A stretch of 64,000 nt of DNA, from the NCBI GenBank assembly GCA_029979265.1, contig JAPOHW010000002.1, positions 24,552 through 88,551 of the forward strand. Reading direction: 5' to 3'. How positions within the stretch are numbered: the first letter of the stretch is position 1; every line of letters begins with the position of its first letter. The notes under the pieces were generated by a model, which saw nothing but the letters and a program-made list of their open reading frames with translations, had not been told where the DNA came from and did not search any database. Positions 1 through 64,000 of this stretch are shown in pieces. The position numbers and the translations under genes are program-made. This DNA is from Actinomycetota bacterium. Lineage in GTDB: Bacteria > Actinomycetota > Acidimicrobiia > Acidimicrobiales > Aldehydirespiratoraceae.

Positions 1-22
1 ACAGCCCCGCTATGGTCGGCTC

Positions 23-529
23 GTGTCCGAGCCGGCCGGTGGCGACGAGATCCTCGACGCCGAACAGCAGATCCAGGCAGTACTCGGCGACCGGCCGCTC
101 GACTTCACCTCGATGCAGGCCATCTCGAACATCTACCGGGCCGCCGCGTCGGTTCGCCGACGAGCGGAACGAACCGTTCTCGCCGAGCACAACCTGTCGT
201 GGGGCGGTTTCACCTGCCTGTGGGTGCTGTGGGTCTGGGGCGAGATGGAGACTGCGAATCTCGCATCCGAATGCGACCTGGCGAAAGGCACGCTCACCGG
301 GCTTCTCACCACGCTGGAGAAGCAACAGCTGGTCGAGCGAACACGGCTCGAAGCCGATCGACGGCGCGTCGTGGTGCACCTCACCGATGTCGGCCGCGCC
401 ACGATCGAGGACGTCTTCCCCCTCTTCAATGCCTTCGAAGGCGACATGTCAGCCGGTCTCTCCGTCGAGCAGAAGCAGGCGTTGGCCCACCATCTGCGGC
501 GGGTGATCACCAACGCCACCGACGACTGA
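23..529 (+). CDS. MarR-family transcriptional regulator
   Basis: 168-aa ORF. Winged-HTH stretch 'LASECDLAKGTLTGLLTTLEKQQLVERTRLEADRRRVVVHLTDVG' is typical of MarR. Stop TGA 527-529. Confidence 0.8.
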   Translation: MSEPAGGDEILDAEQQIQAVLGDRPLDFTSMQAISNIYRAAASVRRRAERTVLAEHNLSWGGFTCLWVLWVWGEMETANLASECDLAKGTLTGLLTTLEKQQLVERTRLEADRRRVVVHLTDVGRATIEDVFPLFNAFEGDMSAGLSVEQKQALAHHLRRVITNATDD

Positions 530-548
530 GCCTGCCGGTGGCGCAGGC
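530..548. terminator. Weak hairpin between convergent genes (GCCTGC-N7-GCAGGC)
   Basis: 6-bp inverted repeat 530-535/543-548 directly after the MarR stop. No T-tract. Confidence 0.25.
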
Positions 549-559
549 ATCGCCGGGCG

Positions 560-847
560 TCAGATCGTGATGTCGGCGATGAGATCGAGGTCGGTGAAGG
601 TCACCTCACCGACCGCTGCACCGAACTCGGCTGCCGCCGCCTGAGTGACTGCGAGTTCGTTGTTCAACTCGGCTTCCTCGACCGAGTCGAAGAAGATCAA
701 CTGGTGCACGACCCCGGGCCGATTTCGGTCGGCGCAGATCATCGCCCGACGGGCATAGGTCTCGCCTTGCGCCGCGTCGGCATACTCGTTCAGCAGGCGA
801 ACCGCCTCCTGAGGGTCGAGTTCGAATTCCATGATCTGAACAAACAC
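560..847 (-). CDS. Small conserved-looking alpha+beta protein of unknown function (95 aa)
   Basis: GTG start at 847, preceded 7 nt upstream by GGAGGAG (reverse complement of 855-861). Protein 'VFVQIMEFELDPQEAVRLLNEYADAA...'. The rest of the 310-aa track ORF upstream is an Arg/Pro-rich artefact. Confidence 0.55.
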   Translation of the reverse strand: MFVQIMEFELDPQEAVRLLNEYADAAQGETYARRAMICADRNRPGVVHQLIFFDSVEEAELNNELAVTQAAAAEFGAAVGEVTFTDLDLIADITI

Positions 848-942
848 GATGGGTCTCCTCCATTGCGGACGGTTCGGCGTCGCTCGGCCGTCAAAGATCG
901 ACGGTAGCCGACCGGGCATCCTCGGTGCCCGGCAACGAGGAA

Positions 943-2091
943 TCAGTCGGCTCGCCGACGAAGTTCGTCGAGCAGCCAGGGGTCGTGCCGGCCGAGCGCC
1001 GGCACGGCGGGATCTGCGTCGGGCAGACCGTCGATGTTGAACGGGGCCCGATAGGTCCGAGTCCGGCCGGTCGGCAACTCGGTGGTGACGAAACGATCGC
1101 GGGCCCGCAACTGTTCGTGCTCCCACACCGCATGCGGGTCGTTGACCCTGCTGAAGGCGATCCGCGCGTTCCGCAGACGATCGAGTATCTCCTCGGCCGG
1201 TACCGCAGAGAGGGCGGCTCGAAGCAGCGGTTCGAAGGCATCGATGTGACGAATACGTGCCTCGTTGGTCGAGAACCGGTCGTCGGTCACGAGGTCGGGC
1301 ATGGCGAACACGTCGCACGCAAGCGCCTCCCACTCGGCCTGATTCTGGACGGCCAGCACGATCTCGCTGCCGTCCTCGAGTGGGTAGACGCCGTAGGGGG
1401 CGATCATGGCGTGGCGGTGGCCGGCCCGCACCGGCCGAGCACCGCGCCCCACAGCACCGTATGTGGGCGCTGCGGTCCATTCGGCGAGACACTCGAGCAT
1501 CGACAGTTCGATCGTGGCCCCCTCCCCGGTCCGAGCGCGGCGATACAGCGCAGCAAGGATCGACGACAGTGCATACATCGCACTGGCGATGTCGGCGACG
1601 GAGAAGCCGACCTTGCTCGGCGTGTCTTCCGAGCCGGTGAGCGCGATGGCACCGGCCTCGGCTTGGATCGCAAGGTCGTACGCCTTGTCGTCGGTGCGGG
1701 GACCGCCGAGCCCGTATCCGCTGATCCCACAGGCGACGATCGTCTGGTGGCGATCGCGCACCTGATGGGCGAGCAGACCAAGGCGATCAGCAGCAGCAGG
1801 GGCCAGATTCTGGATGAACACATCGGCCCCGGCGAGCAGCGACTCGAAGGTCGCTCGATCGTCGGCATCCTTGAGGTCGAGCTCGAGACTGTCCTTGCCG
1901 CGGTTGCCCCACACGAAGAATGCCGAGCTGCCCTCGACAGCCGTGTCGTAGTCGCGGGCGAAATCGCCCGACCCGGGCCGTTCGATCTTGAGGACCCGTG
2001 CCCCGAGATCGACGAGTTGCCTGGTGCAGAACGGCGCAGCAATCGCCTGTTCGACCGCAAGCACGATGATTCCGTCCAGTGGGGCTGCCAT
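943..2091 (-). CDS. Family III CoA-transferase (CaiB/BaiF type)
   Basis: 382 aa. N-terminus 'GIIVLAVEQAIAAPFCTRQLVDLGARVLKIERPGSGDFARDYD' matches the CaiB/BaiF signature. Its ATG overlaps the upstream ACAD stop by 1 nt (TGATG). Confidence 0.85.
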   Translation of the reverse strand: MAAPLDGIIVLAVEQAIAAPFCTRQLVDLGARVLKIERPGSGDFARDYDTAVEGSSAFFVWGNRGKDSLELDLKDADDRATFESLLAGADVFIQNLAPAAADRLGLLAHQVRDRHQTIVACGISGYGLGGPRTDDKAYDLAIQAEAGAIALTGSEDTPSKVGFSVADIASAMYALSSILAALYRRARTGEGATIELSMLECLAEWTAAPTYGAVGRGARPVRAGHRHAMIAPYGVYPLEDGSEIVLAVQNQAEWEALACDVFAMPDLVTDDRFSTNEARIRHIDAFEPLLRAALSAVPAEEILDRLRNARIAFSRVNDPHAVWEHEQLRARDRFVTTELPTGRTRTYRAPFNIDGLPDADPAVPALGRHDPWLLDELRRRAD

Positions 2092-3296
2092 CAGCGGTCC
2101 TTGGGCAGAAAACCACCACGGGTCTGGGGCAGCTTCATGTCGAGGATTCGGCTGGCCACGACCGTCCGCAGAATCTGGGCCGTCCCGCCACCGATGGTGA
2201 ACATTCGAACGTCGCGGTACATGCGCTCGAGCGGGTGGCGTCGCGAGTAGCCGGCTGCGCCGTGCACCTGCAACGCGTCACTCACCACCTGGATGGCAGC
2301 CTCCGACGTGAAGATCTTCGCCTGGGCGGCGAGCGCAGGATCGGGGAACGCCGATCCGTCCGGTCCCTGCGATGCAGCGGCTCGATACGTGAGGCTCCTG
2401 GCCGCTTCGAGCTTGACGCTCATGTCGGCGAGCATCCACTGGAGACCCTGAAACTCGGCGATCGGCCGATCGAATTGCTCTCGTTCTTTCGCAAAGGCCA
2501 ACGCCTGTTCGTACGCACCCTGGGCGATACCGAGTGCCACCGTCCCGGCACCGACTCGCTGCGCGTTGTAGGCGTTCATCAGGTCAGCGAACCCGCGACG
2601 CAACCCGGAGGGTGGCATCACGACCATGTCGGGGCCGACGTACATGTCCTCGAAGGCGACCTCCATTTCTGGGATTGCTCGAAGACCCATGGTCGGCTCG
2701 CGGCGGCCGAACCGCAGACCCTCGGTTTCGTCGCGAATCGCAAGGAAGCCGCCGATGCCTTCCTCGGCGCCGTCCTCGTCGAAGACGCGAGCGAAGATCA
2801 GATGCAGGCGGCTGACCGACCCACCGGTGATCCAGTGTTTCGTTCCGTTCAGGACGAACCCGTCACCGTGGCGGTCGGCGCGCGTCGTCATCATCGACGC
2901 GGCGGAACCGGCACCGGGCTCGGTGATGCAGATCGCAGGCTTGTCGCCGGCAAGCACCAGTTCGGCGGCGAGCTGCTTTTGTGCATGGGTGCCGTAGGTC
3001 ATCACCGCAGAGATGGCGCCCATGTTCGCCTCGACGGCGATGCGACCGGTGACGCCACAGACCTTCGCCATCTCCTCGACCACCAGGATCGCGTCGTGGA
3101 TCGAGTGCCCCGGACCCCCGTATTCGCCGGGAATGCACATGCCGGTGAAGCCGGCCTGCTGCAATGCCTCGACGTTCGGCCAGGGATACTGCTCGGCCTC
3201 GTCGACGGCGGCGGCCCGCGGGCCGATGACATCTTGGGCCAACGATCGGGCCTTGGCCTGGAGTTCGAGTTGTTGGTCGGTCAGTTGCCAGGTCAT
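2091..3296 (-). CDS. Acyl-CoA dehydrogenase family protein
   Basis: Start taken at 'MTWQLTDQQLELQ'. ACAD N-, middle- and C-domain pattern ('GFTGMCIPGEYGG', 'ITEPGAGS', 'LNGTKHWITGG'). C-terminal 'FTIGGGTAQILR' stands where MCAD has 'IYEGT'. Confidence 0.85.
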   Translation of the reverse strand: MTWQLTDQQLELQAKARSLAQDVIGPRAAAVDEAEQYPWPNVEALQQAGFTGMCIPGEYGGPGHSIHDAILVVEEMAKVCGVTGRIAVEANMGAISAVMTYGTHAQKQLAAELVLAGDKPAICITEPGAGSAASMMTTRADRHGDGFVLNGTKHWITGGSVSRLHLIFARVFDEDGAEEGIGGFLAIRDETEGLRFGRREPTMGLRAIPEMEVAFEDMYVGPDMVVMPPSGLRRGFADLMNAYNAQRVGAGTVALGIAQGAYEQALAFAKEREQFDRPIAEFQGLQWMLADMSVKLEAARSLTYRAAASQGPDGSAFPDPALAAQAKIFTSEAAIQVVSDALQVHGAAGYSRRHPLERMYRDVRMFTIGGGTAQILRTVVASRILDMKLPQTRGGFLPKDR

Positions 3297-3303
3297 GTCG
3301 TTC

Positions 3304-4491
3304 TCAATAGCTCTTGGGCAGGCCAAGGCACTTCTGTGCAACAAAGGCCAGGACGAGATTGTTGTTGATCGGGGCTACTTGGTAGAGGCGGGTCTCACGC
3401 AGCTTGCGTTCGATGTCGTATTCCGACGCGAATCCGAAGCCGCCGAACGTTTGCACGGCGGCATTGCCTGCTTCCCACGATGCCTCTGATGCCAGCATCT
3501 TTGCCATGTTGGCCTCCGCCCCACACGACTCGCCTCGGTCGAACAGGTTGGCGGCCTGCCAGCGCATGAGATCAGCAGCTCGGACGTTGGCGTACGCCTT
3601 CGCAAGCGGGAACTGCACCCCTTGATTCATGCCGATCGGGCGGCCGAACACGTGTCGCTCATTGGCGTAGTCGCTCGCTCGGTCGAGAAAGAACCGGCCG
3701 TCACCGATGCACTCTGCGGCAATCAGGATCCGCTCGGCGTTCATCCCGTCGAGGATGTGACGGAATCCCATGCCCTCGGTGCCGATGAGCGCCTCGGCGG
3801 GAATCTCGACATCGTCGAAGTACACCTCGTTGGTGTTGTGATTCATCATGGTCTCGATCGGGTTGATGGTCAGACCGGGGATGAGTTCACCCGACTCGGT
3901 GCGCATCTCGACGATGAAGACGGAGAGGCCCTCGACCCGGTTGGTCACTTCGTCGGCAGGGGTCGTGCGAGCCAGCAGGATCATCAGGTCGGATTGTCGA
4001 GCGCGGCTGGTCCAGATCTTTTGGCCGTTGATGCGCCACACGTCGCCGTCGCGTACCGCTCGGGTCGAGATGGCCGTCGTTTCTGAGCCAGCGGTGGGCT
4101 CGGTCACACCGAACGCCTGCAGACGCTTTCGGCCATCGGCGACCTGGGGCAGATAGTGCGCCTTTTGTTCTGCCGAACCATGGCGGAGCAGTGTCCCCAT
4201 CACGTACATCTGCGCGTGACAGGCGGACGGATTGCCTCCGCTCGCCGCGATCTCCTCGAGGATGACCGACGCGCCTGCGAGGCTGAGCCCTCCACCGCCG
4301 TACTCCTCGGGGATCAACGAGCCGAGCCAGCCTTGGTCGGTGAGTTCCTGCACGAACTCGGTTGGATAGTGGTCCGGTTCCAGACCGCGCCAGTACTCGT
4401 TGCCGTACCTGTCGCAGAGTCGGCGAACTTCGGTCCGGATGTCGTCGAAGTCCTGGGGCTTGGCATCAGAGGTGGTGGACACGGCCTGCAT
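3304..4491 (-). CDS. Acyl-CoA dehydrogenase family protein
   Basis: 395 aa with 'GWLGSLIPEEYGGGGLS', 'VTEPTAGSE', 'INGQKIWTS' and a C-terminal 'LGLPKSY'. Lies 7 nt upstream of the second ACAD. Confidence 0.85.
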   Translation of the reverse strand: MQAVSTTSDAKPQDFDDIRTEVRRLCDRYGNEYWRGLEPDHYPTEFVQELTDQGWLGSLIPEEYGGGGLSLAGASVILEEIAASGGNPSACHAQMYVMGTLLRHGSAEQKAHYLPQVADGRKRLQAFGVTEPTAGSETTAISTRAVRDGDVWRINGQKIWTSRARQSDLMILLARTTPADEVTNRVEGLSVFIVEMRTESGELIPGLTINPIETMMNHNTNEVYFDDVEIPAEALIGTEGMGFRHILDGMNAERILIAAECIGDGRFFLDRASDYANERHVFGRPIGMNQGVQFPLAKAYANVRAADLMRWQAANLFDRGESCGAEANMAKMLASEASWEAGNAAVQTFGGFGFASEYDIERKLRETRLYQVAPINNNLVLAFVAQKCLGLPKSY

Positions 4492-4504
4492 GTTCCCAGA
4501 CCCT

Positions 4505-4524
4505 CGAGGGTGACGTCACCCTCG
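4505..4524. promoter_or_regulatory. 20-bp perfect palindrome CGAGGGTGACGTCACCCTCG (candidate operator or 5'-UTR hairpin)
   Basis: All 10 base pairs checked position by position. Sits 13 nt upstream of the ACAD ATG (4491, minus strand) in a 139-bp divergent intergenic region. Confidence 0.5.
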
Positions 4525-4598
4525 CCGGGCACATCTTCTCGAATGGCTGACACAGCAGAACCCGACCAGCGGCGACCGACCGCTGCAGACCCGATTGA

Positions 4599-4616
4599 TC
4601 GTTCGGATCCGAACGA
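4599..4616. promoter_or_regulatory. 18-bp perfect palindrome TCGTTCGGATCCGAACGA (candidate operator)
   Basis: All 9 base pairs checked. Ends 14 nt upstream of the ADC-family ATG at 4631. Confidence 0.5.
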
Positions 4617-4630
4617 ATTACGGTCCCGGC

Positions 4631-5443
4631 ATGGCCGAACTCACGGGCTTCACGTACCCCCGAACCCCCACCGGGGCAGGCAGCGTTCTTCCCGACCCCC
4701 CATGGCACTACTCCGGGGACATGCTGACGATCGAATTCCGCACCGACCCGGCCAACGTGGCCGAACTCCTCCCCAACGGCTTCGAACTCGCCGAGGAGGA
4801 CCCAGGCGCATGCGCACTGATCTGGGCGTGGTGGCAGAGCTGCTCGGATTCGTTCGAGGAACTGCTCGATCCGTCCCGGGCCCAATACAACGAGACCTTT
4901 CTCGTCGTGCGCTGCCGGTACGACGGGGTCACCTACAGCCGCGCCGTGTACATCTGGGTCGACAAGGACTTCGCCATGTCACGAGGCCATGTGCAGGGCT
5001 ACCCGAAGAAACTCGGCGAGATGTGGATGACCAAGCCGGTGCCGTACGGCAGGGCCGGGCCCCGCCTCGAACCGGGTGGGCGGTTCGGCGCAACCCTGTC
5101 GACCTTCGGTCGCCGTCTCGCGAACGCCAGCTTCACCATCACGGGACTGGCCGATACGCCTGGCTTCGTGAACGGCCACCCGATGCTCCACAGCCGCCAG
5201 ATGCCCGCAATCGAGATGGACGGTCGCGATTCGCTCGACGAACTCGTCACCATGACCGGCTACGACGCCGAGGCCGGCCCGGTCTATGCCGGTGATGCAA
5301 CGCTCGAGCTCCTCGACGCACCCACCGAGGAGCTCACCCGTCTTGCCCCCTTCGAGATCATCGGGGGGTACTTCCGCCAGGTCGGTCAGTCGATGCACGC
5401 CGGCACGACGGTCGTCGCCCACCCGAACCCGTTGGCGACATGA
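4631..5443 (+). CDS. Acetoacetate decarboxylase (ADC) family protein
   Basis: 'MAELTGFTYPRTPTGAGSVLPDPPWHYSGDMLTIEFRTDP...VYIWVDKDFAMSRGHVQGYPKK' fits the ADC-family fold signature. Start chosen at the ATG after the palindrome; a TTG at 4595 is the alternative. Confidence 0.7.
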   Translation: MAELTGFTYPRTPTGAGSVLPDPPWHYSGDMLTIEFRTDPANVAELLPNGFELAEEDPGACALIWAWWQSCSDSFEELLDPSRAQYNETFLVVRCRYDGVTYSRAVYIWVDKDFAMSRGHVQGYPKKLGEMWMTKPVPYGRAGPRLEPGGRFGATLSTFGRRLANASFTITGLADTPGFVNGHPMLHSRQMPAIEMDGRDSLDELVTMTGYDAEAGPVYAGDATLELLDAPTEELTRLAPFEIIGGYFRQVGQSMHAGTTVVAHPNPLAT

Positions 5444-5506
5444 GATGCCGACGAGCGAGAGCCGCTCACCGACCCGGGCCATGTCATTCGGCTCCAAACG
5501 ATTAGG

Positions 5507-6793
5507 GTGCCGCGGATGGTGAAGGGCGCCACGTTCGTCGACGACTACCTGGCCGACCTTGGTCCCGACGACGCGGACATCACCTCGCACGACACCTACA
5601 CCCACGGCGTCCCGCACGCGACCTTCGCCCGACTTCGCAGGGAGGATCCCGTCCACTGGACCCCCGAGACCGACGGGTCGGGCTTCTGGTCGATCACGAC
5701 CTATGAGCACGCACTCCACGTCAGCCGCGACGTCGACACCTACACCTCTGCACAGGGCATCCGCCTCGAGGAAATGGATGCCGAGGAGCATGCGGCTCGC
5801 AAGACGATGATGGAAATGGATCCACCGGAGCACACCCGCTACCGGCGACTCGTCAACAAGGGGTTCACCCGCCGAACGGTCGAGTCCTACGAGCAGCCGA
5901 TCCGGTCCCTCGCCGCCGAGGTAGTCGAGCGGGCGTTGCAACACGACCACTTCGACTTCGTTCACGAGATCGCCGAAGAACTCCCGATGCGCATGCTCGG
6001 CAAGCTCCTCGGCACCTCCGACGAACACGGCCGCCAGCTCGTCACCTGGGGCGATGCCCTGCTCGGCAACACCGACCCCGACTTCACCGACTACCCGGTC
6101 GACTTGGTCGACACCGACGAGTTCCGCATGGTTCCGTTCCGTTCCCCCGCAGCGATCGAGATCTTCTCGTTCGCCCAGGAGCAGGCCGAGCAGCGCCGAC
6201 GCTGCCCGCGCGACGACATCATCGGCCAGTTGCTCGAACCGGCCATCGACGGCGTACCCCTCACCGACCACGAGTTCAACAACTTCTTCACCCTGCTCGT
6301 CGCAGCCGGTAACGACACCACCCGCTACACGATCACTCACGGCGTGTGGACGATGATGAACCACCCGCAGCTCTGGCAGGGTCTCCGCGATCATCCCGAG
6401 CTCATGTCGAACGCAGTGGAGGAGGTGCTCCGCACCAGCGCAGTCACCATGCACTTTCGGCGCACCGCCACCGCCGACACCGAACTCGGCGGCAAGCAGA
6501 TCACCGCCGGCGACAAGGTTGCCATGTGGTTCAACTCGGCCAACCACGACGAGGAGGGTTTCGAGCACCCCTTCCGCTTCGACATGACCCGCCACAAGAA
6601 CGACCACATGACGTTCGGCCGCAACGGACCCCACCTGTGTCTCGGTGCCTGGCTCGCCCGCATGGAGGTTCGCCTCGTGTTCGAGGAACTGATGAAACGG
6701 ATCGATCGACTCGAGCTGGCCGGTGACATCGCCCACCTGCGCTCGAACTTCATCGCTGGCATCAAGCGCATGCCGGTGCGCGTGATCGCCTAG
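5507..6793 (+). CDS. Cytochrome P450
   Basis: Heme-binding loop 'FGRNGPHLCLGAWLA', 'EEVLR' (ExxR) and I-helix 'LLVAAGNDTT'. Start is GTG 5507 or ATG 5516. Confidence 0.9.
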   Translation: MPRMVKGATFVDDYLADLGPDDADITSHDTYTHGVPHATFARLRREDPVHWTPETDGSGFWSITTYEHALHVSRDVDTYTSAQGIRLEEMDAEEHAARKTMMEMDPPEHTRYRRLVNKGFTRRTVESYEQPIRSLAAEVVERALQHDHFDFVHEIAEELPMRMLGKLLGTSDEHGRQLVTWGDALLGNTDPDFTDYPVDLVDTDEFRMVPFRSPAAIEIFSFAQEQAEQRRRCPRDDIIGQLLEPAIDGVPLTDHEFNNFFTLLVAAGNDTTRYTITHGVWTMMNHPQLWQGLRDHPELMSNAVEEVLRTSAVTMHFRRTATADTELGGKQITAGDKVAMWFNSANHDEEGFEHPFRFDMTRHKNDHMTFGRNGPHLCLGAWLARMEVRLVFEELMKRIDRLELAGDIAHLRSNFIAGIKRMPVRVIA

Positions 6794-6837
6794 CCGAGCG
6801 CCCCTACCCACCGATACCACAGGCCGAGGAGCAGACC

Positions 6838-7698
6838 ATGGGAGCAATCGTCGGAGCCGCACTCGTGTCGCATGTCCCACCGCTGGTGTTGCCCGAAGCG
6901 GTGCGCCGTGCGATGAACGACGGCGAGGACACCACGCTGGTTGGAGGGCTTCATCGCCTGCGGGCCGAAAAACTCGCACCGCTCGAAGCCGACACGGTCG
7001 TGGTGCTCGACACCCACTGGTTCACCACGATCGAACACGTCGTCGCGTCCCACGACCGCCGCACCGGGAGGTACACCTCCGAGGAGCTACCTCGGGGTAT
7101 GCGCCAGATGCCCTACGACATGCCCGGCGATCGCGAGCTCGCCGAACGCTGGGCCGAACTGTCCGACGACCGAGACGACACCTGGATCACTGCGATCGAC
7201 GACGAGTACCTGCCGGTGCACTACCCCACCATCAACCTCCTCCCCTTCCTCCAGGGCGACGAGGCGTGGCTGTCGGCCGGTATCTGTCAAACCGCCGAGC
7301 CCGACGACTTCTTGCTCTTCGGGAACCTGCTCGCCCAGGCGGTCGAGTCGCTGGATCGACGGGTTGTGATCCTTGCGAGCGGTGGTCTCAGCCATCGGTT
7401 CTGGCCGCTCAAGCAGTTCCGTGATCACGAAGGAGCCGACCCCGACACCCACGCCCGAACGCCCGAGGCTGCAGCGGCCGACCGTCGAGTGCTCGAGTGG
7501 ATGACGGGCGGCGACCACGCGGCGATCATCGACTTCGTGCCCGAGTTCGCCCGTCATGCGCCCGAGGGATTCTTCGGCCACTACCTCACCATGGTCGGTG
7601 CTCTCGGCGGTGCTGCCTGCACCGCAACAGGACAGCAATTCGGTGCCTACGAGGCCGTCGCAGGAACGGGTCAGGCCCACGTATGGTTCGATCTGTGA
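6838..7698 (+). CDS. Class III extradiol ring-cleavage dioxygenase (LigB family)
   Basis: 286 aa. 'GAALVSHVPPL...VVVLDTHWF...ILASGGLSHRFWP' is typical of LigB/DODA-type dioxygenases. Confidence 0.75.
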   Translation: MGAIVGAALVSHVPPLVLPEAVRRAMNDGEDTTLVGGLHRLRAEKLAPLEADTVVVLDTHWFTTIEHVVASHDRRTGRYTSEELPRGMRQMPYDMPGDRELAERWAELSDDRDDTWITAIDDEYLPVHYPTINLLPFLQGDEAWLSAGICQTAEPDDFLLFGNLLAQAVESLDRRVVILASGGLSHRFWPLKQFRDHEGADPDTHARTPEAAAADRRVLEWMTGGDHAAIIDFVPEFARHAPEGFFGHYLTMVGALGGAACTATGQQFGAYEAVAGTGQAHVWFDL

Positions 7699-8420
7699 GC
7701 GGAACCGGTCGCAGCGCCCTCGTCATTGCCCACGAGCCCGACGGTCCGTCGGGCCAGGTTGGTGTCCGCCTCACCGAACGAGGCTTCGACCTCCACACCC
7801 ACCTGGTGACCGACGACTACGACCGGCCCCAAGCCTTCGCCCCCTGGCCGGCATTCGACGACTTCGACCTGATCGTCGTCATGGGTTCCATCCGATCGCT
7901 CACCGACAAGGACCAGATCAGTTCGTGGATCCATGACGAGATCGCCGACATCGGGGCGGCGATCGAGCGAGACCAACCCGTCTTGGGCGTGTGCTTCGGG
8001 GGTCAGCTGATCGCCGACGCGACCGGTGGCTCTGTCGAGGTCTCGCCCACGGTCGAGGTCGGCTGGTACGAGGTCGAACCGCTCGACGGTGCTCCCGACG
8101 TCATCGCCGACGGACCGTGGTTCGAGTGGCATCACGACCGCTTTCACCCGCCACCCCACGCCGATGTTCTCGGTCGCAACGAGTCCTCTACCCAACTGAT
8201 CCGGATCGGTCGAAGTGTCGGGACCCAGTTTCACCCCGAGGTGGATGTCCCCCATGTCGAGGGCTTCCTCCGGGATGCGCCACCGGCCTACCTCGACGAG
8301 ATCGGCATCGTCCCCGACCAGATGATCGAACAGATGCGGGAGATGCAGGCCGACAACTCGCGACGCTGCCACCAGTTGGTCGATTGGTTCCTCGACGAGG
8401 TGGCGTTCCCGGGCGAGTAG
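7695..8420 (+). CDS. Class I glutamine amidotransferase-like protein
   Basis: GTGA overlap with the LigB-type gene. Nucleophile elbow 'VLGVCFGGQLIA' and 'TQFHPEVD' (His/Glu) are present. Alternative ATG at 7683. Confidence 0.75.
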   Translation: MSGTGRSALVIAHEPDGPSGQVGVRLTERGFDLHTHLVTDDYDRPQAFAPWPAFDDFDLIVVMGSIRSLTDKDQISSWIHDEIADIGAAIERDQPVLGVCFGGQLIADATGGSVEVSPTVEVGWYEVEPLDGAPDVIADGPWFEWHHDRFHPPPHADVLGRNESSTQLIRIGRSVGTQFHPEVDVPHVEGFLRDAPPAYLDEIGIVPDQMIEQMREMQADNSRRCHQLVDWFLDEVAFPGE

Positions 8421-8442
8421 CACTCAGCCCAACCGGCAGCGC

Positions 8443-9921
8443 TCAGCCCAACCGGCTCTGTGGCGCCCATGTGGCGTGCGTGCCGCTCGAGATGCGCTCG
8501 GGGAGCTGGACCCGGCAGATCGGCCCGGCCGCCGGATCGGCGGCGTCGAAGATCTCACAGTGCGACACGTCGTTCACGATGTCGGACGAGAACGTCACGA
8601 GATAGGCGTCATCCTCGGCCGTCGAACCACGTCGCGGCGCGACAACCGTCTCGGAGACAAAGGTTCCTGCCGGGGCCTCCCAGAGTTCCTCGACCCCGGA
8701 CTCCACGTCCTGCTTGACGAGGCCGTCGAACGCGAACAATCCATGTGTGCAACGGGCGCTGTAGCTGTATCGGTACGGACGACCCACGTGCTGCCCGTTG
8801 ATCATCGGGAACTCGAGGCACCGATCGCTCAGCGATTCCTCCGACGTTTCACCGGTCACGAGATTGAACCGCCAGCGATGATGGCGGGCCTGCAACACGT
8901 TGATGTCGAGCGTTTCGAACCCCTTGTGGTGCGGGTTGATCGATGCGCTGCGCTCGACACCCCGGGCGGTCGGGTTGTGCTGGAAGAAGCCGTCGAGCAC
9001 GACCTCGTCCCCGTCTTCATAGGCATTCGTCCAGTGCAGCACGAACGTCGGGTCGGCCTCGAACCACCGGATGTCGTCGGTGGTGCCGTGCCGGGGAACG
9101 ATTGCGAACCGACTCGGCAGATCGCGGCGAAACACGTTCGAGTAATAGCCGCTCGCCAAGGCGTCGGGGTCCCAGAACAGCGGAAGGTCGTTCAGGATCG
9201 AATAGTGCTCGGTGAACATCATGTCGTGGGGCAAACGCGGCCCTGGGAGGGGGATGTCGATATAGGTGGCGACGTGGCCAGCGGGGTCGATCACCCCGTA
9301 GTGCATGTAGGGCGCCTCGACCCCGTAGTTGAAGAACAGCAGTTCACCGGTGTGCTCGTCGACCCGCTTGTGGGCCGAAACACCCTCGTTCGGGAACCAG
9401 TCGTCCCAGCGGGTGGTTCCTTTCGTCTCGAGGGTGTGGGGGTCGAGTCGATAAAGCTCACCACACTGATAGAAGCTCGCCAGCGCCTCTCCCCGATGCA
9501 CCACGACGTCGGTGGACGCATTGTCCTTCATCATCGATCGGGCACCCCAACCATGATCGGCGAGCGCGTTCGACGGATGTTCGGTGATGCCCGCCCACAG
9601 CGATCGACCGGCTTCCTGCTCGGCGAGGAACCCTTCGGTGCGAACGAAACGGTTTGCGTACCGAGCCTCTCCCCCGCCGAACGAGATCGAATGCAGCATC
9701 GCATCGCCGTCGAACGGGTGGTAGCGCCGGATCGGTTCGTAGACGGCGGTTTCGGTGTTGCGAAGGTAGGTGCCAGCAAGATCGTGGGGGATCTCCCCTT
9801 CGACATCGAGATCCCATGCGTCGTACTCGCGATACTGCGGACGCCACACCCCTGTGCGGTACGGGTGATCGTCATCGGGCGGAAGCCCGCCATGCACCTC
9901 GTTGACCAACTGGACCTGCAT
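8443..9921 (-). CDS. Carotenoid cleavage oxygenase / lignostilbene dioxygenase family protein
   Basis: 492 aa. Four candidate iron-ligand His contexts: 'YHPFDGDAMLH', 'PHDMMFTEHY', 'VLHWTNAYE', 'SGTHATW'. Confidence 0.85.
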   Translation of the reverse strand: MQVQLVNEVHGGLPPDDDHPYRTGVWRPQYREYDAWDLDVEGEIPHDLAGTYLRNTETAVYEPIRRYHPFDGDAMLHSISFGGGEARYANRFVRTEGFLAEQEAGRSLWAGITEHPSNALADHGWGARSMMKDNASTDVVVHRGEALASFYQCGELYRLDPHTLETKGTTRWDDWFPNEGVSAHKRVDEHTGELLFFNYGVEAPYMHYGVIDPAGHVATYIDIPLPGPRLPHDMMFTEHYSILNDLPLFWDPDALASGYYSNVFRRDLPSRFAIVPRHGTTDDIRWFEADPTFVLHWTNAYEDGDEVVLDGFFQHNPTARGVERSASINPHHKGFETLDINVLQARHHRWRFNLVTGETSEESLSDRCLEFPMINGQHVGRPYRYSYSARCTHGLFAFDGLVKQDVESGVEELWEAPAGTFVSETVVAPRRGSTAEDDAYLVTFSSDIVNDVSHCEIFDAADPAAGPICRVQLPERISSGTHATWAPQSRLG

Positions 9922-9977
9922 ACCTCCCAGGTTTGCGCATGGAGACGAGCGGCGCCATCTCTGGCAGGCTGAACATC

Positions 9978-11576
9978 ATGAGCGAGCCAACCTCGATCGA
10001 TGATCTCGTCCGTCGCGCCGTTGCCGCCCGACCCGACGAGGCAGCCTTGGCCGATGCCCCCAACCGTGCGTCGGTCGACGGCGCCGATCCCGTGCGACTG
10101 ACGTGGTCGGAACTCGACGCCCGAATCGATGGTGCGGCAGCAGCTCTCACCGACCTCGGGGTGGGGCCTGGCGTGCCGGTCGGGATCCAGCTTGCGAACG
10201 TCGTGGAACTGCCGATCACGATTCTCGCCTGCTTCCGACTCGGTGCGGTGGCCGTCCCCTTTCCGATCCAGCATCGCGCCCACGAACTCCGCCACGGGAT
10301 CGAAACCGCCGGCTTCGACGTCTTCGTCACGACCGACCGACCCGACCGACCCGACCAGGTCGAGTCGGCCACCGCGACCCTGCGCCAGTACGGCCCGGTG
10401 GCGATGACACCACCGGCGACTGCGCCCGGACCTCCCGTCGAGTCCGCCGTCGTCGGTGCCGAGACCCGCGCCACGATCTGCTGGACATCGGGCACGACCG
10501 GCACGCCCAAAGGGGTCCCGCGAACCCATGGTCAGTGGATGGCATCGTCGAGTTTCCAGGTCAGCGAGCTGCGAATCGCAGCATCCGACCACATCCTGTG
10601 CCCGTTCCCGGTCGTGAACATGGCAGGAATCGGCGGGATGCTCGTACCGTGGGCCGAGGCCGGGGCGTTCCTGGCCCTCCATCAGCCGCTCGACCTCGAG
10701 GTGTTCCTCGGGCAACTCGTCAGCGAGCGAATCACCTACACCGTCGTGCCACCGGCTGCGCTGAACATGCTGTTGGGCAACACCGAGCTGCTCGACTCGC
10801 TCGACCTGTCCACCATCCGCACCATCTCGTCCGGTTCGGCACCGCTCGACCCATGGATGGTCGAAGGGTGGCAGGAGCGCGGCATCGAGATCGCCAACGT
10901 GTTCGGATCCAACGAGGGCGCTGCGCTGTTGTCGACGATGGCAGCTGTGCCCGACCCCACCGAACGGGCTCGGTACTTCCCGATCCCTGACCGACCGGGC
11001 GTCGAGACGAGGCTCGTCGACCTCGAGCACGAGGTGACGATCACCGAGGCCGGAACGGTCGGCGAGTTGCGCTTTCGCGGTATCACGGTGTTCGACGGCT
11101 ACGTGGGCAGCGATGGGGCCGAATTCGATGCCGACGGTTGGTACCGCACCGGCGATCTGTTCGAATACGTCGCCGACGACACCCCTCCCCGGTTGCTGAA
11201 GTTCGTCGATCGGGCCAAAGACATCATCATTCGCGGTGGGATGAACATCAGCGCCGCAGAGATCGAAGCGTTGGTTGCCGATCACCCGGCCATCGTGGAG
11301 TGTGCTGCGATCGGCTTCCCCCATCCCGACCTCGGCGAGAAGGTCGGCGTGTTCGCGGTCGCCGGCCCAGACGCCGACCGACCATCGCTCGACGAACTCG
11401 TTGCCCATCTGCGCGAGCATGAAATCGCCAGCTACAAGCTGCCCGAACGACTCGACTACCTCGACGCCCTGCCCCGCAATCCGGTGGGCAAGGTCGTCAA
11501 ACCCGAACTCCGTCAGATCTGGCGCGACCCAGCAACACCCGAGCGCCAGCCAACAACACAAGAGAGTGAACAGTGA
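9978..11576 (+). CDS. AMP-dependent acyl-CoA synthetase/ligase
   Basis: 'TSGTTGTPKGV' AMP-binding motif, 'WYRTGDL' and 'NPVGKVVK'. Start ATG 9978; an upstream ATG at 9933 is possible. Confidence 0.85.
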   Translation: MSEPTSIDDLVRRAVAARPDEAALADAPNRASVDGADPVRLTWSELDARIDGAAAALTDLGVGPGVPVGIQLANVVELPITILACFRLGAVAVPFPIQHRAHELRHGIETAGFDVFVTTDRPDRPDQVESATATLRQYGPVAMTPPATAPGPPVESAVVGAETRATICWTSGTTGTPKGVPRTHGQWMASSSFQVSELRIAASDHILCPFPVVNMAGIGGMLVPWAEAGAFLALHQPLDLEVFLGQLVSERITYTVVPPAALNMLLGNTELLDSLDLSTIRTISSGSAPLDPWMVEGWQERGIEIANVFGSNEGAALLSTMAAVPDPTERARYFPIPDRPGVETRLVDLEHEVTITEAGTVGELRFRGITVFDGYVGSDGAEFDADGWYRTGDLFEYVADDTPPRLLKFVDRAKDIIIRGGMNISAAEIEALVADHPAIVECAAIGFPHPDLGEKVGVFAVAGPDADRPSLDELVAHLREHEIASYKLPERLDYLDALPRNPVGKVVKPELRQIWRDPATPERQPTTQESEQ

Positions 11577-12784
11577 CTGCAATCCTCGGCGGCCATCAAA
11601 CCGACTTCGCCCGCAACATCGCGAAGCAGGATCTCGACGTCAGCGACCTCACGAAGGAAGCAATCGAGGCCACCCTTGCCGATGCCGGCGTCGACGCCAC
11701 CGACATCGAATCGATCCATGTCGGCAATGCGTTCGGCCAGCTCTACAACGGGCAGGGCCATCTCGGGGCGATGCCGGCGACCGTGCTCCCCGAGCTGTGG
11801 GGCGTGCCTGCGATGCGACACGAGGCAGCCTGCGCGTCGTCGTCGATGGCCACACTCGCCGCCATGGCCGAGATCGAGGCCGGGCGTTACGACTGCGTGC
11901 TCGTCCTCGGCATCGAGCAGGAGAAGAACATGCCGGGGGCGCAAGCTGCCTCTGTGCAGAGTGCGGCTGCCTGGGTCGGTCACGAGACCGAGGGAGTCGA
12001 GTTCTTCTGGCCCTACGCCTTCAACCGTGTTGCCGACGAATACGACCGGCGATACGGGATCAGCGACGAACATCTGCGGGCCATCGGCGAACTCAACCTT
12101 CGCAACGCCCAGGACAATCCGAATGCGCAGACCCGGATGTGGAAGCTGACCCCCGAATCCTTCAGCGACGACGACCATGCCAACCCGGTCGTGGAGGGCC
12201 GCCTCCGCCGCAACGACATCACGCAGATCACCGACGGCGCAGCCGGCATCGTCTTGGTGAGTGATCGCTGGCTCGAGGCGAGACACCGCACACCAAAGGC
12301 TCGGATCGTGGGCTGGGGTCACACCACCGTCGGCTTGCCGATCGACCAGAAGTTTGAGCGGAGCTCCGACAGCGAGTACGTCATGCCCCATGTGAGGAGG
12401 GCGATCACCGATGCGTTCGGGCGCGCCGGTATCAGCGGTCCCGAGGACCTCGATGCCATCGAGACCCACGACTGCATGACACCGTCGGAATACCTTGCGA
12501 TCGATCACTTCGGCATCACCGCTGCGGGAGAGTCGTTCAAGGCGGTCGAACAAGGCTGGCTCGAACGAGACGGCAAGATGCCGGTGAACGCCAGCGGGGG
12601 CCTCATCGGCGGTGGTCATCCCGTCGGCGCCACCGGTGCCCGCATGTTGGTCGACTCGATGAAACAGGTCACCGGAACTGCGGGTGGGTACCAGGTCGAC
12701 GGTGCGACGCGCGTCGCAACACTCAACATCGGCGGGTCCACTGCCACCACCGCTTCGTTCATCGTGGAGGGCGCAGCCGAGTGA
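11573..12784 (+). CDS. Thiolase-like protein (SCP-x / lipid-transfer type)
   Basis: GTGA overlap with the ligase. 'HEAACASSSMA' (active-site Cys context), 'NASGGLIGGGHPVGATG' and 'NIGGS'. Confidence 0.8.
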   Translation: MTAILGGHQTDFARNIAKQDLDVSDLTKEAIEATLADAGVDATDIESIHVGNAFGQLYNGQGHLGAMPATVLPELWGVPAMRHEAACASSSMATLAAMAEIEAGRYDCVLVLGIEQEKNMPGAQAASVQSAAAWVGHETEGVEFFWPYAFNRVADEYDRRYGISDEHLRAIGELNLRNAQDNPNAQTRMWKLTPESFSDDDHANPVVEGRLRRNDITQITDGAAGIVLVSDRWLEARHRTPKARIVGWGHTTVGLPIDQKFERSSDSEYVMPHVRRAITDAFGRAGISGPEDLDAIETHDCMTPSEYLAIDHFGITAAGESFKAVEQGWLERDGKMPVNASGGLIGGGHPVGATGARMLVDSMKQVTGTAGGYQVDGATRVATLNIGGSTATTASFIVEGAAE

Positions 12785-13656
12785 ACACACCCGACTTCGA
12801 CAACATCGTCCTCGAGATCGACGACGGCATCGCCACAGTCACCCTGCACCGGCCCGACAAGCTCAATGCCATGAACGAGCCGATGCGCCGCGAGTTGATG
12901 GCCGCGCTCGACCACACCGATGCCGACGATGATGTCCGGGCCGTGATCTGGACCGGGGCAGGCCGCGGCTACTGCGCCGGTGCCGATCTCTCCGGTGGGA
13001 GCGGCACGTTCGACTACTCGGCACGCATCGGCGACGGGGCCGCTGAGCCGACGGTGCAACGAGACGGTGGGGGCCAGCTGGCGCTGCGTATCTACGAATC
13101 GATCAAGCCGATCATCGGTGCGATCAACGGCGCCGCAGTGGGGGTCGGGGTCACCATGACGCTGCCGATGGACATCCGACTGGCCTCGACCGAGGCGAAG
13201 TTCGGATTCGTGTTCGCTCGTCGCGGCATCGTGCCCGAGGCATGCTCGAGCTGGTTCCTCCCCCGCATCGTGGGGATCAGCCGTGCGCTCGAATGGACCT
13301 ACAGCGGACGGGTGTTCTCCGCTTCGGAAGCCCTCGATGCCGGACTGGTGCGCAGTCTCCACGCCCCCGACGATCTCCTCCCTGCCGCCCGCGAACTCGC
13401 CCGGGTCTTCACCGAGGAGACATCCCCGTTGTCGGTGTCGACCACCCGTCAAATGCTGTGGCGCATGCTGGGCGCCGATCACCCGATGGAGGCCCACAAG
13501 GTCGACAGCCGAATGGTGCAGGAGCTCGGGGCCGGGCCCGATGCGGCCGAAGGCGTCGCGAGCTTCCTGGAAAAGCGTCCTGCGCACTTCGAGGGCAAGC
13601 CGAGCAGCGAGCTCCCGCCCAGCATGCCGTGGTGGGACGAGCGGCCGTTCGAGTGA
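12781..13656 (+). CDS. Enoyl-CoA hydratase/isomerase (crotonase) family protein
   Basis: GTGA overlap with the thiolase. 'ATVTLHRPDKLNAM', 'GAGRGYCAGADL', 'AINGAAVGVGVTM'. Confidence 0.85.
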   Translation: MNTPDFDNIVLEIDDGIATVTLHRPDKLNAMNEPMRRELMAALDHTDADDDVRAVIWTGAGRGYCAGADLSGGSGTFDYSARIGDGAAEPTVQRDGGGQLALRIYESIKPIIGAINGAAVGVGVTMTLPMDIRLASTEAKFGFVFARRGIVPEACSSWFLPRIVGISRALEWTYSGRVFSASEALDAGLVRSLHAPDDLLPAARELARVFTEETSPLSVSTTRQMLWRMLGADHPMEAHKVDSRMVQELGAGPDAAEGVASFLEKRPAHFEGKPSSELPPSMPWWDERPFE

Positions 13657-13694
13657 CCTTCGACAACAACGAACTTACGGCGTAAGCTGACGTC

Positions 13695-14627
13695 ATGTCA
13701 GATACCGCCGACCAGCTCCGGATCGAACGTCGAGACGAACGGCGCACGGTTGCGCCCTACCGCGGTGGCATCGCCGTACGACTGATCGTCACCTGGATGT
13801 TCTTCATCGCAGCCTGGGTAGCCCTCGTGATCGCCACGACCGCCGGTCCTGTTCCTCTGTGGCTGGGCGCACTCGGGAGTTTCGTGATTTCGACCACGTT
13901 CTACATGCCATTGCACGAGGCGACCCACGGCAATGTCTGGGGTGACGTTTCGACGGCCCGCTGGGGTGAAGAGGTCGTCGGCATGACCTCGTCGTTCTGG
14001 GTCGGGTTTTCCTATCGGGGGCACCGGATCTCCCACATGAAACACCACGCCTTCACCAACGACCCTGCGAAGGACCCCGACTTCTTCGTCCACGGCTCCA
14101 AACTCGAGTTGCTGCCCAAGCTCTACGCCGGGACCCTCGTCAACACATTTCTGCCGCTGTTCGCCTTCGTTCCAGCAGCCCGAATGCTTCTCCCGAGCGT
14201 GATCAAACAAGACGGAGCTCGCCTCGAACGCAGCCCCGCCGAAAACCGCTACACGTTTCGCTTCTGGCTGCTGCGCACCCTTGCGTTGATTGGAGCGTTC
14301 ATCATGGGCGTTGGTTGGGAAGCCCTGTGGCTGTGGTTCGTTCCGAGCGCATTCGTGATCTGGTGGCTCGCGTTCATCTTCGCCTGGTATCCGCATCACC
14401 CCGCCGAGGGGCAGGTCGGCCGCTACGTCGACACGCGGGTTGCGACATTCCCCGGGTCCACGATCATCATTCGCGGCCACGATCACCACGCACTCCACCA
14501 TCTCTTCCCTCGCGTCGTGCACTACAAGTTGCCGAAACTGTGGAAGGAGATCGGTCCCGAGTTGACTGCGAAAGGTGTCCGCACCGAGGGCACGGCACTC
14601 GGCGCCACCGGCCCAATCGTCTGGTAG
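13695..14627 (+). CDS. Membrane fatty-acid-desaturase-family protein
   Basis: Three His boxes 'HEATHG', 'HRISHMKHH' and 'HHALHH', plus hydrophobic segments. Confidence 0.8.
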   Translation: MSDTADQLRIERRDERRTVAPYRGGIAVRLIVTWMFFIAAWVALVIATTAGPVPLWLGALGSFVISTTFYMPLHEATHGNVWGDVSTARWGEEVVGMTSSFWVGFSYRGHRISHMKHHAFTNDPAKDPDFFVHGSKLELLPKLYAGTLVNTFLPLFAFVPAARMLLPSVIKQDGARLERSPAENRYTFRFWLLRTLALIGAFIMGVGWEALWLWFVPSAFVIWWLAFIFAWYPHHPAEGQVGRYVDTRVATFPGSTIIIRGHDHHALHHLFPRVVHYKLPKLWKEIGPELTAKGVRTEGTALGATGPIVW

Positions 14628-14630
14628 CGC

Positions 14631-16142
14631 TCAGTCCTCGAGGTGCAGGGCCGCACCGCGGGCGGCGCCTTGGCGAACATTGATGATCTGGACAGACACG
14701 GCGTTGTCGGTGGTACCGATCTCCTCGACGAGTCGGCGCAGCGCCGCTGCGGCCGAGTAGTCCAGGCGGCCGACGCCACCCAGATCGAGGACCACCGACA
14801 CGATGTCGGGATGCTCGGCGATCTCGCTGCGAATGAGCCGTTCAATGTTGGGAATCGTGGCGAACCACAACACCCCTTCCGGGGCGACGGTGAGCACATC
14901 ACCCGTGCGCGAGCTCGGCGTGGTGACCCGAAGCTCGCGGTAGAGATGACTCCCGAGCGCAAGCGCAACACCGACAAGGACCCCGCGCTCGACCCGAGGA
15001 GCAGAGACCAACGTGGCGACCAGTGTGCCGACACCGACCGCGGCCTGCAGCAGGTTGCGTTGGACCAGTCGCACCAGTTCGCCGAGTGCCACCAGCTTGA
15101 TCACTGCTCCCAGCACGATCGCTCCGAGAATCGCACCCGGAAGGTTTTCGAGCAGAGGGGTGAGCGGCAGCGCAAGCATCACGAACGCTCCGGTGATCGC
15201 ACCGGCCCAGGCACTGTTCGCGCCGGCCAGTCGGTTCAGCGAGCTTCGGCTGAACGAACCACCAACCGGAAACGCACCCGAGACAGCCGACGCAAGGTTC
15301 GCAACGCCCTGTGAAACCATCTCGCGGTTGGCGTCCCACGGCTCGCGTTCTTCAGCTGCGAACGTTCGGGCGATCGATGACGGCTCGGCGAAGCCCACAA
15401 GTGCAATGACGAGTGCCGGGAGGACGAGATCGCCGACCTGGTCCCACGGAAAGTCGAAGGTCAGCGAGACGAACCCACCGTCGAGTTCGCCGACCACCGT
15501 CCCCGAATAGTCCGCTACCCCCGAAACGACCACCCCGACGATGACGGCAACGAGGACACCTGGGAACAGCTTGTGGAGTCGTCGACCCCCGAACATGCAC
15601 ACAAGGGTCAACAGGGAAAAACCGATCGCTCCGGCCTGCCATTCGTCGGGAGAGGTGATGGCCTGCCAGGCATCGACCAGCACACCGTCACCATCGGTAG
15701 CGACGTCGAAGATCTTCGGCAGCTGACTCGAGAGGATCAAGATCGCCGCCCCGGTGGTGAATCCGGTCAGCACCGGTTCCGACAGCAGATACGCGACCCC
15801 ACCCATGCGCAACAGGCCGAGCGCCACACGGAACCCACCGACGAGCAACGCCAGCAGTGCCGCCAACTCGATGTACTGGCCGGACTCGGGTGTCGCAAGG
15901 GGTTCGAGCGCACCGAACGCCAACAATGCGGTCAGTGCAACCGGCCCCGTCTGCAGATACCGAGACGAGACGAACACCGCGGCCAGAATCGGCGGCAGGG
16001 CCGATGCGAACAAGCCGTACTGGGGAGGCATGCCGGCAATCTCGGCGTAGGCGAGTGACTGCGGCAGCGCGACCAGAGCGACCGAAATCCCGGCAACGAG
16101 ATCACCCGAGCTCGGCTTCGGCACCGTCGTCAAACCCTTCAT
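14631..16142 (-). CDS. SulP-family anion permease with C-terminal STAS domain
   Basis: 503 aa. 'GISVALVALPQSLAYAEIAGMPPQYGLF' SulP signature, multiple TM segments and a STAS-like C-terminus. Confidence 0.85.
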   Translation of the reverse strand: MKGLTTVPKPSSGDLVAGISVALVALPQSLAYAEIAGMPPQYGLFASALPPILAAVFVSSRYLQTGPVALTALLAFGALEPLATPESGQYIELAALLALLVGGFRVALGLLRMGGVAYLLSEPVLTGFTTGAAILILSSQLPKIFDVATDGDGVLVDAWQAITSPDEWQAGAIGFSLLTLVCMFGGRRLHKLFPGVLVAVIVGVVVSGVADYSGTVVGELDGGFVSLTFDFPWDQVGDLVLPALVIALVGFAEPSSIARTFAAEEREPWDANREMVSQGVANLASAVSGAFPVGGSFSRSSLNRLAGANSAWAGAITGAFVMLALPLTPLLENLPGAILGAIVLGAVIKLVALGELVRLVQRNLLQAAVGVGTLVATLVSAPRVERGVLVGVALALGSHLYRELRVTTPSSRTGDVLTVAPEGVLWFATIPNIERLIRSEIAEHPDIVSVVLDLGGVGRLDYSAAAALRRLVEEIGTTDNAVSVQIINVRQGAARGAALHLED

Positions 16143-16231
16143 CGTCGGTCAGGCTAGGCGTCTGGCTGCAGCCACGCCGACGCACGACTCGATCTGGCCG
16201 CGATTTCGTCGACCCTCCCCAGCTGACCTGT

Positions 16232-16477
16232 TCAACCGGGTGGTTCGATCCATTCGTCGGTGCGGGTGTCGCGCCACAACGTGACCCAACGGCGACATCC
16301 CGACAGGTGGAACCACGCCTCGCGAACCGCGCCATGGACGTTGGTGTGCATGTAGCCGCGATCGACGTCACGCCGATCGGGATCGACGATCGTGTCGGGC
16401 ACGGTGGGGATCTCGCCGTGAACCCATTCCTCGATCGAGCGCAGGCCGCAGTGCGGGCAGGGGACACGCATGCTCAT
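16232..16477 (-). CDS. soxD: Sarcosine oxidase delta-subunit-like zinc protein
   Basis: 81 aa, 'MSMRVPCPHCGLRSIEEWVHGE...'. Its ATG overlaps the soxB stop by 1 nt. Confidence 0.75.
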   Translation of the reverse strand: MSMRVPCPHCGLRSIEEWVHGEIPTVPDTIVDPDRRDVDRGYMHTNVHGAVREAWFHLSGCRRWVTLWRDTRTDEWIEPPG

Positions 16478-17685
16478 CAGTGCGTACCCGACGAGCCACG
16501 ATCGGCGAGCGTTCGGTCGCGTTCGAACCGATCGAGCGAGAACGGCGCCATCAGTTCTGGCGCCACACCGGTCGCGATGTGTTCCGCCATACATTCGCCA
16601 CCCGCCGGAATTGCCTTGAACCCCCACGTTCCCCAACCGGTGGTGACCAGGAAGCCATCGACCCCGGTGTCGCCCATGATCGGGGAGTAGTCGGGTGACA
16701 TGTCACAACTCCCGGTCCATTGCCGAAGCACCCGCAGGTTGCGCATGAAGGGCAGAACGGTGATGGCTCGATGCGACAACGAGGCCAGCAGCTCATACGT
16801 GGAGCCTCGGGAATAGCTGGGCTGCCGATCGATCTCGGCTCCGAGGAGCATCTGGCCGCGTGCCGTCTGTGAGACGTAGAACCCGAGATCTCCGGAGGCG
16901 ACGATCGGGTCGAATCGGCGCTGGTACCGGTTGGTCACGAACGCTTGGAGCGGATGCGTCTTGATCGGCAATCGCACGCCCGCCATGTCGGCCAGCAACG
17001 TGGCGTTGCCGCCGACCGCCGACACGACGGTGCCGGCCGCAACCCGTCCTGCCGGTGTCTCGACACCGACGATGCGTCCGTGTTCGTGGATGAGCCCTGT
17101 CACCGCCGTGTGGGGCGCAACATGTACCCCACAACGCATCGCTCCTTCGGCAAGGGCCCACACGACACGATCGTGTCGTGCGGTGGCCCCCTGGTGGAAC
17201 GACGCTCCCATGACCGCAGGAAACCCGCCGCCACAGGCCAGATCGATCTCGGGACACGTCGTCGCGATCTCGTCCGGTTCGAGGTAAACGGTCTCGGCCC
17301 CGAACGCCTGGTTCACGGCAGCACGCGCTCGCTCCCGACGCACACCCGCCTCGGAATGTGCCATCCACAGCAACCCTTTCCGATCGTGCATCATCGACCG
17401 ACCCGTTTCCTCCTCGAGCCGTCGATACCGCTCGAGGGAGTGCTGGTAGAACCGCACCGCCTCCGGGATGCCGTAGTTGGCGCGAATGACGGTGGTGTTG
17501 CGCCCGCTGTTGCCACCACCGATGTAGCCAGCGTCGAGAACGAGCACTCGGGTGATGTCGTGGCGAGTTGCCAGATGGTACGCCGTCGAGAGTCCATGTC
17601 CGCCGCCCCCGACGATGACGACGTCGTAGCTCGCCTCCGGCTCGTTCCACCGGAGCGTGATCTCGGCCTCAGGATGCTCGTTCAC
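16477..17685 (-). CDS. soxB: Sarcosine oxidase beta-subunit-like FAD oxidoreductase
   Basis: GTG start gives a GTGA overlap with the upstream gene. 'YDVVIVGGGGHGLSTAYHLA' dinucleotide fold. DAO-family layout. Confidence 0.8.
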   Translation of the reverse strand: MNEHPEAEITLRWNEPEASYDVVIVGGGGHGLSTAYHLATRHDITRVLVLDAGYIGGGNSGRNTTVIRANYGIPEAVRFYQHSLERYRRLEEETGRSMMHDRKGLLWMAHSEAGVRRERARAAVNQAFGAETVYLEPDEIATTCPEIDLACGGGFPAVMGASFHQGATARHDRVVWALAEGAMRCGVHVAPHTAVTGLIHEHGRIVGVETPAGRVAAGTVVSAVGGNATLLADMAGVRLPIKTHPLQAFVTNRYQRRFDPIVASGDLGFYVSQTARGQMLLGAEIDRQPSYSRGSTYELLASLSHRAITVLPFMRNLRVLRQWTGSCDMSPDYSPIMGDTGVDGFLVTTGWGTWGFKAIPAGGECMAEHIATGVAPELMAPFSLDRFERDRTLADRGSSGTH

Positions 17686-18080
17686 GTCAGCACTCCCCCG
17701 AGTCGATCCTCGAAGTCGCTGGCCAACCCAGCCGGGACGACCACGCTCCAACAGTCAGCCTCGACGAACACCTTCGCCGGAATACCGGCGATGGCCCCCT
17801 GACCGAACCCGAGTGAGGGTGGCGGCCACGTCGCTGCCCCCTCGAAGAGTTGCGCCCCGACATCGGGCGACAGGGTGAAACGCACCCAACCGGTGTCGGG
17901 GAACACGATTGCGTGTGGCTCGGGAGCGGTTGCGTCGAGCACGTCGAGCAGCAACACCTCATCGGGGGCAAGTCGCATCTCGGTTGCGTCGGCGGGCCAG
18001 GTCGCAGCGTCGAGCGCCTCGGGAACAGCCACGACCCGCACGGCAGCGACGAGTTCGCCGGCGACGACGAACTCAGCCAC
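17682..18080 (-). CDS. soxG: Putative sarcosine oxidase gamma-subunit-like protein (short, 132 aa)
   Basis: Assigned mainly from its position between the alpha and beta genes. The GTG start overlaps the soxA stop by 8 nt. Only weak resemblance to the SoxG C-terminal half. Confidence 0.45.
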   Translation of the reverse strand: MAEFVVAGELVAAVRVVAVPEALDAATWPADATEMRLAPDEVLLLDVLDATAPEPHAIVFPDTGWVRFTLSPDVGAQLFEGAATWPPPSLGFGQGAIAGIPAKVFVEADCWSVVVPAGLASDFEDRLGGVLT

Positions 18081-20211
18081 GGGCCCGCACCCCCTCCGGG
18101 TCGTAGAAGGGCAACTCCGCGCGGCGCGCAACCATGCCCTCCACCCGAACCTCGTCGGGAAGCATGCCGTCAACCGTTCGAACCCACGCCAGCATCACCG
18201 ACCGACCGAGGGTCACCGACCACGCAGCAGAGGTGACATACCCCGCGTACGTTCCGTCCATCGACCAGACCACTGCCCCTTCGAACGGTGGGGGTCCGTC
18301 GCCTTCGAGTCCCACCAACTGCTTGTCGAGCGGGAGACGACCGGTCCGTTCGATGGCGTGGCGACCGATGAAGTCACCAGAGTCAAGATCGACCATCCAG
18401 TCGTGGCCCAGGCGTCGAGGAGTCGAGTCGTAGTCGGAATCCTGACCGACGATGATGTGACCCTTCTCGAGCCGCAACCGCGACAGCGCATCGAGCCCGT
18501 GCGGTACCACGCCGAGATCGGCACCGGCATCGAGGAGAGACCTCCAGAGTTCAGCGGAACGCGCACACGGATGATGCAATTCGAAGCTGACCTCGCCCGT
18601 GAAGCTCAGTCGAACAACCCGGCATGGCACATCTGCGATGTCGGCCTCGACGTGGCGCAGCATCGCCAACGGTTGGTCGAACCCGACTCGGGCGAGCAGT
18701 TCGCTCGCCCGCGGACCAGTCACGTTGATCGCTCCCACCGACATCGTGACATTCATCCACCGAACGTCGAGATCGGCCGTCCAGTCACGGACCCACATCT
18801 CGGCAACGCTCGCACCCCCGGACGTGACGGTGACGAAGAAGCGCTCCCCTTCGCCTTCGCGCATGATCATGCCGTCGTCGAGCACGTACCCGCGCTCGTC
18901 GAGCATCAACACGTAGCGGCTGCGTCCCGGACCGATCGTCGAGACATCGGTCGGAACCAGCCGTTGCAAGGCGGCCTCGGCGTCGGGGCCGGACACGATG
19001 AACTTGCCGAGCGTGCCGACGTCACCGATCGACACGGCGGAACGAACCGCTGCGCACTCGGCGTCGACATCGGAGTAGACCCAGGGCCGCCACCAGCCAC
19101 CGAAGCGATCCATGGTGGCACCTGCGGCTTCGTGGACTGCGTGGAGTGTGGTCCGCGCAATGGCAGGGTGGTGTCGGCCGGCGGCGAGCTCCGACAGTGT
19201 CGCCTGTCGAGCCACGGGACGAGCGGTGAACCGGGCTTCGAGCGAGCCGGTTCGATCTGCGATGAAGCTCTGCAGATAGGGGGAGCAGACCGCGCCCTGA
19301 CACACACCGGTGCCGGCGAGGCTGGCTCGCTTGAGCAGCTCCATGCTGGTGAACCCGCGATCCCAACACTCGGCGAGTTCGGCCATCGTCGTCTCGTTGC
19401 ACGGGCAGACCGTCCCCTCCGTCGGGCACGGTGGTGGAGCGGTGATTTCAGACGCTCCCCCAACGGCGTCGACGGCCAGTCCAGCGCCCATGCGGGCGAG
19501 TATGTCGTTGGGAGTCGTCCCGATGTCGACGATCACCGCATCGCACTCGAACCGCTCGTCGCCGACCACGACCGCCTGTACCCGATCTGCACCTTCGAAA
19601 CGCTGCGGTGGTTCGGTGATCGTCACCGTTCGACCGAGATCGACACCGGCCGCCTGCAGTCGCTCCGCGAGCTTCGGGGTGTACAACCCGGCAAGGTCGT
19701 TTCCTGGGCAGACGGGAAGCAACGGGAGGACGCCAGTTGCGACGACCACCCGCTCGACATGGGTGTGGACCATGCCGGCATCGGCCCGCACCGCAACCAT
19801 CGGGCCCGGAAAGATACCGACCACCTCCCCTCCGTCACCGGCATCGACGATCGGCGCACCGATCGATGCCGCTGCGCCACGGCCGGCCTCCCCACCACCG
19901 ATCACCACCACGTCGTGATGGGCGTTCCGCACCGCGACCGGCTGTGCCAGCGGGTCGGTGCTCGGCAACATCGGCGCGTCACCGATCGCCTGCGCCCGCA
20001 CGAGCATCCCCTCCCGGGCGAGCGTCTGACAGGTGTGCACGTAGGCAACACCATCGACCTCGGCCACACAGTGCGGGGAATGACCCTCGACGCACAGCGT
20101 TCCGCCGCCGGTCGGATGCAAACCGGCCCGCAGGAGTGCGGTGAGGAGATGGTCACCAGGAACGAACGGCACCGCCACTGCGTCGAACGTGAACTCTCCC
20201 GAACCGGACAC
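18073..20211 (-). CDS. soxA: Sarcosine oxidase alpha-subunit-like protein (712 aa)
   Basis: N-terminal Fer2_4-like segment, 'VVVIGGGEAGRGAA' dinucleotide fold and a C-terminal GcvT/aminomethyltransferase-like folate domain ('VSIGDVGTLGKFIVSGPDA'). Confidence 0.75.
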   Translation of the reverse strand: MSGSGEFTFDAVAVPFVPGDHLLTALLRAGLHPTGGGTLCVEGHSPHCVAEVDGVAYVHTCQTLAREGMLVRAQAIGDAPMLPSTDPLAQPVAVRNAHHDVVVIGGGEAGRGAAASIGAPIVDAGDGGEVVGIFPGPMVAVRADAGMVHTHVERVVVATGVLPLLPVCPGNDLAGLYTPKLAERLQAAGVDLGRTVTITEPPQRFEGADRVQAVVVGDERFECDAVIVDIGTTPNDILARMGAGLAVDAVGGASEITAPPPCPTEGTVCPCNETTMAELAECWDRGFTSMELLKRASLAGTGVCQGAVCSPYLQSFIADRTGSLEARFTARPVARQATLSELAAGRHHPAIARTTLHAVHEAAGATMDRFGGWWRPWVYSDVDAECAAVRSAVSIGDVGTLGKFIVSGPDAEAALQRLVPTDVSTIGPGRSRYVLMLDERGYVLDDGMIMREGEGERFFVTVTSGGASVAEMWVRDWTADLDVRWMNVTMSVGAINVTGPRASELLARVGFDQPLAMLRHVEADIADVPCRVVRLSFTGEVSFELHHPCARSAELWRSLLDAGADLGVVPHGLDALSRLRLEKGHIIVGQDSDYDSTPRRLGHDWMVDLDSGDFIGRHAIERTGRLPLDKQLVGLEGDGPPPFEGAVVWSMDGTYAGYVTSAAWSVTLGRSVMLAWVRTVDGMLPDEVRVEGMVARRAELPFYDPEGVRARG

Positions 20212-20352
20212 GACGCAAGCCTAGAAAGAAGCGCTGCACGACCGGTACGACCCGTCGCCCGCTGTCTCCCTCCCTGGCTGTGCGATGATGCAAGGGCAGC
20301 GTTCCGCACCCCGGGGCGCTCCTCGACGGGCCCGATGACGAAGGACAACGCC

Positions 20353-21201
20353 ATGGCACGACACGAGTACTCCGCACCGCTCACCGGCGACGCGCGCATC
20401 GTCGAGCGGCCGGACGGCACCCGTCTGCGCACGTTCTGTGCAGGGACTGGCCCCAAGACCGTGCTCCTCGCCCACGGCTACGGCTTCGGCGCCTGGGAGT
20501 GGAACCTCGTCGAACCCCAACTCGTCGACCGGGGATTTCGGGTCATCACGTTCGATCAGCGCGGCCACCAGGGTTCGTCCATCGGCTCGGACGGCATCAG
20601 CTCGGCGGCGATGGCTTCCGACTATGGGGCCATCCTCGAGGCGTACGACGTGCACGACGGCATTCTTGTCGGCCACTCGATGGGTGGCTTTTTGTCGGTT
20701 GCCTTCCTCACCGAGACGCCGGGGGACGCAGCGAAGCGCTTGCGCGGCCTAATCCTGATGGCGACGTTCGCCGGCGGTGTGAGCGAGAAGAACCCACAGA
20801 ACCGTCTTCAGATCCCGATGATCCGACTCGGCATGTTGCAGCGGTTGCTGCGGTTCGGCCCGGTGGCGACCGGGTTCACGAAGAGCCTGACCGGCGACGC
20901 CTTCGAGCCGGCGATGACGCCAGCGCTCACGAAGCTGTTCCTCGGGAGCGACCACCAACCGCTCATTCCGATTCTGCGGGCCATGGTCGACGAAAAGCGT
21001 TACGACCTCCTCGGCTCGATCGACCTACCGACCACCGTCATCATCGGCACCAAGGACGCAACGACGCCTCCATTCCACTCGCGGCAGCTGCACGAGGGGA
21101 TCACCGGTTCCACGTTCGTGTCCGTCGAGGGCATGGGCCACTGCCTCAACTGGGAATCACCCGACACGATCGTGGCCGAGATCGAGAGACTCGCCGACTG
21201 A
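20353..21201 (+). CDS. Alpha/beta-fold hydrolase
   Basis: 'VLLAHGYGFG' and nucleophile elbow 'GHSMGG'. Alternative ATG at 20335. Confidence 0.8.
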   Translation: MARHEYSAPLTGDARIVERPDGTRLRTFCAGTGPKTVLLAHGYGFGAWEWNLVEPQLVDRGFRVITFDQRGHQGSSIGSDGISSAAMASDYGAILEAYDVHDGILVGHSMGGFLSVAFLTETPGDAAKRLRGLILMATFAGGVSEKNPQNRLQIPMIRLGMLQRLLRFGPVATGFTKSLTGDAFEPAMTPALTKLFLGSDHQPLIPILRAMVDEKRYDLLGSIDLPTTVIIGTKDATTPPFHSRQLHEGITGSTFVSVEGMGHCLNWESPDTIVAEIERLAD

Positions 21202-21203
21202 TC

Positions 21204-22361
21204 TCAGAACTCGTCGCGGATCCAGAACGTGAGCGCAGCGCCGACGAGCATGCATGTTCCGACCAGAAGCCACATTGCACCGAAGCCGTATTCGTCGATC
21301 ATCCACCCCGTTGTGAGCGGTCCGGCGAACACGCCGAGGTAGATCCCCATCTGTGTCACCCCGCTCGCTGCACCTGCAGCATCACCGTTGGCCCGCATGA
21401 TGCCGAAGTTGGTGAACACCGGCCATGCCCACCCGGCACCGAAGGCGAGGAGCGTCGACGCAACGTGGACACCAGCCCCACCAGCGGCGAGGCCCAACGT
21501 CCCGATCGAACCGAGTGCAGCGAGACCGGCAGCCATCGAGTAGGGCTGCGCGACCATCGTGTCGGTTCGCACACCCCAGAACAGTCGCCACCCGATACCG
21601 AATGCAGCGCCGAGGCTGAGCATCCAACCTGCGACGCCTTCGCTCAGGCCCGCCTCGACGCCGGATGCCACTGTCCATGACGTGAGGCCGCCGGCTGCGA
21701 ACGCCAGGAAGGACCCACCAACGAGTGACCACCCGAGCGCCCGTCTCGATGACGAAGGTCGGGCAGATCGCAACGTCTCGACGCTGCCGCGACCGACGAA
21801 CAACTGCACCAACACCAAAGCAACCGAAGCGAGCACGACACCCAACACGAAGGTCGACCGCCACCCGAGGGTGAGGGCCAGCAGGGGCACCGTGGCACCG
21901 CTGACCATGGCAGCCGACGGCATGCCCGACTGCTTGAGCGCAATCGCCAGGCCGAGCCGCGGCAACCGAGCAGTGGTCAGTGCAAGGTTCACCGCAGTCT
22001 GGTTGAGGGCATTCACCACACCGCACACCGCCAACAAGACGACCATCGCCAGGAACGACCGCGCCATCGTGGCGATCAGACTCTGGGTGACGATCGTCAG
22101 GATCAGACAACCGCTGAGTTGGTGCCGGGGTCCGATCCGCTGCACCAACCGCCCACCGAGAATCGACGTTGCTGTTGCTGCCAGGAAGTAGGAGCTCATC
22201 GCCCAGCCGTACCGACCTGCCGTCACGCCGAACTCGTCGCTGACCTGGATCGACACCGCCCCGACGAGGAAGCCGGGGTACACGCACGCAACCGTGGCGA
22301 CGACCATCGTCGCAACGAGGCGTTGGTCGGTCGACGTCTGAGTGGGTGTCGGGGCGGTCAC
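21204..22361 (-). CDS. MFS transporter
   Basis: 385 aa with about 12 hydrophobic segments. GTGA overlap with the upstream GNAT gene. Confidence 0.8.
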   Translation of the reverse strand: MTAPTPTQTSTDQRLVATMVVATVACVYPGFLVGAVSIQVSDEFGVTAGRYGWAMSSYFLAATATSILGGRLVQRIGPRHQLSGCLILTIVTQSLIATMARSFLAMVVLLAVCGVVNALNQTAVNLALTTARLPRLGLAIALKQSGMPSAAMVSGATVPLLALTLGWRSTFVLGVVLASVALVLVQLFVGRGSVETLRSARPSSSRRALGWSLVGGSFLAFAAGGLTSWTVASGVEAGLSEGVAGWMLSLGAAFGIGWRLFWGVRTDTMVAQPYSMAAGLAALGSIGTLGLAAGGAGVHVASTLLAFGAGWAWPVFTNFGIMRANGDAAGAASGVTQMGIYLGVFAGPLTTGWMIDEYGFGAMWLLVGTCMLVGAALTFWIRDEF

Positions 22362-23392
22362 GGGTCACCGAGTTGGAGCCGCGCTTCGATTTCGCCATCG
22401 ATGATGTTGCCCGTCGGGACGAAGCCGTAGCCGAGATACAACGGCTCGGGGGAACCCACACCCGGCACGTAGGAGACGTCGAGTTCGTGATGCCCCCACG
22501 CACACACGACATCGACGACAAGGTCGAGCACCCGACGCCCGATCCCACGGCGCTGATGACGCCGATCGATCATGAATCGCCACAGATACGGCCGGCCGCC
22601 ACTCTCGGCTGCCGTGTCGAGCATCACGAATCCGACCAACGCTCCGTCTGCCACGATCGCCCGTGGCCACGGGGTCACCGGCTTGCCACCGTAGGGCTCG
22701 GGCAGAGAGGCCTCGGCGAGCGAGACCGCGTTCGGACTCACCATGCGTTCCTGGCTCTTGTGGGTCGACAGTGCGATGACCGGACGGACCAGGTCCCACG
22801 TGATCTCCTCGAGCGCCACATGCCCGGGCGGTTCGGTCGGACGCGCACGCCACACCTCGTAGTCGTCGCGGGTGATGCCATAGATCCAGTCGTCCGTGTT
22901 CTCGTCGCCCACCCACCACGACCGGCGCGTGTGGCCCTCGTGCACGAAGCCGAGTCGTTCGACGACACGAGCCGAACGATGATTGTCGGGGTGCAGCGTT
23001 GCACCGATCCGGGTGCGTTTCGGATCGGAGAACAGCCAGTCGACAAGTCCACCGGTTGCTTCGAACGCATACCCGTTGCCCCAGTGGTCTCGGGCCACGG
23101 TGTAACCGATCTCGGCGGCCCGACCATTCCACTGGAGCCGCACCGACACGTCACCGATGATCTGCTCAGAGTCGAGGGTCTCGACGGTGAGCATCCACCA
23201 GTCGTCATCGATCGGCTCGGGGGTCCCAGCGGCATCGGCGAGCACGATCCGAGCCCGATCTTCGGGCCACGGCACTGTCCAATCCTGATACTCGGACACC
23301 GCAGGATCGTTGCGCCGAGCGACAAGCGCCTCGAGATCAGAAGCCACGGGCCGACGCAGGCGCAGACGCTCGGTCACGATCGGCTCGAACAT
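22358..23392 (-). CDS. Tandem (double) GNAT N-acetyltransferase
   Basis: The N-terminal half is RimJ/RimL-like ('TERLRLRRP...GYTVARDHWGNGYA'). The C-terminal half is a second GNAT ('RRHQRRGIGRRVL'). Start at 'MFEPIV'. Confidence 0.75.
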   Translation of the reverse strand: MFEPIVTERLRLRRPVASDLEALVARRNDPAVSEYQDWTVPWPEDRARIVLADAAGTPEPIDDDWWMLTVETLDSEQIIGDVSVRLQWNGRAAEIGYTVARDHWGNGYAFEATGGLVDWLFSDPKRTRIGATLHPDNHRSARVVERLGFVHEGHTRRSWWVGDENTDDWIYGITRDDYEVWRARPTEPPGHVALEEITWDLVRPVIALSTHKSQERMVSPNAVSLAEASLPEPYGGKPVTPWPRAIVADGALVGFVMLDTAAESGGRPYLWRFMIDRRHQRRGIGRRVLDLVVDVVCAWGHHELDVSYVPGVGSPEPLYLGYGFVPTGNIIDGEIEARLQLGDP

Positions 23393-23414
23393 GTCTGCGA
23401 CCCTACGCTGCTGG

Positions 23415-24524
23415 TCAGCGATCGAGATGGTGGATTCCGAACGGAACAGGACCCTCGACACCGAACATGGCGTGCGCTCGGTTGTACGCCTCACGCCGCA
23501 TGGCCCCCGGGGCGAGATCGAGGCTCGGTGCAGCGACGATGGCCACCTCGGCGTCGGTGAACTCCGGTGACGTCAGTTGGCCGACATCGAGCGCAATCCC
23601 TTCGGTTGTCATCACCGAGATCAGGTCGGGCGCACCGACGAGAACGTCGTTGGTCGATCGAAGGTGAATGTGACTGTCGAGCGAATGGACGTGGAATGGT
23701 CCCTGCATCGTGTCGATGCGAGCCTCGACCCGCTCGCGTCGGTCCGTCAGCGTGACGGTGACCTCTCCGAGTCGCCCTCGACCGACCACGACCGCTCGAT
23801 CAACGGTGGCCGCAAGCGCACCGGCAGGATCGGCGCCTTTGTCCCACGCGTCGGACACCGCCCGGCCTGCGGCCAGCGCCACACTCACCGCACCCGGGAT
23901 CGAGGATCGCTGCAGGGTGGCCGCATGCATCGCCCAGGACGCACCCCCGACCGGACCATGCAGTGTCATGCCGGCCAACACCGCACGAGCAGCCGAGTCG
24001 GCTCCGTCGGTCGAGTCGGTGTCGATCACGACCGAACGCGTCGGATCGGCCATCACCACTGCACGAGGCACGACCCCTGCTGCCGCCCAGGTCGTCATGT
24101 CGAACCGGTGTGCGGCGCGAACCGATCCGGCAGCGTCGACGACCGGGATGCCGCATGACACAGCAACACCGAGGGCTGTCAATATGCCGTGCACGGTGAG
24201 ATCGACGGGAACGACCGCATCGAACGCATCGCCGGTGCGCTCACCGAGCGCTCGAAACGCATGTGACGCAGCATCGATGGACGGTGTGGCCCCGGGTCCG
24301 GGAAACGACGCAGGGACCGCAACCCGTGCCCGGTCGGGAAGGTCGCCCAGCGCAACGACCCCTACCGGATCGCCGCCACACGCTCGCCGCACGACACCGG
24401 CAAGTCGACCACCGGACTCGAACGAGCCGCCGCCACCGGATCCGCAGAACGCAGCACCGAGCACGACGGACGCAAGATCATCGGCAGCGATCGCTCCCGA
24501 CCTCGCGACCTCGACCCTTGCCAT
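23415..24524 (-). CDS. DUF917-family protein
   Basis: 369 aa. 'AAFCGSGGGGS' Gly-rich motif and overall size and layout as I remember DUF917. Recalled from memory, not searched. Confidence 0.55.
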   Translation of the reverse strand: MARVEVARSGAIAADDLASVVLGAAFCGSGGGGSFESGGRLAGVVRRACGGDPVGVVALGDLPDRARVAVPASFPGPGATPSIDAASHAFRALGERTGDAFDAVVPVDLTVHGILTALGVAVSCGIPVVDAAGSVRAAHRFDMTTWAAAGVVPRAVVMADPTRSVVIDTDSTDGADSAARAVLAGMTLHGPVGGASWAMHAATLQRSSIPGAVSVALAAGRAVSDAWDKGADPAGALAATVDRAVVVGRGRLGEVTVTLTDRRERVEARIDTMQGPFHVHSLDSHIHLRSTNDVLVGAPDLISVMTTEGIALDVGQLTSPEFTDAEVAIVAAPSLDLAPGAMRREAYNRAHAMFGVEGPVPFGIHHLDR

Positions 24525-24604
24525 ACCGCCTCGCTCTCCGATTCGGCCTCTCGGTGGCGGGCCACGTGCTCGAAGGCCAACCGACCCGTCGAAACCGTAC
24601 GGTC

Positions 24605-25426
24605 GTGAAAAAGATCGATCAAGGACCGTTCGAATACACCGGCCTCCTCGGGAGTCGAGCAGCGCAACGTGCGAGACTGTCCGACATGGAAAGCATCACC
24701 GTTGCTCGCAGCCTTCGAGGGTCGATCGGCATGTTGGCCATGGCCTGGTTGCTGGACGAATCCACCGCAACGAAAGCCGCAGCCCTCGGCCTCGATGCTG
24801 TCGGCCGGGGGGCCTACGCCGTCGGACGGCTCGGCGTCCTCGGCGACTGTCCTCCCGACGCGGTGGTGAGCGCTGCCTATTTCTGGGAACCCGGGTTGAT
24901 GCGCACGATGGTGGCCGATGGGCGAGCGGTGAAGTCGCCGGCCGAAGGTGCCGCGATCTACACCCGCATCTGCCAGGAGTGGGGCGCCGATCGCCTTGCC
25001 GGCCTCGACGGGGTCGAGCGTCTCGGCGACATCCTCACCAAGGTCGTCGACACGGCATCTCCACTCGGCGCCCCGATGTTCGTCGGCTGGCGAGACATGC
25101 CTCGCCCCACCGAACCCGGCCCGGCCCGCACGTTTCAGCTCGCGCAGGTGATGCGTGAGCTGCGGTTCAGCCGGCACTGCATTGCGATCCAAGCAGTGGG
25201 CCTTGGGCCGCTCGAGGCCATCCTGTCGGGGCCGGCCGGCGACTGGAACGCCAAGATGTTCGGCTGGCCCGAGCCGTACCCCGACACGAGCAGCCTGACC
25301 GAGATCCGTGAGGAGGCCGAGATGCTCACCGATCGCCTGCACGCTGCTGACCTCGACGTCTTGACCGACACCGAACGCGCCGATCTGCGCGATCTCGCCA
25401 AAGCCGCCCGTGCCCATCACGGCTGA
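24605..25426 (+). CDS. Hypothetical protein (actinobacterial helical protein; possibly SCO6745-like)
   Basis: Coding-like ORF in the same orientation, 12 nt upstream of the nitroreductase gene. Start is GTG 24605 or ATG 24686. Confidence 0.5.
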   Translation: MKKIDQGPFEYTGLLGSRAAQRARLSDMESITVARSLRGSIGMLAMAWLLDESTATKAAALGLDAVGRGAYAVGRLGVLGDCPPDAVVSAAYFWEPGLMRTMVADGRAVKSPAEGAAIYTRICQEWGADRLAGLDGVERLGDILTKVVDTASPLGAPMFVGWRDMPRPTEPGPARTFQLAQVMRELRFSRHCIAIQAVGLGPLEAILSGPAGDWNAKMFGWPEPYPDTSSLTEIREEAEMLTDRLHAADLDVLTDTERADLRDLAKAARAHHG

Positions 25427-25438
25427 CCAGGGACAACC

Positions 25439-26590
25439 ATGACCGACTCCCCCTTCGACGTCGCCGAGATCGACCGGCTGCTCACGACGACGCGAACCGT
25501 CCGCAAGCGTCTCGACTTCGACCGCAACGTCTCCGACCAGGTCATTTTCGACTGTATCGACATCGCTGAACAGGCGCCGAGCGGCGGCAACGACGCAAGC
25601 CGTCGGTGGATCGTCGTGCGCGACGAGGCGACCAAACAGAAATGCGGAGAGATCTATCGCCGCAACGGCGCCTTCATGATCGACGTCGCCGAGCGGCTCG
25701 CCGGCAGCGGCCACGGCAAGGAACAGGTCTTCAGTTCATCGGCATACCTGGTCGAGCACTTCGCAAAGGCACCGGCGTTGGTCATCGCCGCGATCTGGGG
25801 AATCCACGACGACTCCGGTCGTCCGGGCTTGTTCGACTCTGTCATCCAGTCGGCCTGGAGCTTCAACCTTGCACTCCGAGCGCGTGGCCTCGGCTCGGCG
25901 TGGACCACCCTGCTCAATGCAAGCGTCGACGAGCTCGCTGACATCCTTGCGATCCCCCCTGGGGTCACGACGATCGTGACCTTCCCGGTGGCGTACACGA
26001 AGGGAACCGACTTCACGCCGGTGGCGCGTCGCCCGGCTGAGCAGATCACCTACTTCGATCGCTGGGGGTACACCCGCGCCCGGGCGAGCGAAGACGGTGG
26101 CACCCATTTCGAAGACGGTCCCGGCGTGGTTGCCGAAGTCGACATCGATGCGCCGCCGAAGGCAGTCTGGCCGGTCGTGTCCGACATCACGTTCCCGGCC
26201 GGAGCCGACACCGAACTTCGAGATGCCGAATGGGTGACGAGCGACCGCGGCGTCGGGGCGGTCTTCATCGGCCACAACAAGCTCGGTGACAACGAGTGGA
26301 GCGTCGACAACCACATCACCGCATTCGAGGATGGTCGGGTCTTCGAGTGGTCGACCGTCGACCCGGCGAACCCGGGAGCTCGCTGGCGGTTCGAGATCAT
26401 GGACCAAGGGGTCGGCAGCCGCGTGCGGTTCTCGGTCGAGATCGGCATGGAGAACAACCTCACCTATGCGATGGCGATGGATTCCGACGACCCGGTTTCG
26501 GTCCTGAACGGTCGCCGCAAGCGCATGAAGGCCAACATGCAAAATACCCTCGATGCCATGAAAGCGGTCGTGGAGGACGCTCGGGCGTGA
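25439..26590 (+). CDS. Nitroreductase-family domain fused to a C-terminal SRPBCC (START/cyclase-dehydrase-like) domain
   Basis: N-terminal 'IAEQAPSGGNDASRRWIVVRD' nitroreductase pattern over about 215 aa. C-terminal 'VVAEVDIDAPPKAVWPVVSDI...RWRFEI...SRVRFSVEI' is typical of SRPBCC. Confidence 0.7.
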   Translation: MTDSPFDVAEIDRLLTTTRTVRKRLDFDRNVSDQVIFDCIDIAEQAPSGGNDASRRWIVVRDEATKQKCGEIYRRNGAFMIDVAERLAGSGHGKEQVFSSSAYLVEHFAKAPALVIAAIWGIHDDSGRPGLFDSVIQSAWSFNLALRARGLGSAWTTLLNASVDELADILAIPPGVTTIVTFPVAYTKGTDFTPVARRPAEQITYFDRWGYTRARASEDGGTHFEDGPGVVAEVDIDAPPKAVWPVVSDITFPAGADTELRDAEWVTSDRGVGAVFIGHNKLGDNEWSVDNHITAFEDGRVFEWSTVDPANPGARWRFEIMDQGVGSRVRFSVEIGMENNLTYAMAMDSDDPVSVLNGRRKRMKANMQNTLDAMKAVVEDARA

Positions 26591-26633
26591 CCCCGACCGC
26601 GTCGTTCACCAACCCGTCGACCGAGCGCCTGCC

Positions 26634-27176
26634 ATGACTCGGCCTGCGGTCGGTGAGCGTGCGCCCGAACTCATCCTTCGCCGGGCCAACGGAGATCGGT
26701 GGCGGTCTGCTGATCACCGCGGCCGCACGCTCCTGCTCATCTTCCACCGCCACATCCATTGACTGCCCTGCGCAGCTCACGCCGCCGCCGTGCGCGATCG
26801 GCTCGACGAGTTCGCTCCGAACACCGACGTCGTGGTGGTGACGTTCACCGATCCCGAACGGCTCTGCGACTACCTCGGCCGCAACGATCTCCCGTTTCCG
26901 GTCGTGATCGATCCGGATCGCGCTGCCTATCGGGCATTCGGACTCGGCCGAGCACCGATCGTGCGGGCCTGGGGGTTCCGGGCGGCGCTGGCGTATCTTC
27001 GACTCTTCGTCCGGGGTCGATGGCGTGATCTCCGCCGACCCACGGAAGACACCTTGCAGTTGGGTGGCGACTTCGTCATCGGTCCCGATGGAACGCTCGT
27101 CTACGGATTCTGGTCCAGGGGCCCCGACGATCGCCCCCGCATCGATGAACTGATCGCTGCGAGTGGACCGGGCTGA
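26634..27176 (+). CDS. Peroxiredoxin-like (AhpC/TSA_2, PRXL2-type) thioredoxin-fold protein with an in-frame TGA at the first redox position (U-L-P-C): candidate selenoprotein, or a TGA-disrupted pseudogene
   Basis: ATG 26634 and the 26790-27176 track ORF share one frame (difference 156 nt), interrupted only by TGA 26760-26762. Translation: 'MTRPAVGERAPELILRRANGDRWRSADHRGRTLLLIFHRHIH[TGA]LPCAAHAAAVRDRLDEFAPNTDVVVVTF...LQLGGDFVIGPDGTLVY'. Confidence 0.55.
26769..26796 (+). other. Possible SECIS-like stem-loop 7-34 nt downstream of the in-frame TGA
   Basis: UGCGCA (26769-26774) can pair with UGCGCG (26791-26796): 5 Watson-Crick pairs plus 1 G-U, enclosing a 16-nt G-containing loop. Folded by hand only. 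Confidence 0.25.
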
Positions 27177-27189
27177 CTACGGTCGGGGC

Positions 27190-27837
27190 ATGGCATCCTT
27201 CGAGCACACGATCACTGAGGTAGCCGGCCTGCGCGACCATTACCGGGATCCCAGCGAGTTGGTGCAGAACAAGGCAACCGACCACCTCGATGTCGGGTGT
27301 CGCGAGTTCATCGATCGCAGCACCTTCGTCCTCATCGCCACGAGCAGTGCAGCCGGCGACGAAGACGTGTCACCCAAAGGGGGGCATCCGGGCTTCGTCA
27401 ACGTTCTCGACGATCAGCGACTCGTCATCCCCGACCTCAACGGAAACAACCGACTCGACTCGTTGCAGAACATCGTCGAGAACGGCCGAGTGGGCCTCCT
27501 CTTCCTGATTCCGGGCGTTGGTGAGATGCTCCGAGTGAACGGCTCCGCCTGTGTAACCGTCGACCCCGAGATCCTCGACAGCTTCACCGCCGAGTACCGG
27601 CGGCCGACCAGCGCAATCGGTGTCACGATCGACGAGGCCTACATCCACTGTGCCAAAGCGATCCGGCGCGGCGTGCTGTGGACTCCCGACGAGTGGCCCA
27701 CCGAGGCCAGCCATCCCGAGGTGAGCAAGATCCTCATCGACCATGCGGGGTTAGGCGGGCACATCACCGCCGACGACATGGCTGCGGGCCTCGAGGAGTC
27801 GTACCGCACCGACCTCGAGGCTGATCGGCCGAGCTGA
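27190..27837 (+). CDS. Pyridoxamine 5'-phosphate oxidase (PPOX)-type FMN-binding flavoprotein
   Basis: 'STFVLIATSSAAGDEDVSPKGGHPGFVNVLDDQRLVIPDLNGNNRLDSLQNI...LLFLIPGVGEMLRVNG' matches the PPOX-like split-barrel pattern. Confidence 0.75.
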   Translation: MASFEHTITEVAGLRDHYRDPSELVQNKATDHLDVGCREFIDRSTFVLIATSSAAGDEDVSPKGGHPGFVNVLDDQRLVIPDLNGNNRLDSLQNIVENGRVGLLFLIPGVGEMLRVNGSACVTVDPEILDSFTAEYRRPTSAIGVTIDEAYIHCAKAIRRGVLWTPDEWPTEASHPEVSKILIDHAGLGGHITADDMAAGLEESYRTDLEADRPS

Positions 27838-27838
27838 G

Positions 27839-29443
27839 CTACAGCTCGTTCCACTCCCCCGCTTCCCACTGCTCACGCAGCTTGAACTTCTGGATCTTTC
27901 CCGAACCGGTCAAGGGGAACTCGTCGACGGCGAACCACTGCTTCGGCGTCTTGTGCGGGGCGAGATGCTCGCGCATGAAGGCGAAGAGCTCGTTCTTGTC
28001 CACTGCGTGACCCGGCGCAGCGCGAACGAAGGCGCCCACGGTCTCCCCCCACTTCTCGTCGGGGAGACCGACGACCGCCACCTCGCCCACGGCCTCGTGG
28101 GAGAACAGCAGCTCCTCGAGCTCTTTCGGATAGATGTTCTCCCCACCACGAATGATCATGTCCTTGAGACGCCCCTCGATGGTGCAGTACCCGCGCTCGT
28201 CCATCGCTGCGAGATCTCCGGTGTGCAGCCAACCGTCGGGATCGATCGTCTCGGCCGTCCGCTCGGGCATCAGGTAATAGCCGTGCATGACCTGGTAGCC
28301 GCGGGTCACCAGCTCTCCGGTCTCGCCGACCGGGAGGGTCTCTCCCGTTTCGGGATCGACGATGCGGATCTCCATACACGGCATCGGTGCTCCGATCGTG
28401 AGGGCCTTGTCCTCGATGGTGTCGTCGGGTCGGGTCATGTTGAGCACCGGCGAGCACTCGGTCTGGCCATAGACGATCGTGAACGGGGCGCCGAGCTCTC
28501 GTTCGAGCGTGCGCACCAGCTGCTCGGGAACGAGCGAACCCCCCGAACAGATCGCCATCAGCGTCGACAGGTCGGTCTCGGCGAAGTTCGGATGCTCCAT
28601 CAACGCAATGAGCATCGTGGGAACCCCCATCATCCCGTGCGCGCCATAGGTCTCGGTCAACTCGAGCACGAGCCCCGGCTCGAACGCAGGCACGAGAACC
28701 TGCGTGCAGGCCATCGAGATCGACCCGAGCACCGACATCGCGCTTCCCGCGGTGTGGAACAGGGGCATCTGCGTGATGATGACGCTGCCCTCGTGCATCC
28801 CGAGACGGTCGAAGTAGTGATTGGCGTTGGTGACGAGACCTCGATGATGCAGTGCCGCACCCTTGGGGAACCCGGTGGTGCCGGACGTGTACTGGATCAT
28901 CACCTGATCGCCAGGGGCAACGGCAGGGAGCTGGGCGGAGGGGTCACCCGATGCCAAGAAGTCGTCCCATTGACTGAACCTGATGATCTCTTCGAGATCG
29001 GGGCACTGTGGGTGGACCTGCTCGGCGATGGACAGCATCGGGTTCCCACGGTGGTCGTCGACCACGAAGAGACCCTTCGAATTCGACTGACTCACCACGT
29101 ACTGGAGTTCGTTGGCCTGGTACGCAGGATTGACGGTCACGATGGTCATACCCGCGAGGGCACAGCCCAACTCGACGAGCACCCATTCAGGGATGTTGTG
29201 GGCCCAGACCGCCACGTGATCACCCGGCGAGAATCGGGCGAGCAATGCCTGCGCAGTTCGTTCCGCATCGGCCAGCAGCTCGGCGTACGTCCATTCGCGC
29301 CGACCGGCAGGATCATCGATGCCCTCGATCACCGCGATCCGGTCACCGGCGCGAGCGGCGGCGGCACGGAGCAAATCGCCGATGGTGGTGTCGAGAACCG
29401 AGGGATCCTCGACCCCGAACGCATGTGATTCCGTCAGAGTCAT
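27839..29443 (-). CDS. AMP-dependent acyl-CoA synthetase/ligase
   Basis: 'YTSGTTGFPKGA', 'WLHTGDLA' and 'GSGKIQKF'. Start at 'MTLTESH'. Confidence 0.85.
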   Translation of the reverse strand: MTLTESHAFGVEDPSVLDTTIGDLLRAAAARAGDRIAVIEGIDDPAGRREWTYAELLADAERTAQALLARFSPGDHVAVWAHNIPEWVLVELGCALAGMTIVTVNPAYQANELQYVVSQSNSKGLFVVDDHRGNPMLSIAEQVHPQCPDLEEIIRFSQWDDFLASGDPSAQLPAVAPGDQVMIQYTSGTTGFPKGAALHHRGLVTNANHYFDRLGMHEGSVIITQMPLFHTAGSAMSVLGSISMACTQVLVPAFEPGLVLELTETYGAHGMMGVPTMLIALMEHPNFAETDLSTLMAICSGGSLVPEQLVRTLERELGAPFTIVYGQTECSPVLNMTRPDDTIEDKALTIGAPMPCMEIRIVDPETGETLPVGETGELVTRGYQVMHGYYLMPERTAETIDPDGWLHTGDLAAMDERGYCTIEGRLKDMIIRGGENIYPKELEELLFSHEAVGEVAVVGLPDEKWGETVGAFVRAAPGHAVDKNELFAFMREHLAPHKTPKQWFAVDEFPLTGSGKIQKFKLREQWEAGEWNEL

Positions 29444-29508
29444 GCCTGCAAGCTTCCGCGGAACCCGACCAGCGGTCAAGACGCATCCGAGATGCAAAAC
29501 TCCGTCAC

Positions 29509-30465
29509 ATGTCTCGATACGACGACCTCATCGCCGATGCGCGACTCGACCGCCCGATCCTGATCGACGGCGGCACCGGTTCGGAGTGCCTCCGGCGCGG
29601 CGTACCCGAGTCGCACAACGGCTGGAGCGGCGCAGCGGCGCTCACCCACCCCGACATCGTCGCTGCGATTCACACCGATTATCTCGCACTCGGGGCGCAG
29701 GTCATCACTGCCAACACGTTCGCAACGGGGGCCAACATCATGCGCGACATCGGCGCCCCCGAGCACTTCGACGAGGTCAACCGACGAGCCGTCGAGATTG
29801 CGATCGACATGCGAGAACGCGCCGGCGCCTCCACCGCCCGGGTTATCGTCGCCGCGGGTATCAGCAACTGGAGCTTCTCGGGAAACCGGCCGGACCTGGT
29901 CACCCTGCGCCACGACACGGCAACGCAGGCAGCGATCATGCGCGATGCCGGCGCCGAATTGTTGATCCTCGAGATGATGGTCGACATTCCCCGAATGACA
30001 GCCACCCTCGAAGGAGCATCCAGGGCAGAACTTCCGATCTGGGTCGGCTTCTCACTCGGACCGGAGGAAGGCTGTGAGGCCGACGAGATCGGTAATCCGA
30101 TCGAACTTCGTGAAGGGGGACGGCTCACCGACGCCGTCGCTGTCGCCGCTGCGAACCCGGCAGTCGATGCCATGGTCATCATGCACTCCGACGTACGGGT
30201 CGCCGAACGCGGGGCCCAGGCACTGCGACGAGCGTGGTCGGGGCCGATCGGCGTGTGGGCTCACGCCTCAGCCCTGATCGACGGCCGCATCGTGCATGAC
30301 GGCATCATCACACCCCGTGACTACGCCTCGTATGTGCCGGCCTGGATGGCAGCCGGCGCCACGATGATCGGTGGTTGCTGTGGGATCGGCCCCTCCCACA
30401 TCGCCGAGATCGCACCACTCGTGAACCGGGCCGACGAAGGGCGCGAGACTCCTGACCATGGCTGA
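29509..30465 (+). CDS. Homocysteine S-methyltransferase family protein
   Basis: 'ILIDGGTGSEC', 'ITANTF' and C-terminal Zn-site 'GGCCGIGPSH'. Confidence 0.8.
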   Translation: MSRYDDLIADARLDRPILIDGGTGSECLRRGVPESHNGWSGAAALTHPDIVAAIHTDYLALGAQVITANTFATGANIMRDIGAPEHFDEVNRRAVEIAIDMRERAGASTARVIVAAGISNWSFSGNRPDLVTLRHDTATQAAIMRDAGAELLILEMMVDIPRMTATLEGASRAELPIWVGFSLGPEEGCEADEIGNPIELREGGRLTDAVAVAAANPAVDAMVIMHSDVRVAERGAQALRRAWSGPIGVWAHASALIDGRIVHDGIITPRDYASYVPAWMAAGATMIGGCCGIGPSHIAEIAPLVNRADEGRETPDHG

Positions 30466-31330
30466 CCCCGTCCTGTACGAAGAACGTGACGACATCGCGA
30501 TCATCACCCTCAACCGGCCCGAGAAGAAGAACACGCTCACCGATGCACTCGTGCAGGGAGTTGCGGACGGTGTCGACACAGCCACAAAATCTCCCGACGT
30601 GGCCGCCATCGTCCTGCGAGGCGCCGACGGCACACTCACGGCTGGGTACGACCTCACTCCCGACTCCGATGCGATCGACTCGGGATGGTCCACACCGTAC
30701 GGCGCCAAGGGCCCGCGTCCCCGCGCCGGCGCATGGGACCCGGTCAGGGACTACCAGTTCATGGGCAACAACGTTCGACGGTTCATGAAGATCTGGGAGT
30801 GCCCCAAGCCGGTGATCGGACAGATCGAGGGGTGGGCAATCGGGGGTGCCACCGACATGATCCTGTGTGCCGACCTGCTCTACATGGCGACCGATGCGCA
30901 CCTCGGGTATGCCCCGAGCCGGATCTACGGCACGCCGACCACGATGATGTGGGTGTACCGACTCGGTCTCGAGCATGCGAAGCAGTACCTGCTCACCGGT
31001 CGCGCCATCGACGCGACCGAAGCACATCGCATCGGACTCGTCTCCCACGTCGTCGATCCCGCCGACATTGCCGACGTGGTCGAGGCCGAAGCTCGTCGCT
31101 TCGCCAACATCCCTGCGAACCAGCTCGCCCTCAACAAGCTCCTCATCAATCAGGCCTTCGAGAACATGGGACTTCGCACGAGCCAGATGCTGGGCACCTT
31201 CTTCGACGGGATGACACGCCACACCGAGGAGGCATACCGGTGGGTCGAAGCGTTTTCGGAGAAAGGCTTTCGCAACGTTGTGCGCGAACGCGACGATCCC
31301 TGGGAGGACTACGGCAGCGCGCCCAGCTGA
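30458..31330 (+). CDS. Enoyl-CoA hydratase/crotonase family protein
   Basis: 'IAIITLNRPEKKNT' and 'IEGWAIGGATDM'. 8-nt overlap with the upstream gene. Confidence 0.8.
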   Translation: MADPVLYEERDDIAIITLNRPEKKNTLTDALVQGVADGVDTATKSPDVAAIVLRGADGTLTAGYDLTPDSDAIDSGWSTPYGAKGPRPRAGAWDPVRDYQFMGNNVRRFMKIWECPKPVIGQIEGWAIGGATDMILCADLLYMATDAHLGYAPSRIYGTPTTMMWVYRLGLEHAKQYLLTGRAIDATEAHRIGLVSHVVDPADIADVVEAEARRFANIPANQLALNKLLINQAFENMGLRTSQMLGTFFDGMTRHTEEAYRWVEAFSEKGFRNVVRERDDPWEDYGSAPS

Positions 31331-31378
31331 TTCGCGCCATCGGATCAACCCGGGGTCGCTGATTGCCGGCCTTGCGGT

Positions 31379-33676
31379 CTAGGCCTTGCTCCACTGGGGA
31401 CGCGGAGTCCACACCTGCGACGCAGGATCGGTGCGGAGCTCCACCACCCGAATGTCACCGGTGAAGGCGAATGCTCCCCGATAGTGCTCGTACGCCACCG
31501 GCGTCCCCCAGCTGCGCCCGACGCAGAAACCCTCCTGCACCATCGAGTAGCCCATGGGCGTGATCCGAAACCGGTCCGACGAGTCGACCACTACGCCGTC
31601 GACGAGCAGCGTTGCCGTCCCCCAACCCTGTTCGGTGGGGTGGTACTCGACCCGCACCTCGCACTCACGTCCCACCGGGAGTGTCGGCCCCTGCAGTTCG
31701 TGCATCTCCATCTTGAGCACGTTGTGGACATAGTGCGGTCGCCCACCCTGCACGAAGAGCGACCAACCGGCGAGTTCTCCGCCCTGGCAGACCAGTAGGC
31801 CGTCATCGGCTGCGGTGTGGCGGGTGATGAACGCCGTGAGCGCGTGCTCGCAGTTCAGGATGCGGGGAAGCGACGGGTTCGGGATCGGCCTCGTGCCCGG
31901 GTAGTAGCGGTAGACGTCGCGGTCCTCGGATGCCGACGGCCGTTGCGGGTCGATGAACCGCTCACGACCACGATCGTCGAGCGGAAGGACATTGTGCGCC
32001 TCGGCTTCCCGCCACCACAGGTCGATCAGTTCCTCGAGCTTCTCGGGTTGCTCCGAGGCCAGATCGTGCGCCTGACTGTAATCCTCGACCTGGTGGTACA
32101 GCTCCCAGGGATCGTCGTTCCAGTCGGTCCCGGGTGCGTGCCACGTCACCGCCATCCACCCGTCGTGGTAGATCGCTCGACTGCCCAGCATCTCGTAGTA
32201 CTGGGTTTCCTTCACCTCCGGTGCCGCCGGATCGGCGATGGTCGCCGCGAAACTCACCCCCTCCAAGGGCTGCTGATCGACGCCGTTGACCCGGATGGGC
32301 GTCGGCAGACCTGCGACCTCGAGCAAGGTCGGAAAGATGTCGGTGACATGGTGGTACTGCGTGCGGATGGCGCCCGGATCCTCCACGCGGGCCGGCCAGT
32401 GCACGATCATCGGGTCGGTGTTCCCTCCACGGTGGGTGTCGCGCTTCCACCGCTTGAACGGCGTGTTGCCGGCCATCGACCAGCCCATCGGATAGTGCGG
32501 ATCGGTGTGGGGACCACCGAGGTCCTCGACCTGCTCCATCATCTCGGCGACGGACATGTTCATGAGGTTGCGGAATCGTTCGGTGTTCGTTGTCCCCCGG
32601 TGACCCCCCTCGGCCGACGCACCATTGTCCGAAAAGAAGAGCACCAGGGTGTCGTCGAGCACGTCGAGGTCACGCAACGCATCGACCAGCCGCCCGATCT
32701 GGGCATCGGTGTGGTCGACGAACCCGCAGTACGTCTCGTGCAGACGGGCGAACAGGTATTTCGAGTCGTCGTCGAGTTCGTCCCACTGTGCGATGCCCGG
32801 ATTTCGCTCGGGGAGCTCGCAGTCGGTGGGAACGATCCCCAGTGCCTTCTGCCGTTCGAAGATCCGGGCGCGCTCGACATCCCACCCGTGGTCGAACCGT
32901 CCCCGATATGGCTCGATGAACTCCTCTGGTGCGTGGAACGGGCAATGCGACGCACCGAAGGGCAGATAGGCGAAGAAGGGCCTGCCGCTCGCAACCTGTT
33001 GCTGGTCCCGGATCATCGCGATGAGGTTGTCGACCACATCCTCGCTCACGTGGTACGCACCGCCGTCGCGACCTTCGGTCGGCGTCGGGACGCGGTGGTT
33101 GTCGACCGTGACCATCGGATGCCATTGATCGACCTCCCCCGGCAAGAACCCGTAGAAGCGTTCGAACCCTTGCCCGAGTGGCCACCGGTCGAACGGTCCT
33201 GCTGCCGTGGACTCCGAGGTCGGCGTGAGGTGCCACTTGCCTGCGCAGTACGTGGAGTAGCCCGTCTGGCGGAGCACCTCGGCGATCGACGCCGCCGACG
33301 CGGGCAGAAACGAGTTCGACCCGGGAAAGCCGGTCGCCATCTCGGCGATGGTGGCAAACCCGACCGAGTGGTGGTTCCGGCCCGTCAACAACGCCGCCCG
33401 GGTCGGCGAGCAGAGCGCCGTGGTGTGAAAGTTCGTGTATCGCAGACCGTTCTCGGCCAGGGCGGCGATGTTCGGCGCCTCGATCGGTCCGCCGTAGCAC
33501 GACAGTTGGCCGAAGCCGAGGTCGTCCATGAGGATCACGACGATGTTGGGAGCGTTCAGCGGCGGACGCGTGGGCGGCGGCCAATCGGGGGTCGACTCGG
33601 CGTAGGTGGCCTTGATCTCTCCACCGAACGACGGCGGCGCTGGCGGAAGAATGTCGGTCGGGTGCATGTCGGCCAT
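31379..33676 (-). CDS. Arylsulfatase (formylglycine-dependent type I sulfatase), 765 aa
   Basis: 'VVILMDDLGFGQLSCYGG' and sulfatase signature 'CSPTRAALLTGRNHH'. Start taken at 'MADMHPTD'; the 1093-aa track ORF upstream of it is a Arg/Gly/Pro-rich artefact. Confidence 0.85.
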   Translation of the reverse strand: MADMHPTDILPPAPPSFGGEIKATYAESTPDWPPPTRPPLNAPNIVVILMDDLGFGQLSCYGGPIEAPNIAALAENGLRYTNFHTTALCSPTRAALLTGRNHHSVGFATIAEMATGFPGSNSFLPASAASIAEVLRQTGYSTYCAGKWHLTPTSESTAAGPFDRWPLGQGFERFYGFLPGEVDQWHPMVTVDNHRVPTPTEGRDGGAYHVSEDVVDNLIAMIRDQQQVASGRPFFAYLPFGASHCPFHAPEEFIEPYRGRFDHGWDVERARIFERQKALGIVPTDCELPERNPGIAQWDELDDDSKYLFARLHETYCGFVDHTDAQIGRLVDALRDLDVLDDTLVLFFSDNGASAEGGHRGTTNTERFRNLMNMSVAEMMEQVEDLGGPHTDPHYPMGWSMAGNTPFKRWKRDTHRGGNTDPMIVHWPARVEDPGAIRTQYHHVTDIFPTLLEVAGLPTPIRVNGVDQQPLEGVSFAATIADPAAPEVKETQYYEMLGSRAIYHDGWMAVTWHAPGTDWNDDPWELYHQVEDYSQAHDLASEQPEKLEELIDLWWREAEAHNVLPLDDRGRERFIDPQRPSASEDRDVYRYYPGTRPIPNPSLPRILNCEHALTAFITRHTAADDGLLVCQGGELAGWSLFVQGGRPHYVHNVLKMEMHELQGPTLPVGRECEVRVEYHPTEQGWGTATLLVDGVVVDSSDRFRITPMGYSMVQEGFCVGRSWGTPVAYEHYRGAFAFTGDIRVVELRTDPASQVWTPRPQWSKA

Positions 33677-33753
33677 CGGCGAAGTCTGACCGGTGCGCCT
33701 AGGTCGCGCCAGACCTCGCCGGTACCGCTCGACCTGCGGTCCCGACTGCGTGC

Positions 33754-34926
33754 TCAGGCCACCTGCGACGCTGCCGCAGCTGTTCCGGCCCGGCGGCCGG
33801 TACTCAGGCACGCCTGCATCAGATAGCCCCCGGTCGGGGCGTCCCAACCCAACATCTCGCCGACGACCCAGGTACCGGGTCGCCGGCGCAACATGCCGGT
33901 CTCGTCGACCTCGGCAGCAGCAACACCCCCAGCTGAACTGATCGCCCGATCGATCGGGGCGAGACCACGCACCGGCAGTGGTGCTGCCTTGGCGAGCGCG
34001 GCGAGGCCGTCGGCGCTGGTCGGAAGCCGGTTGTCGGTCGCTTCTCGCATGATCGCGACCGCCGCCGGTTGCAGGCCGGCACGACGCAACCACGTGCTTT
34101 GTGAGTCCTTCGCCCGACGCCGGGCGGCAAGTCGCTGCGCCAGGTCGGCCTCGGTGAGGTCGGGTTGCAGATCGATCTCGAGCGAGACCCGTTGCCGGGC
34201 GAGCGCGACACGAATGCGCGGTCCCAGTGCGTAGATCGGTCCACCCTCCAAGCCCTGGGCTGTGATGGTCGGTTCGCCCCGCACGGTCTGCCCGTCGATC
34301 GAGACGGCAACATTCTTCAACGGTGTTCCCTCGAACCGGTCGAGCAGCGCCGCCGACCACTCGACCTCGACGCCTGCGTTCGACGCGACGAGGGGATCGA
34401 CGGCGATCCCGGCCGCCACGAAGATCGCGACCCAGGAGCCGTCGCCACCGACCAGGGGCCAGGACGCACCGCCCAATGCGAGCACGGTCCGCTCGCTCGC
34501 GTCGTCGAACCCGGTCCACGGCGTGGCCGGCTCGAAGACCACACCGAGCTCCACCAGACGGCCGAGCCACGCCCGTACCAGTCCCGTTGCCCGCATCGCA
34601 GCCGGAAAGACCCGGCCAGTCGACCCGACGAAGGTGTCGGCACCAAGCTCGTCGGCCCACGTCCGAACAGCACTCGGTGGAAAGGCTCGGATCGCCGATT
34701 CGACCAGTTCACGACCGGTGCCGTAGCGACCGAGAAACTCTTCGAGTGGTTCGTCGTGGGTCAGGTTCAAGCCTGAACGACCGGCGAGCAACAGTGTCCG
34801 CCCGAACGAACGCCGCTGGTCGCGCAGCGTCACCCTCGCTCCCGCAACGGCTGCAGCCTCGGCAGCCATCAAGCCGGCCGGACCGGCACCGACCACGACC
34901 ACGTGCGGCTGCCTGCTCGATTCCAC
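33754..34926 (-). CDS. HI0933/BaiN-like NAD(P)/FAD-dependent flavoprotein
   Basis: 'VVVVGAGPAGLMAAEAAA' and 'GRTLLLAGRSGLNLTH', with size typical of this family. Confidence 0.7.
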   Translation of the reverse strand: MESSRQPHVVVVGAGPAGLMAAEAAAVAGARVTLRDQRRSFGRTLLLAGRSGLNLTHDEPLEEFLGRYGTGRELVESAIRAFPPSAVRTWADELGADTFVGSTGRVFPAAMRATGLVRAWLGRLVELGVVFEPATPWTGFDDASERTVLALGGASWPLVGGDGSWVAIFVAAGIAVDPLVASNAGVEVEWSAALLDRFEGTPLKNVAVSIDGQTVRGEPTITAQGLEGGPIYALGPRIRVALARQRVSLEIDLQPDLTEADLAQRLAARRRAKDSQSTWLRRAGLQPAAVAIMREATDNRLPTSADGLAALAKAAPLPVRGLAPIDRAISSAGGVAAAEVDETGMLRRRPGTWVVGEMLGWDAPTGGYLMQACLSTGRRAGTAAAASQVA

Positions 34927-35001
34927 CGCGGCACCCTAGGCCTCGAGCGTGGTGGGCAGTCGTCTCGGACCCGACGACCTTGCCCGCTACGGTGGGCGGC
35001 C

Positions 35002-36186
35002 GTGCAACTCTTCGACACGGCCCGCGGTGCGGTCGTCCCGTTCGAGCCGGGCCCCGAGGTCCGGATGTATGTCTGTGGCATCACGCCGTACGACTCGACC
35101 CACCTCGGCCATGCGAACACCTACCTCACCTACGATCTCCTGATTCGCCGACTCGAAGATCTCGGCCACTCGGTGAAGCTCGTCCGCAACATCACCGATG
35201 TCGACGACTCGATCCTGCCGAAGGCTCGAGAGCTCGGGGTCGACTTCCTCGAACTTGCGGCGACCGAGACCGCTCGCTTCCATCGCGACATGCAGGCGCT
35301 CAACACCCGACCCGTGTTCGAGGAACCCCATGCGACCAGCTGGGTCACCGAGATGGTCGACCTCATCGAGACGCTCGCCGAGAAAGGCCACACCTACGTC
35401 GTCGACGGAACCGTCTTCTACGACGTGTCGACATTTCCGAGCTTCGGTGCACTCTCCGGTTACGGCGAGGCGACGATGATCGAGTTTGCGGCCGAGCGGG
35501 GTGGGAATCCCGACGACCCGCGGCTGCGCAACCCACTCGACTTCATCCTCTGGCAGCCGTCGCTCGACGACGAGCCGTCTTGGCCGTCCCCGTGGGGCGA
35601 CGGCCGCCCCGGCTGGCACATCGAGTGTTCTGCGATGTCGATGGGGATCCTCGGCCCCACGCTGGATCTCCACGGTGGTGGTTCCGATCTGATCTTCCCC
35701 CACCACGAGTGCAGTCGGGCCCAGAGCGAAGCGGCCAACGGCGTCACCTTCGCCAACCACTGGATGCACACCGGCATGGTTGCCTACCAGGGCACCAAGA
35801 TGTCGAAGTCGCTCGGCAATCTCGTCTTCGTCAGCGAACTGTCGAAGACCCACGACCCTCGGGCCATTCGACTCGCACTCATGGGCCACCACTACCGCTC
35901 CGACTGGGAGTGGTTCGACGACGACATCGCAACCGGAGCCCGGCTCCTCGACCGGTTGCATCATGCCGCCCGGGCGGCGGGTGGCCCTGACCCGGCGGGC
36001 TACGGCACTCGTGTTCGCGATGCGCTCGACGACGATCTCGACGCACCCGCTGCGCTCCACGCGCTGACCGAGCTTGCCGATGCGATCCTCGAGGGCGGGG
36101 ACGACCCAGCTGCCCCTACAGTTTTGGGTGAGCTCGGTGCCCTCGTCGGCATCGACCTTGGCGCCGCCCCGGCACCGCTCGCCTGA
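35002..36186 (+). CDS. mshC: Cysteine:1D-myo-inosityl 2-amino-2-deoxy-alpha-D-glucopyranoside ligase (mycothiol ligase)
   Basis: CysRS paralogue of 394 aa without the anticodon-binding C-terminal domain. HIGH-type 'THLGHA', 'WHIECSAM', 'FPHHECSRAQSEA' and 'KMSKS'. GTG start. Confidence 0.75.
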   Translation: MQLFDTARGAVVPFEPGPEVRMYVCGITPYDSTHLGHANTYLTYDLLIRRLEDLGHSVKLVRNITDVDDSILPKARELGVDFLELAATETARFHRDMQALNTRPVFEEPHATSWVTEMVDLIETLAEKGHTYVVDGTVFYDVSTFPSFGALSGYGEATMIEFAAERGGNPDDPRLRNPLDFILWQPSLDDEPSWPSPWGDGRPGWHIECSAMSMGILGPTLDLHGGGSDLIFPHHECSRAQSEAANGVTFANHWMHTGMVAYQGTKMSKSLGNLVFVSELSKTHDPRAIRLALMGHHYRSDWEWFDDDIATGARLLDRLHHAARAAGGPDPAGYGTRVRDALDDDLDAPAALHALTELADAILEGGDDPAAPTVLGELGALVGIDLGAAPAPLA

Positions 36187-36211
36187 ATCCCGAACCAGAG
36201 AGAGTCCGACC

Positions 36212-37591
36212 GTGATCCGCCTCTTCGACACGCTCACCGGTGCCGTCCGTCCGCTCGCGCAACGCGACGAGGGCAAGGTCTCGCTGTATGCGTGCGGGCC
36301 GACGGTCTACGACCATCCGCACCTGGGGCACGCCCGGCAAGCCATGACCTATGACTTCATGCGCCGCTACTTCGAATGGCGTGGGCTCGAGGTTCACCAC
36401 GCCGCCAACGTCACCGACATCGACGACAACATCATCAACCGCGCCAAGCGGGAAGGTTCCACCGAGTCCGCGGTCGCAGCCGAGTGGAAGGCGGTCTACG
36501 ACGAGGCGATCTTCGAACGGCTCAACATCCTCCGTCCTCACGACCGTCCCCACGCCACCGAATTCGTCGCCCAGATGGTCGAGTTCATCGAGACCCTCGT
36601 CGACAACGGCACGGCATACGCCAACGAGTCCGGGGTGTACCTCCGCGTCCATCTCGTCGAGGGGTACGGCGATCTTGTGCACCGCTCGCTCGAAGAACTC
36701 CGTGAGGGTGCCGGTGCACGCGTCGATGTCGACGACAACAAGGAGGACCCACTCGACTTTGCGCTGTGGAAAGCGGCAAAGCCGGGGGAACCGGTATGGC
36801 CCTCGCCGTGGGGTGATGGTCGGCCCGGTTGGCACATCGAGTGCGTGGCGATGAGTCTCGGGATCCTCGGAGACGGCTTCGACCTTCACGGCGGCGGGAC
36901 CGATCTCGCCTTCCCCCACCACACCAATGAGCGGGCCGAGGCGATTGCAGCAGGTCGCGACTTCGCTCAACACTGGGTCCACAACGCGATGCTCAACATC
37001 GGCGGTGAGAAGATGTCGAAGTCCCTCGGCAACTACACCACGATCGGCGCGTTGCTCGACGAGCACCCCGACAACGGTCGAGCGCTCCGATTGGCCCTCC
37101 TGCAGACGCACTACCGCAAGGTGATGGAGCTCAACCCCGCGGTGATGGAGCAGGCCCGCGAGGGGGTCAAACGCCTCGACGCCATGGCGCGCAAGGCGAC
37201 GTCGGCCGGTGTGCCCCTCGACGGGCCCGAACGCGATACCGGTGCCATCACCGCGTTCACGACCGCTATGGATGACGACCTCGGTACCCCAGAGGGAGTC
37301 GCCACCATGTTCGAGACGATCCGCCGGGCCAACGCTGCCCTCGACGTCGGCGACGACACGGCTGGGGCGCTGGTCGCGACCGCGGTCGAGCTTGCCGAAG
37401 CAATGGGTCTCGAGGTGCAGCGGACCAAGCCGACCGGCGACGACACCGACATCGATGCCCTCGTTGTGGCCCGAACCCAGGCTCGTGCCGAGAAAGACTT
37501 TGTAGAAGCCGATCGCATCCGCGACGAACTCACTGCGCTCGGGATCACGGTCGAGGACACCCCCAACGGACCGATCTGGCATCGTTCCTAG
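36212..37591 (+). CDS. cysS: Cysteine--tRNA ligase
   Basis: 459 aa. 'PHLGHA', 'WHIECVAM', '[11 protein letters not shown]' and 'KMSKSLGN', plus a C-terminal helical (anticodon/DALR-like) domain. GTG start 25 nt after mshC. Confidence 0.85.
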
Positions 37592-38677
37592 GTGACGATC
37601 CTCGAACCCGTCCCCCTCGACCAGCTCCCGACCCTGCCATCCCAGCCGGCGGGAGTGCCATGGCCGACAAGGGATTGGCCTACCGGGTCACTCCCTGCGC
37701 GCGTCGACCCCGCCGAACTGGAGGCGCTCATCGATCGCGCCTTCGGACCTGAGCCCGACGCCGGTTTTGGCGCATCGCACGCGCTCGTCGTCGTGCACGA
37801 AGGTCGTATCGTCGCCGAGCGATACGGGCTCGACAGCGGTCCGGACACTCCGCTGCTGTCATGGTCGATGGCCAAAAGCGTCATCCATGCGCTGGTCGGG
37901 ATCCTGGTCCAGGACGGACGGCTCGACCCGGCAGCGTGTGCGCCAATCGACGCATGGCAGGGCGCTTGCGATCCCCGCGCCCGTATCACCCTGCAACACC
38001 TGCTCCGGATGACAGACGGGCTCGAATTCAACGAGGACTACGCCCTTCCGTCCAACGACACCGACCCGAGCGACGCTCGATGGAGCCACTGCATCGACAT
38101 GCTGTTCGGGAGCGGTATGGACGACGTTGCCGGCTACGCGATCGATCGGCCTGCTCGCCATGAGCCAGGTGCCGTTTTCAACTACTCGTCGGGCACATCG
38201 AACATCATCGCCCGAATCATCGGCAACGAACTTGGCGGCAACTCGGAGCGAGTCCGATCGTTCATGCACGATCGACTGTTCCAGCCGATCGGCATCCGAA
38301 CCGCCGACCCGAGCTTCGACGCAGCCGGCACCTTCGTCGGCTCGTCGTATCTCCACATGACCGCACGCGACTGGGCTCGCTTCGGCCTCCTCTACCTCCG
38401 CGGTGGGGAATGGGACGGCGAGACGATCGTGCCGCGTGCATGGGTGGACGATTGCCGGCGTGCCTGGGCCGTCGACGAGGAGGGCAACAGGTACGGCACC
38501 CACTGGTGGGTCGGTGCCGACGGACGAGGATCGTTCTGGTGCAGCGGTTTCGAGATCCAACGCGTGATCTGCGTGCCAAGCACCGACCTCGTCGTCGTGC
38601 GACTCGGTCGGACTCCCCAGGAGCACTACGACACACCCAAGGTTTGGCTCGAACAGATCATTGCTCTGTTCGACTGA
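37592..38677 (+). CDS. Serine hydrolase (beta-lactamase / class C-like family)
   Basis: The GTG start directly follows the cysS TAG. 'SWSMAKSV' contains the S-x-x-K motif. 361 aa. Confidence 0.7.
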   Translation: MTILEPVPLDQLPTLPSQPAGVPWPTRDWPTGSLPARVDPAELEALIDRAFGPEPDAGFGASHALVVVHEGRIVAERYGLDSGPDTPLLSWSMAKSVIHALVGILVQDGRLDPAACAPIDAWQGACDPRARITLQHLLRMTDGLEFNEDYALPSNDTDPSDARWSHCIDMLFGSGMDDVAGYAIDRPARHEPGAVFNYSSGTSNIIARIIGNELGGNSERVRSFMHDRLFQPIGIRTADPSFDAAGTFVGSSYLHMTARDWARFGLLYLRGGEWDGETIVPRAWVDDCRRAWAVDEEGNRYGTHWWVGADGRGSFWCSGFEIQRVICVPSTDLVVVRLGRTPQEHYDTPKVWLEQIIALFD

Positions 38678-38690
38678 GTTCAAACGGTTG

Positions 38691-38740
38691 CTCCGTGCGG
38701 TCTCCGACCGCGCTACCCCTCCGTGCGGTCTCCGACCGCG
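38691..38740. repeat. Tandem direct duplication (22-bp unit CTCCGTGCGGTCTCCGACCGCG x2, period 28), each copy holding a GCGGTC-TCC-GACCGC hairpin; probable bidirectional terminator
   Basis: Copies at 38691-38712 and 38719-38740. The second copy encodes the last residues of the beta-propeller protein; the first lies just past its stop (38713-38715). Confidence 0.6.
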
Positions 38741-40299
38741 AACACGAAACCGGAGCGAGTGCCGACGATGATCTTCCCGTTCCACAGCGCCGGCGTCGAC
38801 TCGATGCAGCCCCCGAGGTCGATCTCCCACAGCTTCGGTGGTTCGACCATCGTGTCGGAGACATCGAACGCGTGCAGCGCGCCACCACAGTCGCCCTGGA
38901 TCCACACATCATCCACGATGACCGGTGAGGCCCAGGTGGGCCCGACCAGATCGATTCGCCACCGCTCCTCACCGGTAAATCGATCGAGGCCGAGGACGTC
39001 GCCACTGTCGGTCGGCACGATCAACAGGTCGGCATGGAGACCCGGGGTTGCCCACACGCCCGAATCGAGCCTCGGTCGCTGATCGACCCCCCAGACAAGC
39101 GCCTCCTCGGGTGGCTTCGTCGGGTCGAGTTTGATGATCTGACCGACGTCTCGGCTCCGAGCGGTCCCGCGCTCGTACTCGACACCGGCGTAGAGCATGC
39201 CCTCGTCGTCGATCACCAGCGTGGCGTCGGCATCGTCCCCCGCCCAGAACCGGAACACCCGCAGCACATCGAGGTCGTGCTCGAGGCCGGCGAGATCCCA
39301 GCCCTGGATCAGCCCACCGCTGTTCGCGAAGTACACGACATTGCCCGACACGGCGACCGAACTTTCGATCGAAACATTGTTTCCGACCGCCCGGATCAGC
39401 TCGTCGTCCCAGCCGGGTCGGTTGAACACGAGTTCGGGGTCGACCGTGACAGCTCCGTTCTCGTCGTAGCCCCGGTTGAGCTCGACGATGTGGAACTGGG
39501 AGTTCTCACCGCCGATCAACAGATGACCGCGCAGGATCAACCCAGCTCCGTCCCAATCGTTGTTCCACTTGGTGGGGGCAACGTCGTAGGCGTTGAGCGC
39601 CCACAGCTCGCGAGGTTCCTCCCCGTCGAAGGCGATGATTCGGTAGTTGTTGTCGCGGCTCCCGGTGTACAGCAGTGGATAGCCGTCCGGATCGATGGTC
39701 ACCGATCCTTTGATGATGTCGCCGGTTGGGAACGGCGGCAGTTTTGCCCGGCCGGTCTCGAAGTCGAGAAAGTGGACGTTGCGGTCGTATGCGCCGAACG
39801 CAACCCAGGTTTCGCCGTCGCGTTCGAAGACTGCGGGCTGGCCGGTCCACCCCGACCCGCACCAGGTGGTCGCCTCGCCACCAACCGTCGATGTCGAACA
39901 CATCGCTCGATCGGGGTACGACCAGACCACCACCGGGTCCCTGGGCACTGGGCCCCGCCCGTAGAAGGTCCGGGTCGGGTTGCCCCGGAACGTCAACAAC
40001 CCGTCGACCGTCTCCCCGTAGGGCGCACCGACAGAGGCCGGGTCGACCCACCCGAGGTAGGGCCGCGCTGTGGTCGTGGTGCTGGTCGTCGCCGGCATCG
40101 TGGTGGTCGCTGGCATGGTGGTGGTCGCTGGCATGGTCGTCGACGACGCACTGGCCTCGGCGGCCTGCTCGGGGGCATCGATCTCGCCGGCGGCGTTCGG
40201 CCACACCACCGATGCCACGAGCAATGCCAGGGTGAGCGACAACCCCACGATGGCAACCCGGGTGATCCGAGCCGACAGGAATGCCTCGCCGCTGATCAC
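38713..40299 (-). CDS. Membrane-anchored or secreted PQQ-like (BamB-type) beta-propeller repeat protein
   Basis: 528 aa. N-terminal TM 'VAIVGLSLTLALLVASVVW', a Thr/Pro/Met-rich linker, then repeated propeller-like blades ('GGLIQGWDL', 'LVWGVD', 'LHAFDV'). Confidence 0.65.
   Translation of the reverse strand: MISGEAFLSARITRVAIVGLSLTLALLVASVVWPNAAGEIDAPEQAAEASASSTTMPATTTMPATTTMPATTSTTTTARPYLGWVDPASVGAPYGETVDGLLTFRGNPTRTFYGRGPVPRDPVVVWSYPDRAMCSTSTVGGEATTWCGSGWTGQPAVFERDGETWVAFGAYDRNVHFLDFETGRAKLPPFPTGDIIKGSVTIDPDGYPLLYTGSRDNNYRIIAFDGEEPRELWALNAYDVAPTKWNNDWDGAGLILRGHLLIGGENSQFHIVELNRGYDENGAVTVDPELVFNRPGWDDELIRAVGNNVSIESSVAVSGNVVYFANSGGLIQGWDLAGLEHDLDVLRVFRFWAGDDADATLVIDDEGMLYAGVEYERGTARSRDVGQIIKLDPTKPPEEALVWGVDQRPRLDSGVWATPGLHADLLIVPTDSGDVLGLDRFTGEERWRIDLVGPTWASPVIVDDVWIQGDCGGALHAFDVSDTMVEPPKLWEIDLGGCIESTPALWNGKIIVGTRSGFVFAVGDRTEG
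40083..40136 (-). repeat. 18-nt x3 in-frame tandem repeat encoding (TTMPAT)3
   Basis: Plus-strand units: GGTCGTCGCCGGCATCGT, GGTGGTCGCTGGCATGGT, GGTGGTCGCTGGCATGGT. The last two are identical. Confidence 0.8.
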
Positions 40300-41126
40300 A
40301 CGGCGAGGCGTAGCTGACCCACCGTAGGCTCAGGATCGTGCAGACCAGACCGACCCCCAGCAACGGCCGTCTGTTCTGGCGAGGCCTCAGCCGTGCGTGC
40401 GCCGTGTGTGGCCAACGCCGACTCACGCGCCGAGTGGTCGCCCTGAGCGAAACGTGTCCGCGTTGCGGCTTCCGTTTCGAGCGTCAGCCAGGTCACTTCC
40501 TCGGTGCGGTCATCATGAGCACGATCGTCACGTTCGGCCTGATTCTCATCAGCGTCCTTGCCGGTGTGTGGGTGCTGTGGCCCGACGTCGACGCAGTGCG
40601 CCTGTCGATCGTTCCGCTGTGCATCGCCATCGTCGTTCCTGCGGTCCTCCACCCCACCTGCAAGACCCTCTGGGTTGCCATCGACCTCATGATGCGTCCG
40701 CTCGATCCCGGTGAAGCTCTCGGGGATCTCGTCGCCGAGGAACGCCCGACGCAGGAGCGGTGACCGCACCGATGCCACGGCATCGGGGACGTCGCGGCCT
40801 CGCAGAGGGGCCCATTGCATCTGTGGTGCATCGGTTGCTCCGCCCCGCCCATGGTCGGAGTTGGTCGCTGATCCGGGAGCACCGTGCGAACGGGGCCGCG
40901 CCGGAGCAGGGCCGCCCGACACCGCTGTCGACGCACCTCGCCGATCGGTGAGCGTCCAGCCGTTGGGGACCGAGGCTCGCTCGAGGTGCACGGCACAGAG
41001 CGCGGTTCCGTAGCGGTCACCGGTCGGGTCACCAAGCGAGAGCAACTCGACCCGGTGCTCGCCGTAGTGCGACAGCAGGATCCCCGCCTGCTCTCGACCG
41101 CATGTCGGACGCTGACACGACCCCAT
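40296..41126 (-). CDS. DUF3499-family protein with an anomalous ~145-codon C-terminal run-on
   Basis: N-terminal 'MGSCQRPTCGREQAGILLSHYGE...DRYGTALCAVHLERASVPNGWTLTDRR' and '...SPLLRRAF' resemble DUF3499. The first stop in frame is not reached until 40296, after full antisense overlap of the DUF983 gene. Confidence 0.5.
   Translation of the reverse strand: MGSCQRPTCGREQAGILLSHYGEHRVELLSLGDPTGDRYGTALCAVHLERASVPNGWTLTDRRGASTAVSGGPAPARPRSHGAPGSATNSDHGRGGATDAPQMQWAPLRGRDVPDAVASVRSPLLRRAFLGDEIPESFTGIERTHHEVDGNPEGLAGGVEDRRNDDGDAQRNDRQAHCVDVGPQHPHTGKDADENQAERDDRAHDDRTEEVTWLTLETEAATRTRFAQGDHSARESALATHGARTAEASPEQTAVAGGRSGLHDPEPTVGQLRLAV
40338..40763 (+). CDS. DUF983-family zinc-ribbon membrane protein
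   Basis: 'CAVCGQRRL...CPRCGFRFERQPGHFLGAVIM' followed by two hydrophobic helices. GTG start. Confidence 0.7.
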   Translation: MQTRPTPSNGRLFWRGLSRACAVCGQRRLTRRVVALSETCPRCGFRFERQPGHFLGAVIMSTIVTFGLILISVLAGVWVLWPDVDAVRLSIVPLCIAIVVPAVLHPTCKTLWVAIDLMMRPLDPGEALGDLVAEERPTQER

Positions 41127-41229
41127 ATCGCGGAAGGTACCCAAGGGGCCTGACAGCCTCTGGGATCCTCACCACATCTGTGGATAACCACCGCAGAGCC
41201 CCGCAAACGGCCCGAGTTACGCTCGATGC

Positions 41230-41910
41230 ATGATCATCGGGTTCGATGCCGACGACACGCTGTGGCACAACGAAGACGGCTTTCAGGCCAGCCAACGCGA
41301 GTTCGAGGCGCTGCTGGCCGAGTGGGGCGATGCGGACACGATCGAGGATCGACTCTTCGAGATCGAAATGCGCAACATGCCCCGCTACGGCTACGGCGTA
41401 AAGGCGCACACACTGTCGATGATCGAAACAGCGATCGCAGTGTCCGACGGTCAGGCGAACGCAGCCCTCATCGCCGGGATCATCGACATGGGGCACGCCC
41501 TTCTCGATCGACCCGTCGAGTTGCTCGACGGTGTCGTCGAGGTGCTCGACGAGCTTGCCAATCTCACGCTGATGCTCATCACCAAGGGTGACCTCTACCA
41601 CCAGCTGGCTCGCATCGATGCAAGCGGCCTGAAAGAACGGTTCTGGCAGACCGAGGTCGTCGCCCACAAGGACGTTGCGACCTATCGACGCGTGCTCGGT
41701 CTCCACGGTGTCGAACCGGAGCGGTTCGTCATGGTCGGCAACTCCCTGCCCTCCGACGTGCTCCCGGTGATGGCGCTCGGAGGCCGAGCCGTCCACGTGC
41801 CGTACCACGTCACCTGGAGCCACGAACAACACACGGGGGACCACGACGCTCCGGTGATCGAGTCGTTGAGCGACCTCCCTGCCCTCCTGACGGACTGGAG
41901 CATCCGCTGA
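41230..41910 (+). CDS. HAD-superfamily hydrolase
   Basis: Motif I 'IGFDADDTLW', 'LITKGD' and 'MVGNSLPSDV'. Confidence 0.8.
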   Translation: MIIGFDADDTLWHNEDGFQASQREFEALLAEWGDADTIEDRLFEIEMRNMPRYGYGVKAHTLSMIETAIAVSDGQANAALIAGIIDMGHALLDRPVELLDGVVEVLDELANLTLMLITKGDLYHQLARIDASGLKERFWQTEVVAHKDVATYRRVLGLHGVEPERFVMVGNSLPSDVLPVMALGGRAVHVPYHVTWSHEQHTGDHDAPVIESLSDLPALLTDWSIR

Positions 41911-41913
41911 TGT

Positions 41914-42696
41914 TCAGCGCGTTGCGATGATCTGCACCGGAGCGAGGATGCCGCTTCGCAACGCTGCGCCCAGGTTCGTGAACATGGTCTGGAAGTCGGG
42001 TCCCATCACGGTGGCGAGTGACGCAGGGGGCGGACCCTGCTCGGCGGCAGCCGCCGCAGCCCGCAGCGCCATCTCGGTCCGATCGACCGGTGTCGCAGCA
42101 GTGAATCCGGCGGCTTCGAGAGCAGCAAGGTAGGCCGCTGGTGTCTCGACGTGGGCGTGCCCTGGTTGGCTGGCGAAGGGCTGGGGAAGGTCGAAATCGC
42201 CATCGCCCACTCGCATGATGTCGTAGATCGCGAAGCGTTTTCCTGGCGAAAGCAGATCACCGATGGCGGCAAAGAGCGTCCGTTTGTCGGAAACATTCAT
42301 CCCGACATGCATCAACACCGCGGCGGTGACGGTCGGATCGACGGTCAGATTCGTTGCGTCACCCACCACAAACCGCGTGCGGTCGGCGAGTCCGACCGCT
42401 TCCGACAGAGACGCGGCGGCCTCGACGAACGACGGGGTCAGGTCGATACCGGTGACCCGACACCCCGACAGCGTGGCAAACCGACGAGCCGGGCCCCCGA
42501 TCCCGCACCCGATGTCGAGGAGGTGATCATCGGCATCGAGGCCGAGGTCGGCAGCCAGCGCCGCAGTTGCAGCCGCCCCTCCGAGGTGGAACTCGTCGGC
42601 TGGAGCCAGATCGTCGATCCCGATGTCGGTATCGCCGTATGCAGCGAGAATCGTGGCTGCCAGATCGGACACCCGGGTGTAGTGATCGCTGACCAT
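41914..42696 (-). CDS. Class I SAM-dependent methyltransferase
   Basis: Motif I 'LLDIGCGIGGPA'. Start at 'MVSDHYT'; the upstream part of the 425-aa track ORF is discarded. Confidence 0.8.
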   Translation of the reverse strand: MVSDHYTRVSDLAATILAAYGDTDIGIDDLAPADEFHLGGAAATAALAADLGLDADDHLLDIGCGIGGPARRFATLSGCRVTGIDLTPSFVEAAASLSEAVGLADRTRFVVGDATNLTVDPTVTAAVLMHVGMNVSDKRTLFAAIGDLLSPGKRFAIYDIMRVGDGDFDLPQPFASQPGHAHVETPAAYLAALEAAGFTAATPVDRTEMALRAAAAAAEQGPPPASLATVMGPDFQTMFTNLGAALRSGILAPVQIIATR

Positions 42697-42729
42697 GCGC
42701 TGTCCCCCTCGGTCGGGTGCTGGCCTATC

Positions 42730-43128
42730 GTGACCGCAGTGCGCCGTCTCGAAGGACCCGAACTCGCATCGTACGACGTGATCGACGCCGATCTGGCGAA
42801 GCGCGTTCGGATCGTTACCGTCCCGGTGTTGCCCCGTGGCGCCTCCGGGATGACCATCGGTCGTTGGATCTTTCTCAAGGACGACGGTGATCACGACGGC
42901 GACCGAGAACTGATGGCCCACGAACTCGTTCATGTCCGCCAGTACGCCGAGCTCGGCTACATCCGTTTCTCGCTGCGTTACCTGCGGCACTACGCGCTCG
43001 GCCTGCTTCGCCATCGCCACCATCGCGAGGCGTACCTGTCGATACCTGCAGAGGTCGAGGCCAGAGACGACGCCCGCGCCTGGCGGGCCCGGAACGCCGG
43101 CAGCGCCGGTCAGCGGACGGTCTCGTAA
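42730..43128 (+). CDS. Small stand-alone DUF4157-like HExxH metallopeptidase-motif protein
   Basis: 'GMTIGRWIFL...LMAHELVHVRQ' resembles the DUF4157 core. GTG start 33 nt from the divergent methyltransferase start. Confidence 0.5.
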   Translation: MTAVRRLEGPELASYDVIDADLAKRVRIVTVPVLPRGASGMTIGRWIFLKDDGDHDGDRELMAHELVHVRQYAELGYIRFSLRYLRHYALGLLRHRHHREAYLSIPAEVEARDDARAWRARNAGSAGQRTVS

Positions 43129-43214
43129 CGCCCGGCGGGACGAGCAGCGTCGACCCGCCCAACCCTGTGTCGCAGACCAGCACGCGAGCACTGCCAGCGA
43201 CGGGGCTGTCAGGG

Positions 43215-44066
43215 TCAGTAGCTGTAGAACCCTTGGCCGGTCTTGCGCCCGAGTTGGCCGGCGGCAACCATGCGCCGAAGCAGCGGTGGCGGGGCGTAGA
43301 ACGCCTCGTTGTACTCGTCGTGGAGTGACTCGGCGGTCCAGAGCATCACATCGAGGCCGATCATGTCACTCAGCTCGAGTGGGCCCATCGGATGGCCGGC
43401 ACCGAGCTTCATCGCCTCGTCGATGTCGGGCGCCGAGGCGTGGCCGTTCTCGAACATCCGCATCGCCTGGCAGAGGTACGGCACGAGCAACATGTTGACC
43501 ACGAAGCCGGCTCGGTCCTTGCAATGCACAACTCGTTTCCCCAACACGTCGGTGGCGAACGCGTCTGCCGCTGTCCTCGTGGCATCGGACGTTCGTTGTG
43601 TCGAGATGACCTCGACCAACTTCATGACCGTCGCCGGGTTGAAGAAGTGCATCCCGACGACCTTGTCGGCGCGGTCGGTGACCATCGCAACCTCGATGAT
43701 CGGGTAGGACGACGTGTTGGTGGCGATGATCGCCTCGGCGTCGAGGATGCCATCGAGCTCGGTGAAGATCGCCTTCTTGAGGTCGAGGTTCTCCGGTGCG
43801 GCCTCGATGACGAGATCACAGGGGGCAAGATCCGCCATCTCGGTCGTCCAAGTGATGTTGGCTGCAGCGGCAGCGCGCGCTGCGTCGTCGAGCTTGCCTC
43901 GTTCGACGGCCTTGGCCATCGAACCCTCGACCTTGCCCTGCCCGGCCTCGACCGCAGCAGGGTTGATGTCGCGGGCAATCACCGTCACACCGGCCTTTGC
44001 GGCGACCTCGATGATGCCCGACCCCATTGCGCCGGTTCCGATGACCCCGAGCGTGGTGATCGCCAT
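43215..44066 (-). CDS. 3-hydroxyacyl-CoA / 3-hydroxybutyryl-CoA dehydrogenase
   Basis: 'LGVIGTGAMGSGI' Rossmann fold and 'GFVVNMLLVPY'. 283 aa. Confidence 0.85.
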   Translation of the reverse strand: MAITTLGVIGTGAMGSGIIEVAAKAGVTVIARDINPAAVEAGQGKVEGSMAKAVERGKLDDAARAAAAANITWTTEMADLAPCDLVIEAAPENLDLKKAIFTELDGILDAEAIIATNTSSYPIIEVAMVTDRADKVVGMHFFNPATVMKLVEVISTQRTSDATRTAADAFATDVLGKRVVHCKDRAGFVVNMLLVPYLCQAMRMFENGHASAPDIDEAMKLGAGHPMGPLELSDMIGLDVMLWTAESLHDEYNEAFYAPPPLLRRMVAAGQLGRKTGQGFYSY

Positions 44067-44068
44067 GC

Positions 44069-44623
44069 TCAGCTCTCCTCGATCGTGACCGATTCGATGA
44101 CCACGTCGGTATGGGGACGGTCCATACGGTCGGTCTCGACCCGTTGCATCTCGTCGACGACCTCGAGTCCACTCACGACCTTGCCGAACAGCGAGTACTG
44201 CGGCGGCAACCCGACACCACTCGGACCCGACACGATGAAGAACTGGCTCCCGTTGGTGTTCGGACCGGCGTTCGCCATCGCAACCGATCCGATCTCATAG
44301 CGGCCCGGTGCCGGGAGTTCGTCTTCGAACCGATAGCCGGGGCCACCACGACCGGTACCGGTCGGATCGCCACCCTGACACATGAAGCCGTTGATGATGC
44401 GGTGAAAGATGATGCCGTCGTAGTAGTGATACCGGGCCAGCGTGACGAAGTTGTTGACCGTCTTCGGCGCCTGCGCTGCGTTGAGATGAATGACCATCGT
44501 GCCCAGGGTGGTGACCATCGTGGCGGTGTAGGTCTTCTCGGGGTCGATGCACATCGGAGGTGCGTCGTCGAACTCCTGCTGCTTCGGGCTGGAACCGTCG
44601 GCATTGGGACACATGGTCGCCAT
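44069..44623 (-). CDS. Cyclophilin-type peptidyl-prolyl cis-trans isomerase
   Basis: 'YYDGIIFHRIINGFMCQGGDPTGTGRGGPGY' and 'SVAMANAGPNTNGSQFFI'. Confidence 0.9.
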   Translation of the reverse strand: MATMCPNADGSSPKQQEFDDAPPMCIDPEKTYTATMVTTLGTMVIHLNAAQAPKTVNNFVTLARYHYYDGIIFHRIINGFMCQGGDPTGTGRGGPGYRFEDELPAPGRYEIGSVAMANAGPNTNGSQFFIVSGPSGVGLPPQYSLFGKVVSGLEVVDEMQRVETDRMDRPHTDVVIESVTIEES

Positions 44624-44733
44624 GGTGATCTCGCTCTCGTCGATCTCGGTGCGGCGCGGATTCGCCGCCGATGAGGCTACCGCGGGCGAGGGATCACCCA
44701 ATCCGCCATCAGCATCGGCTTAGGGTGACGATT

Positions 44734-44907
44734 GTGAGGCAGACGAAACCTCCGAACGACAGCCGTGCGCCGCGGGTTCTTCACGCCTGCCCGCGCTGTG
44801 AGGTCACCTGGCGGGGCGACACCGCCACGACCTGTTGGTTCTGCGGTCTGCCAGGGATCGAGGCCGGGCACGCCCGCCTCGTCGTTGAGGACGAGAACGC
44901 GGCCTGA
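44734..44907 (+). CDS. Possible small zinc-ribbon protein (57 aa)
   Basis: 'CPRCEVTWRGDTATTCWFCG' carries two CxxC pairs. No convincing RBS, and the start is uncertain (GTG 44725 or 44734). Confidence 0.3.
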   Translation: MRQTKPPNDSRAPRVLHACPRCEVTWRGDTATTCWFCGLPGIEAGHARLVVEDENAA

Positions 44908-44967
44908 CCTGCTGGATGGTCTCCGGCCGGGCCGATACCGTGACGACGGACGTCGGAGGGAGCAGGG

Positions 44968-45576
44968 ATGACACCGCATTGGTCTGACAGTCGAGTCGAG
45001 GTCTACCGATACGTGGTCGGCCCCATGGACAACAACGTGTTCGTGATCCGCTGCCACGAGACTGGTGAGGCCGTGCTGCTCGACGCCGCCAACGAGCACG
45101 AGAAACTTCTGGAGTTGTGCCAGCGCCTGGGCGTGCGGACCGTGCTGGAAACCCATGGCCACTGGGACCACATCCAAGCGGTGCCCGAGATTCGTGATGC
45201 CGGCTACGAGGTCGGGATCACTGCGGAGGACGCTGCGATGCTTCCCTCCTACGACTACATCCTCGAAGACGAGTCCGTCATCGAGATCGGTCGACTTCGC
45301 ATCCATACGCATCACACCCCCGGTCACACCCCAGGGTCGATGTCGTTCAGCGTCGAAGGTGCACCGCTGTTGTTCAGCGGCGACACCCTCTTCCCGGGAG
45401 GCCCGGGAGCGACCCAATTCGAGGGAGGTGACTTCCCGACCATCATGCAAAGCATCGAAGACCGGATGTTCCGTCGGTTCGAACCCGACACGGTCGTGCT
45501 GCCCGGCCACGGGCTCGACACCACGATTGGAGCCGAAGCCCCCAGCCTCGACGAGTGGGCCGCCCGCGGGTGGTGA
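44968..45576 (+). CDS. MBL-fold metallo-hydrolase (glyoxalase II-like)
   Basis: 'THGHWDHIQA' (HxHxDH) and 'HTPGHTPGS'. Confidence 0.85.
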   Translation: MTPHWSDSRVEVYRYVVGPMDNNVFVIRCHETGEAVLLDAANEHEKLLELCQRLGVRTVLETHGHWDHIQAVPEIRDAGYEVGITAEDAAMLPSYDYILEDESVIEIGRLRIHTHHTPGHTPGSMSFSVEGAPLLFSGDTLFPGGPGATQFEGGDFPTIMQSIEDRMFRRFEPDTVVLPGHGLDTTIGAEAPSLDEWAARGW

Positions 45577-45627
45577 GCGACTGAGCCGGACTGTCGCCGG
45601 GCAGACCAGACCAGGCCCGTCGCTGCG

Positions 45628-46068
45628 TCAGTCGCCCTCTCGGTCGGACGCGTCGGCGCTCTCGGTCCGGCCGATCGTGATCACAACTCGCTGACACTCC
45701 CGCAGCCAGACCTCGGTGAACCCGTTCCATCCCTTGCGGACGAGTCGGCCATCGCGGTGGAGCGTGAGCGTCACGTCGAACTGCCACACAGCCGTGACGA
45801 AGACGGCCCCGAGTCCGGCAACGGCACCGGTCGCCAGGAGCAGTGTGCCGCGCGTGTCGCCCCCGACCACGACCAGTGCCAGGAACAACCCCGTGACCGC
45901 GACCGATCCGATCCCCAACACAACTCGAGCTGCAGTTCGCAGCCAGCCCGGGACCGGCGACAGCACCTCGAGTGTCGCCGTGGCGTCATCGCTGTCGGTT
46001 GCACGACGATCCTCGATCGCAGTCCGCAACGCTGTCACAACCTCCGGCTTCGGTGTCGGTGCCGTCAT
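45628..46068 (-). CDS. Hypothetical membrane protein
   Basis: Two hydrophobic helices ('VVLGIGSVAVTGLFLALVVVG', 'LLLATGAVAGLGAVFVTAV'). Start at 'MTAPTP'. The frame stays open with coding-like GC3 up to an ATG at 46254. Confidence 0.45.
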   Translation of the reverse strand: MTAPTPKPEVVTALRTAIEDRRATDSDDATATLEVLSPVPGWLRTAARVVLGIGSVAVTGLFLALVVVGGDTRGTLLLATGAVAGLGAVFVTAVWQFDVTLTLHRDGRLVRKGWNGFTEVWLRECQRVVITIGRTESADASDREGD

Positions 46069-46252
46069 CGTCGTCTTCTCGTCTCGACGAACCCAGCACT
46101 CGATCTTCACCCCACGATGATCGCACAGCACCGTTGTCACCCCGCCAGATCCGGTGGCCGACGCAGTGCACCCGATGGGTATCCCTGCACCATCGCGGGA
46201 TGGCCCCTCGGTCGTCGTCGCCCGGGTCTGCCGGCGCCGGTAGCGTTGGGTC

Positions 46253-47437
46253 ATGACCGAAACCGTGATTCTCTCCGGCGCTCGTACCCCGATCGGCAAG
46301 ATGTCCGGTGCGCTCGCCTCGTTCAGCGGCACCGACCTCGGTGGGCTCGCAATCGAAGAAGCGCTGAAGCGGGCCAGCGTGGCCGGCGAGGATGTCGACT
46401 TCGTCTACATGGGTCAGGTGGTCCAGGGTGGGGCGGGTCAGGTTCCCGCTCGTCAGGCTGCGCTGAAGGGCGGCATCCCCCTTTCCGTTCCTTCGACGGC
46501 AATCAACAAGGCGTGCCCATCGGGGCTCAATGCGATCGCCCTCTCCCACCGCCAGATCGCCGTGGGAGAAGCCGAACTGTGCGTGGCGGGCGGCATGGAA
46601 TCGATGACCCAGGCCCCGTACATCCTCCCGCAGGGTCGCGCGGGGTACCGCTACGGCGACGCCACGATGCACGATTCGCTCACGCTCGACGGCCTTTACT
46701 GCTCGATCGAACACGAGTTGATGGGAGCCGGAACCGAGCGCTACGCAGCCGCAGCCAAGATGGCCCGAGAGCCGATGGATGCCTATTCGGCGCTGTCGCA
46801 CGAGCGTGCCGCGATCGCGCAAAAAGATGGTCTCTTGGCCGAAGAGATCGTGCCGGTGACCGTTCCCCAGCGCCGGGGAGAAGACATCGTCGTGCGCGAC
46901 GACGAGGGCATCCGGGTCGGTACCACCGCCGAATCGTTGAGCGGCCTGAAGGGCGCATTCGGGGGTGCTGGGAACGTCACTGCTGGAAACGCCTCGCAGA
47001 TCTCCGACGGTGGCGCAGCAGCCGTCATCACCACGAAGGCGAACGCCGACGCGCTCGGTATCGAGCCACTGGCCGAGATCGTCGCCTACGGCGAGGTTGC
47101 CGGCCCCGACACGTCGCTTCTCACCCAGCCGAGCCGTGCGACGATGGTTGCACTCGAACGGGCCGGACTGACGCTCACCGATGTCGACCTGTTCGAGTTC
47201 AACGAGGCGTTCGCCGCCGTTGCCATTGCATCGATGGCCGACCTGGGCATCCCCACCGACATCGTCAACGTCAACGGTGGCGCCATTGCGCTCGGACATC
47301 CGATCGGTATGTCCGGTGCCCGAATCGCCATCCATCTCGCCTACGAACTCAGGCGCCGGGGTGGCGGCATCGGTGTCGCAGCGCTCTGCGGCGGCGGTGG
47401 ACAGGGCGATGCACTCGTCATCAAGGTGAACAGCTGA
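46253..47437 (+). CDS. Acetyl-CoA C-acetyltransferase (thiolase II)
   Basis: 'INKACPSGLNAI', 'NVNGGAIALGHPIGMSGARI' and 'ALCGGGGQG'. Confidence 0.9.
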   Translation: MTETVILSGARTPIGKMSGALASFSGTDLGGLAIEEALKRASVAGEDVDFVYMGQVVQGGAGQVPARQAALKGGIPLSVPSTAINKACPSGLNAIALSHRQIAVGEAELCVAGGMESMTQAPYILPQGRAGYRYGDATMHDSLTLDGLYCSIEHELMGAGTERYAAAAKMAREPMDAYSALSHERAAIAQKDGLLAEEIVPVTVPQRRGEDIVVRDDEGIRVGTTAESLSGLKGAFGGAGNVTAGNASQISDGGAAAVITTKANADALGIEPLAEIVAYGEVAGPDTSLLTQPSRATMVALERAGLTLTDVDLFEFNEAFAAVAIASMADLGIPTDIVNVNGGAIALGHPIGMSGARIAIHLAYELRRRGGGIGVAALCGGGGQGDALVIKVNS

Positions 47438-47450
47438 TCGGAGCCTCGCC

Positions 47451-48164
47451 ATGCGAGGGATTTCCACCGTGGCGCTGGCGGCGGCACTCCTGCTTGTCGC
47501 CTGCAGGAGCGCCGACGATGTCGGAGCACCGGCAGTGTCGATCACGGCCCCCGTCACCACGACGACCGCCAACACGACCCCCGTCACCACACCCACAACG
47601 ACCAGCACCACCCCACCGACCACCACCGAACCGACCACGACAACAACAGTCACGACGACAACCACAACCACCGTCCCGACCATCGACATCGACGGATCTC
47701 CGATGATCGAGTTTTCGATCGACATCGACGAGGAGCCGTTCGACGGGCAACTCACCGAAGCCGGGTTCACAACCTTCGTTGTCGAGACGCTGCGCGACGA
47801 ACGGTCGTGGATCAGTCGCGGTGTGGGATTTCGCCTGGTCGACGACGGCGGACTGTTCACGGTCACCGTTGCGACACCAGCCCGAACCGACGAGCTGTGT
47901 TGGCCGCTCCGGACCAACGGTCGATACTCGTGCGCGCGCAACGGCTGGATCGTGTTCAACAGCGATCGCTGGTTCGGCGCAACCGACTCGTGGCCAGCAG
48001 ATCTCGACACGTATCGCCGTTATCTCGTCAACCACGAGATCGGTCACTACATCCTCGGCGCCGGTCATCCCGGCTGCCCCGGCCCCGGTCAGCTCGCACC
48101 GATCATGATGCAACAAACCAAGGGACTCGGTGGGTGCAAACCGAACGGCTGGGTCGATCCCTAG
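47451..48164 (+). CDS. DUF3152-like lipoprotein with HExxH motif
   Basis: Signal peptide plus lipobox 'LLLVAC', a Thr/Pro linker and C-terminal 'LVNHEIGHYILGAGH'. Confidence 0.65.
   Translation: MRGISTVALAAALLLVACRSADDVGAPAVSITAPVTTTTANTTPVTTPTTTSTTPPTTTEPTTTTTVTTTTTTTVPTIDIDGSPMIEFSIDIDEEPFDGQLTEAGFTTFVVETLRDERSWISRGVGFRLVDDGGLFTVTVATPARTDELCWPLRTNGRYSCARNGWIVFNSDRWFGATDSWPADLDTYRRYLVNHEIGHYILGAGHPGCPGPGQLAPIMMQQTKGLGGCKPNGWVDP
47547..47678 (+). repeat. Low-complexity Thr/Pro-rich linker-coding region
   Basis: Encodes 'PVTTTTANTTPVTTPTTTSTTPPTTTEPTTTTTVTTTTTTTV', made of ACC/ACG/ACA-rich DNA. Confidence 0.8.
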
Positions 48165-48212
48165 CTGCGCGCCGGCCGCTCGTCGAGGCCGACGACACCA
48201 GCTGATGATGCG

Positions 48213-49157
48213 TCATGACGACGACGCAACAACTGCTTCACCCACCGTTTGTGTTCGCCACATGAAGCGTGTCTCCGACGGATCGACCGGGTGGCGACAG
48301 TGCATCACCAGCCGGTTGTCCCACACGACGACTTGGCCCGGCTGCCACGCATGGCGATAGGTGAAATCATCCTGCGTTGCGTGGGCCCACAGCGCATCGA
48401 GCAACGCCTCGCTCTCTTCGAGCGGCAAATCTTCCACGTACCCGTTGGTCCGCCGGCCGAGAAAGAGCGCCTCGCGCTCGGTGCCGGGTAGCCGCCGCAG
48501 GATCGGATGATACGTGCCGATCGCCTCGATCGGCGTCGCTGGTTCCGTCATGCCGACACGCAACGCCCCGTTGCTCGAAAACGTCGAATCGTGCTTGATC
48601 CGTTTGCCCTCGACCCGCCTGCGAAGCTCGGCTGGCAGGCTCTGCGCAGCGAGGACCTGGCTGCAGAATCCCGTATCGCCGCCCCGTTCCGGGACGTGGC
48701 GAGCGTGCAGCAGGGTGAACGTCGGCGGGTTCGGGATGTAGCTCATGTCGGTGTGCCACTCCCACTCGCCGAAAAACATCTCACTCGTCTCGACCCGTTC
48801 GCCGGTCCGGGGATCCACGTTGCCGAGGAAGAGCAGATACGGATCGATGCCCCGCGCCTCCAATCGGGCGACCTGTTCCTCGACCGTCAGCTCTTCTTCA
48901 CCGTCGACCCTGCCCTTGCCGTAGCCCGTGATCAGTCCCGGCGCGAACTCGTTGCGGCCGAACACGCCGGTGAGCGCGTTGAGCTCAGCGACCTCGAGCA
49001 TGCGTCCGAACTCGAACACGAGCGTGCCGTGATGATCGATCGCTGCTCGACGAAGCAGGTTGGCTGCCGCCGCATCATCGGGCAACGCCGACGGCTCGAC
49101 CCCGAAGATGCGGGCACCGAAACGGGCACCCTCGATCGGCTGCACATCGATGTCCAT
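48213..49157 (-). CDS. TauD/TfdA-family Fe(II)/2-oxoglutarate dioxygenase
   Basis: 'WHTDMSY' (HxD) and 'VVWDNRLVMHCR'. Its ATG overlaps the VOC gene stop by 1 nt. Confidence 0.8.
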   Translation of the reverse strand: MDIDVQPIEGARFGARIFGVEPSALPDDAAAANLLRRAAIDHHGTLVFEFGRMLEVAELNALTGVFGRNEFAPGLITGYGKGRVDGEEELTVEEQVARLEARGIDPYLLFLGNVDPRTGERVETSEMFFGEWEWHTDMSYIPNPPTFTLLHARHVPERGGDTGFCSQVLAAQSLPAELRRRVEGKRIKHDSTFSSNGALRVGMTEPATPIEAIGTYHPILRRLPGTEREALFLGRRTNGYVEDLPLEESEALLDALWAHATQDDFTYRHAWQPGQVVVWDNRLVMHCRHPVDPSETRFMWRTQTVGEAVVASSS

Positions 49158-49516
49158 CAGTGACCCGACGCAAGACAGAAACGGTTGCCTTCGGGATCGG
49201 CCATGATCGCCCACCGAAACCCCGCTGCCTCGTGCTCCTCGACGAAGGTGCCACCCAGCGTCTCGACGGCAGCGCGCGCCTCGTCGACATTGTCGACCTG
49301 GGTGTCGAGGTGGACCCGACCCGAAGCTGCTCCAGGTTCCGGCGATGCCTGCAGCGCAAGCATCACACCCCCGGGGTGCTGTGGTTCGAACCAGCAAAAC
49401 CCCGGAAACTCGGTTCGAATACCGGTTCCGAGCATCGCTGACCAGAAGGCCTTCTCGCAATCGAAGTCCGAGACATTGATCACGACTGCTCCGATCTTGG
49501 CCACTGCAGCGCTCAT
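49157..49516 (-). CDS. VOC / glyoxalase-family protein
   Basis: 119 aa from 'MSAAVAKIGAVVINVSD'. C-terminal 'ADPEGNRFCL' is typical of the family. Confidence 0.7.
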   Translation of the reverse strand: MSAAVAKIGAVVINVSDFDCEKAFWSAMLGTGIRTEFPGFCWFEPQHPGGVMLALQASPEPGAASGRVHLDTQVDNVDEARAAVETLGGTFVEEHEAAGFRWAIMADPEGNRFCLASGH

Positions 49517-49535
49517 GGATCGACGATATCTCCCT

Positions 49536-52655
<3,120 letters not shown>

Positions 52656-53309
52656 TCAGGGCCAGAGTGGCTCGTCGATCGTGAAGCCGATGTCGCTGCC
52701 CCACGTATTGCGGTAGGCGACCTCGTGGACAGGGTTTCGCTTGGCGACGCCCCACCTGCCGGTCGGATAGCCCATCGGGACGCAACCGGCCATCCTCCAG
52801 CCCTCCCCCGTGGGAACGCCGAGGAGCTCGTTCACCTCGTCGCCCTTCCAGTACCCCAGCACGGTGGTGAGCGACGAACCCACACCTTCGGCCCGAGCAG
52901 CGAGCTGGGCGCTCCAGATCGCCGGGTAGATCGATCCGCCGCTCGTGTCGCCCCGCTCGAACGCGAACAACAGGAGTGGATAGGTCGCAAAGTTGTCTTG
53001 CGCCCAGGTGACCGAGTTGATGATGCGGCCGAACTGTTCATCGGATTCGTTCTGGGGATCCGCAGCCGCTGCGGTCTGCTCGGCATACACCGTGCTCCAC
53101 AACTGATCGATGCAGAACCGATAGTGCTCTCCCAATGCTTCCCTCATGGCCGGATCGTCGACGAGCATGAACCGCCACTGCTGCCCGTTCCCTCCGCTCG
53201 GCGCACGGATCGCAGCGTCGAGAATGCGCATCTGCACGTCCTCGGGGATCGGATCGGGCCTGACCCGTCGCATTGCTCGAGTGGTGTAGAGCGCCTCACG
53301 GATGTCCAT
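52656..53309 (-). CDS. Nitroreductase-family protein
   Basis: 217 aa. 'ILDAAIRAPSGGNGQQWRFMLVDD', paralogous to the N-terminal domain of the 25439-26590 gene. Confidence 0.8.
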   Translation of the reverse strand: MDIREALYTTRAMRRVRPDPIPEDVQMRILDAAIRAPSGGNGQQWRFMLVDDPAMREALGEHYRFCIDQLWSTVYAEQTAAAADPQNESDEQFGRIINSVTWAQDNFATYPLLLFAFERGDTSGGSIYPAIWSAQLAARAEGVGSSLTTVLGYWKGDEVNELLGVPTGEGWRMAGCVPMGYPTGRWGVAKRNPVHEVAYRNTWGSDIGFTIDEPLWP

Positions 53310-53395
53310 GAAACGAGTTGAGCAGAACTCGCAACGGGGGGCAAAAGCGCAGGGGCCGCCATCCGGTCGACGGTTCCGACGCTGGCGTCGGTCCA

Positions 53396-53425
53396 TTGAC
53401 ATATTCATCTGAATGTATCTACGAT
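53396..53425 (+). promoter_or_regulatory. Sigma-70-type promoter: TTGACA -N18- TACGAT, predicting a leaderless marR-kyn mRNA, with an embedded ATTCA-N2-TGAAT inverted repeat
   Basis: -35 at 53396-53401 and -10 at 53420-53425; the ATG at 53432 lies 7 nt after the -10. Locally AT-rich in a high-GC sequence. Inverted repeat at 53403-53414. Confidence 0.5.
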
Positions 53426-53431
53426 CGAGGC

Positions 53432-53893
53432 ATGGCGACGAGCTTCCTCGAGGGCTACCTCCCCTACCTCCTGCGTCAAGCCGACCAGACACTGTCCGAG
53501 CCGTTCTATGCCGTACTGAACCGCTACGGCGTCGCTCGTTCGGAATGGCGCGTCCTCGCAGTCCTCCACGACCTCGGCGATCTCGGAGTGGTCGACCTCG
53601 CTGCCGCGTCACTCAGTCCCCAACCCACCGTCACCCACGCCCTCCGCCGCCTCGAGAATCGAGACCTCGTCACCCGACGGCCGGGCACCCACGACAAACG
53701 CCAGCGGATCATCTCGATCACCCCGAGCGGCGCACGCCTCACCGCAACCCTGATCGACGAGGCCACCGCACTCCAACGCGAGGCCCTTGCCGAGGTCGGC
53801 GGCCTCAGCGCACTGTCGCAACAACTCCGTGCCCTCACCGAAGCGGTCGAGGCACGAGCGCAGACACCCCAGACAACACAGCGAGCCGGATGA
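53432..53893 (+). CDS. MarR-family transcriptional regulator
   Basis: 'EWRVLAVLHDLGDLGVVDLAAASLSPQPTVTHALRRLENRDLVTRRPGTHDKRQRIISIT'. ATGA overlap with the next gene. Confidence 0.85.
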   Translation: MATSFLEGYLPYLLRQADQTLSEPFYAVLNRYGVARSEWRVLAVLHDLGDLGVVDLAAASLSPQPTVTHALRRLENRDLVTRRPGTHDKRQRIISITPSGARLTATLIDEATALQREALAEVGGLSALSQQLRALTEAVEARAQTPQTTQRAG

Positions 53894-54465
53894 TGCAGGA
53901 GAACCCGATGCCCGAGTACGACCCCGCCGATGCGACCGCTCGCCGACCGTTCGCCCTGCTGCAGTGGATCGACGATCACCGAGCTGAACTCACCCCACCG
54001 GTTGCGAACAAACAGGTGTTCCGGGAAGCCGACATGGTCATCATGATGGTCGGCGGGGGCAACGAACGAAACGACTTCCACGAGGACCCACGCGAGGAGT
54101 TCTTCTACCAACTCAAGGGTGACATGAGTCTCTGGCTGTGGCCCGAGGAGGGTTCGGCTCCGTTCGAAATGCCGATCCGCGAGGGCGAGATCTACCTCCT
54201 CCCACCCAACCTGAAACACTCGCCGCAACGCCCGGATCCTGACTCGATCGGACTCGTCGTCGAGTACCAGCGGCCACTCGGCGAACTCGATGCCTTCGAG
54301 TGGCCGTGCCCGACGTGTCATCGGGTCGTGCATCGCGTCGAGATTCAGGTGCAGGCGATCGACAAGGATCTTCCGCCGCTGTTCGCTGCGTTTCACGGCG
54401 ACGAAACCGCTCGCACCTGCGCGTCGTGCGGAACGGTGCATCCGGGCAAGGAGTATCGCCTGTGA
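53890..54465 (+). CDS. nbaC: 3-hydroxyanthranilate 3,4-dioxygenase
   Basis: Cupin 'NDFHEDPREEFFYQLKGDM...LLPPNLKHSPQRP' plus a C-terminal rubredoxin-like 'CPTCH...CASCG'. Confidence 0.85.
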   Translation: MMQENPMPEYDPADATARRPFALLQWIDDHRAELTPPVANKQVFREADMVIMMVGGGNERNDFHEDPREEFFYQLKGDMSLWLWPEEGSAPFEMPIREGEIYLLPPNLKHSPQRPDPDSIGLVVEYQRPLGELDAFEWPCPTCHRVVHRVEIQVQAIDKDLPPLFAAFHGDETARTCASCGTVHPGKEYRL

Positions 54466-55706
54466 CTGCGACCCTCACCGCAGCCGAACTCGACAGCGCC
54501 GATCCGCTTGCACGCCTGCGCGACGCCTTCCACCTGCCCGGGGAGTTGTATCTCGTGGGCAACTCGCTGGGTGCGTTGCCGAAGTCTGCCCCCAACTACG
54601 TCGCCACCGAGTTCGAGCGATGGGCAACACTCGGTGTCGAGGGCCACTTCACCGGCGAACTTGCGTGGAAGGACTACCACGCCCTGGTGAGCGATCAACT
54701 GGCTCGACTCGTCGGTGCCGGTCGCGACGAGGTGGTGGCGATGAACGGACTCACCGTCAACCTCCACCTCCTCTTGATCAGCTTCTATCGACCCACCCCG
54801 AAGCGCCACAAGATCTTGATCGAGGCGCACGCCTTCCCGTCCGACCACTTCGCCGCCGAGTCGCAGATCCGCCAACGAGGGTTCGATCCGGCCCAGTCGC
54901 TCGTCACCCTCGCTCCCCGCCCCGGCGAGGAGACCCTCCGAGTCGATGACATGCTCGCAACCATCGCCGAACTCGGCGACGAGTTGGCTCTGGTCATGCT
55001 CCCCGGCGTGCAGTACTACACCGGTCAGGTCATGCCGATGGCCACACTCACTGCGGCCGGACACGACGTCGGCGCCGTCGTCGGATTCGATCTCGCCCAT
55101 GCGGTCGGCAACATCGAACTCGACCTGCATGACTGGAACGTCGACTTCGCTGCCTGGTGTTCCTACAAGTACCTGAACAGTGGGCCGGGCGGTGTGGCGG
55201 GCGCCTACGTCCACCGCCGTCACGTCACCGATCAAACCCTGCCGAAGCTCCTTGGCTGGTGGGGAACCAACCCCTCGACTCGGTTCGAGATGGCAACCGA
55301 CTTCGACGCCATCGACACGGTCGAGTCGTGGCAGCTCTCGAATGCCCCGGTGCTGGCCATGGCAACGCTGCGTGCCTCCCTGGATCTTTTCGACGAGGCT
55401 GGCGGGATCGAAGCACTTCGGTCCAAGTCCGAGCGTCAGATCGAGTTCTTCGATCGACGGCTCGACGAGGTGATCGGCGACCGCGTGAGCAACATCACGC
55501 CCCGGGCCCTCGAGGAGCGTGGGTGCCAGTTCGCCCTGCAAGTCACCGCCGGTGACGGCAAGCGGGTGTTCGACGCACTCGAAGCGGCGCGGGTGCTCTG
55601 CGACTGGCGCGAGCCCGACGTCATTCGCGTGGCTCCGGTCCCCCTGTACAACTCCTTCAGCGACATCGAACGCTTCGTACAGATCCTCGACGGGATCGTG
55701 CAATGA
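54462..55706 (+). CDS. kynU: Kynureninase
   Basis: GTGA overlap. 'FDLAHAVGN' and PLP-Lys context 'WCSYKYLNSGPGG'. Confidence 0.9.
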   Translation: MTATLTAAELDSADPLARLRDAFHLPGELYLVGNSLGALPKSAPNYVATEFERWATLGVEGHFTGELAWKDYHALVSDQLARLVGAGRDEVVAMNGLTVNLHLLLISFYRPTPKRHKILIEAHAFPSDHFAAESQIRQRGFDPAQSLVTLAPRPGEETLRVDDMLATIAELGDELALVMLPGVQYYTGQVMPMATLTAAGHDVGAVVGFDLAHAVGNIELDLHDWNVDFAAWCSYKYLNSGPGGVAGAYVHRRHVTDQTLPKLLGWWGTNPSTRFEMATDFDAIDTVESWQLSNAPVLAMATLRASLDLFDEAGGIEALRSKSERQIEFFDRRLDEVIGDRVSNITPRALEERGCQFALQVTAGDGKRVFDALEAARVLCDWREPDVIRVAPVPLYNSFSDIERFVQILDGIVQ

Positions 55707-57061
55707 GCACACTCCGCACGCCGATCGTCGTCGCCGGTGCCGGCCCGGCCGGATCGTTGCTGGCGATCTATCTCGCCCGCCAGGGCCACGACGTCACCAT
55801 CTACGAGCGTCGCCCTGATCTGCGCACCAGCGATGTCGATGCCGGGCGTTCGATCAACCTGGCGCTCGCCACCCGAGGCATCGTCCCCCTGGTGGAGATC
55901 GGTGCGATCGGACGGGTCGACGAGATCACGATCCCGATGCGGGGCCGGATGATCCACGCCGAGAACGAGTCGACCGCGGTTTTGCAGCCCTACGGGTCGC
56001 AAGCCCACGAGGTCATCCACTCGGTGTCGCGCAACGACCTCAACGCCATCTTGCTCGACGAGGCCGAAGCGACGGGGCGGGTGCGAATCGAATTCGAACG
56101 GCAACTCGAGGCCGTCGATTTCGCGACATCGACCCTGACCTTCCACGATGGTTCGTCCGAACCCTTCGGTGTGGTGTTCGGATGCGACGGCGCAGGCTCG
56201 CCGGTGCGCAAGGCGATCGAAGCCGCCGGGTCGTGCACATCGCACACCGAGTGGCTCGACCATGACTACAAGGAGTTGACACTTCGACCCGGTGCGGACG
56301 GGATGCACCGTCTCGACCCGAATGCACTCCACATCTGGCCGCGCGGTGAACTGATGCTGATCGCACTCGCCAACCCTGGCGGTGACTTCACCGTGACCCT
56401 GTTCGCGCCCAAAGCCGTCTTCGCCGAGCTCACCGACGCCGCCGCCGTCGACGGGTTCTTCACCACCGAATTCCCCGACTTCGCCGCGATGGTCTCCGAT
56501 CTCACCGATCAGTTCGCCACCAACCCGACCGGCCCGCTCGGCACCCTCCGAACCAATGGCTGGAGTCACGACGACCGCGCCATCGTGATCGGTGATGCTG
56601 CGCACGCCATCGTGCCCTTCCACGGCCAAGGGATGAATGCCGCCATGGAGTCGGCCCGAGCCCTTGCGGCACAGTTGGCCAACCGACCCGACGACGTCAC
56701 CGGTGCCTTCCGACGCTTCGAAACCGAGCGGCGACCCGACACCGACGCAATCGCCCGCATGGCCTTGGACAACTACATCGAGATGCGAGCTGGCGTCGTC
56801 GATCCCGACTACGTCGCGCAGCGAACACTGGCACTCGAACTCGAACGGCGACACCCGACCCGCTTGAGCCCTCGCTACAACATGGTCATGTTCTCCACCA
56901 TGCCGTACGCCGAGGCCCTGCAGCGAGCTGTTCGCCAAAAGGAGATCATCGTCGACGCCCTCGCCGACCCCGACCTCGACGTCGATGCGCTCGTGCGTGA
57001 GCTTCCACCACTGCCTGCACTCGACCCGCTTGCCGACCCGGAAGCGTTGTCCGTCTCATGA
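55703..57061 (+). CDS. kmo: Kynurenine 3-monooxygenase (FAD)
   Basis: ATGA overlap. 'IVVAGAGPAGSLLAIYLARQGHDVTIYERR', 'GRSINLAL' and 'VIGDAAHAIVPFHGQGMN'. Confidence 0.85.
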   Translation: MSTLRTPIVVAGAGPAGSLLAIYLARQGHDVTIYERRPDLRTSDVDAGRSINLALATRGIVPLVEIGAIGRVDEITIPMRGRMIHAENESTAVLQPYGSQAHEVIHSVSRNDLNAILLDEAEATGRVRIEFERQLEAVDFATSTLTFHDGSSEPFGVVFGCDGAGSPVRKAIEAAGSCTSHTEWLDHDYKELTLRPGADGMHRLDPNALHIWPRGELMLIALANPGGDFTVTLFAPKAVFAELTDAAAVDGFFTTEFPDFAAMVSDLTDQFATNPTGPLGTLRTNGWSHDDRAIVIGDAAHAIVPFHGQGMNAAMESARALAAQLANRPDDVTGAFRRFETERRPDTDAIARMALDNYIEMRAGVVDPDYVAQRTLALELERRHPTRLSPRYNMVMFSTMPYAEALQRAVRQKEIIVDALADPDLDVDALVRELPPLPALDPLADPEALSVS

Positions 57062-57855
57062 GCACCGAACCACTCACCTACTCGAGCTACCTGCGAACAG
57101 ACGAGCTCCTCGGCCTCCAGACCCCGCGGTCCACCGATCCCCGCACGGGTCAGGCCGAACACGACGAGTTGCTCTTCATCGTGATCCATCAGGTCTACGA
57201 ACTGTGGTTCAAGCAGCTGTTGCACGAACTCGACTATGTGGTGGCGGCAATGTTCGCCAACAACCTTGCAACCGCACGACTCCACATGAAGCGAGTCTTG
57301 AAGATCCTGAAGACACTCGTCGGCCAGGTCGACATTCTCGAGACGATGACGCCGGTGGAATTCGCGAGCTTCCGTGCGTTTCTCGACTCGGCCAGTGGCT
57401 TCCAATCCGCCCAGTTCCGCGAACTCGAGTTCGTGCTCGGCATGAAGGACCGGGTCCAACTCGACTGGTTTTCGGGACATGAGCGTGAACGTCTCGAACG
57501 CCGCTTCGGAACCCCAACACTGTGGGACGCCTTCATCGCTGCGATGGTCAGCCACGGAATGGACGTCCCCGAACGTGCGGCCACACGCGACGTCACCCAG
57601 ACCATCGTCGAAGACCCGGAACTCCAAGCGCTGATCGTGAGCGAGTACCACGACGAGGCGTTTGCCGCCGTCTGCGAGACGCTGACCGACCTCGACGAGG
57701 GCCTCCAGGAGTGGCGCTATCGCCACGTGATGATGGTGCGTCGCACCATCGGCACCAGGCACGGCACCGGAGGATCCGACGGCGCGGCCTACCTCCAGAA
57801 GACGCTGTTCCGCCCTGCATTCCCGGACCTGTGGGCGATCCGAACCGAGTTCTGA
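57058..57855 (+). CDS. kynA: Tryptophan 2,3-dioxygenase
   Basis: ATGA overlap. 'YSSYLRTDELLGLQ', 'FIVIHQVYELWFKQ', 'GFQSAQFRELE' and 'WRYRHVMMVRRTIG'. Confidence 0.9.
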   Translation: MSTEPLTYSSYLRTDELLGLQTPRSTDPRTGQAEHDELLFIVIHQVYELWFKQLLHELDYVVAAMFANNLATARLHMKRVLKILKTLVGQVDILETMTPVEFASFRAFLDSASGFQSAQFRELEFVLGMKDRVQLDWFSGHERERLERRFGTPTLWDAFIAAMVSHGMDVPERAATRDVTQTIVEDPELQALIVSEYHDEAFAAVCETLTDLDEGLQEWRYRHVMMVRRTIGTRHGTGGSDGAAYLQKTLFRPAFPDLWAIRTEF

Positions 57856-57869
57856 CCGAAAGTGCACCG

Positions 57870-59306
57870 ATGACCACCTACCCAGACCTTCGACTCTTCA
57901 TCGGCGGAGAGTGGCGGAGTGGCACCGACACGCTGCCCGTCGTCAACCCGTCGACGGAAACGACCATTGGTCGTCTCCCCGTTGCGTCGTCGGCCGACCT
58001 CGACGATGCACTGCGGGCCGCCGAGCAGGGGTTCGAGGTCTGGCGGGCCACCGCACCGCGTGACCGAGCCGATCTGATTCGCGAGGCGGCACGCTTGCTG
58101 CGCCTGCGCCAAGACGAGATCGCCCACTCGATCACCCTCGAGCACGGCAAGCCCTACCAGCAGGCCCGGCTCGAGGTCATCAGAGGCGCCGAGTTCTTCG
58201 AGTGGGACGCCGGTGAAGCGGTTCGCACGTACGGACGCGTCATCCCGAGTGCACCCGGTGTTCGCTACATCGTCCACCACCAACCGATCGGCCCGGTCGC
58301 AGCGTTCTCGCCGTGGAACTTTCCGATGAGCCAGCCGGCCCGCAAAGTTGCCGGTGCGCTCGCGAGCGGGTGTTCGATCATTCTCAAGGCGGCCGAGGAG
58401 ACCCCGGCCGGCGCACTCCACATCGCCAACGCATTTGCCGACGCCGGCCTTCCCGCCGGAGTCCTGAACCTCGTCTTCGGGGTTCCCGCCGACATCTCCC
58501 GCCACCTCATCCCGAGCCCGATCACGAAACTCGTGGCCTTCACCGGTTCGACGGTCGTCGGTCGGCACCTGACCGTGATCGCCTCGGAGCACATGACCCC
58601 GGTCTTGATGGAACTCGGCGGCCATGCACCGGTCATCGTCTGTGAGGACACCGACGTCGACGAAGCAGCGGTGACCTCTGCGATTCGCAAGATGCGCAAC
58701 GCCGGGCAGGTGTGCACCTCCCCAACGCGATTCTTCGTCCATGAACACGTCTATGACCGCTTCCTCGACCGCTTCGCCGAACGGTGTGCGGCCACGATCG
58801 TCGGGGACGGCTTCGACGAATCGGTCGAGATGGGCCCCCTTGCCAACGACCGGCGGATCACTGCCCTGACCGACTTCGTGTCCGATGCCGTTGCGACCGG
58901 CGCCACCCTCGTGACCGGTGGAAGTCGGATCGATCGTCCCGGCTATTTCTTCGAACCGACCGTGCTTGCCGATGTCCCCGACAACGCGCGGGTGATGCAG
59001 GAGGAACCGTTCGGGCCGCTCGCCATCGTCAACTCGGTCACCTCGCTCGACGAGGCGATCGCGCGGGCCAACAGCGTGCCGTACGGACTTGCGGCGTACG
59101 GCTTCACGAACCGGGCCGATTACGCCGACCGCATGGTCGATCACGTCGAGACCGGCAACCTCTCGATCAACACGCTCGAAGCCTCACTGCCCGAAACCCC
59201 CTTCGGCGGGGTGAAGTCGAGCGGCTATGGACGCGAAGGCGGCACCGAGGGTCTCCACCACTACACGGTCGTCAAGAACGTGTCGCACAGCATGACGATC
59301 GTCTGA
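57870..59306 (+). CDS. NAD(P)-dependent aldehyde dehydrogenase (semialdehyde dehydrogenase type)
   Basis: 'FSPWNFP', 'ELGGHAPVIV' and 'NAGQVCTSPTR' (catalytic Cys). 478 aa. Confidence 0.85.
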   Translation: MTTYPDLRLFIGGEWRSGTDTLPVVNPSTETTIGRLPVASSADLDDALRAAEQGFEVWRATAPRDRADLIREAARLLRLRQDEIAHSITLEHGKPYQQARLEVIRGAEFFEWDAGEAVRTYGRVIPSAPGVRYIVHHQPIGPVAAFSPWNFPMSQPARKVAGALASGCSIILKAAEETPAGALHIANAFADAGLPAGVLNLVFGVPADISRHLIPSPITKLVAFTGSTVVGRHLTVIASEHMTPVLMELGGHAPVIVCEDTDVDEAAVTSAIRKMRNAGQVCTSPTRFFVHEHVYDRFLDRFAERCAATIVGDGFDESVEMGPLANDRRITALTDFVSDAVATGATLVTGGSRIDRPGYFFEPTVLADVPDNARVMQEEPFGPLAIVNSVTSLDEAIARANSVPYGLAAYGFTNRADYADRMVDHVETGNLSINTLEASLPETPFGGVKSSGYGREGGTEGLHHYTVVKNVSHSMTIV

Positions 59307-59320
59307 GGAGGCGGATATCG

Positions 59321-60274
59321 ATGCAGTACACGAAGGCGGACGCAAAGGCCCATGCCCGAGCAACCATGACCGGTATCTGGGCTGCTGCGCTCATGCCGTT
59401 CGACGATCAGCTTCGGATCGATGAGGACGGCTTTCGCGAGAATGTGCGCCACTGGACCCAGGACCTCGGGATCCAGGGACTGTTCATCTCGGGCAAGCAG
59501 GGTGAGTTCTACGCCATGACGCTCGAAGAGCGGAAACGAAGCTTCGAACTGGCGGTGGAGGCAACCGGCAGTCACGCCCAGACGATCATGTCGTGCAGCG
59601 ATCAGAACATGGACGTCGCCATCGAACTGGCCCGCCACGCCGAGCTGTGTGGCGCCGACTACATCGTCGTGCACGCACCCCTGCTGCACTTCACCAAGGC
59701 GCAGGACGAGACGTTGCTGCGCTACTACCGCACCATCGCCGATGCCGTCGACATCGGCATCGCCCTGTGGAGCCACCCCGACAGCGGCTATCTGATGTCA
59801 CCCGCCCTCTGCAACCGCCTCGCCGACATCGACAATGTCGTCGCCATCAAGTACTCGGTACCACGCGACCTGTATGCCGAACTCACCGAGCTTGCGTCCG
59901 ACCGGATCCACGTCAGCACGTCCGCCGAGCACGAGTGGCTCGACAACATCATCGAGCTCGACTGGAAGCTCTACCTTTGCTCGTCTCCTCCATTCCTCAT
60001 CCAGACCGCAATCGATCGACGGATGCACGACTACACCGAGGCTGCATTCGCAGGCCGCATCGACGAGGCACGGGCGATCAGCGCCACCCTGCAACCGGTC
60101 CGCGATGCCCTGATGGGCACCCGGCCCGCCGAAAAACCACACGCGCACCAGAAGTACTGGCAGGAACTGCTCGGGCAGGTGGGTGGCCGGGTCCGTGCCC
60201 CCATGCTCGAGTTGACCGATGAGGAGAAAGCGACGACCCGGGCCGCCTTCGAACAGTGCGGGCTGCAGGTGTGA
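59321..60274 (+). CDS. Dihydrodipicolinate synthase / N-acetylneuraminate lyase (DHDPS/NAL) family protein
   Basis: GAGGAGG 10 nt upstream of the ATG. 'GLFISGKQGEFYAMT' and Schiff-base Lys context 'VVAIKYS'. Confidence 0.75.
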   Translation: MQYTKADAKAHARATMTGIWAAALMPFDDQLRIDEDGFRENVRHWTQDLGIQGLFISGKQGEFYAMTLEERKRSFELAVEATGSHAQTIMSCSDQNMDVAIELARHAELCGADYIVVHAPLLHFTKAQDETLLRYYRTIADAVDIGIALWSHPDSGYLMSPALCNRLADIDNVVAIKYSVPRDLYAELTELASDRIHVSTSAEHEWLDNIIELDWKLYLCSSPPFLIQTAIDRRMHDYTEAAFAGRIDEARAISATLQPVRDALMGTRPAEKPHAHQKYWQELLGQVGGRVRAPMLELTDEEKATTRAAFEQCGLQV

Positions 60275-61062
60275 GCGTTCGGCTCGTTCTCGTCGGCTGG
60301 GGAGCCATCGGTCGAACCGTCGCCGGACTGCTCTCCTCCGACACCATCGAGTTGGTCGGGGTTGGCGTCCGGTCCGACCGCACCCGTCCCGACATTCCTT
60401 CGCCCACAACCGTCATCACCGATCCGTTCGACCTGGCCGCGCTCGCCCCCGACGTTGTGGCCGAGGCGGCCAGTCGTGACGCCGTGATCCCTTGGGGACG
60501 GGCTGCACTCGGCATCGGCGCCGACTTCGTCGTCTCGTCGGTGTCGGCCCTTGCCGATCCTGACGCCCATGCAGATCTCCGAACCGCGGCCGTCGCCGGA
60601 GGTGCACAGGTACAGATCCACGCCGGCGCCCTCACGGGCATCGATGCACTCGTCGCCGCCCGACCCATGGGGATCAACATCGTCCGCCACCGCATCGTGA
60701 AGCCACCGACCGCATGGAAGGGAACGCCCGCCGAAGGGCTCTGTGACCTCGATGGCATCACTGAGCCGACGGTGTTCTCGCACACCTCCGCTGCCGATGC
60801 AGCCCGAACGTTCCCGAAGAACGCCAATGTGGCAATGACCACCGCACTGGCGGGCGTGGGACCCGACAGAACCGAGATCATGCTCGTCGCCGACCCTTCG
60901 GCTGCCACGAACCGTCACGAACTCCACGCAGAGGGCGGCTTCGGCACCATGGACGTCGTCCTGGCCAACAACCCATTGCCGACGAATCCCAAAACCTCGG
61001 CCCTGGCTGCGCTCAGCCTCGTACGTGCGATCGAGAACCGGGTCTCGCCGATTGTGATCTAG
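60271..61062 (+). CDS. nadX: Aspartate dehydrogenase-family (DUF108) NAD(P)-dependent dehydrogenase
   Basis: GTGA overlap. 'LVLVGWGAIGRTVA' Rossmann fold and 'FPKNANVAMTTALAG...NRHELHAEGGFG'. Confidence 0.65.
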   Translation: MSVRLVLVGWGAIGRTVAGLLSSDTIELVGVGVRSDRTRPDIPSPTTVITDPFDLAALAPDVVAEAASRDAVIPWGRAALGIGADFVVSSVSALADPDAHADLRTAAVAGGAQVQIHAGALTGIDALVAARPMGINIVRHRIVKPPTAWKGTPAEGLCDLDGITEPTVFSHTSAADAARTFPKNANVAMTTALAGVGPDRTEIMLVADPSAATNRHELHAEGGFGTMDVVLANNPLPTNPKTSALAALSLVRAIENRVSPIVI

Positions 61063-61071
61063 CGGTGACGG

Positions 61072-61983
61072 TCAGGCGACCGTTTCCCAGTCGAGCCCAA
61101 CATCGAGCGCCCGAACGGAGTGGGTGAGCTCACCGACTGCGATGGAGTCGACACCGGTCGCCGCAACCTGAGCCGCAGTCTCGAGGGTCAGGCCACCGCT
61201 CGCCTCCAGCCACACCTCCGGGCCGATCTCGTCACGGAGCGCCACCGCAGCGCGCATCTGCTCGGGGGTGAAGTTGTCGATCAACACCTGATCGGCGCCC
61301 GCTTCGATCGCGTGGCGGAGCCCGTCGAGGCAGTCCACTTCGACCTCGACCGGTATCGTCCCCTCCAGCTCGCGCACGGCTGCATAGGCCTCGGCGACCC
61401 CACCAGCGCTGGCGACATGGTTGTCCTTGACCATCGCAGCGTCGAAGAGGCCCATGCGATGGTTGACCCCACCGCCGCAGCGAACGGCGTACTTCTGCAG
61501 TGCCCGCAGGCCCGGAAGCGTCTTTCGGGTGTCACGCACCACGGCGTCGGTTCCGGCACATGCGGTGACCCACCGAGCAGTCTGGGTGGCAATCCCCGAG
61601 AGATGACAGAGCAGGTTGAGCGCGCTTCGCTCGGCGGTGAGCAGCAAACCGGTCGGGGCGGTGACCCGAGCGACCGCAGAACCGACCGCGACACCATCTC
61701 CATCGGTCATCAGATGATCGATGTCGCTCGGTGCATCACCGCACACCATCTCGACAACGGCGGCAACGACCGGCAGACCGGCAATCACTCCGGTTTCACG
61801 AGCGGCGAACGTCACGACACACCGTTGATCAGCAGGGATCGTCGCAACCGATGTGACATCGACACCGTCGGCAAGATCCTCGACGAGCGCAGCTCCGATC
61901 ACCTGCTCGACCGCCGTCGGATCGAGGCCGACAGCGTGCAGTCGAGCCGTGGTGTCGACGGACAACGGATGAGGAACGAACAC
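61072..61983 (-). CDS. nadC: Nicotinate-nucleotide pyrophosphorylase (quinolinate phosphoribosyltransferase)
   Basis: 'VRDTRKTLPGLRALQKYAVRCGGGVNHRMGLFDAAMVKDNH' and 'IDNF'. GTG start. Confidence 0.9.
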   Translation of the reverse strand: MFVPHPLSVDTTARLHAVGLDPTAVEQVIGAALVEDLADGVDVTSVATIPADQRCVVTFAARETGVIAGLPVVAAVVEMVCGDAPSDIDHLMTDGDGVAVGSAVARVTAPTGLLLTAERSALNLLCHLSGIATQTARWVTACAGTDAVVRDTRKTLPGLRALQKYAVRCGGGVNHRMGLFDAAMVKDNHVASAGGVAEAYAAVRELEGTIPVEVEVDCLDGLRHAIEAGADQVLIDNFTPEQMRAAVALRDEIGPEVWLEASGGLTLETAAQVAATGVDSIAVGELTHSVRALDVGLDWETVA

Positions 61984-62016
61984 GGTGCGACGCTAGCGAG
62001 GTGAGGGGGCCAGGGC

Positions 62017-62952
62017 ATGGGTACCGTCGAATCGCGCCTCCCATCGAACCGATACGTCGCCTACCGTGCAGCCATGGCGAACCCTCGGGCTGATCCGGTC
62101 ACCGAGCTCCGTGAGCGGCTCGGGCGCAGCGTGCGTACGCTGTTGGCCGGTGACCCCGAGCCTCGCCCGATGCCCCTGCTCGAGGGGGATCGACGGTTCC
62201 CGTCAACATCTGCGGTGTGGACGGTCCACAGCGACATCTCCATGCTGGTCGGGGGGCTCCGAGCATTGTTGCTTCAGACCTTGCACCCACCGACGCTCGC
62301 AGGTGTGACCCAACACTCCACGTACCGGACCGATCCTCTCGGGCGCCTTCAGCGCACGGGGGCGTTCCTCGGGGTCACCACGTTCGGATCCCGAGCCGAC
62401 GCCGACCAGGCGGTGGCGATGGTGCGTGCCGTGCACGAGCACGTCGTCGGTACGACGAACGACGGTGTGCCGTATTCCGCCACCGACCCCCACCTCCTTG
62501 CCTGGGTCCACTGCACCGAGGTGGATAGCTTCCTTCGAGCCCGTATGCGCTACGGCGTCTCGCCGCTACCAGCCGACATGGCCGATCGATATGTGGAGGA
62601 GATGGGCGAGATCGGGGCCGAACTCGGCGTGACCGAGCCACCACAGAATCGCCATGACCTTCGAATCCGGCTCCAGAGCTACCGCTCGGAGCTGGCCGCG
62701 TCCCCCGACACGCACGAGACCGTTCGATTTCTCGCCTTCCCGCCCCTGTCGTTGGCGGCGCGGGCTCCGTACGGTGTCGTCTTCGCTGCCGCCACGTCGA
62801 TGCTGCCGCGCTTCGCCCGACGCCAACTTCGCCTCCCCGTCGTGCCGCTGGCAGAACCGCTTGCGATCAGACCGGCCGCAACACTGCTCCTGCGCACAAT
62901 CGGCTGGGCACTCGGCGAACACCCGGCTCGCCGTGCCGCCCAACCGGCCTGA
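62017..62952 (+). CDS. MpaB/DUF2236-family oxygenase-like protein
   Basis: 'MLVGGLRALLLQTLHPPTLAGV', 'RLQRTGAFL' and 'VRAVHEHV' fit the pattern as I recall it. Alternative ATG at 62074. Confidence 0.6.
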   Translation: MGTVESRLPSNRYVAYRAAMANPRADPVTELRERLGRSVRTLLAGDPEPRPMPLLEGDRRFPSTSAVWTVHSDISMLVGGLRALLLQTLHPPTLAGVTQHSTYRTDPLGRLQRTGAFLGVTTFGSRADADQAVAMVRAVHEHVVGTTNDGVPYSATDPHLLAWVHCTEVDSFLRARMRYGVSPLPADMADRYVEEMGEIGAELGVTEPPQNRHDLRIRLQSYRSELAASPDTHETVRFLAFPPLSLAARAPYGVVFAAATSMLPRFARRQLRLPVVPLAEPLAIRPAATLLLRTIGWALGEHPARRAAQPA

Positions 62953-62966
62953 CTACGCTCGCCGAC

Positions 62967-63218
62967 ATGGACTTGGTCGAACTGCAGCGGTTGATGGACG
63001 AGCTGTACGGCGAGAACGACCGAGCGCGGGGCGTTCCCTCGACCGTCGCGTGGCTGGCCGAAGAGCTCGGCGAACTCGCGCAAGCCGTCCGGAAAGGCAC
63101 GCGCGAGCAGCAGGTCCACGAATTCGGCGACGTCCTTGCGTGGCTCGCCTCCCTCGCGAATCAGATGGGCATCACGCTCGACGAAGCGATGCAGCGCTAC
63201 GTCGACGACCCGCCCTGA
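62967..63218 (+). CDS. Small MazG-like nucleotide pyrophosphohydrolase-domain protein
   Basis: 83 aa. 'LAEELGELAQAV' and 'EFGDVLAWLASLANQMGITLDEA' are paired acidic helices. Confidence 0.65.
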   Translation: MDLVELQRLMDELYGENDRARGVPSTVAWLAEELGELAQAVRKGTREQQVHEFGDVLAWLASLANQMGITLDEAMQRYVDDPP

Positions 63219-63278
63219 TCGACCCCAGGACCCTCCGCGACGATCCCATCTCGGTCGAGTTGAGATCCCCACCAGTGG

Positions 63279-63932
63279 TCAGTAGCGACCGTTTCTGGTG
63301 TCGTCGTCGAGCGTGCGTCCACTGGCACTCGGCAGCCCGAGTACTTCGTCGGGGCGCACGTACAGCGGATCGAACGCCGGCCGAGCGAAGACCTCGGTCA
63401 GTTCCGGACGGAAACTCTCCATCGAATCGGACTCGTAGGAAGGATCGAAGCTGATCTGGTCCCAACGTGCGCAGAACGCTGCCGCCGCCTCGAAGTACGG
63501 GTGACCTCGGAACCGTTCGCGTGCGTCTGGATCGGTTCCGTTCATCGGTCCGGCGTGGTGCTGTTGAAAGATTCCATGGTGGGCCACGACCCACGTGACC
63601 TCTTCCCGCACGAATGGCCGAATGATCTCGGCAGCCATCCGGTCGTGGTTCATGGGCGCAAGGGCATCGCCGATGTCGTGGAGCAGTGCTGCGACGATCC
63701 AGTCGGGGTCGGCGCCATCTCGCCGGGCCCGCGTCGCTGACTGCAACGCATGCTCACAACGATCGATGGGATAGCCGGACGAACGTTCGTGGCGCTGCGC
63801 CTCCAGCGCTGCGATGTACCGATCGGGTGACTCAGCCATGTACGGCTCGAACTTGCGCGCCAGCAGTTCGTAGTCGGCCGTCGTTCCCTCGTCCATACGG
63901 GTGAACGAGACGGTCTCGGTTGACGTCGTCAC
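63279..63932 (-). CDS. HD-domain metal-dependent phosphohydrolase/oxygenase-like protein
   Basis: 'ALLHDIGD', 'VVAHHGIFQ'. GTG start with GGAGG 7 nt upstream (reverse complement of 63940-63944). Confidence 0.7.
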   Translation of the reverse strand: MTTSTETVSFTRMDEGTTADYELLARKFEPYMAESPDRYIAALEAQRHERSSGYPIDRCEHALQSATRARRDGADPDWIVAALLHDIGDALAPMNHDRMAAEIIRPFVREEVTWVVAHHGIFQQHHAGPMNGTDPDARERFRGHPYFEAAAAFCARWDQISFDPSYESDSMESFRPELTEVFARPAFDPLYVRPDEVLGLPSASGRTLDDDTRNGRY

Positions 63933-64000
63933 AGCACTACCTCCACTCTCCGAACCGATTCGACCCGAAGGCGACACGATCCTCGTCGGATGGACCGCGA

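Follow-up and report, generated by a model that had tools for sequence, protein, structure and literature searches.

The locus analysed here raises the question whether a TGA codon interrupting an otherwise open reading frame is read as selenocysteine (Sec) or ends translation. The window, i.e. the whole stretch of 64,000 nucleotides that was analysed (G+C content 65 %), harbours on its forward strand a frame that opens with ATG at 26634–26636, terminates with TGA at 27174–27176 and is interrupted by a sole internal stop, TGA at 26760–26762; the ORF at 26790–27176 lies in the same frame. It is very probable that TGA 26760–26762 is a genuine Sec codon and that the region 26634–27176 (+ strand; 180 codons plus stop, as judged from frame and homology) is a full-length selenoprotein gene of an Acidimicrobiales bacterium, coding for a SelL-related, Prx-like UxxC redox protein. 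A first-pass annotation of the DNA had favoured the selenoprotein reading, which is now borne out by TGA in 76 of 77 species, by a covarying bacterial SECIS (bSECIS) hairpin and by a joined protein scoring above the cutoff of the NCBIfam model NF040769. The coordinates (ATG 26634, TGA 26760–26762, ORF 26790–27176), frame and joined translation proposed there proved exact throughout.

The joined translation reads ...LLLIFHRHIH-U-LPCAAHAAAVRDRL...LQLGGDFVIGPDG...GPDDRP..., with Sec as residue 43 and the redox motif U-L-P-C (TGA CTG CCC TGC, 26760–26771) comprising residues 43–46. The stop codon at 27174–27176 corresponds to the terminator of the gene in 57 of 76 relatives, which is likewise TGA. 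Upstream, the preceding gene ends at 26590 (stop codon TGA, 26588–26590). No strong Shine-Dalgarno sequence was seen before ATG 26634, and the start codon was therefore assigned by homology: the two closest MAGs (L004, L005) have an equivalent Met, and tblastn alignments begin at query residues 1–6. The nearest genome locus, L004 (Acidimicrobiales MAG JBMTIM010000018), shares 92 % identity for the selenoprotein and 96–98 % for the neighbouring genes. The same protein with the same in-frame stop was found in three independent Logan assemblies (L001, SRR27204720; L002, SRR21518225; L003, SRR20245399), the stop being read as TGA in L001 and L003. Since the three assemblies agree, the base call at 26760–26762, for which confirmation in the reads had been recommended, represents no sequencing error.

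When the joined protein, with Cys in place of the TGA, served as query of a protein search, 433 relatives were retrieved. Among the best 120 of these, 119 span only 64–76 % of the query at lengths of 125–167 residues, and the truncated relatives begin right after the Sec codon, some literally at "MPCAAHA". Judged from these sequences, this suggests a systematic truncation of the family by gene callers. In the window, the false start chosen by gene callers is GTG at 26790–26792 (Val53), which opens the ORF 26790–27176 and is located inside the apical loop of the SECIS hairpin described below. The Val53 codon is GTG in most relatives and GTC or GTT in about a dozen, which demonstrates that GTG 26790 is no conserved start codon. 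In most relatives, GTG 26790–26792 is held by an RNA-level constraint on the CGUGC loop (26789–26793). With GTG held inside the SECIS loop, 119 of the 120 best database matches are consequently shortened to ~126–135 residues and labelled "AhpC/TSA family protein". As already remarked in the first-pass annotation, a start at GTG 26790 loses strand beta1 and the redox centre, and the annotated 128-aa ORF accordingly covers only positions 49–172 of NF040769, at 89.5 bits and thus below the cutoff (120 bits).

Conservation of the in-frame TGA was assessed by a one-genome-per-species tblastn scan, which yielded 80 loci with matches across the stop (query residues 1–180). These loci derive mostly from Acidimicrobiales, Ilumatobacteraceae and Ca. 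Microthrix MAGs (Ilumatobacter MAGs are also among the TGA-form loci) and further include the cultured isolate Actinospongicola halichondriae Hal317 (L073), Ca. Dormibacterota (L068 and L080) and Miltoncostaea (L070). The TGA form is also present in closed genomes, namely NZ_CP171622 (Hal317), OZ244139 and OZ245048. TGA occupies the redox position in 79 of 80 sequences, next to one TGC and neither TAA nor TAG; of the 77 loci from other species in which the motif was located, 76 have TGA and only L081 departs from it, with TGC, whereas TAA and TAG do not occur. Proteins of the TGA-bearing species are 45–92 % identical to the window protein, and the context FHRH-x-x-U-[LV]-[PS]-C hardly varies among relatives. 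In keeping with the earlier placement of the TGA at the first Cys of a CxxC motif, the TGA-L-P-C of the window aligns with C-L-P-C in P0107 and L081, two Cys homologues of full length. In the 20 codons before the TGA, mean column entropies at codon positions 1/2/3 amount to 0.70/0.52/1.27, versus 0.58/0.51/1.26 in the 20 codons after it. This equal codon-position entropy on either side, together with the terminal TGA in relatives, argues for one continuous coding region under purifying selection. Homologues devoid of a conserved segment upstream of 26790 would have spoken against Sec; the 42 codons preceding the TGA are conserved and lie within the family profile, the N-terminal 42 residues matching NF040769 positions 2–48.

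The putative bSECIS hairpin is located at 26781–26802 (+ strand; 5′ arm 26781–26788, loop CGUGC 26789–26793, 3′ arm 26794–26802), i.e. 19–43 nt 3′ of the UGA with the loop at 26-nt spacing. In the window it folds as GCCG.CGC-CGUGC-GCG..CGGC at −9.4 kcal/mol, its stem being broken by a 1x2 internal loop. Bacterial SECIS elements are characterized by an apical loop of 3–9 nt that has a G among its first two nucleotides and usually G/U after it, a UGA-to-loop distance of 16–37 nt and an MFE of −7.5 kcal/mol or below (PMC13188914). The window hairpin falls within all of these limits (loop CGUGC with G at loop position 2 followed by U, 26 nt, −9.4 kcal/mol), as do 59 of 77 family sequences in an unconstrained fold; the energy limit by itself is reached by 72 of 77. 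The SECIS prediction that the first-pass annotation had proposed as a check thus came out in favour of Sec, the more so as the hairpin covaries across the family.

This covariation was evaluated in an ungapped alignment of 77 TGA-containing sequences (set A2), in which the family hairpin comprises alignment columns 22–29 and 35–42 as arms, a 5-nt loop and 8 bp in the consensus (GCGGUCGC-CGUGC-GCGACCGC, −16.0 kcal/mol). The window hairpin is weaker than the consensus through a Val-to-Ala codon change common to its two closest relatives. The full helix was named beforehand and then tested on the 77-sequence alignment: 81 % of the hairpin cells are paired, versus 20–47 % upon sliding the 3′ arm by 1–3 nt, and 0 of 500 shuffles attained the observed values on any measure. 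Compensatory changes on both sides were detected for six of the eight pairs, including swaps from G-C to A-U in L068 and from U-A to C-G and C-G to U-A in L073, with amino-acid changes alongside. Moreover, synonymous third positions 18 nt apart covary (Ala in column 24, Arg in column 42; Fisher p=2.6e-9), C going with G in 27 sequences and G with C or U in 30, such that the lower stem switches between two registers. Averaged over the 77 genes, the MFE of a sliding 26-nt segment reaches its minimum within −120 to +360 at +18/+21 from the UGA (−11.3 kcal/mol versus typically −4 to −8 kcal/mol elsewhere), and third-position entropy is 0.44–0.75 at codons +8 to +11, which form the stem top and loop, versus about 1.3–1.9 nearby. 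The single-sequence fold of 26755–26830 is no better than shuffles (z=+1.1), and the hairpin signal therefore emerges only in the comparative analysis. When run unsupervised, RNAalifold found no more than the upper four pairs, at weak energy. Rfam at gathering thresholds had no match in the window, and near the gene it gave only noise, as is to be expected from the poor coverage of bacterial SECIS elements in Rfam. Of the two Cys forms, L081 is devoid of a hairpin at the site (−0.9 kcal/mol), and in P0107 another hairpin follows a few nt downstream of it.

Some members of the family deviate from the common pattern in hairpin or taxonomic affiliation. In the sub-clade of L064, L067 and L072 (...AVALQ-x-x-L...), the consensus hairpin sequence is replaced by folds of ~−7.3 kcal/mol with other loops, and a variant SECIS may operate in these members. 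Outside Acidimicrobiia, TGA-form genes with the same hairpin occur in L068 and L080 (Ca. Dormibacterota) and L070 (Miltoncostaea, Thermoleophilia), suggesting that the gene was transferred horizontally between high-GC lineages that use Sec, or that its ancestral distribution was wider. The bin of L026 (CAXMSE010000103.1) is labelled "uncultured Gammaproteobacteria"; its TGA-form gene and the neighbour of this gene closely resemble their counterparts in the Acidimicrobiales MAG L018, and L026 is probably a mis-binned Acidimicrobiales contig.

Genes for the Sec machinery were searched for with ARAGORN (tRNA-Sec) and with tblastn using the E. coli SelA, SelB and SelD proteins. All are absent from the 64-kb window, in which the first-pass annotation had likewise seen no sel gene, and from the flanking loci of 80 orthologues (~1.2 Mb), indicating that the machinery is not linked to the selenoprotein gene. 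A metagenome scan with a high-GC SelA motif retrieved 80 selA loci, and no Acidimicrobiia SelA was identified among those examined. The best tetranucleotide match among the selA loci, L156, belongs to Solirubrobacterales and hence provides no link to the same chromosomes; among ten further SelAs, from Coriobacteriia, Myxococcota and Binatia or of unnamed origin, none was identified as Acidimicrobiia either. Ilumatobacter coccineus, I. nonamiensis and Ca. Microthrix parvicella possess SelD, SelA and SelB (Peng et al. 2016 Table S1, PMC5029168), and 15, 10 and 7 known selenoproteins, respectively, are recorded for them, versus 1 in most Sec-using Actinobacteria (Peng et al. 2016 Table S2, PMC5029168). 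In Actinomarina, a member of the same class, all 84 complete genomes contain selC, selA, selD and a divergent selB (2026 preprint). Sec decoding in the lineage is thus established by SelA/B/D in Ilumatobacter and Ca. Microthrix, whose MAGs carry the TGA form; this rests on related genera, the source genome being seen only in the 64-kb window. The initial reservation that Sec is uncommon in Actinomycetota does not apply here, considering that Sec is not unusual in Acidimicrobiales (Peng et al. 2016).

The joined protein matches Pfam AhpC-TSA (PF00578; 3.8e-17, 62.8 bits, cutoff 26), AhpC-TSA_2 (PF13911; 1.6e-12, 48.3 bits, cutoff 27) and Redoxin. With NF040769 ("SelL-related redox protein"), it scores 134.2 bits when residue 43 is entered as C and 125.7 bits when it is entered as X, and it covers positions 2–172 of the 173 profile positions. 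The assignment to AhpC/TSA_2 (PRXL2)-type thioredoxin-fold proteins, made initially from the letters, is hence upheld by Pfam and NF040769 scores above the cutoffs. The NF040769 cutoff is also exceeded by the proteins of Actinospongicola (L073) and Dormibacterota (L068) and by the Cys form P0107. An AlphaFold model of P0107 (49 % identical to the window protein; pLDDT 87.5, pTM 0.84) displays a peroxiredoxin-type thioredoxin fold with the CxxC (residues 43–46) at the N-terminus of helix 44–55 and a helical insertion at about residues 100–140. A canonical peroxiredoxin was considered and rejected: the motif PxxxTxxC is missing, since in F-H-R-H-I-H-U-L-P-C Arg stands for the Pro of the motif and Sec for its Thr (alignment to 2cx3), and the NCBIfam equivalog models for thiol peroxidase and PrxQ remain far below their cutoffs (34.9 vs 140 and 24.2 vs 260, respectively). 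By its sequence, the protein is Prx-like with a thioredoxin-type UxxC centre.

Against this background, other readings of the TGA can be weighed. A recent nonsense mutation (TGC or TGT to TGA), as put forward in the first-pass annotation, would render the gene a pseudogene, and a sequencing error would have the same appearance. TGA and TGC are one base apart, the lone Cys-form genome locus L081 indeed has TGC, and sel genes were not found in the window. Yet chance damage hardly accounts for the same TGA in 76 other species at 45–92 % identity with coding periodicity intact on either side, and an error hardly for its recurrence in three independent assemblies; with the covarying hairpin following the codon in addition, pseudogene and error are both exceedingly improbable, and the nonsense mutation is rejected. 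Even less credence, practically none, can be given to a reassignment of UGA throughout the genome, on the pattern of genetic codes 4 or 25, in favour of which nothing beyond the in-frame TGA itself can be adduced. The genomes are those of high-GC Actinomycetota, the gene's own terminator is TGA in the window as well as in the above 57 of 76 relatives, and TGA also stops neighbouring genes, e.g. the upstream gene at 26588–26590. As TGA is an ordinary terminator in these genomes, UGA is not reassigned.

Somewhat more room, while still very little, is left for decoding of the UGA other than by Sec, be it near-cognate read-through (Trp, Cys or Arg) stimulated by the hairpin, or production of a 42-residue peptide and a separate 128-residue protein from GTG 26790. 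Such decoding could be reconciled with Sec machinery seen in related genera and a source genome covered only by the 64-kb window, and a split gene with the presence of GTG 26790 in most relatives. The site, however, coincides with the catalytic Cys of CxxC, a classic Sec/Cys pair, the hairpin fits the bSECIS geometry, and related genera possess SelA/B/D. For the split gene in particular, the supposed start codon is GTC or GTT in about a dozen relatives, and the 128-residue product is without strand beta1 and the redox centre and remains under the family cutoff.

According to the preferred reading as a Sec codon, the ribosome would encounter UGA at codon 43 of the mRNA, and the hairpin 19–43 nt downstream would recruit SelB carrying Sec-tRNA(Sec), such that Sec would be inserted in place of termination; for the source organism, both SelB binding and Sec insertion are here deduced from the gene and its relatives. 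The predicted product is a 180-residue Prx-like thioredoxin-fold protein in which U43-L-P-C46 forms the active site, at the N-terminal end of the first long helix. The most likely catalytic cycle would alternate between the selenolate/thiol and the selenenylsulfide, and the protein may serve as thiol-disulfide oxidoreductase or as thiol-dependent reductase of an oxidised substrate.

The gene neighbourhood was inspected across the loci. In the window, the neighbours code for a nitroreductase-SRPBCC fusion, a PNPOx-like protein, an acyl-CoA-synthetase-like enzyme and a homocysteine S-methyltransferase, and these neighbours recur only in the two closest MAGs (L004, L005). The fusion gene directly upstream (25439–26590, + strand) encodes a nitroreductase-family domain (residues 17–184) and an SRPBCC/polyketide-cyclase-type domain (residues 230–379), and resides beside the selenoprotein gene only in L004 and L005. 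No universal partner gene was found across 78 loci. A single neighbour recurs, a membrane methyltransferase of ICMT type encoded directly downstream in 18 of the 78 loci, with the ICMT/PEMT-type signature ...YRYVRHPIY..., on the same strand and at a median of +650 nt from the Sec codon (e.g. L013:4768-5598); an ICMT-type gene is absent from the window. The rare Cys form P0107 is surrounded by a redox cluster on its contig (L086/L087, 876-6528): a thioredoxin-domain protein and a pyridine-nucleotide disulfide oxidoreductase, the gene of which overlaps the start of P0107 by 4 nt, are encoded upstream, and a DsbD-type membrane protein and a second redoxin downstream. This cluster hints at an electron-donor system for the family. 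A scan of viral contigs revealed no relatives of the protein. A crude GC3-based screen brought up two other in-frame TGAs in the window, at 5441 (+) and 20810 (−), both flanked by open sequence of coding character. Neither resembles a selenoprotein, as a redox motif containing Cys is missing from both, and the same screen overlooked the Sec codon at 26760; the two sites probably represent junctions between genes or antisense frames.

One might speculate that the Acidimicrobiales-centred clade represents a selenoenzyme with a function of its own, dedicated to a particular substrate or partner, rather than a generic thiol-disulfide oxidoreductase. Such a role might follow from the near-obligate use of Sec (76 of 77 species), the lack of a characterised member and the failure of the Prx active-site motif, and the ICMT-type neighbour (18 of 78 loci) and the P0107 redox cluster are weak hints in this direction; on balance, we consider it rather unlikely.

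The relevance of the locus resides mainly in its annotation. Public databases carry hundreds of "AhpC/TSA family" fragments of 126–135 residues without the redox centre, and the error affects essentially every database entry of the clade. The full 180-residue selenoprotein corrects the proteome of the source bacterium and adds evidence for Acidimicrobiales as selenoprotein-rich Actinomycetota, and no new mechanistic question is opened.

Among known proteins, the closest solved structures to the P0107 model are those of PrxQ/BCP, AhpE and ResA/TlpA, with TM scores of 0.7–0.84 and Foldseek E-values of about 1e-9 to 1e-10. Sequence similarity to them is weak (13–24 % identity), and the window protein differs from PrxQ/BCP and AhpE in being devoid of PxxxTxxC and from all of these groups in the extra helical insertion at ~100–140, which is typical of AhpC-TSA_2 proteins. 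Like SelL, it is a Prx-like thioredoxin-fold selenoprotein. The motif of SelL is UxxU, whereas all 77 sequences of the window family have UxxC. SelL is a Prx-like thioredoxin-fold selenoprotein of eukaryotes (PMC2398784) that is reported from fish, invertebrates and marine bacteria and has two Sec residues forming a diselenide (PMC2397514), as compared to the selenenylsulfide expected for UxxC; furthermore, the eukaryotic SECIS is located in the 3′ UTR, and the window hairpin within the coding region. Having UxxC and not two Sec residues, the window protein is related to SelL but is not SelL. With NF040769, in contrast, no difference was detected, the whole-profile score exceeding the curated cutoff with either C or X at the Sec position. 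A Prx-like UxxC selenoprotein family with distant Prx homology, in which UxxC replaces TxxU, was described in the Sargasso Sea selenoproteome (Zhang et al. 2005, PMC1088965), and "Prx-like 1" (pfam00578, UxxC, 225 sequences) in the GOS selenoproteome (Zhang & Gladyshev 2008, PMC2398784). Later surveys call the family "Prx-like thiol:disulfide oxidoreductase", and under this name (PF00578, UxxC/UxxU) a 2026 review still counts it as a selenoprotein predicted with high confidence. The window protein shares with Prx-like 1 the pfam00578-type fold and the thioredoxin-like UxxC, and one read given between "#Prx-like 1" and "#Prx-like 2" in GOS Dataset S1 (JCVI_READ_1092963558137, "...HVVLIFHRHIHULPCTEHVIAVSDRLADFG...") has the signature LIFHRHIHULPC identical to the window. 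Prx-like 1 differs in being a broad bin, most listed members of which have other motifs (WUPYC, WUPFC), whereas the window protein falls into a single sub-clade (FHRH-x-x-U-LPC ... QLGGD ... GPDDRP) with its centre in Acidimicrobiales. The family has thus been known as a predicted selenoprotein since 2005–2008, and the window gene is an additional, mis-annotated member of it.
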